DNA of 62,583 nt from Bacteroidetes bacterium HGW-Bacteroidetes-17 (GCA_002840985.1 PHDM01000003.1:1-62583); one strand, 5' to 3'; positions 1-62,583 are shown, counted from the first letter of the stretch. The notes: generated by a model not told the origin, from the sequence alone. Translations and numbers: made by a program.

Positions 1-1194
1 TGGAATACGGATCATCATGATGATAGGAGAGGTGAGCGGAATAATGGATAACCAAAATGCAACCGGTCCTTCCGGATCACGAATGATGAATTGAGCCATA
101 ATCATGGCGAAGATAAGCGGAATGGTAATCGGCAGCATAAACTGTTGAGTATCCGCCTCACTATCAACAGCAGAACCTACGGCAGCAAATAGGGCAGCAT
201 ACAAAAGGTACCCTGTAAGGAAGAAGAAAATAAACGCGAAGATAATGATCCCAAAATTGATGGATGAAATAGCTTCAAAAACTGCAGTTAAATCATTTTC
301 ATCACTTGATACCTCAGCTAGTGCATTGCCCTGTCCCATTTGAGTATTATTCATGACCATGGCACTCTGGTTGGGCATTTTATCTTTAAAAGCAATTTGA
401 AAAACGCCAACAATGCTTGCTGTCAGAACGATCCAAAGTGTAAGCTGGGTTAATCCAACCAAACCAATCCCGACTATTTTGCCCATCATTAATTGAAAGG
501 GTTTGACTGATGAGATAATCACTTCAATGATCCGACTTGTTTTTTCTTCAATTACACCACGCATAACCTGAGCACCGAAAAAGAAAATGAAAAAATAGAT
601 CAGGATTCCTGTAAAAATTCCGATCACCATGGCAATTTCGGTATAGGTTTTTTGTTCGGCCTCACCTTCTGAGAGTTTATAAGTGGTAAGGTTTATCGAT
701 GTTTTAATAGAAATTGGAATATCCATGGCGATTTCGCGATCGGCCTCATCAAGTTTTAATTTATTGATTTGAAGCAATAATTTCTGTTCTTCAATTTCCT
801 TGCCCATTATTCGACGGATATAGCTTTTGGTATCGAGGTTAGGTTGTTTTTCGGAATAAATGATGGCTGACGTCGGAAGGGCAACTTCTGTTTTCGGGAT
901 GTACAGTAAGGCATAATCCCCATTGGTTTTCAGATTCTCTTTAGCCGTATTCAAATCTGAATGCACATGATAAAACTGAAGATGCTCATCATTCTGAAGT
1001 TTATTATAAAAAATTCCAGTTTCGTCCAATACCGCAATTTTTCGGTCACTGGTATCCGACATGGTCGCTAAAAATGCAGGTACAATCATCATTGCAGCCA
1101 TGAGTAAAGGACCTAAAATGGTCATGACGATGAAAGATTTTTTTCTAACCCGGGTCAGATATTCTCTTTGTATAATGAGTTTAATTTTATTCAT
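1..1194 (-). CDS. ABC transporter permease (NatB/ABC-2 type), 3' end runs off the window
   Basis: Not in the ORF track. ATG at 1194; reads MNKIKLIIQREYLTRVRKKSFIVMTILGP, later QVMRGVIEEKTSRIIEVIISSVKPFQLMMGKI; several hydrophobic segments; 4 nt downstream of the ABC ATPase. Confidence 0.9.
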   Translation of the reverse strand, partial: MNKIKLIIQREYLTRVRKKSFIVMTILGPLLMAAMMIVPAFLATMSDTSDRKIAVLDETGIFYNKLQNDEHLQFYHVHSDLNTAKENLKTNGDYALLYIPKTEVALPTSAIIYSEKQPNLDTKSYIRRIMGKEIEEQKLLLQINKLKLDEADREIAMDIPISIKTSINLTTYKLSEGEAEQKTYTEIAMVIGIFTGILIYFFIFFFGAQVMRGVIEEKTSRIIEVIISSVKPFQLMMGKIVGIGLVGLTQLTLWIVLTASIVGVFQIAFKDKMPNQSAMVMNNTQMGQGNALAEVSSDENDLTAVFEAISSINFGIIIFAFIFFFLTGYLLYAALFAAVGSAVDSEADTQQFMLPITIPLIFAMIMAQFIIRDPEGPVAFWLSIIPLTSPIIMMIRIP

Positions 1195-1198
1195 AGCC

Positions 1199-2128
1199 TT
1201 AATTTAATTTTGATGCATTTGATTCGGCTACCCTGCTGATGAAAATATCGTTCATACTTGGGATCACTTCATTAAATGAATGGATTTTTAAGTGTGGAAT
1301 AAGGATTCCTAATAATTGATTGGCATCACCATTATTCAGTTTGATGGTAGCTTGAGATCTCCCATCTTCTAAATTGGTTTGGCTCACTTCAAACTGATTG
1401 TTTGTGATTGATTTAATGGAGCCATTGTAACCACTGTATTCTAAGGTAAAAGTATTCGATTTGTAATGAGTTTTGATTTCACTCACCTTGCCTTCCAATA
1501 TTTTTTCAGATTGATTGATCAGGGCAATATGGTCGCATAATTCTTCAACCGAAGCCATGTTGTGAGTTGAAAAAATAATGGTAGCACCATCCTTTTTAAG
1601 TTTTAAAATTTCCTCTTTAAGCAGGTTTACATTGATGGGGTCAAAACCACTGAATGGTTCGTCAAAAATGAGTAATTCAGGTTCATGCAAAATGGTAACA
1701 ATAAATTGGACTTTTTGCTGCATCCCTTTCGAAAGTTCTTCTACTTTGCGGTTCCACCAGGTTCCAATATCAAACTTTTCAAACCAATATTTTAGCTTTT
1801 TGATGGCATCGTTACGGCTTAACCCTTTCAATTGAGCGAGGTAGATGGCCTGTTCTCCTACCTTCATTTTTTTATATAAACCTCTTTCTTCGGGTAAATA
1901 ACCAATTTTGTAAATGTGTTTTGGTTGAAGTTTTTCTGAATTAAAGAGAAGTTCACCTTCGTCGGGTGCTGTGATCTGGTTCATGATACGGATAAGGGTG
2001 GTTTTCCCTGCTCCGTTTGGCCCCAAAAGCCCGAAAATACTTTGTTTCGGCACCTCAATACTCACCGATTTTAAAGCCGTATGGTTCGAAAACCGTTTTG
2101 TAATATTATTTGCGTTAAATAAGCTCAT
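1199..2128 (-). CDS. ABC transporter ATP-binding protein
   Basis: Walker A GPNGAGKT, signature LSKGMQQK, Walker B LLIFDEP, H-loop STH. Confidence 0.95.
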   Translation of the reverse strand: MSLFNANNITKRFSNHTALKSVSIEVPKQSIFGLLGPNGAGKTTLIRIMNQITAPDEGELLFNSEKLQPKHIYKIGYLPEERGLYKKMKVGEQAIYLAQLKGLSRNDAIKKLKYWFEKFDIGTWWNRKVEELSKGMQQKVQFIVTILHEPELLIFDEPFSGFDPINVNLLKEEILKLKKDGATIIFSTHNMASVEELCDHIALINQSEKILEGKVSEIKTHYKSNTFTLEYSGYNGSIKSITNNQFEVSQTNLEDGRSQATIKLNNGDANQLLGILIPHLKIHSFNEVIPSMNDIFISRVAESNASKLN

Positions 2129-2378
2129 TTGCCTTTATGTAGTTGTTTTTTGTTTTAGAGAAATAAAATTATGCATTTTGTATTTCCTTTTTCAAGATCT
2201 AAAAAAATGATTTTTGACATTGAATTTATATGCATGGGTTGAATGATTGCGATGGTAAAAATACTAATTTATGTTGATTTTTGGTTTATCAAAACACAAA
2301 GATGATTTAAAAGAATTATATTTAATCTATCAATTATAAAGATTGTTATGAACCAATTGAATTTATAAAAAATCAACT

Positions 2379-3116
2379 ATGAAGCGAACTTTTGAATTCA
2401 TCAGTTTATTGATCTTATCATCCTGCATTGCACCTAAATCAGGATTAATAGAAGAACCGAAACACGATGGTAGAGATTATATTAAGCATTTCGCATATTC
2501 ATTGTTGTACAATGAAACGAATGAACAGGCTGATTGGGTTTCCTATCAGCTACTGGCATCGGAATTAGCACCAAATTTTGAACGAACTGATAAATTTTTG
2601 GTTGATACAATGGTACTGACTGGTAGTGCTGATAATTCGGATTATAAAAATTCGGGCTATGATAAGGGGCATTTGGCACCTGCCGCAGATATGGCCTGGA
2701 ATGAGCAAGCCATGAAAGAAAGTTTTTATTTCAGCAATATTTCGCCTCAGTTACCCGGGTTTAATCGAGGTATATGGAAAAAGCTAGAGGAAAAAGTGCG
2801 TGATTGGGCAAAAATATACGAAGTTATTTATGTCACTACCGGGCCTATTTGCGATCAGTCAACAAAAACAATTGGCGACAATGCCGTGATGATCCCGACT
2901 CATTTTTACAAAACTATTTTAATCTACAACGATTCAATAAAACAAAGTATCGGATTTGTTTTTCCCAATGAAAAATGCGAGGGTGAAATATTTGATTATG
3001 CTGCAGCAGTAGATAGTCTCGAGCTGATTACGGGAAAGGATTTTTATTTTGCTTTACCCGATCGGCATGAAAAAATGATCGAAAAAGAAGTAGATTTAAG
3101 TTTTTGGATAAAGTAG
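2379..3116 (+). CDS. DNA/RNA non-specific endonuclease (NucA/EndoG-like), predicted lipoprotein
   Basis: YDKGHLAPAAD active-site motif, ESFYFSNISPQ, FNRGIW; lipobox-like LSSC. Confidence 0.9.
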   Translation: MKRTFEFISLLILSSCIAPKSGLIEEPKHDGRDYIKHFAYSLLYNETNEQADWVSYQLLASELAPNFERTDKFLVDTMVLTGSADNSDYKNSGYDKGHLAPAADMAWNEQAMKESFYFSNISPQLPGFNRGIWKKLEEKVRDWAKIYEVIYVTTGPICDQSTKTIGDNAVMIPTHFYKTILIYNDSIKQSIGFVFPNEKCEGEIFDYAAAVDSLELITGKDFYFALPDRHEKMIEKEVDLSFWIK

Positions 3117-3233
3117 CAGGCATTTGTGATTTACATTTTAAACTTCCTGATTTCTTAAATTATTTATAAGGTGCTGTTTAGGATTTTATAATAAATCATA
3201 GTAAATTTCATACTTCAAAAAAAATCTAAAAAC

Positions 3234-5660
3234 ATGAAAAATAGCATATTTGTTCTTTTAACTCTGTTAATATTAAGTGCATGTAGTTCATTCAATAAAG
3301 CAAATAAGGATTATCCAGTACAACCAGTATCTTTTACGGATGTTAAACTGACGGATCATTTTTGGCTCCCCCGTATTGAAACCAATCGGAAAGTGACCAT
3401 CCCCTATGATTTTCAAAAATGTGAAGAAACAGACCGGATCAATAACTTTGCTGTTGCAGGCCGAATTAAGGAGGGTTCATTCAAAGGAATCAGATACAAC
3501 GATTCGGATGTCTATAAAGTGATGGAAGCGGCCGCATATTCTTTAAGCACCTATCCCGATCCGGTACTTGAAAAATACATGGATAGTGTTATTGCCTTGG
3601 TTGCCGCTGCTCAAGAAGAGGATGGATATTTGTATACTGCCAGAACGATCAATCCGGATACGCTTATAAGCAATGCAGGTGAATCACGCTGGTCGATGTT
3701 GAAACAAAGTCATGAGCTCTATAATATCGGGCATATGTACGAAGCGGCGGTAGCTTATTATGAAGCAACAGGTAAAAGAACCTTTTTGGATGTGGCTTTG
3801 AAAAGTGCAGATTTGGTGTGCTCGGTTTTTGGACCGGCTAAAAATCAATTGCATGATGTTCCGGGACATCAGGAAATAGAGATTGGACTTGTAAAACTTT
3901 ACCGAACAACAGGAGATGAAAAGTATTTAAAGATGGCCAAGTATTTTCTGGATCAAAGAGGAGATACAATCACCCGTACTCCTTATACCTACGATTACGG
4001 TGGTAGCAGTCCGATTTATACCCAGGATCATCAGCCGGTAACCAGGCAATGTGAGGCAGTCGGGCATGCAGTCAGAGCTGCCTATATGTACACCGGTATG
4101 GCAGATATTGCTGCATTAACGGGAGATACAGATTACCTGAAAGCAATTGATACCCTTTGGGATAATGTAGTTTATCGAAAAACCTATATTACAGGTGGAA
4201 TAGGTGCAATGCATGATGGTGAAGCTTTCGGGCCGGATTATTATTTGCCGAATCTGACGGCTTACAATGAAACATGTGCAGCCATTGCCAACATGCTCTG
4301 GAATCAGCGGATGTTTCTGCTTTCTGGAGAATCGAAATACATTGATGTATTGGAACGGACACTTTATAATGGATTTCTTTCGGGAGTCAGTTTTCAGGGC
4401 GATAAATTCTTTTATCCAAATCCATTGGAATCTGATGGGAGTCATGAACGCGCTCCATGGTTCGATTGTTCATGTTGTCCTACCAATGTAGCACGTTTTC
4501 TTCCGTCACTTCCTGCCTATATATATGCTCATCAGGGTAAAAAGCTCTTTGTAAACTTATTTATTGGCAATACTGCTGAAATAGAAATACAGGATGTAAA
4601 AATCAAAATTGAACAAAAAACAGATTATCCCTGGGACGGCAAAGTTGATTTAACGATTAATCCGGAATCACCTTCTAAATTTATAGTTGCGCTTAGGTTA
4701 CCATTATGGGCACGAAACCAACCAATGCCAGGTGATCTTTATTCTTTTAGAGAAAAAACAGTGGAAGAAATTAAAATATTGGTAAATGGAGAACCTTATC
4801 AATTTTCGATTGAATCGGGATATGCCTTGATTGATAAGGATTGGAAAACCGGAGATCATATCCGGTTGAATATTCCGATGCCGGTGCAAAAAATATTGGC
4901 AAACGAAAAGGTAGCTGAAGATAAAGAAAAGATGGCTTTCAGCCGGGGACCCATAGTTTATTGTGCCGAAGGCATTGACAATGGGGAAAGGGCAAGAAAC
5001 CTGATGATTGATCCTGATTTAAAATTTACATCGGTTCATCAAACTGAATTATTAAACGGAATCACTACCCTTGAATCAAAAGCTTACCAGGTTTCATTTG
5101 ATAAAAATAGGGAGTTTAAAAAAACAGAACAAAATTTGATGCTCATTCCTTATTATGCCTGGGCCCATCGCGGGAATGGCGAAATGGCCGTTTGGCTTCC
5201 TTTTACCGAATCGGCTTCAAATCCCACTTTACCTCCAACCAAAGCTTCGGATAGTCATGTTACGGCTTCTTATATTTATGACCAACTATCAGCGGTAAAT
5301 GATCAAATTAATCCGAAAAATTCGAATGATCAGGAAATTCCCCGGCTGACTTTTTGGAGTCACAAAGGGACCCATGAATGGGTGCAATATGATTTTAAAA
5401 ATGAGACCGTAGTTTCGTTCATTCATATTTATTGGTTTGATGATGGGCCAAGCGGAGGTTGTAGAATCCCCGAAAGCTGGAAAGCTTTTTATTTGGAGGA
5501 CAACCAATGGGTAGAAGTGAAAAAGAATGGTGCGTATCCTGCTGTAAAAGATGCCCTGAATTCAATCGAAATTTTTCCGATAAAAACGAAAGCTTTGCGC
5601 CTTGAAGTTCAACTGCAAAATAATTTCTCCGGTGGAATTCTGGAATGGAAAATTGAATAA
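3234..5660 (+). CDS. GH127 beta-L-arabinofuranosidase-family glycosidase (DUF1680), lipoprotein, with C-terminal beta-sandwich domain
   Basis: SDVYK, HELYN, GHQEIE, GHAVRA, GEAF, NETCAA and CSCCP motifs (Zn/Cys-nucleophile site of GH127); lipobox LSAC. Confidence 0.9.
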   Translation: MKNSIFVLLTLLILSACSSFNKANKDYPVQPVSFTDVKLTDHFWLPRIETNRKVTIPYDFQKCEETDRINNFAVAGRIKEGSFKGIRYNDSDVYKVMEAAAYSLSTYPDPVLEKYMDSVIALVAAAQEEDGYLYTARTINPDTLISNAGESRWSMLKQSHELYNIGHMYEAAVAYYEATGKRTFLDVALKSADLVCSVFGPAKNQLHDVPGHQEIEIGLVKLYRTTGDEKYLKMAKYFLDQRGDTITRTPYTYDYGGSSPIYTQDHQPVTRQCEAVGHAVRAAYMYTGMADIAALTGDTDYLKAIDTLWDNVVYRKTYITGGIGAMHDGEAFGPDYYLPNLTAYNETCAAIANMLWNQRMFLLSGESKYIDVLERTLYNGFLSGVSFQGDKFFYPNPLESDGSHERAPWFDCSCCPTNVARFLPSLPAYIYAHQGKKLFVNLFIGNTAEIEIQDVKIKIEQKTDYPWDGKVDLTINPESPSKFIVALRLPLWARNQPMPGDLYSFREKTVEEIKILVNGEPYQFSIESGYALIDKDWKTGDHIRLNIPMPVQKILANEKVAEDKEKMAFSRGPIVYCAEGIDNGERARNLMIDPDLKFTSVHQTELLNGITTLESKAYQVSFDKNREFKKTEQNLMLIPYYAWAHRGNGEMAVWLPFTESASNPTLPPTKASDSHVTASYIYDQLSAVNDQINPKNSNDQEIPRLTFWSHKGTHEWVQYDFKNETVVSFIHIYWFDDGPSGGCRIPESWKAFYLEDNQWVEVKKNGAYPAVKDALNSIEIFPIKTKALRLEVQLQNNFSGGILEWKIE

Positions 5661-5671
5661 TATTTGATCAG

Positions 5672-6775
5672 ATGAAACAAAATTTAATTTTAGTGGCCCT
5701 GTTTTTAATAAGCATGGCAGCCTGCACTTCTAAAAGTCAGAAACAGAATATGAATCAAACAAATGAAAAATTCCAGGTGGTGGAATTGAACAATACTGCC
5801 GGAATGAAAGTAAAAATTAGCAACTTTGGCGGCAGCATCATGTCAATACTGGCACCCGATAAAGAAGGAAATTTTGGGGAAGTAGTTCTGGGATTTGATA
5901 CTCCTGAAGAATATTTGAATGGCAACCCTTATTTCGGTGCATTGATCGGAAGATATGGAAACAGGATTGCCAATGGTAAATTTGAGTTAAACGGGAAAGT
6001 TTATGAGCTAGCCCGTAATAATGGCGAAAATCATTTGCATGGAGGTAATATCGGTTATAATAATGTGTTTTGGGACATCCCCGAATATTCTGAAAATGCG
6101 GTTAAACTGCATTATTTAAGTAAGGATGGCGAAGAAGGATATCCCGGAAATCTGGATATTCAGGTAACCTATACTTTAACGGAAAATAATGAAATCGAAA
6201 TCGATTATCTGGCTGAAACTGATCAACCCACTGTTCTGAATCTTACACATCATTCGTTTTTCAATTTAAAAGATGGTGGTAAAAGTACCATTCTTGATCA
6301 TGAACTCATGATCAATGCCTATGCTTATACTCCCGTAGATGTTGGTCTAATCCCGACAGGAGAGATTATGAATGTTGAAAATACACCCATGGATTTCCAT
6401 ACACAAATCCCGATCGGACAAAGAATAGCGGAAGATTATGAACAACTGAAAATGGGAAAAGGATACGATCATAATTGGGTGCTGAACAAAAATGCAAATG
6501 AATTGACCTTAGCAGCCAGGGTATATGAGCCAAGCTCTGGAAGAACAATGGAAGTATATACGACCGAACCGGCTTTGCAATTTTATTCCGGTAATTTTCT
6601 GGATGGAACCGACAAAGGACATAATGGAATTTTATATCCTTTCAGATCAGCTTTCTGTCTGGAAACACAACATTATCCCGATTCACCAAATCATGCAGAT
6701 TTTCCTTCAACAGTTTTAAATCCGGGAGAAAAATACACACAAAAAACCATTTATAAATTTGGGGTAAATCCATAA
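5672..6775 (+). CDS. galM: Aldose 1-epimerase (galactose mutarotase), lipoprotein signal
   Basis: GRYGNRIA, NHLHGG, EEGYPG, NLTHHSFFNL, GYDHN, CLETQHYPDSPN. Confidence 0.93.
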   Translation: MKQNLILVALFLISMAACTSKSQKQNMNQTNEKFQVVELNNTAGMKVKISNFGGSIMSILAPDKEGNFGEVVLGFDTPEEYLNGNPYFGALIGRYGNRIANGKFELNGKVYELARNNGENHLHGGNIGYNNVFWDIPEYSENAVKLHYLSKDGEEGYPGNLDIQVTYTLTENNEIEIDYLAETDQPTVLNLTHHSFFNLKDGGKSTILDHELMINAYAYTPVDVGLIPTGEIMNVENTPMDFHTQIPIGQRIAEDYEQLKMGKGYDHNWVLNKNANELTLAARVYEPSSGRTMEVYTTEPALQFYSGNFLDGTDKGHNGILYPFRSAFCLETQHYPDSPNHADFPSTVLNPGEKYTQKTIYKFGVNP

Positions 6776-6780
6776 ATGCA

Positions 6781-9498
6781 ATGAGGAAATTAATATTTTT
6801 CTGTAGCTTCTTTTTATTATTTAATCCTTTTGTTCAGTCACAGGATTTTAATGTCTGGTTATATAACGGAGAAGTTTTAGTTTCTCAGGATAAGGTGTCT
6901 AAAATGCTTCCATTATTTAGTGCCGAAATAAATGGACAGCTTGTTTTTTCATCGGCCAATGGATATAATAGCAATATTCGGAATTTACCAGAGTATAAAT
7001 ATGGAATGAACCCTCACCCCAAAGGCGGTTATATTTTTAAAATTCATTTTACGAATACAAGCCAGGATACCCTTGATATTGCTAATATTATTCCTTTTGG
7101 AGAGAATAAAGATCGGATTTATATCACGGCAAAAGGACCTAAGGCTCTAGCAAGGGCAAAATTATTTCGGCCATATTGTGGTCCAATTGATGTTACACTT
7201 CCTGATAATGCATGGGAATTAGGCTATTCCTCATTTCCACTTTCAGGAGAGGTTTCTATTTGTGCTCTTTCCAGACGAACAGAAATTGAGGGAGGAAATA
7301 AATCAAGATATAGTAGCAAACTGTTTCCGGGTGGGGTTTTAAATTATGAAATTTATATCGATCAATTTGAAGGAGATTGGCAAAATGGCTTGAAAAAAAT
7401 GTTTCAGGAACGTTGGCTTTATGATCTGGAAGAATTTGACCTGAGTTTGTACAATCGAACTGATTTAAAGTGGATTCGTTCGGCTTATTTGATCACCCTT
7501 CAGTTTGCGTGGGATCATCAGTTTTATGACTATCTGACAAAAAATTTTAATATTGAGAAATTTTTGGAGAAGCCTGAATACTTTGGCTTTTATGATGTTT
7601 ACGGTATTTGGCCAACCTGGCCAAGACTGGGGGTGGACGAGCGAAACCAATGGGATCACTTTCGGGATTTGCCTGGCGGATTGAATAAATTAAGAGAAGT
7701 ATCAAAGTTTAAAGATAAATTTAAGACCCGCTTTTTTATAGCCTATAATCCCTGGGATGAAAGTACCAGGGCCGAAGATCCTTACGTAGGAATGGCAAGT
7801 ATCATCAAAGATGTTGATGCAGATGGTGTGGTTTTGGATTGTCAGGGGAACAGTAGTTATAAACTTCAGGCTGCTGCTGATGGGGTAAAAAATGGGGTGA
7901 TCATGTACAGTGAAGGCATGGCAATTCCGAAAGATATGCCGGGGATTGTGAGCGGAAGGGTTCATGATGCTATTTTTTATCAGCCCCCGCTTAACCTGAA
8001 TAAACTGATCAAACCGGATTTCGCCATTTTCAGGGTATGCCAGCTATCGCAAGGGCGAATACATCGTGAAACGGCGGTTTCATTTTTTAATGGTTACGGC
8101 ACCGAGATCAATACTTTTGCACCCGGCCGGCCTGAATGGATGGATGAAGAATATAAATATTTGGGTAGGACTACAAAGATATTGAGAGAGAACACAGATG
8201 TTTTCACTTCGTATAATTATACCCCACTTATTACATCTTTAAAAGACAGTATTTGGGTGAACGAATGGAAAACGGATCAAAAAAGCCTTTATACCATTTT
8301 AAGTTTTAATTATCGTGGTCACGACGGGCCATTGTTTGAAATTAAACCGGAAGATAATATTCATTATGTGGATCTTTGGAACCATCGGGAAATTGAACCT
8401 GTTCAAGTTGATGCTAAAGTCATGATTCCAGCAGAAATTCAACCTTATCTGGCTAAACTCACCGGAACCCGCTCAGAAGGAGAAGTAGCTTGTATTGCCG
8501 GATTTCAGAAAGACATTGACCTGACTTATCATGCGGATATTTTGGATTTAAAAGCAAAAACCGGAGATCATTATAAAATCTGGAAAAATAATCCGGAATA
8601 TGAAAACGAAGCAGTAATAATCGATCAATTGAACGATACCTTGGAATTGTCCAAAATCATCGGGCGATACGAAGGCAAAATTGTAATTCAGCTTTTTAAG
8701 GAGAATTTACTACTTGATGAAAGAATTATTGAGAGGAAAATAGGGAAAGCGGTATTGATATCAGCCTTAGAGCAAACAGAATTTAGTAAAAAGCTTGCAG
8801 ATAAAATGAAATACATCCCTGCCGGAAAATTTGCCTTTTATGCTTCAAACGATGATCAGTTTATTCCATATCCTGAAAATGCTGACTCCACAATGATTGA
8901 GATCGGTTCGTTTTATATGGATACCTATCCTGTTACCAACAAAGAATATCATGAATTCATAAAAGGGAGCAATTATACTCCTGAAGATGCCACGGATTAT
9001 TTGAAACACTGGATTGGTAATAAGTATAAGGATGAAGATGCAGATAAACCAGTTGTTTATATCAGTTTTGAAGATGCAAAAGCTTATGCGAAATGGATTG
9101 GAAAGCGTCTCCCGACAGAGGCTGAATGGCAATATGCCGCACAGGGTAAGAGCGGCAATATGTGGCCCTGGGGCCCAGAATTTGATTCCACCTTATGCAA
9201 TAATAATTTAGGATATCTGACCAACGTTAATAATTTCCCTAAAGGTAAATCTCATTTTAATATTGAGGATATGGTTGGCAATGTCTGGCAAATGACTTCC
9301 GATTTGTATGATAATGGAAGTTATTATTTTGTCATAATTCGAGGGGGCAGTTATTACAACCCTACATCAAGCTGGTGGTATGTGAAGGGTGGGCCGCAGC
9401 GATTGGATAAGAGGCAAATGTTGTTGCTTGTCGGATCGGGATTAAATCGAAATGCAACGGTTGGTTTTAGGTGCGTAATGGATGTTTCAAAAAAATAA
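6781..9498 (+). CDS. Large secreted protein with C-terminal FGE-sulfatase (SUMF1/EgtB/PvdO-like) domain and uncharacterised N-terminal region
   Basis: Signal peptide; C-terminal YPVTN, KPVVYISFEDA, RLPTEAEWQYAA, DMVGNVWQ, RGGSY, VGFRC. Confidence 0.8.
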   Translation: MRKLIFFCSFFLLFNPFVQSQDFNVWLYNGEVLVSQDKVSKMLPLFSAEINGQLVFSSANGYNSNIRNLPEYKYGMNPHPKGGYIFKIHFTNTSQDTLDIANIIPFGENKDRIYITAKGPKALARAKLFRPYCGPIDVTLPDNAWELGYSSFPLSGEVSICALSRRTEIEGGNKSRYSSKLFPGGVLNYEIYIDQFEGDWQNGLKKMFQERWLYDLEEFDLSLYNRTDLKWIRSAYLITLQFAWDHQFYDYLTKNFNIEKFLEKPEYFGFYDVYGIWPTWPRLGVDERNQWDHFRDLPGGLNKLREVSKFKDKFKTRFFIAYNPWDESTRAEDPYVGMASIIKDVDADGVVLDCQGNSSYKLQAAADGVKNGVIMYSEGMAIPKDMPGIVSGRVHDAIFYQPPLNLNKLIKPDFAIFRVCQLSQGRIHRETAVSFFNGYGTEINTFAPGRPEWMDEEYKYLGRTTKILRENTDVFTSYNYTPLITSLKDSIWVNEWKTDQKSLYTILSFNYRGHDGPLFEIKPEDNIHYVDLWNHREIEPVQVDAKVMIPAEIQPYLAKLTGTRSEGEVACIAGFQKDIDLTYHADILDLKAKTGDHYKIWKNNPEYENEAVIIDQLNDTLELSKIIGRYEGKIVIQLFKENLLLDERIIERKIGKAVLISALEQTEFSKKLADKMKYIPAGKFAFYASNDDQFIPYPENADSTMIEIGSFYMDTYPVTNKEYHEFIKGSNYTPEDATDYLKHWIGNKYKDEDADKPVVYISFEDAKAYAKWIGKRLPTEAEWQYAAQGKSGNMWPWGPEFDSTLCNNNLGYLTNVNNFPKGKSHFNIEDMVGNVWQMTSDLYDNGSYYFVIIRGGSYYNPTSSWWYVKGGPQRLDKRQMLLLVGSGLNRNATVGFRCVMDVSKK

Positions 9499-9501
9499 AC
9501 A

Positions 9502-12500
9502 ATGAAAGCTTCAGAAGGTAAAAAATCCTGGTTTCGTTCCGAATTATTTTTGGTCGGATTGATTCTTGGTGTGATCATCATTTATTTGTTTGGCCCGTTT
9601 CAAAACAGTGGAATTAGTATCGGTATTTTAGTGACTGAAGAAATGAGTACAGATCCGGAAGTTCAGGCTGCTTTTCAATTTCTTGACAGGGGCGATGTAT
9701 ACGATCCTCAAAAAATATTTCTGAATGAAATTATCAGTGGCAATAAAAAGCTGGAAGATTTTGATATCATTTGGTTTCATTATGCTGATTCCTCAGGCAT
9801 CCCAATGGCCTTTAATTCACCTGAATTAATTGGATTTATTAACGAATATGTGGATGCAGGTGGAAATTTATTACTCACACAGGAAGCTTTCACCTATCTG
9901 CATACGTTGGGACTTGAAACAGCAATGGCGCAACTTGATTATGCAAATGCAGTTGATGATGGTTATGGCCGTAAACTGGGCTATCATGCATATATCGATC
10001 ATCCGTTGTTCAAAAATCTTCATGGAGGAGCCTATGTTTTTAATCCTTTCGTAGATCAGAAAACAAGGGTAAGGGGATATTTTGGGGATGAAAAAATAAA
10101 TGGGAAAGTCATCGGAATCGACTGGTCGTACATTACTTTCAATGAGAAAAAAAAGCTGATCCTGGAATACGAAAAAGGAAAGGGCAAAGTATTGGCGATT
10201 GGAGCCTATGCTTTATTCAATATCCAAAATCATAATTGGGACGAATTCGGTCAACTCATGAACAATACATTTTTTTATCTGAAAGGAACGGAGGTACCTC
10301 AAGAATTTTATTGGACAAAGGACTGCGGTATTGTTGAGTCCTTTGATCCTGAGCAGAAAGCATTTATTTATCCGAAACCAAACAAATTAGAGGTAAAATC
10401 ATCCGACCTACAATTTAGTTTTGAAAACAAAACCGCTGAATTCTGGGATTTGACGGGTGAGCGAATGATGGTGATGGGACATGAAAAAAGCGGGATTGAC
10501 GAAATTTGGGCTCATCCGTTCATGGCTATAAAAGAGTATCGGGTCGGCATAAAATTTCCGGATAAAAATATAATTTGGTTATCCGATGTCAATCCAGAAA
10601 TAACCATTACTCCTGCATCTTTAGTCAGAAAATACAATTTGGGGGAATTTCAGCTAACCGAACTTATTTCAGTACATCATGAAAAGCCACAAACCCTTAT
10701 TCATTATGAATTTGAAGGAGATGCTAAGGCTGAAATATTTATTGGTTTTAACAGCAATTTAAGATTAATGTGGCCCTATTCTGAAAAGGTGATCGGGGGA
10801 ATTAATTATGCCTGGAACGATTCGGTGAATGCATTCATCATTAGTGATTTAGCAGATAATTTTAATGCATTGGTAGGAATGAACCGAAAGCCGGAAAGGC
10901 AAATGATCGGGAAATATGACAGTGTATTTTATCGAAATGAGGATTTCCAATTCACCGAAACAGAAAAATTGCAATGTGGCGCTCTTGCCGTATTCAAAGC
11001 TGATCAATCATTGGATGTTGTGATTGCCGCTTCTCATTTTGCTGATTCCAACGCTATTGAATATCTCAAAACCGGACTGGAAAGTCCTGCTTCGATTTAT
11101 GAAAATTCCCATAATTATTATGCAGAATTGCTTAACGACAAACTGATGATCACTTCACCCGATACGGATTTGAATATCGGTTACCGTTGGGCCATCATTG
11201 GAACGGACCGGCATTTTACGAATACCCCCGGTATTGGAAAATCGTTGGTGGCCGGAATTGGAAATACGGTCAGAGGTTGGTGGGGTGGTCATGCGGTGAA
11301 TGGCCGTCCGGGTTACGCATGGTATTTTGGCCGCGACAGTGAGTGGAGCTCCTTTGCCATCAACGCTTATGGTGATTATGAAAAAGTAAAGGATGTGTTA
11401 AAAATGCTGATCGGTTATCAGCACATGAATGGTAAAATATTTCATGAGCTCACCACTTCAGGGGCAGTTCATTATGATGCTGCCGATGCAACTCCTTTAT
11501 TTGTAATACTTGCAGGTAAATACATGCGGGCTTCTGGTGACCAGGATTTTATAAAGAAAAATTGGAATGCTATTTTAAAAGCAATCAATTACTGCTATGC
11601 TACCGACCCGGACAAAGATTTACTGATCAATAATACGAATGTTGGACATGGTTGGGTAGAAGGTGGGTTTTTGTTCGGAGGAAAAACAACTTTGTATTTA
11701 GCCAGTTGCTGGGCAGAAGCATTAAGAGAAGCTTCTTATATGACCGGAATCTTGGGTATGAAGGAAGAAAACAAAAAATATACAGATGAAACCTCTAAAG
11801 TAACAGATTTAGTACAGAAACTTTTCTGGAATGAAAAAACCTCATTTTATAATCACAGCCTGAATTCAGATGGCAGTTTTGTTGAGGAAAAAACGGTGAT
11901 GCCGGCCATCCCGATGTATTTCGGGCAATTTGAAAAGAGAAAAACAGAAAATATGTTGAATGAGTTTGCATCAAATAACTTCACCGCGAATTGGGGTAGC
12001 CGAATTGTAGGAGAGGACAGCAAACATTTCAATCCGGGAGGATATCATACCGGAAGTGTGTGGCCCTTATACACGGGTTGGGTGTCTTTAGCAGAGTTTA
12101 AATATGGGAATCATGTGCAGGCATATTCACATTTAATGAATAATATAAATATTTATAAATTCTGGGCAAAGGGTTTTATTGAGGAAGTGTTGCATGGTGC
12201 AGAATACAGGCCCATCGGGGTTTGTGCCCATCAATGCTGGTCGGAAACCATGGCGGTACAACCTTTGATTGAAGGGATGTTGGGATTTGAAGTGGATGCA
12301 AATCTGAATACTTTAAAGTTGGGTCCGTCCGTTCCTGCAAATTGGGATCATTATAAAATTGAAAATATTCATATTGGGAAAAATACCTTGCATTATGAAA
12401 TGCAGCGAAATGAAAATAAAGTCACTTATACTTTCAATTATTCGGGATCGGATGAATTAAAAATTTATTTCTCGCCAAAGTATTTGGATGGAGCCATTAT

Positions 12501-12885
12501 TAAGGAATCTACCTTTAATGATCAACCTTTATCCTGGACAAAGGAGATTGGAATGGTTGAACTTAAATTAAAAAGACCTTCAAAACTGACCATCACTTAT
12601 GATGGCGGTATTTCGGTTTTACCATTAATTCAAAACCCTCAGCCGGGTGATAATGCAGCCGGAACAAGGATTATATCAGCCACCTTAAAAGACAAGGTAT
12701 ATGAAGTCCTGCTCGAAGCTCCGACGAATTCAAAAGCAAATATTCAATTTTACAGTGATTTTAAGGTTACAGGAATTGAAAATGCCTCGATAGTTTCTGA
12801 TTCGGCAAATATTTACAAATTGGAAATTAAAGCATCAGATTCAAGTCAAAAGTATAGCCGTATTAAAGTCAATATTTTATTGTAA
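9502..12885 (+). CDS. Multidomain (alpha/alpha)6-barrel glycoside hydrolase (amylo-alpha-1,6-glucosidase/GDE_C-like), N-terminal membrane anchor
   Basis: WYFGRDSEW, DATPLF, YHTGSVWP, HQCWS motifs typical of six-hairpin glycosidases; N-terminal hydrophobic helix. Confidence 0.7.
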   Translation: MKASEGKKSWFRSELFLVGLILGVIIIYLFGPFQNSGISIGILVTEEMSTDPEVQAAFQFLDRGDVYDPQKIFLNEIISGNKKLEDFDIIWFHYADSSGIPMAFNSPELIGFINEYVDAGGNLLLTQEAFTYLHTLGLETAMAQLDYANAVDDGYGRKLGYHAYIDHPLFKNLHGGAYVFNPFVDQKTRVRGYFGDEKINGKVIGIDWSYITFNEKKKLILEYEKGKGKVLAIGAYALFNIQNHNWDEFGQLMNNTFFYLKGTEVPQEFYWTKDCGIVESFDPEQKAFIYPKPNKLEVKSSDLQFSFENKTAEFWDLTGERMMVMGHEKSGIDEIWAHPFMAIKEYRVGIKFPDKNIIWLSDVNPEITITPASLVRKYNLGEFQLTELISVHHEKPQTLIHYEFEGDAKAEIFIGFNSNLRLMWPYSEKVIGGINYAWNDSVNAFIISDLADNFNALVGMNRKPERQMIGKYDSVFYRNEDFQFTETEKLQCGALAVFKADQSLDVVIAASHFADSNAIEYLKTGLESPASIYENSHNYYAELLNDKLMITSPDTDLNIGYRWAIIGTDRHFTNTPGIGKSLVAGIGNTVRGWWGGHAVNGRPGYAWYFGRDSEWSSFAINAYGDYEKVKDVLKMLIGYQHMNGKIFHELTTSGAVHYDAADATPLFVILAGKYMRASGDQDFIKKNWNAILKAINYCYATDPDKDLLINNTNVGHGWVEGGFLFGGKTTLYLASCWAEALREASYMTGILGMKEENKKYTDETSKVTDLVQKLFWNEKTSFYNHSLNSDGSFVEEKTVMPAIPMYFGQFEKRKTENMLNEFASNNFTANWGSRIVGEDSKHFNPGGYHTGSVWPLYTGWVSLAEFKYGNHVQAYSHLMNNINIYKFWAKGFIEEVLHGAEYRPIGVCAHQCWSETMAVQPLIEGMLGFEVDANLNTLKLGPSVPANWDHYKIENIHIGKNTLHYEMQRNENKVTYTFNYSGSDELKIYFSPKYLDGAIIKESTFNDQPLSWTKEIGMVELKLKRPSKLTITYDGGISVLPLIQNPQPGDNAAGTRIISATLKDKVYEVLLEAPTNSKANIQFYSDFKVTGIENASIVSDSANIYKLEIKASDSSQKYSRIKVNILL

Positions 12886-12994
12886 AGCAATTGAAAAATA
12901 CTTTGATTACTAGGTGTTGAACTTGCATAAGACAGTAATTTGAAAATAGGGTATTTGACTTCCAAATAGTCAATAATGATAAAAGATATAATCT

Positions 12995-14344
12995 ATGAAA
13001 ACAATGCGTTTCATTATCAGATTATTTATCATCCCTTTTTTCATTTTTTTTTATTGTAATCTGATATCCCAGGAAATAAATAAAAATCTTCAAATACTAA
13101 CACCCTTAATCAATAAAAGCTGGGAGGGAAAACTTAAAGCACCGGATGGTTCTGCAGAGTTCAATGTTATTAGGACTTTTGAACTTATGGAAAAAGGGAA
13201 TATTATAAAATGTACAAACACAAACCGCGATTTGGGTGGTTATGGTGAAGGATATTTTTATTGGGACGATCTTGAAAAGAAAATAGCCTATTTTTTTATT
13301 GAAAATGGGGGAGTATTCAGTAAGGCTTTTGTCACTTCCGAAAATAAGACAATCATAATTGAAGGCAAGATGACATGGCCGTCCCAAAGCAATCCTCAGG
13401 TTAAACAATCTTTTGATTTTAAAAACACTTTTGAATTTACAGAAGAAGGAAAATTGATAGATAAGTGGTTCCAAAATGCTTTCGGACCATGGAGGCCGGG
13501 GCATACGATAGAATTTGCAGTTAAAGGTGAAAAGTCAGCATATGGTGTTTTATTCTATTCGGGAAGAAGTGGAAATCAGGATATTTTCATTCAGAATCCA
13601 GAAGCTAAAGAGCCGGTTAATTTAACAAATCATCCGGCCAAGGATAATTGCCCGGCAGCATCACCTGATGGAAAAACGATTATCTTCCTGAGTGACAGAA
13701 CAGTAAAGGAAGAAATTTATAAGCTGAGTATTGAGACCAACGAATTGATTCAACTTACCTTTTCTGACGAAACAATTGAACATCCAGCGTTCAGCCCGGA
13801 TGGGAAGCATATAATTTATATCAAGGATTTTAATGAAAAGACTGAGATTTGGATGATGAATGCCGAGGGCTCTGAGCAGAAACAGTTAACTTCAAATCAG
13901 GCACGTGACGAACGGCCAAATATTTCGCCTGATGGGAAAAAGATTCTGTTCATGTCGAACAGGGATGGTAACTACGAGATTTACGTTATGGACTTGAACG
14001 GTGAAAACCAAACCCGCTTGACCTTTACCCCATACTTTGAGATATTTCCGGTATGGTCGCCCGATGGGACGAAAATTGCCTATTCACAAAAGGTTAGGGA
14101 AAATGGGATGATGCTGGGAGGAATTCGTGTTATGGATGCTGATGGTCGGAATGACACGGAAGTCACTGCCAAGGAAAATCGGGATGAAAACCCAGCCTGG
14201 TCGCCCGATGGACGATTCATTATGTTTCAGAGAGTTACGCAAGGGAATTTCGATATCTATTACATGAATGCTGATGGAACCAACCCTGTAAGAGTAACAA
14301 ATCACCCTGATTGGGATGGATGGGCATCGTTTGTTGTTAAATAG
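12995..14344 (+). CDS. Secreted TolB-like beta-propeller (PD40 repeats) with an extra N-terminal domain
   Basis: Five SPDG repeats (PAASPDGK, PAFSPDGK, PNISPDGK, PVWSPDGT, PAWSPDGR), RDGNYEIY; signal peptide. Confidence 0.85.
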   Translation: MKTMRFIIRLFIIPFFIFFYCNLISQEINKNLQILTPLINKSWEGKLKAPDGSAEFNVIRTFELMEKGNIIKCTNTNRDLGGYGEGYFYWDDLEKKIAYFFIENGGVFSKAFVTSENKTIIIEGKMTWPSQSNPQVKQSFDFKNTFEFTEEGKLIDKWFQNAFGPWRPGHTIEFAVKGEKSAYGVLFYSGRSGNQDIFIQNPEAKEPVNLTNHPAKDNCPAASPDGKTIIFLSDRTVKEEIYKLSIETNELIQLTFSDETIEHPAFSPDGKHIIYIKDFNEKTEIWMMNAEGSEQKQLTSNQARDERPNISPDGKKILFMSNRDGNYEIYVMDLNGENQTRLTFTPYFEIFPVWSPDGTKIAYSQKVRENGMMLGGIRVMDADGRNDTEVTAKENRDENPAWSPDGRFIMFQRVTQGNFDIYYMNADGTNPVRVTNHPDWDGWASFVVK

Positions 14345-14430
14345 TAAAAGAAGCCATTAAAAGTAATTTTTATGACCATGAAACTTATCAAAAGCATCTG
14401 GTACTGCAGTGGGATAAAATAAATGTACTA

Positions 14431-15141
14431 ATGAGGCAATTAGAAATTTTGTTTGTATTCCTTAGCTGCTTTTTATCATTACAGGCACAAGAGCCGGAGA
14501 TAAGATCAGTTATTGATAAAGACGGGAATGTTTACAAAACGGTTATCATAGGTAATTACGAATGGATGGCAGAGAACCTGAAAACCACAACTTACAATAA
14601 CGGAACTAAAATACCCAATATTACTGGAAGCCTTGAGTGGACTAAATTAAACAGCGGAGCCTACTGTTGGTATAATAATGGTGAAGGCAATGCAACCATT
14701 TATGGCGCCCTTTATAACTGGTATGCTGTGAATACAGGAAATCTCTGTCCTGATGGCTGGCGGGTACCCTCAGATGAAGAATGGAAATACCTGGAAGGCT
14801 ATGTCGATAATGAATATGCAATTGGTGATGAAATTTGGAATAAAACAGGGCTGTGTGGATTCGATGTTGCACTTGCTTTAAAAGCTAGTTCGGGATGGGA
14901 CAGGGATGGAAATGGACTGGATCGATTTGGTTTTAAGGCACTTCCGGGCGGGGAACGCCTTAGTGGTGATGGTCGCTTCTTTTTATTGGGACTTAATGGC
15001 TTTTGGTGGACTTGCGATGAAGATAAAACCAATGAAAACAAAGCGTTGTACCGTGGATTGATTTATGCCTACGATCAAATGATGCGCTATACACATGACA
15101 AAACCTTTGGTTTTTCTGTCCGTTGTATCAGGGATAGATAA
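14431..15141 (+). CDS. Fibrobacter succinogenes major paralogous (FISUMP/Fib_succ_major) domain protein
   Basis: DKDGNVYKTV, WMAENL, YGALYNWYAV, LCPDGWRVPS, GFSVRCIRD; signal peptide. Confidence 0.9.
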   Translation: MRQLEILFVFLSCFLSLQAQEPEIRSVIDKDGNVYKTVIIGNYEWMAENLKTTTYNNGTKIPNITGSLEWTKLNSGAYCWYNNGEGNATIYGALYNWYAVNTGNLCPDGWRVPSDEEWKYLEGYVDNEYAIGDEIWNKTGLCGFDVALALKASSGWDRDGNGLDRFGFKALPGGERLSGDGRFFLLGLNGFWWTCDEDKTNENKALYRGLIYAYDQMMRYTHDKTFGFSVRCIRDR

Positions 15142-15215
15142 TTGAAGTTCCTTGTTCAACCTTAAAAATAGCCGAAAGAATGAGACCCAAAGAATAATCA
15201 TAAACAATAAGTATA

Positions 15216-16139
15216 ATGAAAATAAGAAATCTCACTTATAGGTCAATCATTTTAACACTCGTCTCTATTTCCTTATTTTTGGTTTTGTCATTCAGGAATG
15301 GAGATCAGAATTATTCAATGGCTAGCGAAATAGAGGATTTTATCAAAGTTCATAAAATAAGTGAAAATGTTTTGATTATAACAATGGGATACGATGCCAT
15401 AATGGCAATAGCTACTCAAAAAGGAATCATTGTGGTGGATGCCGGAATTTCAAATTCGTTAACAGCAAAGTACTGAAAAATCATCGAAAATGAATTTGGG
15501 AGAAATGATTTTGTCTATTTGATAAACACCCATTCGCATCCCGATCACATCGGTGGCAATCAGGTTTTTTCCGATGCCATAATAGTGGGTCATGAAAACT
15601 GTTTATCGGAAATTTTGAATCAGTGGAAAGATCCTGAGAAAATCAAACCCCGTCTTCTTAAAATCGTTGAAGAATACGATTCTGAACTTAAGAACTGTGA
15701 ACCCGGATCGGATGAATGGAATAGTGTTTTCTGTCAAAAAGTAAGGTATCAAAGTGCTTATAATGATTTATTAGACGGTCAGGTAATCACAAATCCAAAT
15801 GTTACTTTTACTGACAGCCTGAGTATTTTTATGGGTGATGCTACTTTCAATTTAATTTATTTCGGGAAAGCACATTCAAATAGTGACATTTTTATCCACC
15901 TCCCGGAAGCAAAAATACTGATGAGTGGCGATCTTTTTTTCCCGGGAGGAAGGCCATCTCTATATGAAGTAAGCGAAAAAGATGCCCAAAGATGGATTTA
16001 TGTGATGGATTGGATCAAAAATCGAGATGATGAAATTGATATCATTATTGGTGGTCATGGGCAAATCATGGACAAAAAGGATCTGGAAGCATTCAATAAA
16101 TCAATTCTTCTGAAAAAGTTAGAACTCGTAACAAAATGA
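15216..16139 (+). pseudogene. Secreted MBL-fold metallo-hydrolase interrupted by one in-frame TGA (15474-15476)
   Basis: ORFs 15216..15476 and 15519..16139 share a frame; read-through gives ...VVDAG...AKY*KIIENEFGRNDFVYLINTHSHPDHIGGN; HxHxDH, AHS, SGD and GGH metal motifs are intact. Confidence 0.8.
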
Positions 16140-16142
16140 ACC

Positions 16143-16640
16143 ATGAAAACAAGATCAAAATTTTTTTCAGTTTCAATAGTTATTATCATCGTAATTTACA
16201 TCGGGTATAATTTGGAGAGAAATAGAGAAACTACTTTCTCTCCTGAAGATGAGTTCCCTATTGTTGAACAGACAATTAATAACATCCTGGGATGGGCAAT
16301 AGAAAAAGATTTTAAATTGTTTTTTAATACCATTGCAAATGATTCAGCCTTTATAAGTGTTACACCTTACAATCGTGTAAAGTTTGGTTTTGATGCTGTT
16401 AAGGCTGATTCTGCATTTTGGGGCGATACCAGATTTAAGGCCATTGGACACGAACTCAATGATCTTCACTTAAATTTCTCCAAAGATGGAACGGTTGCAT
16501 GGTTTTACTGTAACCTTAATGATTATAACACCTGGGACGGAGAACCGGCTAACTGGTTAAATACACGGTGGACAGGGGTTCTTGAAAAAAGAGAAAATAA
16601 ATGGAGAGTGGTTCAGCAGCATTTTTCATTTCCGAAGTAG
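16143..16640 (+). CDS. SnoaL-like/NTF2-fold protein with N-terminal membrane anchor
   Basis: C-terminal TRWTGVLEKRENKWRVVQQHFS and DGTVAWF, typical of SnoaL_3-type domains. Confidence 0.8.
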   Translation: MKTRSKFFSVSIVIIIVIYIGYNLERNRETTFSPEDEFPIVEQTINNILGWAIEKDFKLFFNTIANDSAFISVTPYNRVKFGFDAVKADSAFWGDTRFKAIGHELNDLHLNFSKDGTVAWFYCNLNDYNTWDGEPANWLNTRWTGVLEKRENKWRVVQQHFSFPK

Positions 16641-16677
16641 AATACTAAAGCATTAAGAGATTAGTTCTATCAGCAAA

Positions 16678-17832
16678 TTAGTATCCCTCAAAATATTCCT
16701 TCATTCGAATAAAAAAACTTTTGTCCTTACTGCTAGGTTTAGGGATAAAGTTTTCTGAATTTGATAAAGATTCAAGGATTCTCTTTTCTTCTTTGCTCAA
16801 ATCTTTGGGTGTCCATACACTGATGTTGATCAGCATGTCGCCCTTTCCGTATGAATTTACATTTGGAAGGCCTTTTCCTTTTAATCGGAGTATGCTTCCC
16901 GATTGGGTACCCGGTGCAATTTTTATTCTGGCTTTACCGCTAATCGTTGGGATTTCAACACTTGTACCCAGAGCTGCCTCAGAAATACTGATGTATTTAT
17001 CGTAAATGATATTGGATCCATCCCTGATTAATTCAGGATGGACGATTTCCTCAATTAAAATAATCATGTCGCCGGGAACCCCATTTCTGGCACCGGCATT
17101 TCCTTTGCCACTGACCGACAGTTGCATGCCTTCGGTAACGCCTGCAGGAATGTTAATTTTGATTACATCATCGCCTTTTACAATGCCATTTCCGGCGCAG
17201 GTATGACAAATGTTTTTTATAACCTGACCTTCACCTCCGCAATGAGGACATGTTGATGAAGTTTGCATTTGTCCCAGAAAAGTATTGGTTACCCGGGTTA
17301 CCTGACCACTGCCTCCACAAGTTGAACAGGTAGAATGTGATGCACCACCTTCTGCTCCTGAACCTGAGCAAGTAGTACATTTAACATATTTGTTAACCTT
17401 GATGGTTTTTTCGATGCCATTGGCAATTTCTTCAAGAGTAAGTTTTACTTTTACGCGAAGATTCGATCCTTTATTTACCCTTCTTCTTCGGGTGTTGCCG
17501 CCAAATCCACCAAATCCACCACCAAAAGCACTTCCGAAGATATCCCCGAAATTGCTAAAGATATCATCCATGCTCATTCCGCCACCGTAACCATTACTGG
17601 CTGCGCCTCCTACTCCGGCATGACCGTATCGGTCGTATCTACTTTTTTTATCAGGATTACTTAATACTTCGTAAGCTTCTGCTGCTTCTTTGAATTTATC
17701 TTCAGCCGTTGGATCATCCTGATTTTTATCAGGATGGTACTTAATAGCCTGCTGACGGTAAGCCTTTTTGATTTCAGCTTCCGTAGCATCTTTTGAAACT
17801 TCTAATATTTCGTAATAATCTCGTTTCGACAT
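16678..17832 (-). CDS. dnaJ: Molecular chaperone DnaJ
   Basis: J-domain HPD, G/F-rich region, four CxxCxGxG motifs. Confidence 0.98.
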
Positions 17833-17870
17833 CCAAATTTAAATTACAAACGGTGTAAAAATAGTTTTAA

Positions 17871-18512
17871 TTAGCTACCCACTACTACTTTAGCGTATCT
17901 GATTACTTTGTCGCCGAGCATATAGCCTTTCTCCACTTCATCGATAATTTTGCCCTTCATGCTTTTGTCAGGAGCTGGTATTTCTGTAATTGCTTCATGG
18001 AAATCAGTGTCAAAAGTTTCACCTATCGATTTCATTACCTGTAAGCCTTTTGCTGTTAATGCAGATTTAAATTTATTGTGAATCAAGGTTATCCCTTCTT
18101 TAAAATTGTCCTTGTTATCAGTATCCTCAAGGGCCTTAAAGGCACGATCAAAATCATCCATAACGGGTAACAATGCCATGATAATCTCTGTAGAAGCAGT
18201 TTTTGTCAACTCAATTCTTTCCCTAAGCGTTCGTTTACGGAAATTGTCAAACTCAGAAAACAAGCGTAAAAACTTATCGTTCAACTCAGCGTTTTTTATT
18301 TTCAATTCATCGAGTTCTTCCGACTCTTTTCTTTCTTTGCGGGATTTTTTCTTCTTGTGTTTTTCTGTTGAATCTTCAATTTCAATTTCATCGTCAGCAT
18401 CATGCAACCTGCCTTCTTCCTGAGTTTCTTCAGTTTTTGATTTTGGCTCAGTACCCTCAGCTTTCGTTTCTTTATTAATATCTTCCTGATTCTTATTTGC
18501 TTCTGTTACCAT
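17871..18512 (-). CDS. grpE: Nucleotide exchange factor GrpE
   Basis: SEFDNFRKR, FDTDFHEAI, KGYMLGDKVIRYAKVVVG. Confidence 0.97.
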   Translation of the reverse strand: MVTEANKNQEDINKETKAEGTEPKSKTEETQEEGRLHDADDEIEIEDSTEKHKKKKSRKERKESEELDELKIKNAELNDKFLRLFSEFDNFRKRTLRERIELTKTASTEIIMALLPVMDDFDRAFKALEDTDNKDNFKEGITLIHNKFKSALTAKGLQVMKSIGETFDTDFHEAITEIPAPDKSMKGKIIDEVEKGYMLGDKVIRYAKVVVGS

Positions 18513-18559
18513 TACTAAGTATAATTGAATATTGAATGAATAGTTTAGGGTTTTAGCAT

Positions 18560-18576
18560 AGCAAATTATTTGCCAA
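18560..18576 (-). promoter_or_regulatory. sigma54-type -24/-12 promoter for grpE-dnaJ
   Basis: Minus strand TTGGCAAATAATTTGCT = GG-N10-GC in TGGCA/TTGC context, about 47 nt upstream of the grpE ATG. Confidence 0.65.
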
Positions 18577-18587
18577 GCCTGTTATTA

Positions 18588-18640
18588 GGACAAATTGTCA
18601 TAAATTTTGAATCGATAAAATAGAATATGAAATTGTGGCA
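18588..18640. promoter_or_regulatory. Two near-palindromic TG(A/C)CA-N3-TGTCA-like boxes upstream of the sigma54-type element
   Basis: GGACAAATTGTCA at 18588-18600 and TGAAATTGTGGCA at 18628-18640, starts 40 bp apart. Confidence 0.5.
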
Positions 18641-18654
18641 AAAACTGCATGGGA

Positions 18655-19962
18655 TTAATCAATACGTTGAATTTTTGCTCCTAGTTTACGTAACCGGATA
18701 TCGATGTTTTGATAACCACGATCAATTTGTTCGATGTTATGAATTACACTCTTTCCTTCAGCCGATAATGCCGCGATGAGCAATGCAACCCCGGCCCGAA
18801 TATCAGGGGAGGTCATAGAGATCCCACGTAATGGGTTTTCGCGATTTAATCCAATTACGGTTGCACGGTGAGGATCGCACAGGATGATTCGTGCACCCAT
18901 ATCGATGAGTTTATCCACAAAAAACAACCTGCTCTCAAACATCTTTTGATGGATGAGCACGCTTCCTTTGGCTTGTATCGCGATCACCAGCATGATGCTG
19001 ATCAGATCGGGGGTAAACCCGGGCCACGGTGCATCGGCGATAGTCATGATCGACCCGTCAATGAAAGTTTCGATTTCGTATTCTTTGTGTTCGGGAATAT
19101 GAATATCATTCCCTCTTTTTTCAATTCTGATGCCCATTCTTCTGAACATCTCAGGAATGAGACCTAAGGCTTCATAGTCAACATCTTTAATTGTAAGTTC
19201 CGATTGCGTCATGGCTGCAAGCCCAATGAAACTTCCCACTTCAATCATGTCGGCCATCATGCGATGATCGCATGCACCCAGATTATCAACGCCATCAATC
19301 ACCAATAAATTGGAGCCGACCCCACTAATTTTAGCACCCATACCAATGAGCATCTTTGTTAGTTGCAGAATATAGGGTTCGCAAGCTGCATTAAATATGG
19401 TGGTTCGGCCTTGGGCCAGCGTTGCTGCCATCAGAATATTCGCGGTTCCCGTAACCGAAGCTTCGTCCAATAACATATATTTACCCTGAAGCCTTTCAGC
19501 TTCAATTCGGTAAAAACTTTCTTTGGGTTCGTACGAAAATTTTGCACCAAGTGCTTGTAAACCAAAGAAATGGGTATCGAGTCGTCGACGGCCTATTTTG
19601 TCACCTCCCGGTTGTGGGATATAAGCTTTGCCAAAACGTGCAACCAAAGGACCAAGAATCATGATTGAGCCGCGTAAACTGGCTGCTTTGATTTTGTATT
19701 CTTCAGTTTTTAAAAGTTCAAGATCAATCTTTTTAGCCTGAAATGAATAAGATCCTTCAGCAAGGCAGGTAATTTCTACCCCAAGGTATGCCAATAATTC
19801 AATCAGCTTATTTACATCGCGGATGTCGGGAACATTATGTACTGTGATTTTTTCAGGAGTGAGCAGGGTGGCACAGATAATTTGTAAGGCCTCATTTTTT
19901 GCGCCTTGCGGGGTAATTTCCCCATGTAATTTCTGGCCTCCTATGATTTCAAATGAGCTCAA
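18655..19962 (-). CDS. murA: UDP-N-acetylglucosamine 1-carboxyvinyltransferase (TTG start)
   Basis: GAKNEAL, LRGSI, ASVTGT, NAACEP, APWPGF, MFESR, DIRAG, IDRGY. Confidence 0.96.
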   Translation of the reverse strand: MSSFEIIGGQKLHGEITPQGAKNEALQIICATLLTPEKITVHNVPDIRDVNKLIELLAYLGVEITCLAEGSYSFQAKKIDLELLKTEEYKIKAASLRGSIMILGPLVARFGKAYIPQPGGDKIGRRRLDTHFFGLQALGAKFSYEPKESFYRIEAERLQGKYMLLDEASVTGTANILMAATLAQGRTTIFNAACEPYILQLTKMLIGMGAKISGVGSNLLVIDGVDNLGACDHRMMADMIEVGSFIGLAAMTQSELTIKDVDYEALGLIPEMFRRMGIRIEKRGNDIHIPEHKEYEIETFIDGSIMTIADAPWPGFTPDLISIMLVIAIQAKGSVLIHQKMFESRLFFVDKLIDMGARIILCDPHRATVIGLNRENPLRGISMTSPDIRAGVALLIAALSAEGKSVIHNIEQIDRGYQNIDIRLRKLGAKIQRID

Positions 19963-19977
19963 AACTTAAAGGGATTT

Positions 19978-20637
19978 TTAGGTTGGATTAGTTCGGTGCT
20001 TTGGTTTAAATCCACCTCCGTTTGAGTATGATTCTTTTGCAGGTCGGCGGCCAACAAATTTTTTCTTTTTTGAAACCGGACGGGGAACTACATCACCTGT
20101 ACTAATGAGCCGGAAATTATCGGGTAGTTTTAATTTACCACCTGACAGCACTTCTAAATGCTGAATGATTAGTTCATCGTTTACCGAATCACGGTTCCAG
20201 TTTAAATATGATTTTTTTAAATGATTGGCAATGGTTTGAATAAACGCTTCTTTTTCAGGGCCATCTTCAAGTTCTATCGCTTTCTCAATAATATTTTCCG
20301 TATTTTTTCCGTAATGCTTGTACTTTATATTGTTATCCTGATAGGGAACCCTTTCAGGCCTGGCTTCAATTTCCTGCTTCGAAGGTACAGGATATGGAGA
20401 GTCAACATCTAAGCTGAAATTTGAAATAATGTGAAGATGATCCCATAATTTTTGTTCAAAATCAACGGTATCTTTTACTTGTGCATTCATTTGAGCCATT
20501 ACATTTATAATAACATTGGATGCAATCGTTCTTTTTTCGCGATCTTCGATGGTTACTATATATTCAATCATTTTCTGAATATTTCTTCCATATTCCGAAA
20601 TAACCAATTTGTTTCTCGTAGTGTTATAGTCTATCAT
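19978..20637 (-). CDS. DUF4290 family protein
   Basis: EYGRNIQKM, KLWDHL, LDVDSPYP, HYGKN, KKSYLNWN; usual position upstream of murA in Bacteroidota. Confidence 0.88.
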   Translation of the reverse strand: MIDYNTTRNKLVISEYGRNIQKMIEYIVTIEDREKRTIASNVIINVMAQMNAQVKDTVDFEQKLWDHLHIISNFSLDVDSPYPVPSKQEIEARPERVPYQDNNIKYKHYGKNTENIIEKAIELEDGPEKEAFIQTIANHLKKSYLNWNRDSVNDELIIQHLEVLSGGKLKLPDNFRLISTGDVVPRPVSKKKKFVGRRPAKESYSNGGGFKPKHRTNPT

Positions 20638-20743
20638 GATGTTAAGTTATAAAGTCAATTAGGCTTATTGATATATCAAATTTTATTAAAGGCAATATTT
20701 CTAATTTGGGGTTTCTGGTTGCACACACAGGTAATAGTTGATG

Positions 20744-20751
20744 CAAAGATA
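20744..20751 (-). promoter_or_regulatory. Bacteroidota primary-sigma -7 element (DUF4290-murA)
   Basis: Minus strand TATCTTTG matches TAnnTTTG. Confidence 0.6.
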
Positions 20752-20842
20752 AACATTATTTTGAAATAATTTATTTTTTGTAAATTTTATTAGTGTTCAG
20801 GAATCCTTTACGTTGCTTTAAATGTTTGACTTAGGACAAAAA

Positions 20843-23146
20843 TTATAAAATTTTCAGCTTTGCAAATTTGAGCAATAATTGTTTTTGTCCGACACCTGCA
20901 AAAAATACGGTCGCTTTTTTATTGGAATCATCCCCTTCAACTGCAATCACTTTTCCTTTCCCGAATTTGGCATGTTCAACTTCCATTCCTGCCTGTAATT
21001 TCTCCATTACCGATGGGTCAAAAGGCTGATCGGATGAGGTTGCTGAAATACTGCTGATTTTCCTGAAATTTTTTTGTTGTGATCCTGTTAATGTTTGGGT
21101 CGATTGCTTTTTCCGGATATCATCGTCAAATCCGATTTTTGCTCCAAATATGGTTGTTCGTTTTGGCAAGTCAATAAATTCGACCGGAATTTCTTCAATA
21201 AACCGGCTGGGTTCGCACATGCTTAAATTACCCCATTTATAACGGCTTTCCGAGTAGGAGAGGTAAAGCTGCTTTTCAGCACGTGTTAATGCAACATAAA
21301 ACAAACGTCGTTCTTCTTCCAGATCAGCTCGGGTATTTAATGATTGGATCGAAGGGAAAAGATTCTCTTCCAAACCAACGATAAAAATATAAGGGAATTC
21401 AAGTCCTTTGGCTGCATGAATCGTCATGAGTGAAACATAATCTGTGCCCTCTTTGTCTTTGGTGTCGGCATCTGTCAGCAATGCTACATCCTGCATAAAC
21501 TCGTCCAAACCTCGGGTCATGTTTCCTTCACGCTCTTCGATTTGCTCTTCGGTAAGTTCAGTTTCGGTAAACTCTTTGATAGCGTTCAAAAGCTCTTCAA
21601 TGTTTTCGTAACGGCTTACGCCTTCAGGACTTTTATCCTGAAACAAATCTTTAAAAATACCGGATGAATTTGCAATTAATTTAGCAAGATCGTAAGCATC
21701 CTTTGTGCGAAGTTGCACTGCAAAACTCTTGATCATGGTCGCAAAATCATTCAGTTTACTTAGCGTTCCTGAATTTAAAGACAAGTTGTAAGACGCTGCA
21801 TTTTCAACAATATTCCACAAACTTTTCCCTGATTCACCTGATGCGACCGTAATTTTTTCGAGCGTGGTATTCCCAATTCCCCGGGCCGGATAATTGATGA
21901 TCCGGACTAGTGCTTCCTCGTCGTTTGGGTTTAGCACCAATCGAAAATAAGCAAGTAAATCTTTAATTTCTTTTCGTTTATAAAAAGAAAGTCCGCCGAA
22001 AATCCGATAGGGGATGTTTGATTTCCTGAGTGCTTCCTCCATTACCCTCGATTGGGCATTGGTGCGGTATAAAATCGCGAAAGCTTCATTCGGAAGCTGG
22101 AAATTCATTTTACTTTCGAAAATGGCATTGGCAACTAAAATGCCTTCTTCGCTATCGGTCGATGCCCTTAACAATTTGATTTGTTTGCCTTCATCGTTTT
22201 CGGTCCAAACCTTTTTTTCTATTTGATCCTTATTGGAGGCAATAACGCTATTGGCCGCGTTTACGATAACTTTGGTGGAGCGGTAATTTTGTTCGAGTTT
22301 AAATATTTTGTGATCGGGATAATCGGTTTTGAAATTAAAAATATTCTGGATATTTGCTCCCCTGAACGCATAAATACTTTGGGCATCATCGCCCACCACA
22401 CAAATATTTTCGTTATTGGCAGCCAGTTTTTTAATGATCAGGTATTGCGAATAGTTGGTATCCTGATACTCATCAACCAGGATGTATTTAAATTTTTGTT
22501 GGTATTTATACAATGCATCCTCAAAATCGCGAAGCAATATATTGGTATTGAAAAGCAGATCGTCGAAATCCATGGCATCAGCTCGTTTCAGGCGGGCATT
22601 ATAGATGGTATAAATGTCGCCAAGCATGGGTTTGCCCGCTGATTTGTCCGCATTCTTAATTTCAAAATTCTGATTATAATCGGCTGGTGAAATCAAATTG
22701 GTTTTGGCTCCCGAAATCCGGCCTAAAACATAATTTGGCGGATAGGTTTTATCATCGAGGTTTTGTTCCTTGATAATGGCTTTGATCAATCTTTTCGTAT
22801 CATCCGTATCGTAAATGGTAAAATTTGAAGGATAACCTAAACGATGGCCCTCTATTCGTAAAATACGCGCAAAAATGGAGTGAAAAGTCCCCATCCAAAC
22901 ATTCATGGCTTCTTTACTTCCGACTAGTTTAAAAATACGCTCCTTCATTTCGCGGGCCGCCTTATTGGTAAAAGTAAGGGCAAGCACATTAAACGGATCG
23001 ACTCCTTTATTTAACAGATGGGCCACCTTGTAAGTAAGTACGCGTGTTTTGCCGGATCCGGCTCCGGCAATCACCATCACCGCCCCCTCTGTGGCTTCCA
23101 CGGCTTCTCGTTGTACTTCGTTTAGTTCTTTTAAAATATCTTTCAA
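20843..23146 (-). CDS. uvrD: ATP-dependent DNA helicase UvrD/PcrA
   Basis: AGAGSGKT, TFTNKAA, DEYQD, VGDDAQSIYAFRGA, QNYRS, HAAKGLEF, EERRLFYV. Start moved to TTG at 23146 (LKDILKELN) because the 53 upstream codons are repeat DNA and contain a promoter. Confidence 0.93.
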   Translation of the reverse strand: MKDILKELNEVQREAVEATEGAVMVIAGAGSGKTRVLTYKVAHLLNKGVDPFNVLALTFTNKAAREMKERIFKLVGSKEAMNVWMGTFHSIFARILRIEGHRLGYPSNFTIYDTDDTKRLIKAIIKEQNLDDKTYPPNYVLGRISGAKTNLISPADYNQNFEIKNADKSAGKPMLGDIYTIYNARLKRADAMDFDDLLFNTNILLRDFEDALYKYQQKFKYILVDEYQDTNYSQYLIIKKLAANNENICVVGDDAQSIYAFRGANIQNIFNFKTDYPDHKIFKLEQNYRSTKVIVNAANSVIASNKDQIEKKVWTENDEGKQIKLLRASTDSEEGILVANAIFESKMNFQLPNEAFAILYRTNAQSRVMEEALRKSNIPYRIFGGLSFYKRKEIKDLLAYFRLVLNPNDEEALVRIINYPARGIGNTTLEKITVASGESGKSLWNIVENAASYNLSLNSGTLSKLNDFATMIKSFAVQLRTKDAYDLAKLIANSSGIFKDLFQDKSPEGVSRYENIEELLNAIKEFTETELTEEQIEEREGNMTRGLDEFMQDVALLTDADTKDKEGTDYVSLMTIHAAKGLEFPYIFIVGLEENLFPSIQSLNTRADLEEERRLFYVALTRAEKQLYLSYSESRYKWGNLSMCEPSRFIEEIPVEFIDLPKRTTIFGAKIGFDDDIRKKQSTQTLTGSQQKNFRKISSISATSSDQPFDPSVMEKLQAGMEVEHAKFGKGKVIAVEGDDSNKKATVFFAGVGQKQLLLKFAKLKIL

Positions 23147-23164
23147 ATGGAATTTTTTGGAATG

Positions 23165-23172
23165 CAAAAGTA
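23165..23172 (-). promoter_or_regulatory. -7 promoter element for uvrD
   Basis: Minus strand TACTTTTG (TAnnTTTG), 18 nt upstream of TTG 23146. Confidence 0.6.
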
Positions 23173-23184
23173 AGGCAAATGTTT

Positions 23185-23262
23185 CAATTAGCCAATGAGG
23201 CAGTGTGCTAATGTGATAATTTGAATTTGAAGATGAGCTAATTTGAAAATTTGAAAATGGGA
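23185..23262. repeat. Degenerate 8-nt tandem repeat tract
   Basis: caattagc caatgagg cagtgtgc taatgtga taatttga, then atttgaag atgagcta atttgaaa atttgaaa atgg. Confidence 0.6.
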
Positions 23263-23308
23263 GGGATGGCTTCCCGATTTCGCCATAGACGAAACGAGAC
23301 GCCATCCC
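23263..23308. repeat. GC-rich hairpin (REP-like element or terminator)
   Basis: GGGATGGC...GCCATCCC outer stem, inner TTTCG/CGAAA; 10 nt past the stop of 23319..23633. Confidence 0.55.
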
Positions 23309-23318
23309 GAATTATTCA

Positions 23319-23633
23319 TTATTGATTAGGTTGCTGTTTTAACGGAGTGAAAAATTCGATTTTGCCACATTTAGGACATAAATACAGATCCATCGATTCT
23401 CTATTTACGAATAGTTCAAAAAAACTACCTAAGGCTCCAATTCTTGTTCCTTCATGAAATTTGTAATTTCCGGAATAGACCATTGGGATTTTACATCTGA
23501 TACAATCAATTTCTCTTTCTTCCTGCTTGTCGTTAAACTCGATAATTTTGTTTTCGGTTAAACTGAAATTGCAGTTCCAGCATAACTCAAAGTTGTCTAA
23601 TATTTCAGCATTGCAATTCGGGCAGTTTTTCAT
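23319..23633 (-). CDS. Small double zinc-ribbon protein
   Basis: Four CxxC motifs: CPNC, CWNC, CIRC, CPKC. Confidence 0.8.
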   Translation of the reverse strand: MKNCPNCNAEILDNFELCWNCNFSLTENKIIEFNDKQEEREIDCIRCKIPMVYSGNYKFHEGTRIGALGSFFELFVNRESMDLYLCPKCGKIEFFTPLKQQPNQ

Positions 23634-23680
23634 TTTGATAATTTTTATTTGATGTAGAATTGTTTGAATTTTAGCTTAGT

Positions 23681-24271
23681 TCATTGTTGAGCAACGTCCT
23701 GATTTCTTAATCTTTGATATCTTAAAAGAATCCATGATCCAAGAATCAAAAGTGTTATTGATGTGAAAATTGGGATATAAAAAATGTGATCAGGTTCGAC
23801 AATAAGCGCTATCAACATGGAGCCGACAGAGATTATAATCGATGCGGCGGCATATCCTTTTTCGTCATAATACCAGGCATAGGGGAAAAGATGTGCTCCG
23901 GTTATAATTGCGTAAGCCATGATAAAATAATCAGGGTATTTTATCAAAATAAAAATTAAAAATGGGAAATAGATTAATTGCGCAAAATTTAGCCAAAGTC
24001 CGAGTGGCTGTAATGGGTTATTTTTTATTTTCCAATTGGTCTTCAGGATTTTTGAAAAACCCAATGCTAATGGAATCAGAATTGCACCAAAAATAAATGT
24101 GAATACACTCTTTTCATAGGATGTATTTTTTGTAAATCTCCAGATTAAAAATATTACAAACCAGGTTATGCATGCAGCGAATATAAAATCAACTCCATTC
24201 TTCGCTTTGATTTGGATTTCTGATTTTAGTTTTTCAAAGCTGCTTAAACTATCATTTTCTTTGCTGTTCAT
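23681..24271 (-). CDS. Polytopic membrane protein (DUF7010-like)
   Basis: About six hydrophobic helices; NPLQPLG and IITGAHLFPYAWYY motifs. Confidence 0.75.
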   Translation of the reverse strand: MNSKENDSLSSFEKLKSEIQIKAKNGVDFIFAACITWFVIFLIWRFTKNTSYEKSVFTFIFGAILIPLALGFSKILKTNWKIKNNPLQPLGLWLNFAQLIYFPFLIFILIKYPDYFIMAYAIITGAHLFPYAWYYDEKGYAAASIIISVGSMLIALIVEPDHIFYIPIFTSITLLILGSWILLRYQRLRNQDVAQQ

Positions 24272-24430
24272 CTTATTTTGTTTCTTTAATTGTTTATATT
24301 TTAGTCAAATCTATAATTTTTCATTCTTTATTTCCACATTGCCTTAATAAAGTTAAGAACCTTGATTTATGCACCCTAACTTGAATTACAAACTTGTCTG
24401 CTTCAATCTGGTTCAACCGTAATAGTCCGA

Positions 24431-24493
24431 CAGCATTATAACTTGCCTTCCGGCAATCAGGAATGCCGCAGAGCGATGATTGTCTATATGCTG
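24431..24493 (-). repeat. 63-bp imperfect inverted repeat, attC-like
   Basis: Minus strand CAGCATATAGAC...GTTATAATGCTG, starting 3 nt after the stop of 24497..26119; internal TTGCC/GGCAA and CAATCA/TGATTG stems. Confidence 0.4.
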
Positions 24494-24496
24494 GTA

Positions 24497-26119
24497 TTAT
24501 TCATTAAGGTATTTATCTAAAATTTGAATTAAAGACTTCTCACTTGGTCTGGGTGCAAAATCGTTTACCAGATTTCCTTTTTGGTCGTATATAAGATAAT
24601 GAGGCACAAACTTAATGTTCATATTTTCTAATTGCTGAGAAGTATATCTATTTACTACAAGATAACTTTCAGGATCAAGATTGTATTTTTTACTGGCATT
24701 CAACCACCTTCTTTTGTCAGGTTCATGCGATATGTAGATTTGAACCAGATTTTTGTCTTTATACAAATGATGCAAGGTGTCTGAAAATTTAAATTGCTCA
24801 AAGCAAGGAGAGCAACCACTACTCCAGAAATCAACATAAAGAACATTTCCTCGATGTTTTTCGATGAGTTTGTTATAATTGATGTTTTCCGAATCGATTG
24901 AAGTTAGCACTAAATCAGCCGAATCGGTCAAAGATTCAGGAGTAAGCAGGTAATTATTCCTGATATAACTTAACATGGAAGTATCATTGAAATCGTTTTC
25001 GAATTTTTTAAAGGCTAGTTTAGCCTCGTTTATTGAATTGTTTTCGATCGTGCTCTGAATATTCGTGAAGCTTAGTATTTTTTTTGCAAGAGGACTTAAA
25101 AGATTACATTCATTTAAGGTGTCGTATAACGCAATATAATCAGGCATTACACTTCCTGCTGTGGCTATATTATTTACATAATTCGTTGTTTCTATTCGTC
25201 GAACCTTTCGACTGAGATATTTGTAATAAATCAAGTTGATAACATTATTATGAAATCCAAAATAAAGTAAACTGTCGTTTTTACTGTCCAAAATATTGCC
25301 GCTATTTATCCAACCTAATTCTTGATCATATCCAAGTTGGATTTTAAAATCATCGGGTGATAATTCCGAAAAATTGTTTGGCTTTTTCTTGGCATCAAGA
25401 AGCCGGTTTAAATAAGCCGTTTTTCTTTGGTACTTTAATTTAGTAACAAAAAAGTAATAGATTTCTTCGGAGATAAAGTTGTTTTGATGAAGTGAATCTA
25501 AGAGTTCCTTTTCTTTTATCAATTCTACTTCAAATTGCTCATTTGCTAATGCTGATACTCTCTTTATTTCTTGCCTAAATTCATCGGCCTGTGTGAAATT
25601 TTTTGAGTTTTCCATGAAAAAGTGCGGGAATTTGATTTTTATGTAAGCAGGATAATCATTTGGGCTTAAACTTTGTCGTTTGTACAATTCAAAGTTAATA
25701 TCGAGTGATTTGGTTTCTCTATTCAAGATTTTCGCAATCGGGGTTTTATCTTGATAGGTAAATAAAACCGTGTCCCCATTTTGAAAAATATATGATAATT
25801 CGTCCAATCCTTTGTGCGAATGTATGAATTCGACTAATTTTCTATTGGTATGTAAGGTGAATGTGTCGGATTCAATAGATGAATCTGGAATGAATTTTTT
25901 GGAAATAAAATGATCATCAATAAAATAAATTTCACATTGTGCTGGCCTATAGGCGCTATCTTTTCTGTATTCCCGCCAATTCGGAGGTGGGGAATTAAAT
26001 ATCAAAACAATCTGGCTGTTTTGCATTTCTGCTGAAGGATGCTTCTTTTTGTTTGAACAAGCAATTAAAAAGCAAAGTAAAATAAGAATGGTGATCTGTA
26101 GTTTTCTTCTTTTTATCAT
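24497..26119 (-). CDS. Lipoprotein with C-terminal TlpA/thioredoxin-like domain
   Basis: Lipobox LIAC; YVDFWSSGCSPC, VPHYLIYD, APRPS. Confidence 0.85.
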   Translation of the reverse strand: MIKRRKLQITILILLCFLIACSNKKKHPSAEMQNSQIVLIFNSPPPNWREYRKDSAYRPAQCEIYFIDDHFISKKFIPDSSIESDTFTLHTNRKLVEFIHSHKGLDELSYIFQNGDTVLFTYQDKTPIAKILNRETKSLDINFELYKRQSLSPNDYPAYIKIKFPHFFMENSKNFTQADEFRQEIKRVSALANEQFEVELIKEKELLDSLHQNNFISEEIYYFFVTKLKYQRKTAYLNRLLDAKKKPNNFSELSPDDFKIQLGYDQELGWINSGNILDSKNDSLLYFGFHNNVINLIYYKYLSRKVRRIETTNYVNNIATAGSVMPDYIALYDTLNECNLLSPLAKKILSFTNIQSTIENNSINEAKLAFKKFENDFNDTSMLSYIRNNYLLTPESLTDSADLVLTSIDSENINYNKLIEKHRGNVLYVDFWSSGCSPCFEQFKFSDTLHHLYKDKNLVQIYISHEPDKRRWLNASKKYNLDPESYLVVNRYTSQQLENMNIKFVPHYLIYDQKGNLVNDFAPRPSEKSLIQILDKYLNE

Positions 26120-26215
26120 AATCTGAATTCAATTAATATTAAGCCTAACGTTTTGAGAATAAAATGTAGGGCTGATTAAAATATATCAACATTTCAAAGT
26201 TTGGGGAGTAAAACT

Positions 26216-26223
26216 CAAATATA
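26216..26223 (-). promoter_or_regulatory. -7 promoter element upstream of the TlpA-like gene
   Basis: Minus strand TATATTTG. Confidence 0.45.
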
Positions 26224-26342
26224 AGAAAATTATGGTTAAACTATGGATGTGTTTAAATTTTATTGTTGGTTTAAGCAATTGTGCTGGGCTTTTCGAGGCA
26301 TATTGAGAAATCACTAAAAAATACAACAGTGCCAGCTGGTTT

Positions 26343-27071
26343 TTATTCCTTATTTTTCGCTGTCAAAGGCCCTGTAATGATTCGCTGCAGGTCTTTATTG
26401 AACTGATCAAAACCGTTCGCAGGATAATCGGCGCAGTGTAAAACAGGGTGATAAAAGAGTTCAACATGTCCGCTTTTTACATTCTGATGTAACTCCATAC
26501 ACTTAAAACTACCACTGATGGTAACGGGCAACACATCGGCTCCTTCGTTAAACATAAGTTTTAAACTCCCGGGTTTGAATGGTCCCATTTGCGACCCTTT
26601 ACTGCGGGTACCTTCGGGGAAAATAAAAATGGGGTTCTTGTCTTTTTGGCGTATCCGCTCATTAATCTTGGCGGAAGATTCCTTCAACCTTTTGCGATTA
26701 ATGAAAATACAATCGAGTTCTTTCATCCATACATTGATGATAGGCATTTTATTCAATTCGTGCTTGGCAATAAACCCAACCGAAAACGGAAGGCATGAAA
26801 TATAAATCGGAATATCGAAACTTCCCTGATGATTTGAAACTACCACCAAACCCGAGCGGGTTTCGGGGATGTTTTCTTTACCATAAGCGGTATAACTTAC
26901 CCCATTTACACCCAAAATAAATCGGGCCCAAGCAGTACTTATGAGGTAAACAAAACGTTTTACAGACCTTTTGGTTCCAACAAGTTTTAAAATATAATAG
27001 GGGACAAAAAACAGGATACTGAAAATCAGGATCAACCAGAAGGTGAAGTAGAAAAATGCAGTTTTTAACAT
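26343..27071 (-). CDS. plsC: 1-acyl-sn-glycerol-3-phosphate acyltransferase (PlsC family)
   Basis: NHQGSFD (HX4D), FINR, FPEGTRS. Confidence 0.9.
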   Translation of the reverse strand: MLKTAFFYFTFWLILIFSILFFVPYYILKLVGTKRSVKRFVYLISTAWARFILGVNGVSYTAYGKENIPETRSGLVVVSNHQGSFDIPIYISCLPFSVGFIAKHELNKMPIINVWMKELDCIFINRKRLKESSAKINERIRQKDKNPIFIFPEGTRSKGSQMGPFKPGSLKLMFNEGADVLPVTISGSFKCMELHQNVKSGHVELFYHPVLHCADYPANGFDQFNKDLQRIITGPLTAKNKE

Positions 27072-27104
27072 AGCTTAATTAGAACGATTAGTATTTCGCT
27101 TGTA

Positions 27105-27131
27105 AAGGTGCCCCTGAAGAGGAGGCACCTT
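27105..27131. repeat. GC-rich hairpin (possible terminator or REP-like)
   Basis: AAGGTGCC-CCT-gaag-AGG-a-GGCACCTT between the permease and plsC. Confidence 0.5.
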
Positions 27132-27353
27132 AAACCACTTCGAAGATACTGTTTTTAAATAATTTTAGCATATTAGAAAATACTTTTAAAATATTTTTGC
27201 AGACGACATTAGCTCCTATGATAATCCATTAACATTTTGAGAGGACTGCGCTCGATATCCGGATACTCAATTCGACCTAAACCGATCTTCATTGCCAATC
27301 CACTAATTTTGCGGGTCCCTCTATTTTCAATACATTTTCAAATTACTAATTTC

Positions 27354-28481
27354 TTAGCTAATAAAATTATATAAAAATCCAAATAATACTGCACCGAACA
27401 ATGAAAATGAAATATACATTAAGAATATTTTCTTTTTAGCCAATCCCCATACAGCTGCCATTGCCGGTAAGGTTGTGGTGGGTCCTGCGATTAAAAATGC
27501 CAGAGCAGCCCCGGGATTCATTCCCAGTGATAACAATCCGCTTATTAATGGAAGGGTGGTTAAATTGGTAGTGTATGCCGGAATTCCAATCAGAGTGGCA
27601 ATGATTACCGAAAATGAGCCCTTTCCTCCGAGGATACCTGATATGAATTCCTGAGGCACATAAAATTGTATCAATGCATTAATTAAGAACGCAAGAGACA
27701 TAAATTTTACCACCATGATTGTTGCTTTCCAGATTTCAGTAGTCAGCCTGTTAGCAAGAGAAATTGGAACCGGTGTTTTTACTTCGCAACTGTTACACGA
27801 TTTTTCTGTGTTAGAAATAGTTGGTTTTACAGTTGGAGCTTTTTTGGTTACATCGCAACTTGAACTTTCATTTGACACACAGTAGCTCTTTTTTGTTTGA
27901 AATCCTGAGTTATAAATTGGAATCTCCTGAACTTGCAATTTCCCGGATAGGAGTTTGAAATCAGATATCAAACGCAGCCCATCTTTAATTTTAAGCAAAC
28001 TATTCTTCCATGTATTTTTTGCAGTCGAAACAGGATTTTGTCGAAGTACTTCTTTATCGATATATCCTTTTAAAATGGCAAAATGAGTAATATAACCAGC
28101 CGCCAAACTAATGAAAAATGTAGCTGCAAGCCTCCAAACCGACAAATTCCATCCGATGGTAGCCACGCTTAAGAAAAATATTTCAGGATCCATCGCAGGC
28201 GATGCAATCCAAAACGACATAACCGGACCCAGTGGGACACCACCAATTAATAAGGAGGCAATTACCGGAATTACTCCGCATGAACAAAATGGACTGAATG
28301 CACCCACAATTGTTGCCAATAAAATTGAGATCAAAGGATTTTTGCTCATGATTTTTGTGATAAACTTAGCAGCCCCGGTGAATTTTACAGCCACTGCGAA
28401 AGGGATCGAGATTAATAGATAAGGCCAAATATGAATAAACGATTCAAGAATAAACGCTGCAATTTTTGTGATCTGTTCCAT
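27354..28481 (-). CDS. ArsP/DUF318-family permease with Cys-containing central loop
   Basis: SPFCSCGVIP, MSFWIASP, GAALAFLIAGP; two membrane halves separated by a loop with four Cys. Confidence 0.85.
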   Translation of the reverse strand: MEQITKIAAFILESFIHIWPYLLISIPFAVAVKFTGAAKFITKIMSKNPLISILLATIVGAFSPFCSCGVIPVIASLLIGGVPLGPVMSFWIASPAMDPEIFFLSVATIGWNLSVWRLAATFFISLAAGYITHFAILKGYIDKEVLRQNPVSTAKNTWKNSLLKIKDGLRLISDFKLLSGKLQVQEIPIYNSGFQTKKSYCVSNESSSCDVTKKAPTVKPTISNTEKSCNSCEVKTPVPISLANRLTTEIWKATIMVVKFMSLAFLINALIQFYVPQEFISGILGGKGSFSVIIATLIGIPAYTTNLTTLPLISGLLSLGMNPGAALAFLIAGPTTTLPAMAAVWGLAKKKIFLMYISFSLFGAVLFGFLYNFIS

Positions 28482-28527
28482 TTTTTTAAGATTTATTTGT
28501 TAAACACTTTTTTGATTTTTCGTCTCA

Positions 28528-28555
28528 TAGACGGAGTGTTTACAAAAAGGACGCA
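28528..28555 (-). promoter_or_regulatory. Candidate ECF-sigma promoter for the permease
   Basis: Minus strand TGCGTC-N16-CGTCTA; CGTC is the common ECF -10 core; 46 nt upstream of the permease ATG. Confidence 0.6.
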
Positions 28556-28650
28556 AATGACCTGGACAAATCTTAAAATGAAATGAGGTGGCGATTACTG
28601 AAATGGAGGGCTAATTTTATAATTCAGATGATGAGATCAGTATTCTAAAA

Positions 28651-29211
28651 CTAGGAAGCTGAGCAACAGCAGCAGCAATTTGCCGGAGAAATTTCCAGTA
28701 CGGTCCCGTATTTATCAAACTGATAATGGCAACAATTCATCAGCATATCTTTAAGCATTGTGCGGGCACGTTGAACCCGCGATTTGGCTGCTGAGTAATT
28801 GAGTCCTAGTTGTTCGGCGTAGGCTTTCTGACTCAGTCCATCCAATTCAGTTAAGCAAAGTGCTTCACAATATTCGGGTGGTAAATTACGCATCATATTG
28901 ATCATGTCTCCAATGGCTTCAGTCATAGCATTTTCTGAAGCAACTTCTTCCTTTTCATGATAAAGAGATTGGGTTTTATGAATTTCTTTTTTTGTTTCAC
29001 GAAAATAGTCAGTAATTAAATTTCTTGTAATCTGATAAATCCACGACTGGATTTTAGTATCATCATTCAACTGATCAATTCTGGCATGTATTTTAATAAA
29101 CACTTCCTGTAAAATATCCTCGGCCATTGCTTCATCATGAACTTTGCTTAGGATAAATCCTTTAAGCTTATCCGAAAACTTTAGCCAAAGTGCTTCAATG
29201 TTTTTATCCAT
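28651..29211 (-). CDS. sigZ: ECF RNA polymerase sigma factor, SigZ-like, with Cys-rich C-terminus
   Basis: AEDILQEVFIK, SWIYQITRN, AAKSRVQRAR; tail CCHYQFDKYG...NCCCCCSAS. Confidence 0.85.
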   Translation of the reverse strand: MDKNIEALWLKFSDKLKGFILSKVHDEAMAEDILQEVFIKIHARIDQLNDDTKIQSWIYQITRNLITDYFRETKKEIHKTQSLYHEKEEVASENAMTEAIGDMINMMRNLPPEYCEALCLTELDGLSQKAYAEQLGLNYSAAKSRVQRARTMLKDMLMNCCHYQFDKYGTVLEISPANCCCCCSAS

Positions 29212-29240
29212 GTTGAATGATTCGTGTGAAAAGTTGAGCT

Positions 29241-29248
29241 CAAATGTA
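29241..29248 (-). promoter_or_regulatory. -7 promoter element for the sigZ-like gene
   Basis: Minus strand TACATTTG, overlapping the palindrome TTGAGCTCAA (29234-29243). Confidence 0.5.
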
Positions 29249-29473
29249 GAAAATTTATAGTTTCACGCAAATTATGCATTTGTATAATAAGGGCGAAATA
29301 AAAGTGTTAAGCCGGGAAAATGAAACTGTTTTTAGATTGGAATTTTAAAAAGATATTATTTTGCATCTAGCATAATATGAAGCTGATGAAGTATTCGGGG
29401 TAAGTTTCACAAAGAAAGAGCCAGATTTAGCTGCGAAAGGATAATGAGGAAATTAAAATAATTGTACTTTTAA

Positions 29474-29500
29474 TCCGCCTTTGCTGTTCGCTTCGGCGGA
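29474..29500. repeat. REP-like GC-rich palindrome
   Basis: TCCGCC-tttgctgttcgcttc-GGCGGA in an AT-rich divergent intergenic region. Confidence 0.45.
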
Positions 29501-29646
29501 CAAGAAGGATATGGTACAATTCCCCGGGCTTTCGCCAGAATTAGGGTCAAATGCTAGCTCTGTGGTTAAACACCATTTATTTTAATAAGTGAAAAATTTG
29601 AAATGTATCGAACAACCACCATTTTTAATATTTAAATTTAATTGAA

Positions 29647-32508
29647 ATGATTAAGAAATTTATTCTCGCTATTATTGTCCTTATTGCATTTTCCTCCCTG
29701 GGAATCAACAATCTTCAAGCACAATCTGAAAAAAAAGTTCTCGGTATTGAGGATGTGAAAACATGGAGAAGTCATACAGTGATCTTATCCAACGATGGGC
29801 AATGGTATACCGTCCTCTATACTTTGACGGAAAAACCTGTCGCAAAAAGTGATAGCGTCGACAGAAAATATGCAGAAAAAATCAGTAAGGAATTTTATGA
29901 TCAAACGAATCAATCAGATATTCTTTATATCTGCAATACAATTAGTGGCATAAAGTATGAAATTAAGGATGGTAAGAAGCCTTTGTTCTCAGCAGCTTCA
30001 GATTGGATAGCCTACCAAATTAAGTCCGATTTAGAAGAAGAGAAAAAGGATCCAAAAGCTAAAGAGGATAAAGCAATCATTGAATTAAAACATCTTGCTA
30101 CCGGGTTCACCGTTAAGTATGAATCGAACGCTGACTTTAGCTTTGCCGAGGATCAAAATTATTTTATCAGCAATGATAAAAACAGCCTTTTGATTTACGA
30201 TCTGGATAATCGAAGTGAGCATTTCATCGGAAATATTGGAGAGTACTTGCTTGATAAAAATTCAGATTATATTGCCTACACCATATCTACTGAGGATAAA
30301 AGAGGAAACGGAATCTATTTATATCATCCTAAAAACAGAACAACAAAGGCAATCCAAACAGGGAACTTTATCTATTCAAATCTGTCGTGGAATAAGGAAA
30401 AGTCGGCTCTGGCTGCTTATAAGTATACCAAAGATAAGGACAAGATCGATTATGAAAAGATGAGTTTGCTTGTAGTTTCCGGTGTCGAATCTAAAATGCC
30501 AATCACGCTTGAATACAATGTGAAGGATTTTCAGGGAATGACTGAGAACATGGGGCTTGCCGAGAAAACTGCACAATCGGCAAATAAAATTACCTGGAGT
30601 GGTGATGGAGCGCGTTTGTTTTTAAAGATCAAAAAGTATGATCAGGATAAAGGTAAGGATGAGAAAAAGGAGAAGGAAAACAAAGACGATCCAACCGTTC
30701 AGGTATGGCACTGGAAAGATCAAAAGCTGCTTTCGCAACGAATGGTGGAGGCGGAAACTAATAAAAATGAAGTATTTGACGCGATTTTTTTCCGTGAATC
30801 GAAAAAATTGATTCGATTAACAAGCGATGAAATGCAAAGCTTGATTGTCAGTGCAGGAACCGACAATTGGGGCGTTGGATTAGATAATCGTAAATATATT
30901 TCTGACTGGGACAACGATAAAAATGATTTATACAGCATAAACCTTACAAACGGTGATAAAAAACTAATTGCCGAAAAACAGGCCGGAAGGGTAGAGATGG
31001 CCCCTCATGGTGAAAAGTTTGTAATATGGGATGGTGAACATTATTGGTGTTATGATTTAAAAAATGACAGCAAGCATAATATCACAGCTGATTTACCGGT
31101 TTCATTTATAAATACAGAAGATGACCACGCCGGTTTTAGACCCGATTATGGTTTTCTAGCCTGGGTGAAAGACCAAAATGCAGTAATCGTTAACCACAAA
31201 CTTGATTTATGGCTCTTGCCATTAGATAAAAAATCCAAAGCGAAAAATCTTACGGCATCAGTACCCACCGAAGAATCCATTCGATTTAGGTTTGATGATT
31301 TGAGTTTTAAACGGGAAGAAGAGGTTGAAGATCGCTATATCGAATTGAAGTCTGCGAATATTTTGTATGCATTTAATACCAAGACTAAATATGCCGGTTA
31401 TTATAGATTACAAAAAGAAAAATTAGAAAAGCTTGTTTACGAGCCTGCATCCTATGCAAGTTCCGGGTATCGAAGTGGCTTAATTAAAGCTGAAAAGTCT
31501 GATGCCATCATATACAAAATGGGCGATTATCAAAATTATCCCGAAGCCTATTTAAGCAATCTGAATTTTACGGGAGCCAAGAAAATCACAAATACAAATC
31601 CTCAGCAAAAACAATATGAGTGGGGCCATCGTGTATTAATTGATTATACGAACGATGATGGCGTGCCATTGCAAGGCGTATTGAGTATTCCGGATAGCTA
31701 TAAAATGGGACAGAAATTACCTATGATTGTGTATTCATATGAGAAATTGTCTGATGGGATGTATGCCTATTCTTCACCTTATCTTAGCGGTTCAAGTGTC
31801 AATGAGATGAGCTATGTATCGGATGGCTATTTGTTCCTGCGTCCTGATATTCATTTTAATGTGGGGACCCCACATTCAGATATGCACGAATGTATTGATG
31901 CAGCCATTGAAAAAGTAATGGAACTGGGCTATGTGGATGAAAAAAGAATTGGTTACGAAGGATTCAGCTATGGTGGCCATACAGGGATGTATATCTCAAC
32001 TCAGAAAAATAAGTTTGCTGCCATAGCAGCAGGAGCAGGGGTGAGTAATTTGGTACATGGATTTAATATTGATATTGTTAGAGATGGAAGCAACGAACAG
32101 GATTATTATATGACCCAACAGGGAAGACTGGGTACCGATCCTACCTCAAATACAAAAATGTATATCTCCGAATCGGCCGTATTTAATGCGCAAACCATGA
32201 ATACACCTTTACTGTTGTTTCATGGAACTGCTGATAATGTGGTAGTTTGGGAGCATTCCTTTGGATTCTACAGTATTTTACGTTATCTGAAAAAACCTGT
32301 CGTATTTCTTTCATACGAGGGAGAAGGACATGGCTTGCGTAATAAAGGAAACCGGTTGGATATACAACTTCGACTTAAAGAATATTTCGATCATTACCTG
32401 AAAGGCAAGGAAGCAGGTAAATGGATGCTTGAAGAAATACCTTACAAAGCAAAAGAGAAAAGCAAAGAAGCTGAAAAAGAAAGAAGAACAGTTCCTGTGT
32501 GGAAATAA
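29647..32508 (+). CDS. Secreted S9 family (prolyl oligopeptidase-like) serine peptidase
   Basis: Signal peptide; nucleophile GFSYGG, FHGTAD, GEGHG triad motifs; long N-terminal propeller-like region. Confidence 0.92.
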   Translation: MIKKFILAIIVLIAFSSLGINNLQAQSEKKVLGIEDVKTWRSHTVILSNDGQWYTVLYTLTEKPVAKSDSVDRKYAEKISKEFYDQTNQSDILYICNTISGIKYEIKDGKKPLFSAASDWIAYQIKSDLEEEKKDPKAKEDKAIIELKHLATGFTVKYESNADFSFAEDQNYFISNDKNSLLIYDLDNRSEHFIGNIGEYLLDKNSDYIAYTISTEDKRGNGIYLYHPKNRTTKAIQTGNFIYSNLSWNKEKSALAAYKYTKDKDKIDYEKMSLLVVSGVESKMPITLEYNVKDFQGMTENMGLAEKTAQSANKITWSGDGARLFLKIKKYDQDKGKDEKKEKENKDDPTVQVWHWKDQKLLSQRMVEAETNKNEVFDAIFFRESKKLIRLTSDEMQSLIVSAGTDNWGVGLDNRKYISDWDNDKNDLYSINLTNGDKKLIAEKQAGRVEMAPHGEKFVIWDGEHYWCYDLKNDSKHNITADLPVSFINTEDDHAGFRPDYGFLAWVKDQNAVIVNHKLDLWLLPLDKKSKAKNLTASVPTEESIRFRFDDLSFKREEEVEDRYIELKSANILYAFNTKTKYAGYYRLQKEKLEKLVYEPASYASSGYRSGLIKAEKSDAIIYKMGDYQNYPEAYLSNLNFTGAKKITNTNPQQKQYEWGHRVLIDYTNDDGVPLQGVLSIPDSYKMGQKLPMIVYSYEKLSDGMYAYSSPYLSGSSVNEMSYVSDGYLFLRPDIHFNVGTPHSDMHECIDAAIEKVMELGYVDEKRIGYEGFSYGGHTGMYISTQKNKFAAIAAGAGVSNLVHGFNIDIVRDGSNEQDYYMTQQGRLGTDPTSNTKMYISESAVFNAQTMNTPLLLFHGTADNVVVWEHSFGFYSILRYLKKPVVFLSYEGEGHGLRNKGNRLDIQLRLKEYFDHYLKGKEAGKWMLEEIPYKAKEKSKEAEKERRTVPVWK

Positions 32509-32571
32509 TAATTGTTAAAGAAGTTTCAAAGTTTTAAGTCAGGAAAATGAGAGTATTTTTAGCTTGGGATT

Positions 32572-32874
32572 TTATTGTACCAAGTTGAATAATCCTATTT
32601 TCTCTTCTGCTTCATAAAGCTTTTCAAATTTGTAACAGAGAATATCATAAGCCTCTCTATTAGCATGTTTAAAATCTTCATAGGACCGCTCGTCTGTCCA
32701 GGTGTCAATTAGAAGATAAATATCAGTTGTGTCTTTGTTTTTATGCAAAAATGAACCCAGATATTTATCTGAATCCCGAAACAGTTTTGCCCATGTTCCC
32801 TTTTTCCCGTATTCCGTTTCAAATCTAACTTGATTTTTTTTCTTTACCTCGTACCTCCATATTATCGAATACAT
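32572..32874 (-). CDS. Small ABM-like (dimeric alpha-beta barrel) protein
   Basis: ATG at 32874: MYSIIWRYEV...FETEYGKKGTWAKLF...YLLIDTW; 100 aa. Confidence 0.7.
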   Translation of the reverse strand: MYSIIWRYEVKKKNQVRFETEYGKKGTWAKLFRDSDKYLGSFLHKNKDTTDIYLLIDTWTDERSYEDFKHANREAYDILCYKFEKLYEAEEKIGLFNLVQ

Positions 32875-33163
32875 CTCATTTCCCTTCTTTAATTTCGATT
32901 TCACGATTGTTGCCTGAGTTTCAAACGTGTACAAATAGAAATTGTTTCGTTGCAGGGCAAAATACCTGTTTGCTGAAGACAGGTTCACTCATTTACAGTA
33001 TGCAATAATTTGCATGATCAAACTTTCATAGCATATCAACACATCAGCACATTAATTCAACCCCCTTTTGTTGAAATTCAGAATATTAACAAACAATTGT
33101 TGACAACAATTTATTTATTGTATATTTTTTTAAATTCGCTATTGTTTTTTTAAAATGTTTTCC

Positions 33164-33171
33164 TACCTTTG
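33164..33171 (+). promoter_or_regulatory. Distal -7 promoter element upstream of rpsL
   Basis: TACCTTTG(CA). Confidence 0.65.
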
Positions 33172-33205
33172 CAGCCCCAAATTAGGGGATGTTAATAGTA
33201 AAATA

Positions 33206-33342
33206 CTGAAAAAGAGTAAGGAAACCTGACAATTAAGACAACTATAGGTTTTCGGCAGTGGTTAAAACAAAATACCTGTTCTAACACATAATAACCACTG
33301 GCAAAAGTCTAGGTCGTAAAATCTCACCTTTCGATTTTTCAG
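33206..33342 (+). ncRNA. Candidate structured RNA/leader (rod with internal bubble)
   Basis: Nested pairings CTGAAAAA/TTTTTCAG, AAGG/CCTT, TAGGTTTT/AAAGTCTA (two G-U), CAGTGGTTA/TAACCACTG; folded by eye only. Confidence 0.4.
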
Positions 33343-33409
33343 AAAAAAAGTATTGTATAAAAGCGTAAAAATTAAATCAGTAATGTGGTTCATTATAAGG
33401 AATTATTTT

Positions 33410-33417
33410 TACCTTTG
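33410..33417 (+). promoter_or_regulatory. Proximal -7 promoter element for the rpsL operon
   Basis: TACCTTTG(CA), 49 nt upstream of the ATG. Confidence 0.7.
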
Positions 33418-33466
33418 CACACCCAAAAAAATAAGGTGGAACAAATAATAAACAAAATAGCGTAGT

Positions 33467-33844
33467 ATGCCAACAATACAACAGTTAGTTCGCAAGGGAC
33501 GTCAAAAATTAACCGATAAGAGTAAATCTCCTGCTTTGGACTCATGTCCGCAACGTAGGGGAGTTTGTGTTAGGGTTTATACCACAACACCTAAAAAACC
33601 TAACTCAGCCATGAGAAAGGTTGCAAGAGTTCGACTGACTAACGGAAAAGAGGTGAATGCCTATATCCCGGGTGAAGGCCATAATTTGCAAGAGCACTCA
33701 ATCGTAATGATACGTGGGGGCAGGGTGAAAGATCTACCGGGTGTAAGATACCATATCATCAGAGGTGCATTGGATACTTCAGGTGTTGAGGGACGTACTC
33801 AAAGAAGATCAAAATACGGTACAAAACGACCAAAACAGAAATAA
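33467..33844 (+). CDS. rpsL: 30S ribosomal protein S12
   Basis: [25 protein letters not shown]. Confidence 0.99.
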
Positions 33845-33869
33845 AAATATTTAACTCAAGGATAAAACA

Positions 33870-34337
33870 ATGAGGAAATCTAGACCAAAAAAACGAGTTA
33901 TTCTTCCTGATCCAAAATTCAACGAGGTTTTGGTGACAAAATTTGTCAATAATTTGATGTACGAAGGAAAGAAAAACCTGGCTTTTAAAGTTTTTTACGA
34001 AGCAATAGAAATTGTAAGTGAAAAAATGCAGGAAGACGGACTGGAAGTTTGGAAAAAAGCTTTGGCTAATGTAACTCCCGCGGTAGAGGTTAGAAGCAGG
34101 AGAATCGGAGGAGCAACTTTTCAAATTCCTTCTGAAATCAGAGCAGGCAGAAAAATGTCAATTGGTATGAAAAACCTGATTGGCTATTCCCGTAAACGTC
34201 ATGAAAAATCAATGGGCCAAAAATTGGCCGGAGAAATCATGGCAGGATATAAAGAAGAAGGTTCTGCTTTTAAGAAAAAAGAAGATACCCATAGAATGGC
34301 AGAAGCGAATAAAGCTTTCTCCCATTTTAGATTTTAA
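33870..34337 (+). CDS. rpsG: 30S ribosomal protein S7
   Basis: [23 protein letters not shown]. Confidence 0.99.
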
Positions 34338-34366
34338 TCAGCATATCATTAAGGTATAATACAGAA

Positions 34367-36472
34367 ATGTCGGAAAGACTAACATATACAAGAAACATAG
34401 GCATTATGGCTCATATCGATGCGGGTAAAACCACAACGACTGAGCGTATCTTGTATTATACCGGTATTAATCATAAAATTGGCGAAGTCCATGATGGTAC
34501 AGCTACCATGGATTGGATGATTCAGGAACAGGAGCGTGGAATTACCATTACCTCTGCTGCTACTACTGTATTTTGGGACTTCAACAATAACCAATACAAA
34601 ATTAACATCATTGATACCCCCGGCCATGTCGACTTTACGGTTGAGGTTGAACGATCACTCAGGGTTCTGGATGGAGCAGTTGCTTTATTCTGTGCTGTTG
34701 GTGGTGTTGAACCGCAATCTGAAACAGTTTGGAGACAAGCCAATAAATATCATGTACCGCGCATCAGTTTTGTAAACAAAATGGATCGTGCCGGTGCTGA
34801 CTTTTTTAAGGTTGTTACTGAAATTAATGAAAAATTAGGGGCACAGGCAATTCCATTACAGATCCCGATTGGTGCCGAAGACGATTTTACAGGTATTGTT
34901 GATTTAATTACCAACAAAGCCTATGAGTGGGATAATGATACACTCGGTGCCAAATATTTTGAAGTTCCAATCCCGGAGGAATTAAAAGAAGAAGTTGAGC
35001 TTTATCGTTCAAAACTGATTGAAGGTGTTGCAGAAGAAAGCGACGAACTGTTCGCTAAATTTCTTGAGAATCCTGAACTGATTACCCAAGAGGAAATCTA
35101 TGCCGCCATTCGTAAAGCTACTTTAGAGTTGAGAATTACTCCTGTACTCTGCGGATCATCCTTCAAAAATAAAGGTGTTCAGTTTCTGTTAAATGCCGTT
35201 GCATCATTTTTACCTTCCCCAATTGATATTACTGCCGTGATTGGAATTAATCCATTCACAAATAAAGAAGAAAGCAGAAGTGCCAGCATTGATGAGCCTT
35301 TTACAGCCTTAGCTTTTAAAATCGCGACCGATCCATTCGTAGGTCGGATTGCTTTTTTCAGGGTCTATTCAGGTGCTTTGGAAGCAGGTGAAACTGTTTT
35401 AAATTCAAATACAAATAAGAAAGATCGAATAGGCCGGATTTTACAAATGCATGCCAACAAGCAAAATCCATTGAAAAGGATAGAAGCTGGTGATATTGGA
35501 GCTGCAGTTGGATTTAAAGAAATCCGTACCGGCGATACTTTAACAGATATAAAGCATCCATTAGTTTTAGAAAGCATCGAATTCCCGGAACCGGTTATCA
35601 GCATGGCAGTTGAACCAAAAGTTCAGGATGATGTTGATAAATTGGCGATCTCTTTGCAAAAGCTTGCAGAAGAAGATCCAACTTTTACCGTTCGGGTAGA
35701 TGGTGATTCGGGCCAAACTTTAATTAACGGAATGGGCGAATTGCATCTTGATATTCTGATTGATCGATTGAAACGAGAATTCAATATCACGGTTAACAGA
35801 GGAACTCCTCAGGTTGCGTACAAAGAAACGATTACCAAAACCATTTTACACCGCGAAGTTTATAAAAAACAAACTGGTGGCAGAGGTCGATTTGCCGAAA
35901 TTTATGTGGAAATCGGTCCTGCTTCGGATGAAGTAAAAGGGTTGGAATTTATAAATGAAACAAGGGATGGTAGCATCCCAAAACAATATATTCCTGCAAT
36001 TGAAAAGGGATTTAAAATGGCAATGCAAAATGGATCGTTAATAGGTTTTCCGATGAATAACCTTAAGGTTCGTTTGATTGATGGATCATACCACAGTGTT
36101 GATTCTGATGCTTTGTCGTTTGAAGTTGCCGCGGCACAAGCGTTCAGAAATGCGACTAAACTCGCAAATCCGGCTATTTTAGAGCCTATGATGAAGCTCG
36201 AAATTAGCACTCCCGACGATTATGTTGGTGACTTAAGTAGTGATATTAATAAACGACGTGGTCACCTTTCAAATGTTGAATCAAAATTAGGTGTACAAGT
36301 TATTAAAGCAGTAGTGCCGATGGCCGAAATGTTCGGATATGTAACCACATTGAGAACCATTTCATCAGGTCGTGCAATTTCAAATCTTGAATTTTCGCAT
36401 TATCAGGTTACACCAAAGGACATACAAGAAGAAGTATTATATAAAATAAGAGGATACGTATTAAATTCTTAA
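34367..36472 (+). CDS. fusA: Elongation factor G
   Basis: [40 protein letters not shown]. Confidence 0.99.
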
Positions 36473-36495
36473 TTGAGTAATAAAAATTAACGAAC

Positions 36496-36801
36496 GTGAG
36501 TCAAAGGATTAGAATCAAATTGAAATCATACGATCATAACCTGGTTGATAAATCAGCGGAAAAGATTGTTAAAACTGTTAAATCAACTGGAGCAGTTGTT
36601 AACGGACCAATTCCCTTGCCAACAAACAAAAAGATTTTTACAGTTAACAAAGCTACCTTTGTGAACAAGAAAGCAAGGGAACAGTTTCAGCTTTGCTCAT
36701 ACAAGAGGCTTCTTGATATATACAGTACTACATCTAAAACAATAGATGCATTAATGAAGCTCGAGCTGCCAAGTGGCGTTGAAGTAGAAATCAAAGTTTA
36801 A
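36496..36801 (+). CDS. rpsJ: 30S ribosomal protein S10 (GTG start)
   Basis: [26 protein letters not shown]. Confidence 0.99.
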
Positions 36802-36854
36802 GTTTAAGAGTTGAAGTTTAGTTAGCAGGATTTAAGAGCTTAAAAGAAGAAAAA

Positions 36855-37484
36855 ATGTCAGGATTAATAGGAAAAAAAATAGGTATGACTAGCATATACG
36901 ACGCAAACGGCAAAAATATGCCCTGCACCGTTATTGAAGCTGGTCCATGTGTTGTGACTCAGGTTCGTACAATGGAAGTTGACGGATATGAAGCAATACA
37001 ACTTGCGTTTGACGATAAAAAAGAAAAGCATACCTCAAGTGCAATGAAAGGTCATTTTGCGAAAGCAGGCGTTACTCCAAAACGAATAGTTCGCGAGTTG
37101 ACCCGTTTCGAAAAGGGCCATCAGAAAAAATTTGGTGATGTTATAGGTGTTGAAATTTTTGTCGAAGGTGAATTTATCGATGTTGTAGGAACATCCAAAG
37201 GAAAAGGATTTCAAGGGGTAGTTAAACGTCATAATTTCAGAGGTGTAAATGATGCAACTCACGGTCAGCACAATCGATTAAGAGCTCCGGGTTCAATTGG
37301 TGCATCTTCTTGGCCCTCAAGAGTATTTAAAGGCATGAGAATGGCAGGAAGAACCGGTGGTGATCGTGCAAAATTGATCAATCTCCAAATCTTAAAAATT
37401 ATTCCTGAGAAAAACCTTCTTATTGTCAAAGGTGCAGTTCCTGGTGCAAAAAATTCATATTTAATTATTGAAAGATGGAGTTAG
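36855..37484 (+). CDS. rplC: 50S ribosomal protein L3
   Basis: [22 protein letters not shown]. Confidence 0.99.
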
Positions 37485-38098
37485 TAGTACATAATATTAG
37501 CGGAAAAGAGACATCGAAGAAAGTCAACCTGAATGATGAAATATTCGGGATTGAACCTAACGATCATGCGATCTATCTTGATACCAAACAATATTTGGCA
37601 AATCAACGACAAGGAACTCACAGCTCAAAAGGCAAAAGTGAATTATCTGGAAGTACTCGCAAGATTAAACGTCAAAAAGGAACCGGTACAGCCCGTGCAG
37701 GTAGTATTAAGTCTGGTCTTTTTAGAGGTGGAGCCCGTATGTTTGGCCCACAACCTAGAGACTATCGTTTTAAGTTGAATAAAAAACTTAAACGATTAGC
37801 ACGTAAGTCAGCGCTTTCATATAAAGCAATTGATAAAAACATCATGGTTGTTGAAGATTTCGAAATGGAACCAAAAACCAAGAGTTTTATTGAAATGCTG
37901 AATAATTTCAGCTTAAGCGAGAAGAAAACATTATTTATATTGGGCGAAAGCAAAGAGAATATTTACCTCGCGGCCAGAAACCTGAAAAAAATTAAAGTTG
38001 TTCATGCTTCTGCACTTAATACTTACGATATTTTAAATGCAAATAATTTACTGATTTCTGAGAATTCTCTCGCTGAAATTGAGAAAATGTTTGTTTAA
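37475..38098 (+). CDS. rplD: 50S ribosomal protein L4
   Basis: [15 protein letters not shown]; overlaps rplC by 10 nt. Confidence 0.99.
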
Positions 38099-38123
38099 AT
38101 AAAAAATATTAAAATTCATAAAA

Positions 38124-38414
38124 ATGGATATCATTAAAAAGCCTGTAATTACAGAAAAAATGACCGCGATGGGAGAAAAACTCAACCGTTATGGTTTTAT
38201 AGTGGATAAACGGGCCAATAAGCTTCAAATTAAAGAAGCGATAAAGGAAATTTACGGAGTTGAGGTTACAGCAGTAAATACCATGAGTTACTCCGGTAAA
38301 ACCAAGTCCAGATTTACAAAAGCCGGATTTATTAGCGGCAAAACAAATTCATTTAAGAAGGCTATTATTACATTAGCTGAAGGCGAAACAATTGATTTTT
38401 ATAGCAATATTTAA
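38124..38414 (+). CDS. rplW: 50S ribosomal protein L23
   Basis: PVITEK, ANKLQIK, KKAIITL. Confidence 0.99.
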
Positions 38415-38419
38415 TTAGG

Positions 38420-39244
<825 letters not shown>

Positions 39245-39269
39245 TATAGATAATTAAATCATAAGAATA

Positions 39270-39548
39270 ATGAGTCGTTCTCTTAAAAAAGGTCCTTATA
39301 TTCATTTCAAACTGGAGAAAAAGGTTTTTGCAAATATTGAATCTGGCAAAAAGACGGTTATAAAAACCTGGTCAAGGGCATCAATGATATCTCCTGACTT
39401 CGTTGGACAAACCATTGCTGTTCATAATGGAAATAAATTCATTCCGGTTTATGTTACTGAAAACATGGTTGGACATAAATTAGGTGAATTTGCCCCAACC
39501 CGAATTTTCAGAGGACACGCAGGAAATAAAGATAAAGGCAAACGATAA
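39270..39548 (+). CDS. rpsS: 30S ribosomal protein S19
   Basis: [24 protein letters not shown]. Confidence 0.99.
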
Positions 39549-39571
39549 AAGGCAATAAATAAGTACATACA

Positions 39572-39997
39572 ATGGGAGCAAGAAAACATAATTCAGCAGA
39601 ACAATTAAAGGAAGCAAAGAAAACAACATACTTTGCCAAATTGAATAATTGTCCTACTTCGCCCAGAAAAATGAGATTAGTCGCTGGCTTGATCAGAGGA
39701 GGAAATGTTGAACATGCATTGCATATTTTACAACATTCACCCAAAGAAGCTTCAATCCGAATGCACAAACTATTGCGTTCAGCTATTGCGAACTGGGAAG
39801 CTAAAAATGAGGGTCAGCGTATTGAAGACAGTAACCTTTATGTTAAAGAAGTTTTAGTAGATAGTGGCAGAATGTTAAAACGTATTCAGCCTGCACCCCA
39901 AGGTCGTGCACACCGAATAAAAAAGCGTTCGAATCATGTGACTGTTATACTAGATAGCAGAACAGTAGTAGAAGAAGTTAAAAATCAAAATCAATAA
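39572..39997 (+). CDS. rplV: 50S ribosomal protein L22
   Basis: [21 protein letters not shown]. Confidence 0.99.
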
Positions 39998-40014
39998 TCT
40001 ATAAGATACATTTA

Positions 40015-40752
40015 ATGGGACAAAAAACAAATCCAATAGGTCTTAGATTAGGAATCATTAAGGGATGGGATTCAAATTGGTACGGTGGAAACAAATTTGC
40101 CGATAAACTGATAGAAGACGATAAAATCAGAAAATATCTGAATGCCCGACTAGCAAAAGCCGGAATCTCAAAGATAATTATTGAGCGTACCTTAAAACTT
40201 GTAACCGTAACTATATTTACCGCACGTCCGGGTATTATTATCGGAAAAGGTGGTTCTGAAGTAGACAAGCTAAAAGAAGAATTGAAAAAAGTTACCGGTA
40301 AGGAAATCCAAATCAATATCTCTGAAATTAAAAGACCGGAATTAGATGCGGTAATCGTTTCCAGTTCAATCGCTCGTCAAATCGAAGGTAGAATCTCATT
40401 CAGAAGGGCTATTAAAACTTCCATTGCTTCAACAATGCGAATTGGTGCTGAAGGAATTAAAGTTCAGATTTCGGGGAGAATCGGTGGTGCTGAAATGGCA
40501 AGAAGTGAATCATACAAAGAAGGACGTGTTCCATTGCATACCTTACGTGCAGATATTGATTATGCACTTAGCGAAGCTCATACCACTTATGGACGTATTG
40601 GAATTAAAGTTTGGATTTGTAAAGGTGAAATCTACGGTAAACCTGAATTAGTTCCTACAACAGGAATAGGAGCCAAAACCCAACAAGGGGGAGGAGGCGC
40701 ACCGGCACCAGGCGGACCACGCGGAAGAGGCCCACGAAATAAGAGAAGATAA
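40015..40752 (+). CDS. rpsC: 30S ribosomal protein S3
   Basis: [26 protein letters not shown]. Confidence 0.99.
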
Positions 40753-40783
40753 ACAGGACTTATAATTAATAATATTATATCAG

Positions 40784-41203
40784 ATGTTACAGCCGAAAAA
40801 GACAAAATTCAGGAAAATGCAAAAGGGGAAAATGAAAGGAAATTCCTTTCGTGGTAACCAAATTGCATTTGGATCTTTTGGAATAAAAGCCCTAGAAGAA
40901 ACCTGGATCACTGGAAGACAAATAGAAGCTGCTCGTCAAGCAGTAACCCGTTATATGAAACGTGAAGGACAGATTTGGATTAGAATTTTTCCCGATAAGC
41001 CAATAACCAAAAAACCTGCTGAGGTACGTATGGGTAAAGGTAAAGGAGCTCCAGAATATTTCGTGGCAAGGGTAACTCCAGGCAGAATCCTTTTCGAGGC
41101 AGAAGGTGTGCCATTGGAAATTGCAAAGGAAGCATTACGTTTGGCATCACAAAAGCTTCCGATTAAAATGAAATTTGTAGTAAGAAGAGATTACGTAGAA
41201 TAA
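40784..41203 (+). CDS. rplP: 50S ribosomal protein L16
   Basis: MLQPK, QIEAAR, RMGKGKG. Confidence 0.99.
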
Positions 41204-41217
41204 TCAATATTTAGAAA

Positions 41218-41445
41218 ATGGAACAAGCAGTTATCAAAGAACTTTCTACAGATGATTTGGTAGATCGATTAGAGGAAGAAACAAAACAGTTGTCAAAATT
41301 GAAACTGAATCATGCGGTTTCTCCTCTTGAAAATCCAAATAAAATCAAGGCCTATAGGAAAACCATAGCCCGGATTCAAACCGAATTAAGGAAACGTGGA
41401 ATTGAACAAGCCTTGGCTGGTAATGACCAGGAAACTGATAAGTAA
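41218..41445 (+). CDS. rpmC: 50S ribosomal protein L29
   Basis: [16 protein letters not shown]; operon position. Confidence 0.97.
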
Positions 41446-41453
41446 GAATTGCT

Positions 41454-41708
41454 ATGGAAAGAAATTTAAGAAAAGAAAGAATAGGATTGGTTGTAAGTAA
41501 CAAAATGGAAAAATCCATTGTTGTCTTGATCGAACGTAAAGTTAAACATCCTATTTATGGAAAGTTTGTGATCAAAACTTCCAAATTAGCTGCTCACGAC
41601 GAAAACAACGACTGTAACATTGGTGATACAGTAAAGATTATGGAAACCCGTCCGTTGAGCAAGAGTAAATGCTGGAGATTAATTGAAATTATTGAAAGAG
41701 CTAAATAG
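41454..41708 (+). CDS. rpsQ: 30S ribosomal protein S17
   Basis: HPIYGK, AHDE, ETRPLSK. Confidence 0.99.
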
Positions 41709-41710
41709 TT

Positions 41711-42079
41711 ATGATACAACAAGAATCAAGATTAGCTGTAGCTGACAATAGTGGTGCAAAGGAAGTGCTTTGTATCAGGGTGTTGGGCGGAACCGGAAAA
41801 AGATACGCCCGAATTGGTGACAAAATTATTGTCTCGGTAAAAAGTGCCATTCCTTCAGGGAACATTAAAAAAGGTACTGTTGCCACTGCAGTAGTTGTAC
41901 GCACCAAAAAAGAAACACGAAGAAATGATGGTTCTTATATTCGCTTCGACGATAATGCCGTAGTGATTTTGAATGCAGCTGGAGAAATGTCGGGTACCCG
42001 TATATTCGGACCGGTAGCCAGAGAACTACGCGACAAGCAATTTATGAAAATCGTTTCATTGGCACCCGAAGTGCTTTAA
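41711..42079 (+). CDS. rplN: 50S ribosomal protein L14
   Basis: [20 protein letters not shown]. Confidence 0.99.
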
Positions 42080-42094
42080 TAAAAGAAATAGATT

Positions 42095-42418
42095 ATGCAA
42101 AAAAAATTACACATAAAAAAGGGTGATACCGTCATGGTTATCAGTGGTGAATCGAAAGGTCAGCAAGGTCGTGTACTGAAGCTCATGCCTGACGCAAATC
42201 GCGGTATCGTAGAAGGTGTGAACATGGTTTCAAAAAACACCAAACCCAATGCTAAAAATCCTAAAGGTGGGGTTCTTAAGCAAGAATCACCAATTCACTT
42301 ATCAAACCTGAAAGTTGTTGATGGTGCAGGTAATCCTACTCGCGTTGGTAAAAGAATTGATGAGAAAGATAATAAGAGTGTTCGGTATTCAAAAAAATCA
42401 GGGGAGGTAATCAAGTAA
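42095..42418 (+). CDS. rplX: 50S ribosomal protein L24
   Basis: IKKGDTV, VEGVN, PIHLSN. Confidence 0.99.
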
Positions 42419-42972
42419 TGGAATATACACCTAGATTAAGGGAAAAATATTTCGCAGAAATAATTCCCGCACTCACCAAAGAATTTAGCTACAAAACCAT
42501 AATGCAGGTTCCAAAGCTGAAAAAAATATCAGTAAATCAGGGATTGGGAAAAGCCATCACTGATAAAAAAATTATTGACACCGGTGTTGATGAAATGACC
42601 AAAATTACAGGACAAAAAGCTGTAATTACCAAATCAAAACGTGACATTTCTAACTTTAAACTTCGTAAAGGAATGCCAGTAGGCGTTCGGGTTACCCTTC
42701 GCGGCGACAAAATGTACGAATTTTTAGATAGACTTGTTTCAGTTGCAATGCCGCGTGTTAGAGATTTCAAGGGCGTAAATGATAAAGGTTTCGATGGAAG
42801 AGGAAACTATACCTTTGGCGTAACCGAACAAATTATTTTCCCAGAAATAGATATTGATAAGATTAATAGCATTAATGGAATGGATATCACCTTCGTTACT
42901 TCGGCCAATACCGATAAAGAAGCAATGGCTCTATTAAAAGAATTTGGTATTCCATTTAAAAATCAAAAATAA
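42418..42972 (+). CDS. rplE: 50S ribosomal protein L5
   Basis: [24 protein letters not shown]. Confidence 0.99.
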
Positions 42973-42981
42973 GATAAGCAT

Positions 42982-43251
42982 ATGGCTAAAGAATCAATGA
43001 AAGCGAGAGAAGTTAAACGACAAAAACTCGTTGACAAATACGCTGCCAAAAGGGCTGAATTAAAAGCAGCAGGTGATTATGAAGGTTTGCAAAAACTTCC
43101 AAAAAACGCCTCACCGATACGTTTGCACAACAGGTGTAAATTAACCGGCCGCCCAAAAGGTTATATGCGTCAATTTGGTGTTTCACGTATCAACTTTAGG
43201 GAAATGGCATTGAATGGCTTGATTCCGGGTATCAGAAAAGCCAGTTGGTAA
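42982..43251 (+). CDS. rpsN: 30S ribosomal protein S14 (89 aa, zinc-free type)
   Basis: [20 protein letters not shown]; single Cys. Confidence 0.99.
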
Positions 43252-43340
43252 TAATAAATGATTATTAATTATTGAAAAATGTAAAAATAATCGATAAAAA
43301 AATAATCAATAAAAAATAAACAATAAACAATAAGATAGAG

Positions 43341-43739
43341 ATGCTTACTGATCCAATTGCAGATTATTTAACAAGAATTCGAAACGCAGTGAAAGCTAGC
43401 CATAGAGTGGTTGAAATTCCTGCTTCCAATTTGAAAAAAGCGATAACAAAAATACTGTTTGAAAAAGGTTATATCTTGAATTATAAATTCGAAGATGATG
43501 ACAAACAGGGAATCATCAAGATTGCCTTGAAATTTCATCCGGTTACCAAGTTGCCTGCTATTTCAACACTTCAAAGAGTAAGTCGTCCAGGTTTAAGAAA
43601 GTATTCTGACGCTAATAGCCTCCCACGTGTATTAAACGGATTAGGGATTGCTATTTTGTCAACATCAATGGGCGTAATTACCGACAAAGAAGCAAGAAAA
43701 CTAAAAGTCGGTGGCGAAGTATTATGTTACATTAGTTAA
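43341..43739 (+). CDS. rpsH: 30S ribosomal protein S8
   Basis: [25 protein letters not shown]. Confidence 0.99.
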
Positions 43740-43755
43740 TAAGGAGATTTAATCA

Positions 43756-44310
43756 ATGTCAAGAATAGGAAAATTACCCATCAACATTCCTGTAGGAGTT
43801 CAGGTTACCGTCAGCGACGAAAATGTGGTTACGGTAAAAGGCAAGCTTGGAGAACTCAAGCAGGCTGTTAACCCAACCATCAGTGTAAAAATTGAGGACG
43901 GTTCAATTAAAGTAGGTAGGGCTTCTGATAGTATCCCTGATCGTTCAAAACACGGTTTATACCGATCTTTAATTTCAAACATGGTTCATGGAGTGTCTGA
44001 AGGTTATAAAATCGTACAAGAATTAGTTGGAGTAGGTTATAAAGCTACTGCAGTTGGTCAGATACTTGAAATATCAGTAGGTTATTCGCACAATATTGTG
44101 ATGGAATTACCTCCCGAAGTGAAAGTTGAAACTCAAGCTGAAAGAGGGAAAAGCCCCCAAATCATTTTATTCTCTCATGATAAACAGTTGATTGGTCAGG
44201 TTGCAGCTAAAATTCGTTCATTACGTAAACCGGAACCATATAAAGGAAAAGGTATTCGTTATCAAGGTGAGGAAATCAGACGTAAAGCTGGTAAAGCAGC
44301 TACTTCATAA
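43756..44310 (+). CDS. rplF: 50S ribosomal protein L6
   Basis: MSRIGK, GVGYK, PEPYKGKG. Confidence 0.99.
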   Translation: MSRIGKLPINIPVGVQVTVSDENVVTVKGKLGELKQAVNPTISVKIEDGSIKVGRASDSIPDRSKHGLYRSLISNMVHGVSEGYKIVQELVGVGYKATAVGQILEISVGYSHNIVMELPPEVKVETQAERGKSPQIILFSHDKQLIGQVAAKIRSLRKPEPYKGKGIRYQGEEIRRKAGKAATS

Positions 44311-44341
44311 TTAAAAACAAGAATTTTAAATTCTTAATAGA

Positions 44342-44704
44342 ATGGCAATAAAAGATAAAAGAAAATTCAGAAGATTGAGGATAAAACTTGGAGTTAGAAG
44401 ATCCATTGTTGGAACTCTTGAAAGACCAAGACTTACTATTTTTAGAAGTAATAAGGGTATTTATGCCCAATTGATTAACGATTCTGATGGAGTTACTTTA
44501 GCCGCAGCATCATCAACCGGCAAAGGCATTGCAGAAGCAAAAGTTAACAAAATCGAACAAGCCAAATTGGTTGGTAACCTTCTTGCAGAAAAAGCAAAAG
44601 AAGTTGGGGTTGAGTCAGTTGTTTTTGACAGAAACGGTTATTTGTATCATGGTAGAGTTAAATCTTTAGCTGACGGTGCTAGAGAAGGAGGTCTTAAATT
44701 TTAA
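44342..44704 (+). CDS. rplR: 50S ribosomal protein L18
   Basis: [16 protein letters not shown]. Confidence 0.99.
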
Positions 44705-44709
44705 AGATT

Positions 44710-45228
44710 ATGGCAAATTTAAACGAAAATAGAGTAAAGACTAGCGAAATTGAATACAAAGACAGACTGGTTAGTATTCAAAGAGTTACTAAAGTTACCA
44801 AAGGTGGACGAACATTCAGTTTCTCAGCAATTGTTGTGGTTGGAAATGAAAAAGGTGTTGTAGGCTATGGTTTGGGAAAAGCAAAAGAGGTAACTGCTGC
44901 CATTGCAAAAGGAATCGATGATGCCAAGAAAAATTTAGTTAAAGTTCCGATTTTAAAAGGTACTTTACCTCACGATCAATATGGTAAATATAGTGGTGCG
45001 TATGTATTCCTGAAACCAGCTGCTCCCGGAGCAGGTGTCATTGCAGGTGGTGCCATGCGTGCTGTTTTAGAAAGTGTTGGAGTAACCGATGTTTTAGCAA
45101 AATCAAAAGGATCGTCAAACCCACATAGTGTTGTTAAAGCTACCATTGACGCTTTGGTTAAACTGAGGGACCCTAAAACAGTTGCACAAATGAGGGGTGT
45201 CAGTTTAAGTACAGTTTTCAACGGATAA
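44710..45228 (+). CDS. rpsE: 30S ribosomal protein S5
   Basis: [21 protein letters not shown]. Confidence 0.99.
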
Positions 45229-45237
45229 AAACCTGTA

Positions 45238-45420
45238 ATGATGAAAAAAATAAGAATAGAACAAGTGAAAAGCGGCATTGGACGGACAGAACGCCAAAAG
45301 CTTACGCTCCAGGCATTAGGCTTGAAAAGAATGCATCATACAATTGAAGTAGTTGGAACCCCACAAATTCTGGGAATGATTGCCAAAGTTGATCATCTGG
45401 TTAAAGTGGAAGAAGTTTAA
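45238..45420 (+). CDS. rpmD: 50S ribosomal protein L30
   Basis: KSGIG, LQALGLK, GMIAKV; operon position. Confidence 0.97.
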   Translation: MMKKIRIEQVKSGIGRTERQKLTLQALGLKRMHHTIEVVGTPQILGMIAKVDHLVKVEEV

Positions 45421-45444
45421 TTTAGAAAAAAAATTTGATATACG

Positions 45445-45891
45445 ATGGATTTAAGTAATTTAAAACCGGCAGAAGGTTCGACCAAGAACAGGAAAAGAAT
45501 CGGAAGAGGGCAAGGATCAGGCAGAGGCGGAACAGCTACAAGAGGTCATAAAGGTGCCCAATCAAGATCTGGCTATAGCCGTAAATTTGGTTTTGAAGGC
45601 GGTCAAATGCCTTTGTATCGACGAGTTCCTAAATCTGGATTTAAGAACATTAACCGAAAAGAATACCACGGTGTCAATATCGATGCTTTACAACAATTAG
45701 CCGAGACAAAAAATATTAAAATCATTGATTTAAATGTTTTAATTGAAAATGGATTAGCTACAAAAAACGAGCTGGTTAAAATTTTAGGTCGTGGCGAATT
45801 AAAAGCCAAACTAGAAGTTAGAGTTCATGCATTTTCGGAATCAGCTATTAAAGCGATCGAAGCTCAAGGTGGTGTTGCAACAAAAATTTAA
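45445..45891 (+). CDS. rplO: 50S ribosomal protein L15
   Basis: [15 protein letters not shown]. Confidence 0.99.
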
Positions 45892-45897
45892 GATTAA

Positions 45898-47256
45898 ATG
45901 AAAAGATTAATCCAGACAATTAGAAATATTTATAAGATTGAAGATCTTAGAAAACGGATTTTGTATACCCTCGGAATATTGTTGATATACCGTTTAGGTT
46001 CTAAAGTCGTTATTCCCGGTGTCGATCCTGATATGTTGGCGAATCTGCAAAACCAAACTGACGGTGGAATCTTAGGATTATTGAATATGTTTTCAGGGGG
46101 TGCCTTTTCTAATGCGTCAATCTTTGCTTTAGGAATCATGCCTTATATTTCCGCATCAATTGTAATTCAATTGTTGGGAATGGCAATTCCATATTTTCAA
46201 AAACTTCAAAAAGAAGGTGAGAGTGGAAGAAGAAAGATTAATCAGATCACCCGATATTTAACTGTATTAATTACTGGTTTTCAGGCTCCTGCGTATATCG
46301 CAAACATGATATCAAGCTTACCACCTGAAGCGATTTCACCATTCAATCCAAACATCACTTCACCTACTACCTTTTTCTGGGTTTCAACCGTAGTGATACT
46401 GATATCAGGTACCATGTTCGTCATGTGGCTGGGTGAAAAAATTACTGATAAAGGAATCGGAAATGGAATTTCCTTAATAATTATGATCGGAATTATAGCC
46501 AGATTGCCATTTGCATTGGCTGGTGAATTCTTCTCAAAAATGGAAGAAAAAGGTGGAGGTCTTGTATTCTTTGTAGTTGAAATAGCAGTGCTTGTTTTCG
46601 TCATATTATTGACCATTTTATTGGTGCAGGGAACGCGAAAGATACCGGTACAATATGCAAAAAGAATAGTAGGAAATAAACAATATGGTGGAGTTCGTCA
46701 GTATATCCCGTTAAAGGTAAATGCTGCTGGTGTTATGCCTATTATTTTTGCACAGGCCATTATGTTTTTACCCTTAACATTGGCCGGATTTGCAAATTCG
46801 GATTCACTAAGTGGTTTTGCTCAAGCTTTTACGAATATTAATGGGTTCTGGTACAATTTTGTGCAATTTGCAATGATTATGCTCTTTACCTATTTTTATA
46901 CTGCCATTACTGTTAATCCAAATCAAATGGCAGAAGATATGAAGAAAAACGGTGGATTTATTCCTGGGGTAAAGCCTGGACGAAAAACTGCAGAGTTTAT
47001 TGATAATGTGATGTCGAGAATTACATTACCCGGTTCTATATTTTTAGCCTTGGTAACATTATTGCCAACTTTAGTAAGATTAATGGGTGTAAGTCAGGCA
47101 TTCGCAATGTTTTATGGTGGTACTTCACTATTAATTTTAGTAGGTGTTGTATTGGATACATTACAGCAAGTTGAAAGCCATTTATTAATGCGGCATTACG
47201 ATGGTTTGACCAAATCCGGCAGGATTAAAGGTAGAACTGCAGGCATTATGGGCTAA
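45898..47256 (+). CDS. secY: Preprotein translocase subunit SecY
   Basis: ALGIMPYISASI, GIGNGISL, GVMPIIFA, IPGVKPG, GGTSLLI. Confidence 0.99.
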   Translation: MKRLIQTIRNIYKIEDLRKRILYTLGILLIYRLGSKVVIPGVDPDMLANLQNQTDGGILGLLNMFSGGAFSNASIFALGIMPYISASIVIQLLGMAIPYFQKLQKEGESGRRKINQITRYLTVLITGFQAPAYIANMISSLPPEAISPFNPNITSPTTFFWVSTVVILISGTMFVMWLGEKITDKGIGNGISLIIMIGIIARLPFALAGEFFSKMEEKGGGLVFFVVEIAVLVFVILLTILLVQGTRKIPVQYAKRIVGNKQYGGVRQYIPLKVNAAGVMPIIFAQAIMFLPLTLAGFANSDSLSGFAQAFTNINGFWYNFVQFAMIMLFTYFYTAITVNPNQMAEDMKKNGGFIPGVKPGRKTAEFIDNVMSRITLPGSIFLALVTLLPTLVRLMGVSQAFAMFYGGTSLLILVGVVLDTLQQVESHLLMRHYDGLTKSGRIKGRTAGIMG

Positions 47257-47266
47257 ACAATATTGT

Positions 47267-48043
47267 ATGATACAATATAAGAATAACGAAGAAATTGAAT
47301 TAATAAGAGAAAGTTCTTTACTTGTTGGAAAAACTTTAGCCGAGGTTGCCAGGCATATTATACCTGGAATCGAGACCCGAAAGCTGGATAAAATTGCCGA
47401 AGAATTTATTCGAGATCATGGTGCATTACCAGGATTTAAAGGATACGGTGGATTCCCCGGTACCTTGTGCATATCAGTGAATGAAAATGTAGTTCATGGT
47501 ATCCCGGGAAAAGCGAAGCTTAAGGATGGAGATATCGTTTCAATTGACTGCGGAACAATTTTAAATGGATTTTATGGCGATTCTGCCTATACTTTTGAGG
47601 TAGGAGAAGTAAAAGATGAAATCAAACTTTTACTTAAACGAACCAAAGAATCACTTTATAAAGGAATTGAAGCTGCAATAGTTGGTAAACGAATTGGGGA
47701 TATTGGATTTGAAATCCAAAATTATACCGAACAATTCGGATATTCAGTAGTAAGAGATTTGGTTGGACATGGTTTGGGACGAAATTTACATGAAAAACCT
47801 GAAGTTCCCAATTACGGGAAAAGAGGAGTGGGGATAAAACTTAAAGAAGGAATGGTACTAGCAATCGAACCCATGATCAATCTCGGCGTAAAGGATGTAG
47901 TTCAGGAAAAAGATGGTTGGACGATCAGAACATTAGATCGGATGCCGTCAGCTCATTTTGAGCATGATGTTGCCATTAGAAAGGGAAAAGCTGAAATCCT
48001 TTCTACATTTGATTATATTGAAGAAGTATTAAACATTAAATAA
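47267..48043 (+). CDS. map: Methionine aminopeptidase, type I
   Basis: VVHGIP, SIDCG, GDSA, GHG..LHE, AIEPM, SAHFEH. Confidence 0.98.
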   Translation: MIQYKNNEEIELIRESSLLVGKTLAEVARHIIPGIETRKLDKIAEEFIRDHGALPGFKGYGGFPGTLCISVNENVVHGIPGKAKLKDGDIVSIDCGTILNGFYGDSAYTFEVGEVKDEIKLLLKRTKESLYKGIEAAIVGKRIGDIGFEIQNYTEQFGYSVVRDLVGHGLGRNLHEKPEVPNYGKRGVGIKLKEGMVLAIEPMINLGVKDVVQEKDGWTIRTLDRMPSAHFEHDVAIRKGKAEILSTFDYIEEVLNIK

Positions 48044-48046
48044 AAT

Positions 48047-48265
48047 ATGGCGAAACAAACATCTATTGAACAAGATGGTACCGTAATAGAATCCTTAGGC
48101 AATGCAATGTTTAGGGTTGAACTTGAAAACGGTCACATTATCACAGCTCATATCTCTGGTAAAATGCGGATGCATTATATTAAAATATTACCGGGAGATA
48201 AGGTTAAGCTTGAAATGTCACCGTACGATTTAACCAAAGGACGAATTACATTTAGATATAAATAA
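48047..48265 (+). CDS. infA: Translation initiation factor IF-1
   Basis: [18 protein letters not shown]. Confidence 0.99.
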
Positions 48266-48319
48266 TATAACAAGAGAAATAAAGCATATTGGATTAATAA
48301 AACATTTAATTGAAATAAA

Positions 48320-48436
48320 ATGAAAGTTCGAGCATCGATTAAGAAGAGATCTCCCGAATGTAAAATCGTTCGTAGAAAAGGAAGATTATATGTGATTAAC
48401 AAAAAAAATCCAAAGTATAAACAACGTCAAGGATAA
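48320..48436 (+). CDS. rpmJ: 50S ribosomal protein L36 (zinc-free type)
   Basis: Not in the ORF track (38 aa): [38 protein letters not shown]. Confidence 0.98.
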
Positions 48437-48476
48437 TAAAGACATTAAATTTAAATTAATTACAATTATTTGATAT

Positions 48477-48857
48477 ATGGCTAGAATAGCGGGTATCGAT
48501 TTACCAAAAAACAAAAGAGGCGAAATAGGTTTAACCTATATCTTTGGCATAGGTAGAAGCCTTGCACAACAAATACTTACCGAAGCCGGAATTGACTGGA
48601 GTAAAAAAGTTGAAGATTGGACCGATGATGAACAAAACAGCATCCGTACCATCATAGGCGAAAGGTATAAAGTTGAAGGCGGTCTTCGCTCTGAAATTCA
48701 AACCAATATTAAACGGCTCAGAGACATTGGTTCGTACCGTGGAATCAGACATCGTTTAGGTTTGCCTTTGCGTGGACAGGGTACCAAAAACAATGCGCGA
48801 ACTCGTAAAGGAAGGAAAAAAACTGTTGCAAACAAGAAAAAGGCAGTTAAAGGTTAA
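48477..48857 (+). CDS. rpsM: 30S ribosomal protein S13
   Basis: [26 protein letters not shown]. Confidence 0.99.
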
Positions 48858-48899
48858 TAGCTAGTTTTTTGACAAGAAAGATCGAAACATTATAACATT

Positions 48900-49289
48900 A
48901 TGGCAAAAAGTACCAGAAATACTAAAAAAAGGGTCGTTAAAGTTGAGCCAATCGGAAAAGCTTTCATACAGGCATCTTTTAATAATATTATTATTTCCCT
49001 AACCAACAATTCAGGACAAGTTATTTCCTGGGCTTCTTCAGGCAAGATGGGGTTTAGAGGTTCAAAGAAAAACACACCTTACGCAGCCCAAATGGCAGCT
49101 GAAGATTGCGCGAAAGTAGCGTTTGACCAAGGCCTCAGAAAAGTAAAAGTGTATGTAAAAGGTCCTGGCGCAGGTCGTGAATCTGCAATCCGAACATTAC
49201 ATGGACAGGGAATTGAAGTAACTGAAATTATGGACGTAACTCCATTGCCTCATAATGGCTGCCGACCTCCTAAAAGACGTAGGGTATAA
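48900..49289 (+). CDS. rpsK: 30S ribosomal protein S11
   Basis: [23 protein letters not shown]. Confidence 0.99.
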
Positions 49290-49344
49290 TTTTAGGTTTA
49301 TTTCAACAGAAGATTTTTATAACACAAAAGTAAATTTGTAAAAC

Positions 49345-49950
49345 ATGGCAAGATATACAGGCCCAAAATCAAAAATTGCACGTAAATTCAAAGATCCAAT
49401 ATACGGACCAGATAGAGCATTCGAGAAGAAAAACTATCCTCCCGGACAACACGGTAACTCAAAACGCCGTAAAAAACAATCCGAGTACGGAATTCAGCTT
49501 CAGGAAAAACAAAAAGCTAAATATACTTACGGTATTATGGAACGTCAATTCCGCAATACTTTTGAAAAAGCCAGCAGCAAGGCAGGTATTACCGGTGAAG
49601 TATTACTTCAATTGATCGAATCTCGATTAGATAATGTGGTTTATCGTTTAGGCGTTGCCCCGACCAGAAGTGGTGCCCGTCAATTGGTATCCCATCGTCA
49701 TATCACAGTAAATGGTGCAATTGTTAATATTCCTTCATACTTGGTTAAAGAAGGTGATTTGATTGGTGTTCGTGAGAGATCAAAAACACTGGAGGCAATT
49801 ACCAATTCATTAACCGGCCGCTCTAATCCTTATTCATGGTTAGAATGGGATGAAGCAAAGATGACTGGGAAATTTATGAATTACCCGGCTCGTGAAGATA
49901 TTCCTGAGAATATCAAAGAACAACTAATTGTAGAGTTATACTCTAAATAA
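49345..49950 (+). CDS. rpsD: 30S ribosomal protein S4
   Basis: [29 protein letters not shown]. Confidence 0.99.
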
Positions 49951-49994
49951 TAGCTTGATTTTAATCATTATTTGACAACAAATAAAACAAAAAT

Positions 49995-50987
49995 ATGTCG
50001 ATTCTAGCATTTCAAAAACCTGATAAGGTAATCATGATCGAAGCCGATGAATTCAAAGGGATCTTTGAATTCCGTCCTTTGGAACCGGGCTTCGGTATAA
50101 CAATTGGTAATGCATTACGAAGGATATTGCTGTCTTCACTTGAAGGCTATGCAATCACTTCTATCAAAATTGAAGGCGTTGTTCAGGAATTTTCAACGGT
50201 GAAAGGTGTTGTGGAAGATGTTTCTGAAATCATCCTCAATCTAAAAAAAATACGTTTTAAACGACAGATCGAAACTGAAACCTCTGAAGAAGTTCATGTT
50301 GTAATCGGTGATCAGGATTCGTTTAAAGCAGGAGATATTAATAAATTTTTATCTGTCTTTCAGGTATTAAACCCTGAGGTAGAAATTTGTCACATGGATC
50401 CGTCTATCAAGGTTTCAATTAATTTAACAATCGATAAAGGGCGTGGTTATATTCCTGCCGACGAAAACAAAAAGGTGAATGCACCCATCGATACTATTTT
50501 TATTGATTCAATTCATACTCCAATTGTTAACGTAAATTATAGAGTTGAAGATTTTAGGGTAGAACAGAAAACTGACTATGAAAAGCTTATTTTAGAGCTT
50601 ACCACCGATGGATCAATTCATCCCAAGGAAGCTTTGAAAGAAGCTGCCAAAATACTTATTCATCATTTCATGTTATTCTCCGATGAGAAAATTACATTGG
50701 ACACAGAAGAGAAAACTGTTACTGAAGAATTTGATGAAAATTCATTGCATATTCGTCAGTTATTAAAGACCAAACTTGTTGATTTAGATTTATCAGTTCG
50801 TGCACTGAATTGTTTAAAAGCTGCCGACGTTGATACATTGGGTGATTTGGTTTCGTTTAACAAAAATGACCTGTTAAAGTTCAGAAATTTCGGTAAAAAA
50901 TCTTTGACTGAACTTGAAGAACTTGTTAAAGCTAAGAATCTTGAATTTGGGATGAATACAGCAAAATATAAATTAGATAAGGAATAA
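49995..50987 (+). CDS. rpoA: RNA polymerase subunit alpha
   Basis: [32 protein letters not shown]. Confidence 0.99.
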
Positions 50988-50992
50988 TAGAA

Positions 50993-51592
50993 ATGAGACA
51001 CGGAAAGAAATTCAACCACTTAAGCAGAAAGAGTGCGCATAGAAAAGCAATGTTGGCCAATATGGCTGCTTCTTTAATCATGCACAAAAGAATCAGGACA
51101 ACTCTGGCAAAGGCTAAGGCACTTAGGGGTTATGTTGAACCTTTAATCACAAAATCAAAGGACGATTCAACTCATTCTAGAAGAACTGTATTTAGCTATT
51201 TACAAAGTAAAGAGGCGGTAACCGAATTGTTCAGGGAAGTATCAGTAAAAATTGCCGATCGACCTGGAGGATATACCCGCATTCTTAAAACTGGCAATCG
51301 ACTGGGTGATAATGCAGAAATGTGCTATATCGAATTGGTTGATTATAATGAAAACTTGTTAGTTGAAAAAGCTCCAAAAGCTAAAGCTTCCAGAAGAAGA
51401 GGTGGAAAGAAATCGGGAACTCAAAGTGTTCAGGCGGCGAATGTTGTTGAAGCAGAAGTTGTAGAATCTGTTGAAGAAGTGAAGGAAGAAGTTGCAGTTT
51501 CTGAAGAGATTGAAGAAACACCGACAGAGGATACTATTGAACAGCCTAAGGTTGAAGAAGCTGAGGAATCAGCAGAAGAAGAGCAAAAATAA
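50993..51592 (+). CDS. rplQ: 50S ribosomal protein L17 with long acidic C-terminal tail
   Basis: [17 protein letters not shown]; Glu-rich extension. Confidence 0.99.
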
Positions 51593-51611
51593 TTACGATT
51601 TAGATCATTTG

Positions 51612-52986
<1,375 letters not shown>

Positions 52987-53009
52987 TTAAAGCCGGAAAC
53001 CTAATTAAA

Positions 53010-53047
53010 AGAGCGCGATTCACTTTTGTGGGTCGCGCTCTAATTTT
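53010..53047 (+). terminator. Hairpin terminator after eno (possibly bidirectional)
   Basis: AGAGCGCGATTCAC-tttt-GTGGGTCGCGCTCT, flanked by A-rich and T-rich tracts. Confidence 0.75.
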
Positions 53048-53136
53048 GAAATTATTCTCTAAACTTATTAGGTTAACGTGAGTTCGATATAAGAAAGCAT
53101 TAAAATAAAAATTTCCTGTGCCGTAGGCAGTGTAAA

Positions 53137-53206
53137 GAATTAAGATATAAGATGTTAGACTTTAGATGCTAGAAATTTGACACAAGATTCAAGACACGAG
53201 ATTCAA
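53137..53206. repeat. Ten degenerate heptamer tandem repeats (GA-N5)
   Basis: gaattaa gatataa gatgtta gacttta gatgcta gaaattt gacacaa gattcaa gacacga gattcaa. Confidence 0.75.
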
Positions 53207-53225
53207 TTAATCCATAGTCTAACTT

Positions 53226-55316
<2,091 letters not shown>

Positions 55317-55719
55317 TTATTTCCAACATTAGACTACACATTTCAACTGCATATGAAATATCCTTCAACGTACATCACTATAAAAGCTGTATTAACTTAA
55401 ACGTTCAAAATTACTATTTATCGTCCAACCACTGAAATATAAATAAATCAATTCCTGAAACTGTTTCTCAATAATGATAATAATATTTAGGATATAATAA
55501 TTGTAAATTTTTAACTCAACCATTTCGACTTATATAAACGGCTATCTTAGTTTTTCATTGCCTTATTATGAATAAAAATAAGCCAATTAAATCACAAGTT
55601 AATGATTGAAATTTTATAAATATGAACTATGAAATGTGGATTATTTATCTAGAAAAACGCATTTATATTATTGAGATTGAATAAGATTGCGGTTTATAAA
55701 ATTTTTATTGGTGTAAGCT

Positions 55720-57138
55720 TTATTTGGGACGATAAAGTATGCGGTTTCCGTTTTGATAAATGGCAACGAATGCATCTGTAAGTCCATTTCCCTTTAGCTG
55801 TTTGCTATACGCCACAGCATCATCGTATAATTCAAAATAACCAGCCGAATAACGATAAACTCCATTTTGAGCTGAAACAAAAATTTGTTTACTTATAAAA
55901 TATTTCAGGCGTAAATCTGGAATATTCGTAGCAGGTTTTTGTGATGCCATGATTTGTACGGTATAAAAAATACCGGTTTGTGGAATCTGAATTACTTCTG
56001 TACTTAGCGTATTTGAATTAACATTGTCTACTATAATGGCTTGATTTGCATTACCGGCCAATAGATTAGAATTTTTCACACCGGTTATAAAATGTTTACC
56101 TTCATCTATGGTAATGATCTCGCTTGGCGGTGGGTCTTCTTCTTTAATATTTGAATTTACATCCTTGTTAGTAGTATTCTTTTGATCTCTAAAACTATAC
56201 TGTGGGTCATATTCAGCAACTTTTGGCAAGTTTGCAGATACACTTTTTCTTCCCCAGCCTCTTTTATTAGAATCAATTTGTTTTTTTCGGGCTTGATCTG
56301 CTTCTTCTCTTTCTTGCCGTTTTTGTTCTTTGTCGATGACTCTTTGTTGATATTTACGTTGTTTCTCTAAATCCTTTTCAAAATTGCTGGCAGAGGAACT
56401 TGAAGAAAAATTACGATTTGATCCGGAAAGTTTAAACGACAAACCCAATGATGTAAATAAAAAAGGATCATTTGCACCATTACCTGCTGTATAGGCATCT
56501 AGGTTATCTGAATTTACTATATGATAAACCGATTCTAAATTCAGACCAATATTGGGTGTTAATGTTATATTAACACCTAATCCGACAGGGAAAACGGTAG
56601 ATGGTGTCCAAGCATTACCCCCATCTGGAGATACCCCATATTGTTCAATTACACTCTCATCTGTCGTATTTCGTAAAGTAGACATCCAGTTTGCAATTCC
56701 AAAGCCCGCTAATGCGTATACTTTTAGTGTTCGGTCCGGGTTAAAGCCAAAAAATGCATTACTGAAATTAAAAGTAGTATGCAGGTTAAATTCGGTAAGA
56801 TCTGAATCAAATTTGAGATTTGCTACATCTCCATTGGGCCAATTAATAACTGTACCATGAATCTTAGTACTTAAGAATTGAAGTCCTACAGCGAATATTG
56901 GAGAAAACTGTTTTCTCAAGCCGAACCCAAATCCCATTTTCCAATCTTCCTGGAAAGGAGACTTCGAATGTATATCCCCAAAGTATAAAGTTGGGCCAGC
57001 ACTCACATTAAGATTTAGATTATCCAAAAAGCGATTATTGTCATCATTATAAGACTGTCCTTTTAAAGAAATAGGGTTTAGAAAGATACTAATGAATAAT
57101 CCACTAAGAAATAATATTTTAATCAATCTTTTTTCCAT
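55720..57138 (-). CDS. Outer-membrane beta-barrel protein with C-terminal SPOR-like domain
   Basis: Signal peptide; amphipathic strands (YFGDI, SDNLDAY, SLGLSFKL); C-terminal YTVQIMAS...YRYSAG...DAFVAIYQNG. Confidence 0.7.
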   Translation of the reverse strand: MEKRLIKILFLSGLFISIFLNPISLKGQSYNDDNNRFLDNLNLNVSAGPTLYFGDIHSKSPFQEDWKMGFGFGLRKQFSPIFAVGLQFLSTKIHGTVINWPNGDVANLKFDSDLTEFNLHTTFNFSNAFFGFNPDRTLKVYALAGFGIANWMSTLRNTTDESVIEQYGVSPDGGNAWTPSTVFPVGLGVNITLTPNIGLNLESVYHIVNSDNLDAYTAGNGANDPFLFTSLGLSFKLSGSNRNFSSSSSASNFEKDLEKQRKYQQRVIDKEQKRQEREEADQARKKQIDSNKRGWGRKSVSANLPKVAEYDPQYSFRDQKNTTNKDVNSNIKEEDPPPSEIITIDEGKHFITGVKNSNLLAGNANQAIIVDNVNSNTLSTEVIQIPQTGIFYTVQIMASQKPATNIPDLRLKYFISKQIFVSAQNGVYRYSAGYFELYDDAVAYSKQLKGNGLTDAFVAIYQNGNRILYRPK

Positions 57139-57143
57139 AATAA

Positions 57144-58307
57144 TTATTTACAATATTTCCCCAAACTTTCAAGAGCGGCTCCAAAGCCTAAATCGAAAGA
57201 TTTTTCCCAATCGGCACATGCCCCGGTTAAATCATTAATGTAAAACCGAGCTACTCCTCGATTATAATAATTTTTAACCCAATTTGAATAGTGCATTACA
57301 TTTGTTGGTTGTAAATCGATGGCTTTATCAAAGTCTTCAATAGCGCTTCCAAAATCACCTAATTTTGTTTTAGCTATTCCCCGATACGAATAAATCATCG
57401 AAAAGGCAGTGTCAGACTCTGATTCAATAGCTTTGTCGAAATCATCTATGGCTTCATCATAATTACCTGCCTGATATTTTAAAAAGCCCCAGCTATAAAA
57501 AGCATTATAATCTTTGGCATCGGTAGTTTTTGTTTCGATATTATAAACTTCAGAATCTCTTATAAATTGCTTGAATTGATAATATTTAGCTTCATAATAT
57601 GATACATCGAACAAATTCGGAGCATTATTTGGATCAAGATACCATGAGGTGAGTGACTGTTTTGAAAAAGATCTGATTATTTTAAAATGCACAACTTCTT
57701 TTCCCTTTTCCTGAATAGGTTTTACAGCAAAAATAAGATTTGCCGCATTAAAACTTGTTTGATTTTGAGTAGCCTGTATTTTGGCTACAATTTTATTGTC
57801 AAGGATATCCGGATCGTAATCATGGATCCTGTCGGCGCAAAAAACTCCCATGTCGACAGCGTAAGCTTTATTAAATGGAACTTCCCGTGGTAATATTCTA
57901 ATAAGGTTTTCAGCCTTAAATACAAAAAATTCAACTGACTTGAATGAACGCCATCCTTCTTGAAGTACCGGGAATTCATAATCTCCATCATCGTAAATCA
58001 ATATGAGTACATTATATTGTTTTTTATCAATCAATACTTTTTTTAATTGTATCTGCTCAAAGTTTTCGATTCCTAATTTTTGTTTGGGTGTAGGTCTTTT
58101 ATTGGTTTTGAAATCAGCATAAGGGATTTTGTTTTTCAAACTTGTCCATTTGCCATTGTCTTGCAATGACCATCCAATAACGTTTTCAAGGGTTGATTGA
58201 ACGCCACTGATTACAGAAAAATTAATTTCAGTACCAGCCGCAGGCTGTGATATTAGCGAAGCAAAAGGAAATATGATGATAAAAAGAATGATCAGTGTTT
58301 TCTTCAT
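57144..58307 (-). CDS. Secreted TPR-repeat protein
   Basis: ATG at 58307 (MKKTLIILF signal peptide); three C-terminal TPRs (EAIDDFDKAI, YSYRGIAK, YYNRGVAR..GACADW). Confidence 0.85.
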   Translation of the reverse strand: MKKTLIILFIIIFPFASLISQPAAGTEINFSVISGVQSTLENVIGWSLQDNGKWTSLKNKIPYADFKTNKRPTPKQKLGIENFEQIQLKKVLIDKKQYNVLILIYDDGDYEFPVLQEGWRSFKSVEFFVFKAENLIRILPREVPFNKAYAVDMGVFCADRIHDYDPDILDNKIVAKIQATQNQTSFNAANLIFAVKPIQEKGKEVVHFKIIRSFSKQSLTSWYLDPNNAPNLFDVSYYEAKYYQFKQFIRDSEVYNIETKTTDAKDYNAFYSWGFLKYQAGNYDEAIDDFDKAIESESDTAFSMIYSYRGIAKTKLGDFGSAIEDFDKAIDLQPTNVMHYSNWVKNYYNRGVARFYINDLTGACADWEKSFDLGFGAALESLGKYCK

Positions 58308-58502
58308 TTGATTCGTTTTTAACATTTATCGAGATGACAACAATCAATGGATGAAATTATTGTTAAGCAAAGTAAATTTATAAAAAAAATAGTCTAAACC
58401 TATATCTTTATCGCAATTTAATGCAAATTTTATCAACATAAATAGTTAACAGCGTGTACACTAAATTATGTGTTTAAAATAATTGGCTACATAAATAATT
58501 GG

Positions 58503-61115
58503 TTATAAGAGAGATGTTATTTTAGTAAGTGCTTTCGCAATCCCATTTATATTTGAACCACCGGCAGTAGCCAGATGGGGCTGTCCACCACCACCACCTT
58601 GAATCTCCTTTGCAATTTCTCTAATCATTTTTGAGGCATCGTATCCTTTTTCGGTAACAAGATGTTCTGAAATCATCAAACTTAAGTTTGCTTTCCCATT
58701 GTTTTCACTTGCCAATAGCAATACCATTCTGTCAATTTCTTTATTCAATGAAAAAGACAGATCCCGAATGCTTTCCATATCCAGATCAACTTTCTTAGTG
58801 ATAAGATTTATCCCTGAAATTTCAATTGCCTCATTTTTGAGTTCTTCTAATATTAAAGCCGCTTTGCCTTTATTAAAACTTTCAACTTGTTTAGATAATT
58901 GCTGATTCTGTTCAATCAGTTTCTGAATGGCCCTCAAAAGATCCTTAGGGTGCTTGAGCATAGCATTGATACTATCAAGTGTTTTTTCTTTTTCCTGATA
59001 ATAAGCTACGGCCACCTTAGCTGTTATTGCTTCAATCCTTCTGACACCTGCAGCAATTGCTCCTTCGGATATTATTTTAAACAAACCAATTTGGCCAGTG
59101 CTTGCAACGTGAATTCCTCCACATAATTCGGTTGAGAAGTTTTTATCAAATCGGATTACCCGGACATTGTCACCATATTTTTCGCCAAATAATGCCATGG
59201 CACCCATTGATTTTGCTTCAGCAATAGGTAAATCATGAAAAATTTCAATTGGAATATTTTCTCTTATTTTAGCATTGACGATTTCTTCTATGTCTGATAA
59301 TTCTTCCTCGCTTAATTTTGAGAAATGGGAAAAGTCAAATCTCAATCTTTGAGGTTCAACCAGTGATCCTTTCTGTTCAACATGCGTTCCTAAAACCCGA
59401 CGAAGTGCTGCATGCATTAAATGAGTGGCGCTATGATTGTTAGCTGTAAGTTGACGATCGGATTTAACAACTGCAGCTTTTACAATTCTATCATTCGGAA
59501 TCAGGAATTCATTTGTGAAATGAACGGTAAGATTATTGTCCTTTTTGGTATCAAAAACTTCAACATTTTTGTCTTTAAAATAAAATAGCCCTTTATCACC
59601 TACCTGCCCGCCTGATTCAGCATAAAATGGAGTTCTGTCTAATACTACTTCAAAATATTTTTTATTTTTTGCCTCCACCTTGCGATATTTGATAATTTTT
59701 GCATCGGCAGTAAGTTCAGTATAACCTAAAAATTCTGTTTCGTTCACCTGATCATTTAATATTACCCAGTCATCAGTATTTACAGCCGCAGCTTTTCTTG
59801 AACGATCTTTCTGTTCAATGAGCCTTTTTTCAAATCCGTTCATATCAACTTTCCATCCTTCTTCGGTGGCCATAAGTTGCGTTAAATCAATAGGGAATCC
59901 AAAGGTGTCGAAGAGCTCAAAAGCAAAGTTGCTATCAATGGTTTTATTCTTATGGTTTAGCAAATATTGTTCAAATCTTTTCACTCCCTGAGCAAGGGTT
60001 CTTAAAAATGAAAGTTCTTCTTCTGCAATAACTTTTTTTACCAATTCCTGCTGCGCCACAAGATTTGGAAATGCATGCCCCATTTGTTTTACAAGTGTTG
60101 GAACCAGATCATTAATGAAAGGTTCATTAAATCCTAAAAAGGTATATCCATATCTGATACCCCTTCTAAGGATTCTTCGAATGACATATCCTGCACCTGT
60201 ATTCGAAGGTAATTGTCCATCCGAAATAGCAAAACTAACTGCACGTAAATGATCGGCAATAACCCTCATAGCAATATCAACATCTTGGCTTTCCCCATAT
60301 TTTTTATTTGATAAGCGGGCGATTTCCTGAATGATGGGTTGGAAAATATCGGTATCATAATTTGATTGAACGCCTTGTAAAACCATACTCAATCTTTCAA
60401 ATCCCATTCCTGTATCAACATGTTTAGCAGGCAATGAAACCAGTTCTCCATTTGCTTTACGGTTGAATTCGATAAACACTAAATTCCAAATTTCTATGAC
60501 CAATGGATGGTCCTTATTAACTAATTGATCACCGGATATTTTTTCTTTTTCTGATTGGTTACGGATATCAATATGGATTTCAGAGCAAGGCCCACATGGT
60601 CCGGTATCACCCATTTCCCAAAAATTATCTTTTTTTGATCCAAATAATATGCGGTTCTCAGGAACAATTTCCTTCCAAAAATTCAACGCTTCATCATCTT
60701 GAGTAAGCTTATCTTTATCGTCTCCTCCAAAAACAGTGATATAAAGATTTTCAGCGGGTATTTTATATACTTCTGTTAATAGTTCCCAGGCCCAGGCAAT
60801 GGCTTCTTTTTTGAAATAATCTCCAAACGACCAATTACCCAGCATCTCAAACATGGTATGATGATAGGTATCCCGTCCAACTTCTTCAAGGTCATTGTGT
60901 TTTCCGGATACACGCAAACATTTCTGGGTATCTGCAATACGTTTATTTATGATGGCCGAATTTCCGAGAAAAATATCCTTGAATTGGTTCATTCCTGCAT
61001 TGGTAAACATTAATGTCGGATCATTTTTAATCACCATCGGTGCTGATTCAACGATCTGATGACTTTTTTGCTCAAAAAAATCTAAAAATGCCTGTCTAAC
61101 CTGATTTGAGTTCAT
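58503..61115 (-). CDS. alaS: Alanine--tRNA ligase
   Basis: FTNAGMNQFK, FEMLGNWSFGDYFK, DTGMGFER, HSATH, ELCGG, GGGGG. Confidence 0.99.
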   Translation of the reverse strand: MNSNQVRQAFLDFFEQKSHQIVESAPMVIKNDPTLMFTNAGMNQFKDIFLGNSAIINKRIADTQKCLRVSGKHNDLEEVGRDTYHHTMFEMLGNWSFGDYFKKEAIAWAWELLTEVYKIPAENLYITVFGGDDKDKLTQDDEALNFWKEIVPENRILFGSKKDNFWEMGDTGPCGPCSEIHIDIRNQSEKEKISGDQLVNKDHPLVIEIWNLVFIEFNRKANGELVSLPAKHVDTGMGFERLSMVLQGVQSNYDTDIFQPIIQEIARLSNKKYGESQDVDIAMRVIADHLRAVSFAISDGQLPSNTGAGYVIRRILRRGIRYGYTFLGFNEPFINDLVPTLVKQMGHAFPNLVAQQELVKKVIAEEELSFLRTLAQGVKRFEQYLLNHKNKTIDSNFAFELFDTFGFPIDLTQLMATEEGWKVDMNGFEKRLIEQKDRSRKAAAVNTDDWVILNDQVNETEFLGYTELTADAKIIKYRKVEAKNKKYFEVVLDRTPFYAESGGQVGDKGLFYFKDKNVEVFDTKKDNNLTVHFTNEFLIPNDRIVKAAVVKSDRQLTANNHSATHLMHAALRRVLGTHVEQKGSLVEPQRLRFDFSHFSKLSEEELSDIEEIVNAKIRENIPIEIFHDLPIAEAKSMGAMALFGEKYGDNVRVIRFDKNFSTELCGGIHVASTGQIGLFKIISEGAIAAGVRRIEAITAKVAVAYYQEKEKTLDSINAMLKHPKDLLRAIQKLIEQNQQLSKQVESFNKGKAALILEELKNEAIEISGINLITKKVDLDMESIRDLSFSLNKEIDRMVLLLASENNGKANLSLMISEHLVTEKGYDASKMIREIAKEIQGGGGGQPHLATAGGSNINGIAKALTKITSLL

Positions 61116-61170
61116 CCTATTATAACATTTTTTAACATTTGCTTGTTAACTATTATCTTTTAACAGATTG

Positions 61171-61197
61171 CAAATTTAGTTTATTTAATTAATTTTG
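61171..61197. promoter_or_regulatory. Back-to-back -7 promoter elements for alaS and the M23 gene
   Basis: Minus TAAATTTG at 61171-61178; plus TAATTTTG at 61190-61197. Confidence 0.6.
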
Positions 61198-61251
61198 CAC
61201 AAACGCCTTTATTATTCTAACAAAATAAGAGGTTGTTCGTTAAACGGAAAT

Positions 61252-62217
61252 ATGTTCAAAGCCAAATACAAATACAATCCTAAAACCTTATCGTACGAAA
61301 AGGTTAAGCTTACCACTAAAGGTATGGTAACCAGATTGTTATCTTATATGATCACAGGTGGTTTATTCGGGGTGCTTGTAATTTTACTGGCATATAATTT
61401 CTTTGAATCCCCTAAAGAAAGGGCACAGCGCAGGGAAATAGAACAATTTAAGTTACAGTATAAAATTCTGGATGATCGTATCGCACAAATGGCAGCAGTG
61501 ATGGAAGATATGCAGGATCGCGATGATAATATTTATAGAGTAATATTAGAAGCTGAACCGATTCCTAATTCTGTTCGAAAGGCAGGGTATGGAGGTGTTG
61601 ACAGATATGCTAAGCTTGACGGATATCGGAATTCAAGCACCATGATTGAAACGACAAAGAAATTAGATCATCTTACAAGTCAGATATATGTGCAGTCAAA
61701 ATCATTCGATGAATTATTCGATCTTGCAAAAAACAAAGAAGAAATGATGCTGCACATTCCGGCGATTCAACCTATAAATAAAAATAAGGGTCAGATTATT
61801 TCCGGATTTGGGATGAGATTTCACCCAATCCTTAAATTTCGTAGAATGCACACTGGAATCGATATTTCGGCGCCCAGAGGTACTCCTATATATGCAACAG
61901 CTGATGGTGAAGTTAATTTTACCGGTCGACAAGGAAGTTATGGTAACACAGTAATTATTGATCATGGATATGGTTATCAGACCTTATTTGGCCACATGTA
62001 TGAATTTACGGTTAAACGCAAGGATAAAGTAAAACGTGGTCAAATCATAGGTTATGTGGGAAGTACCGGTTTATCACAAGCACCCCATGTGCATTATGAA
62101 GTGATAAAAGACGGAATAAAAATTAATCCGGTTAACTTCTTTTATAATGATTTTACTCCTGAAGAATTTGAAAGAATACTTGAACTTGCCTCACGTGATA
62201 ATCAAGTATTATCTTAA
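61252..62217 (+). CDS. M23 family metallopeptidase (MepM/NlpD-like)
   Basis: HTGID (HxxxD), PHVHYEV (HxH); N-terminal TM helix and coiled coil; ATG at 61252. Confidence 0.93.
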   Translation: MFKAKYKYNPKTLSYEKVKLTTKGMVTRLLSYMITGGLFGVLVILLAYNFFESPKERAQRREIEQFKLQYKILDDRIAQMAAVMEDMQDRDDNIYRVILEAEPIPNSVRKAGYGGVDRYAKLDGYRNSSTMIETTKKLDHLTSQIYVQSKSFDELFDLAKNKEEMMLHIPAIQPINKNKGQIISGFGMRFHPILKFRRMHTGIDISAPRGTPIYATADGEVNFTGRQGSYGNTVIIDHGYGYQTLFGHMYEFTVKRKDKVKRGQIIGYVGSTGLSQAPHVHYEVIKDGIKINPVNFFYNDFTPEEFERILELASRDNQVLS

Positions 62218-62246
62218 ACATAGATTGTTAATTTTTCAAACTACGA

Positions 62247-62583
62247 ATGTTGCCTGCTAAATATCAAAAAGTTGAAAAGCTTTACTATACCATTGGTGAA
62301 GTGGCCAAGATGTTTAATGTCAATGTTTCTTTAATAAGATTTTGGGAAAAAGAATTCGAGATTATCAAGCCAAAGAAAAACAAGAAGGGAAACCGTTTAT
62401 TTACCCCGACTGACATCGATAATTTTCATGTAATTTATCATTTGGTTAAAGAAAGAGGATTTACGCTTCAGGGAGCTAAAGACAAATTGAAAGAAAACCC
62501 GGAGGATACTGCAAAGAATGTAGAAGTAGTTAAATCTTTAGAGAAAATAAAAGCATATCTCTTGGATCTGAAGGGAAAACTTA
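62247..62583 (+). CDS. MerR family transcriptional regulator, 3' end runs off the window
   Basis: Not in the ORF track: MLPAKYQKVEKLYYTIGEVAKMFNVNVSLIRFWEKEF...KGNRLF...GFTLQGAK. Confidence 0.9.
   Translation, partial: MLPAKYQKVEKLYYTIGEVAKMFNVNVSLIRFWEKEFEIIKPKKNKKGNRLFTPTDIDNFHVIYHLVKERGFTLQGAKDKLKENPEDTAKNVEVVKSLEKIKAYLLDLKGKL

Follow-up and report, generated by a model that had tools for sequence, protein, structure and literature searches.

Sigma-54-type promoters at chaperone genes have already been published, and the grpE-dnaJ locus described here adds a further case. In F. psychrophilum, where 5' ends were mapped, groES-EL, lon, dnaK, grpE-dnaJ, htpG and clpB were assigned the -24/-12 motif SM4 (Guerin et al., 2021; PMC9723704). 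The grpE 5' end in that data set has a coverage of 582 and an SM4/Sig54 probability of 1 (PMC9723704, supplement file 3, row 1158). Three PF00158 proteins are noted there as possible activators, none of which is assigned in the accessible part of the paper, and the words palindrome, enhancer and inverted repeat are absent from its main text and nine supplementary files (PMC9723704). For Bacteroidota and Planctomycetota, a PSSM survey predicted an enrichment of sigma-54 promoters at the COGs of GroEL, GroES, IbpA, GrpE, DnaJ and DnaK, and also at HSP90, Clp and Lon (Carrera-Reyna et al., 2025; PMC12316311). This survey is purely computational, and neither an upstream site nor an activator is named in its accessible text; for sigma-54 dependence shown by experiment in B. 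thetaiotaomicron it cites a Blattabacterium genome paper, and we place no weight on that statement (PMC12316311). From another direction, the regulator RprY of P. gingivalis shifts groES, dnaK and clpB promoter fragments in EMSA, and its authors note the absence of CIRCE (PMC3646045).

Major bacteria of the gut, the mouth and the environment belong to the Bacteroidota, as do fish pathogens, and none of the 37 genomes sampled from the main class of the phylum yielded HrcA. To our knowledge, no regulator that senses heat or protein-folding stress has been named experimentally in this phylum. Here we analyze the region upstream of grpE-dnaJ within a stretch of 62,583 nucleotides (the window) from an uncultured Bacteroidales bacterium whose genome is 87% complete. 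What the window adds is a clean and conserved architecture of promoter plus upstream site at grpE-dnaJ. The palindrome that forms this site, together with its likely binder, is apparently undescribed: a full-text literature search, with most subscription journals outside its coverage, found no publication on either.

Organization of the grpE-dnaJ upstream region

The elements discussed below lie on the minus strand, between a murA-like gene and grpE.

18655-19962, minus strand: murA-like gene, 435 aa (Pfam EPSP_synthase, E 2.1e-61), stop codon TAA at 18657-18655
18513-18654, minus strand: murA-grpE intergenic region, 142 bp as delimited by the open reading frames, containing all of the elements
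18640-18628, minus strand: distal degenerate box TGCCACAATTTCA, seen in the sequence, starting 40 bp upstream of the start of the proximal box
18600-18588, minus strand: proximal 13-bp palindromic box TGACAATTTGTCC, candidate activator site (UAS), from sequence and conservation
18561-18576, minus strand: sigma-54-type promoter core, with a -24 element TTGGCA at 18576-18571 and a -12 element TTGC at 18564-18561
17871-18512, minus strand: grpE, 213 aa (Pfam GrpE, E 8.1e-42), ATG at 18512
16678-17832, minus strand: dnaJ, 384 aa (Pfam DnaJ, DnaJ_CXXCXGXG and DnaJ_C), 38 bp downstream of grpE

The gene at 18655-19962 is presumably murA, the label used in a preliminary description of this DNA, and its Pfam match supports an EPSP_synthase fold. 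Within TGGCAA-ATAAT-TTGC (18575-18561), exactly 10 nt separate the GG doublet (18574-18573) from the GC doublet (18562-18561), as in the sigma-54 promoter pattern TGGCAC-N5-TTGCW with its 10 nt between doublets. The preliminary description had reported this GG-N10-GC spacing, which we found to be exact at 18574-18561, as well as two boxes 40 bp apart, whose starts we place at 18640 and 18600. Counted from the T of TGGCA, the proximal box TGACAATTTGTCC begins 25 nt further upstream, and its center is near -45; the gap between the box and TTGGCA measures 11 nt, as had been stated for the nearer box. A site centered near -45 lies much closer to its promoter than typical enhancers do.

Sigma-54 promoters usually have their transcription start ~12 nt beyond the -12 element; this geometry predicts a grpE +1 near 18549 and a 5' UTR of ~37 nt. 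Because the gap between grpE and dnaJ is short (38 bp), the two genes are probably co-transcribed. No terminator-like site was found between the murA-like gene and grpE, and for this reason transcription of the former may read through into grpE. The murA-grpE gap holds a single E. coli-type sigma-70-like match, at chance level. A search of 18300-18800 gave 0 matches to Rfam families, hence no known RNA thermometer or leader there, and a search of the window that tolerated as many as 3 mismatches gave 0 matches to CIRCE, which the preliminary description had not seen near grpE. Two metatranscriptome contig sets contained 6-7% of the sampled words, as short pieces of grpE and dnaJ coding sequence with 90-99% likeness; these contigs, which represent the coding sequence of relatives, gave zero coverage of the murA-grpE intergenic region.

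Conservation of the promoter and palindrome at grpE

Taken alone, the short motifs are unremarkable. The window contains 16 copies of TGGCA-N7-TG, where shuffled sequence leads one to expect 7.6, and the genome as a whole contains 682. The exact form TGGCA-N6-TTGC is present at 47 genomic positions (both strands; ~14 by composition arithmetic), and TGNCA-N3-TGNCA was found 34 times genome-wide compared with ~40 expected by composition, that is, without enrichment. The evidence therefore lies in the joint conservation of the elements at fixed spacing and in their recurrence at chaperone genes.

We examined conservation at two depths. The order sample comprised 30 grpE loci of relatives, 12 of them in the window's genus and 17 in other families of the order, in addition to the window's own. 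GGCN-N7-TG was present upstream of grpE in 26/30 of the relatives' loci, and in 22/30 the box started 25-26 nt before the promoter. Among the four misses, three loci (L023, L039 and L041) are cut by contig ends and one (L037) has a start codon chosen too far upstream; on inspection, the promoter site of the latter is visible. The phylum sample comprised 80 grpE loci from Bacteroidales, Lentimicrobiaceae, Prolixibacteraceae, Sphingobacteriales, Chitinophagaceae, Flavobacteriales and Cytophagales. GGCA-N7-TG was found in 75/80 of these, and in 62/80 a box started 23-27 nt upstream of GGCN-N7-TG, where the search takes the box nearest to 25 and so biases the mode, such that the concentration of offsets, rather than their mode, is the evidence. 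Related genomes within the locus counts are not independent, and their kinship means that the counts overstate the support.

Most of the apparent exceptions in the phylum sample keep both elements. In Bacteroides and Phocaeicola the box lies 55-57 nt upstream, and several Flavobacteriales have TGGC(T/G/C) in place of TGGCA. Across grpE orthologues TGGCA-N5-TTTG is conserved, and the information profile shows no conservation in the spacer between the elements. The distal box TGCCACAATTTCA, in the form TGNCA-N3-TTTCA, is kept only in loci of the same genus (L014-L020) and was unseen in other families, which leaves weak support for its being functional. Thus, of the paired boxes in the preliminary description, the proximal TG(A/C)CA-N3-TGTC stands as a conserved element at a fixed offset, and the distal one does not, being degenerate and confined to the genus. 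In F. psychrophilum, a cultured species of a different order from the organism of the window, the sequence upstream of grpE has its box and promoter laid out in the same way (PMC9723704).

These comparisons bear on the simplest alternative, in which the motifs arose by chance and grpE-dnaJ is expressed solely through read-through from murA. Although TGGCA-N7-TG is a common motif, with its 16 occurrences in the window, and no terminator-like site separates murA from grpE, the gene upstream of grpE differs between lineages while the elements and their spacing persist throughout the phylum, and the same elements recur at unlinked chaperone genes. We give chance next to no credence as an explanation.

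Promoter type and recurrence at chaperone and protease genes

The preliminary description had suggested searching for the motifs upstream of other chaperone genes, in this genome and in other Bacteroidota. In the genome itself, dnaK, groES, htpG, hsp20-clpB, a clpC-like gene and lon all have TGGCA-N7-TG ahead of their start codons, at distances of 50-140 nt, such that each of these units carries an element of the -24/-12 type. Among relatives, the promoter was found in 27/29 htpG loci, 24/27 groES loci and 22/25 dnaK loci; together with the phylum-wide conservation at grpE, this bears out the expectation for other Bacteroidota.

To score these sites, a PWM was built from 100 grpE, groES, htpG and dnaK promoters of relatives, with the genome's own sites and their orthologues included in the training set. 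The grpE site is the top PWM match in the genome (score 21.7, with a PWM partly trained on this site), and grpE, dnaK, groES and htpG are among the five best of 7.2 million genome positions, a ranking that is circular, since the PWM had been trained on those sites. Neither hsp20-clpB nor lon contributed to the training, and their sites score 18.1 each; a score >17 is reached at only 25 of the 7.2 million positions. As the regular expression used for collection fixed GGCA and TG, only the remaining columns of the PWM are informative. Of the 100 chaperone promoters, 59 have an A after the TG of the -12 element, 21 a C, 19 a T and 1 a G. Other presumed sigma-54 sites, located beside activator genes in the same genome, also read TTTG-N, so the non-conserved C of the -12 element looks like a lineage trait; the perfect TTGC in the window is partly luck. 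The C at -12, which gives the site in the window its textbook look, is not conserved among orthologues.

The same stretch of DNA can be read as a promoter of the primary sigma factor (sigma-ABfr), in which ATAATTTG serves as the -7 element, the TTTG lying within the palindrome's right half is taken for -33, and the other conserved bases are operator sites. The arrangement TTTG-N21-ATAATTTG fits the published TTTG / TAnnTTTG layout (PMC7366714, in its accessible part), and no part of the downstream element is better conserved than TTTG. However, the TA of TAnnTTTG is not kept (T 16/100, A 46/100), and the groES element has GTG with no TTTG, so that this reading fails on conservation. It also has to contend with GGCA at -24 in 75/80 unselected grpE loci, with the shared TGGCA-N7-TG that marks seven chaperone units, and with the F. 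psychrophilum grpE 5' end, which went to the sigma-54 motif and not to SM1-3 (PMC9723704). We therefore regard a primary-sigma promoter as very unlikely.

The proposal that RpoN drives the chaperone genes finds support in the gene content of the genome. It encodes rpoN (Sigma54_DBD, E 2.6e-51) and enhancer-binding proteins (20 Sigma54_activat matches, E < 1e-63). In this 87% complete genome there was no match to HrcA (PF01628), and no RpoH match above cut-off, the two best TIGR02392 matches reaching 158.6 and 149.5 bits where 323.1 is required; CIRCE, as noted, was not found in the window. The assignment of the orthologous F. psychrophilum grpE 5' end to sigma-54, with the same layout of box and promoter, points the same way (PMC9723704). 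Judged from the DNA, a sigma-54-type promoter at grpE-dnaJ is highly probable, and we infer both RpoN dependence and heat induction of grpE-dnaJ in the organism of the window.

The palindrome at other chaperone genes

We next asked where the palindrome lies relative to the other promoters of this set. At htpG, the box starts at 24-25 nt in 23/29 of the relatives' loci. At groES, it is found at 45-47 nt in 13/27 loci, two helical turns further out, and the groES promoter of the genome itself has a TGACA half-site at 25. The dnaK box is located at 147-161 nt in the window's genus, and at 25-35 or 86-87 nt in other families. Boxes are present 125 and 156 nt upstream of hsp20-clpB, the box of lon lies downstream of the promoter, and the clpC-like promoter has no box. 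This variable distance and orientation suggests an activator site rather than an operator.

Among 66 PWM matches with a score of at least 15 in the genome, only grpE and htpG have a full box at 23-27 nt; the groES half-site and one low-scoring stray were also seen. The box is thus restricted to the chaperone subset of sigma-54-type sites in the genome. From its sequence conservation, the palindrome TGNCA-N3-TGNC(A) is likely to be the site of a regulator. In the window's genus, the outer TGTCA/TGACA pair at groES forms a 17-bp hairpin stem followed by a U-run (-19.7 kcal/mol, z -4.75), a structure that may be the terminator of secG.

A candidate activator for the palindrome

On its own, the sigma-54 holoenzyme cannot melt DNA and depends on an enhancer-binding protein powered by ATP. 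We scanned 19 of the activator genes in the genome (the twentieth, of 448 aa, was left out) and found a receiver domain in 17. The two receiver-less activators are a protein of 329 aa, which adjoins its own sigma-54-type site, and a protein of 405 aa:

G000 C181:2496-3710, minus strand: candidate activator, 405 aa, with AAA+ domain, linker and Fis-type HTH

The 405-aa protein matches PF00158 (E 3.7e-67) over residues 12-178, with a Walker A motif GESGTGKE and the loop GSFTGA, and HTH_8 (E 2.1e-13) over residues 365-402 at its C-terminus (pLDDT 81-87). It thus combines the features of an enhancer-binding protein, an AAA+ domain with Walker A and a GAFTGA-type loop followed by a C-terminal HTH. 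A conserved helix follows the lid, and the acidic linker of ~100 residues is partly disordered in the structure model, which has a mean pLDDT of 70 and contains the expected AAA+ and HTH domains only. As a PspF equivalog the protein was rejected (TIGR02974, 276.6 bits against a cut-off of 443.55), and none of the 25 NCBIfam families shown for it reached cut-off. Walker A, GSFTGA and the HTH helix ISERTLYRK are invariant in 21/21 activator orthologues, and the HTH core (S/T)ERTLYRK is kept in 18/18 distant ones; this invariant helix matches the constancy of the TGNCA half-site.

The gene order at the candidate is pheT, activator, lptE, a 252-aa gene (X), secG and groES. The activator-lptE pair is kept in 20/20 relatives, and the 252-aa gene and secG in 17/20 each. 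An orthologue of the activator was found in 30/31 genomes of the order sample, the exception being G006, which is 78% complete, and in 17/31 genomes the activator gene shares its strand with groES and is no more than 4 kb upstream of it. Since the gene sits among envelope genes (lptE, secG), its synteny with groES could be incidental. Two genes downstream of the activator, X encodes a conserved coiled-coil/TPR-like protein that is found only in Bacteroidota. The region upstream of the activator gene itself has no TGGCA-N7-TG and carries a primary-sigma-type box, TAACTTTG, so that sigma-54 autoregulation of the activator operon is not observed in this genome.

Phyletic distribution of the activator and HrcA

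We compared the distribution of the activator with that of HrcA in a phylum-wide sample of 150 genomes with a completeness of 90% or more, calling the activator at E 1e-90 or better. The activator was present in 89/150 genomes and HrcA in 81/150; in the window's class, these numbers were 37/37 and 0/37. Over the whole sample, the two were distributed as follows.

HrcA absent (69 genomes): activator present in 67, absent in 2
HrcA present (81 genomes): activator present in 22, absent in 59

The activator match is full-length (41-47% identity) in 12 of the 22 genomes that have both, and confined to the AAA+ part in the other 10. Three of the 12 were checked (G045, G166 and G158), and all have an hrcA-grpE arrangement without a sigma-54-type promoter. 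The occurrence of the activator alongside HrcA in some genomes indicates that the activator family predates HrcA loss.

The regions upstream of grpE were also compared in 40 genomes outside the window's class. In all 20 activator-negative genomes (20/20, from three families), hrcA lies directly upstream of grpE with no intergenic promoter of the sigma-54 type. Two families that are HrcA-negative and activator-positive have GGC(A/T)-N7-TG together with a TTGTCA half-box, in 8/8 and 3/3 genomes respectively. A third such family, represented by two genomes, has the box and no promoter within 230 nt, and the seven HrcA-positive genomes with an activator match have the hrcA-grpE arrangement. Within the 150-genome sample, presence of the activator is therefore necessary, and not sufficient, for a sigma-54 promoter at grpE.

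A model for chaperone control and its main rival

We propose that grpE-dnaJ would be transcribed from an RpoN promoter with -24 TGGCA and -12 TTG(C) elements at 18575-18561 and a start near 18549. The putative regulon would comprise grpE-dnaJ, dnaK, groES-EL, htpG, hsp20-clpB, the clpC-like gene and lon, and would replace HrcA-CIRCE control in the window's class and some sister lineages. The palindrome TGNCA-N3-TGNC(A), centered near -45, is most likely the predicted binding site of the activator that such a promoter needs. The best candidate for this activator would be the receiver-less, PspF-like 405-aa protein of the pheT-activator-lptE-X-secG-groES cluster.

The main rival to this explanation is another protein on the box. 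The promoter would still be sigma-54-dependent, with the palindrome bound by a repressor or anti-activator that functions like HrcA, or by a regulator of the RprY type, and with an activator that acts from another place or binds DNA without specificity or not at all. A precedent is RprY itself, which binds P. gingivalis groES, dnaK and clpB fragments and behaves as a repressor (PMC3646045). A fixed position beside the holoenzyme footprint (25 at grpE and htpG) would suit a blocker or modulator, and in six other families an activator type without HTH (389 aa, receiver plus AAA+) is encoded 3-8 kb from grpE. Yet box positions vary at dnaK, groES and lon, with a box downstream of the promoter at lon, in a manner that is enhancer-like rather than operator-like, and the HTH helix of the 405-aa candidate is invariant, like the half-site. 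RprY, moreover, did not bind the htpG promoter, yet htpG has the clearest box here, and no RprY motif is reported in the accessible part of that study (PMC3646045). On balance, we consider it unlikely that a protein other than the activator occupies the box. Whether the regulator of the box is the 405-aa protein in particular appears evenly poised on this comparative evidence. For the explanation as a whole, joining the RpoN promoter, the palindrome as activator site and the 405-aa candidate, the sequences warrant moderate confidence. More tentatively, the activator and the palindrome could constitute the master heat-shock switch of the class Bacteroidia and a few sister lineages, promoter-proximal and switched in trans, which succeeded a lost HrcA-CIRCE system. 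In this reading the activator would work on a fixed face of the helix and could dispense with DNA looping, given that the spacing among the box offsets of 25, ~46 and ~86 is close to full turns of the helix. Lacking a sensor domain, it would have to be switched in trans, possibly through titration by the chaperones under its control or through the 252-aa coiled-coil/TPR-like protein.

Comparison with known systems

Control by HrcA-CIRCE or sigma-32 acts on the same genes as those considered here, but the window has no CIRCE, and in the genome HrcA gave no match and RpoH stayed below cut-off. RprY differs in another way, in that it is a response regulator and proposed repressor without htpG binding (PMC3646045).

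In combination with the complementarity of HrcA and the activator, the architecture at grpE-dnaJ offers a directly testable model with a single activator gene, a single 13-bp site and seven operons as targets. A parallel is found in a different stress response. The psp operon of E. coli is controlled through sigma-54 by PspF, an activator that lacks a sensor domain at its N-terminus and must therefore itself be controlled in trans. The 405-aa candidate resembles PspF as a sensor-less sigma-54 activator; it differs in scoring below the PspF cut-off, in its linker of ~100 residues, in its target genes and in a site much closer to the promoter. We know of no PspA-like partner for the candidate, and control in trans, if it occurs, would resemble the action of PspA on PspF. 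If the model is correct, the candidate would be an unusual sigma-54 activator working from about -45, and its regulon would represent a third main way of controlling the bacterial heat-shock response, next to repressors and alternative factors of the sigma-70 family.

Probable terminator and groES promoter in the secG-groES gap

The secG-groES gap lies on contig C181 of the window's own genome (G000), within locus L171, where two features adjoin:

L171:795-862, minus strand: hairpin in the secG/groES gap, comprising an A-run, a 17-bp stem and a U-run (-19.7 kcal/mol, z -4.75)
L171:869-1182, minus strand: secG, apparently in two reading frames, a 75-aa ORF and a 29-aa ORF

The 17-bp stem includes TGTCAGAT and ATCTGACA, and the hairpin shares sequence with the boxes attributed to the groES promoter; together with its U-run, it is probably the secG terminator. 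The 75-aa ORF carries a SecG-like N-terminus, and the 29-aa ORF contains the C-terminal tail with which the gene upstream of groES ends in relatives. The apparent split of secG in G000 is due to a frameshift or to an error in the assembly.

Candidate activators

The gene cluster that includes this gap also holds the gene for the candidate receiver-less 405-aa sigma-54 activator. In other families (L237-L239, L242, L243 and L247), a -7 box of the primary-sigma type, TAATTTTG, is found upstream of this gene and abuts a TGTCA half-site without a gap, giving gTAATTTTGTCAg; this arrangement could permit autorepression of the activator gene. The corresponding box in G000 is TAACTTTG, without the TGTCA half-site.

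A further candidate was found elsewhere in G000:

C53:66282-66992: second short activator, 389 aa, receiver and AAA+ domains without HTH

Six other families of the order (genomes G015, G019, G021, G022, G023 and G030) encode look-alikes of this protein at a distance of 3-8 kb from grpE, whereas in G000 its gene is not close to grpE. It could provide a second input to the same chaperone promoters.

Variant arrangements at other stress genes

At lon (C72), the TGNCA boxes lie downstream of the sigma-54-type promoter, between it and the start codon. The second hsp20 gene (C146) has a TGACATAATGGCG box followed after 5 nt by TTGCAAAATATTTG, which has one mismatch to TGGCA-N5-TTTG and also deviates in spacing, and which may be a decayed or variant promoter.

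Comparison with reported sigma-54 regulons

A 2025 survey (PMC12316311) describes GrpE and GroES transcription as sigma-54-dependent in B. thetaiotaomicron and F. psychrophilum. Its reference 80, cited for this dependence, deals with a Blattabacterium genome and seems to have been cited by mistake; F. psychrophilum data on sigma-54-type chaperone promoters are found in a 5' end mapping study (PMC9723704). The survey also remarks on antimicrobial-peptide ABC transporters in Bacteroidia. In agreement with this remark, sigma-54-type sites (TGGCAC-N4-TTTG-N) occur outside the window upstream of FtsX-like ABC permease genes on C11, C15 and C40, whose products have N-termini that, as read from sequence, resemble MacB/FtsX, with receiver-type activator genes near the sites on C11 and C40.
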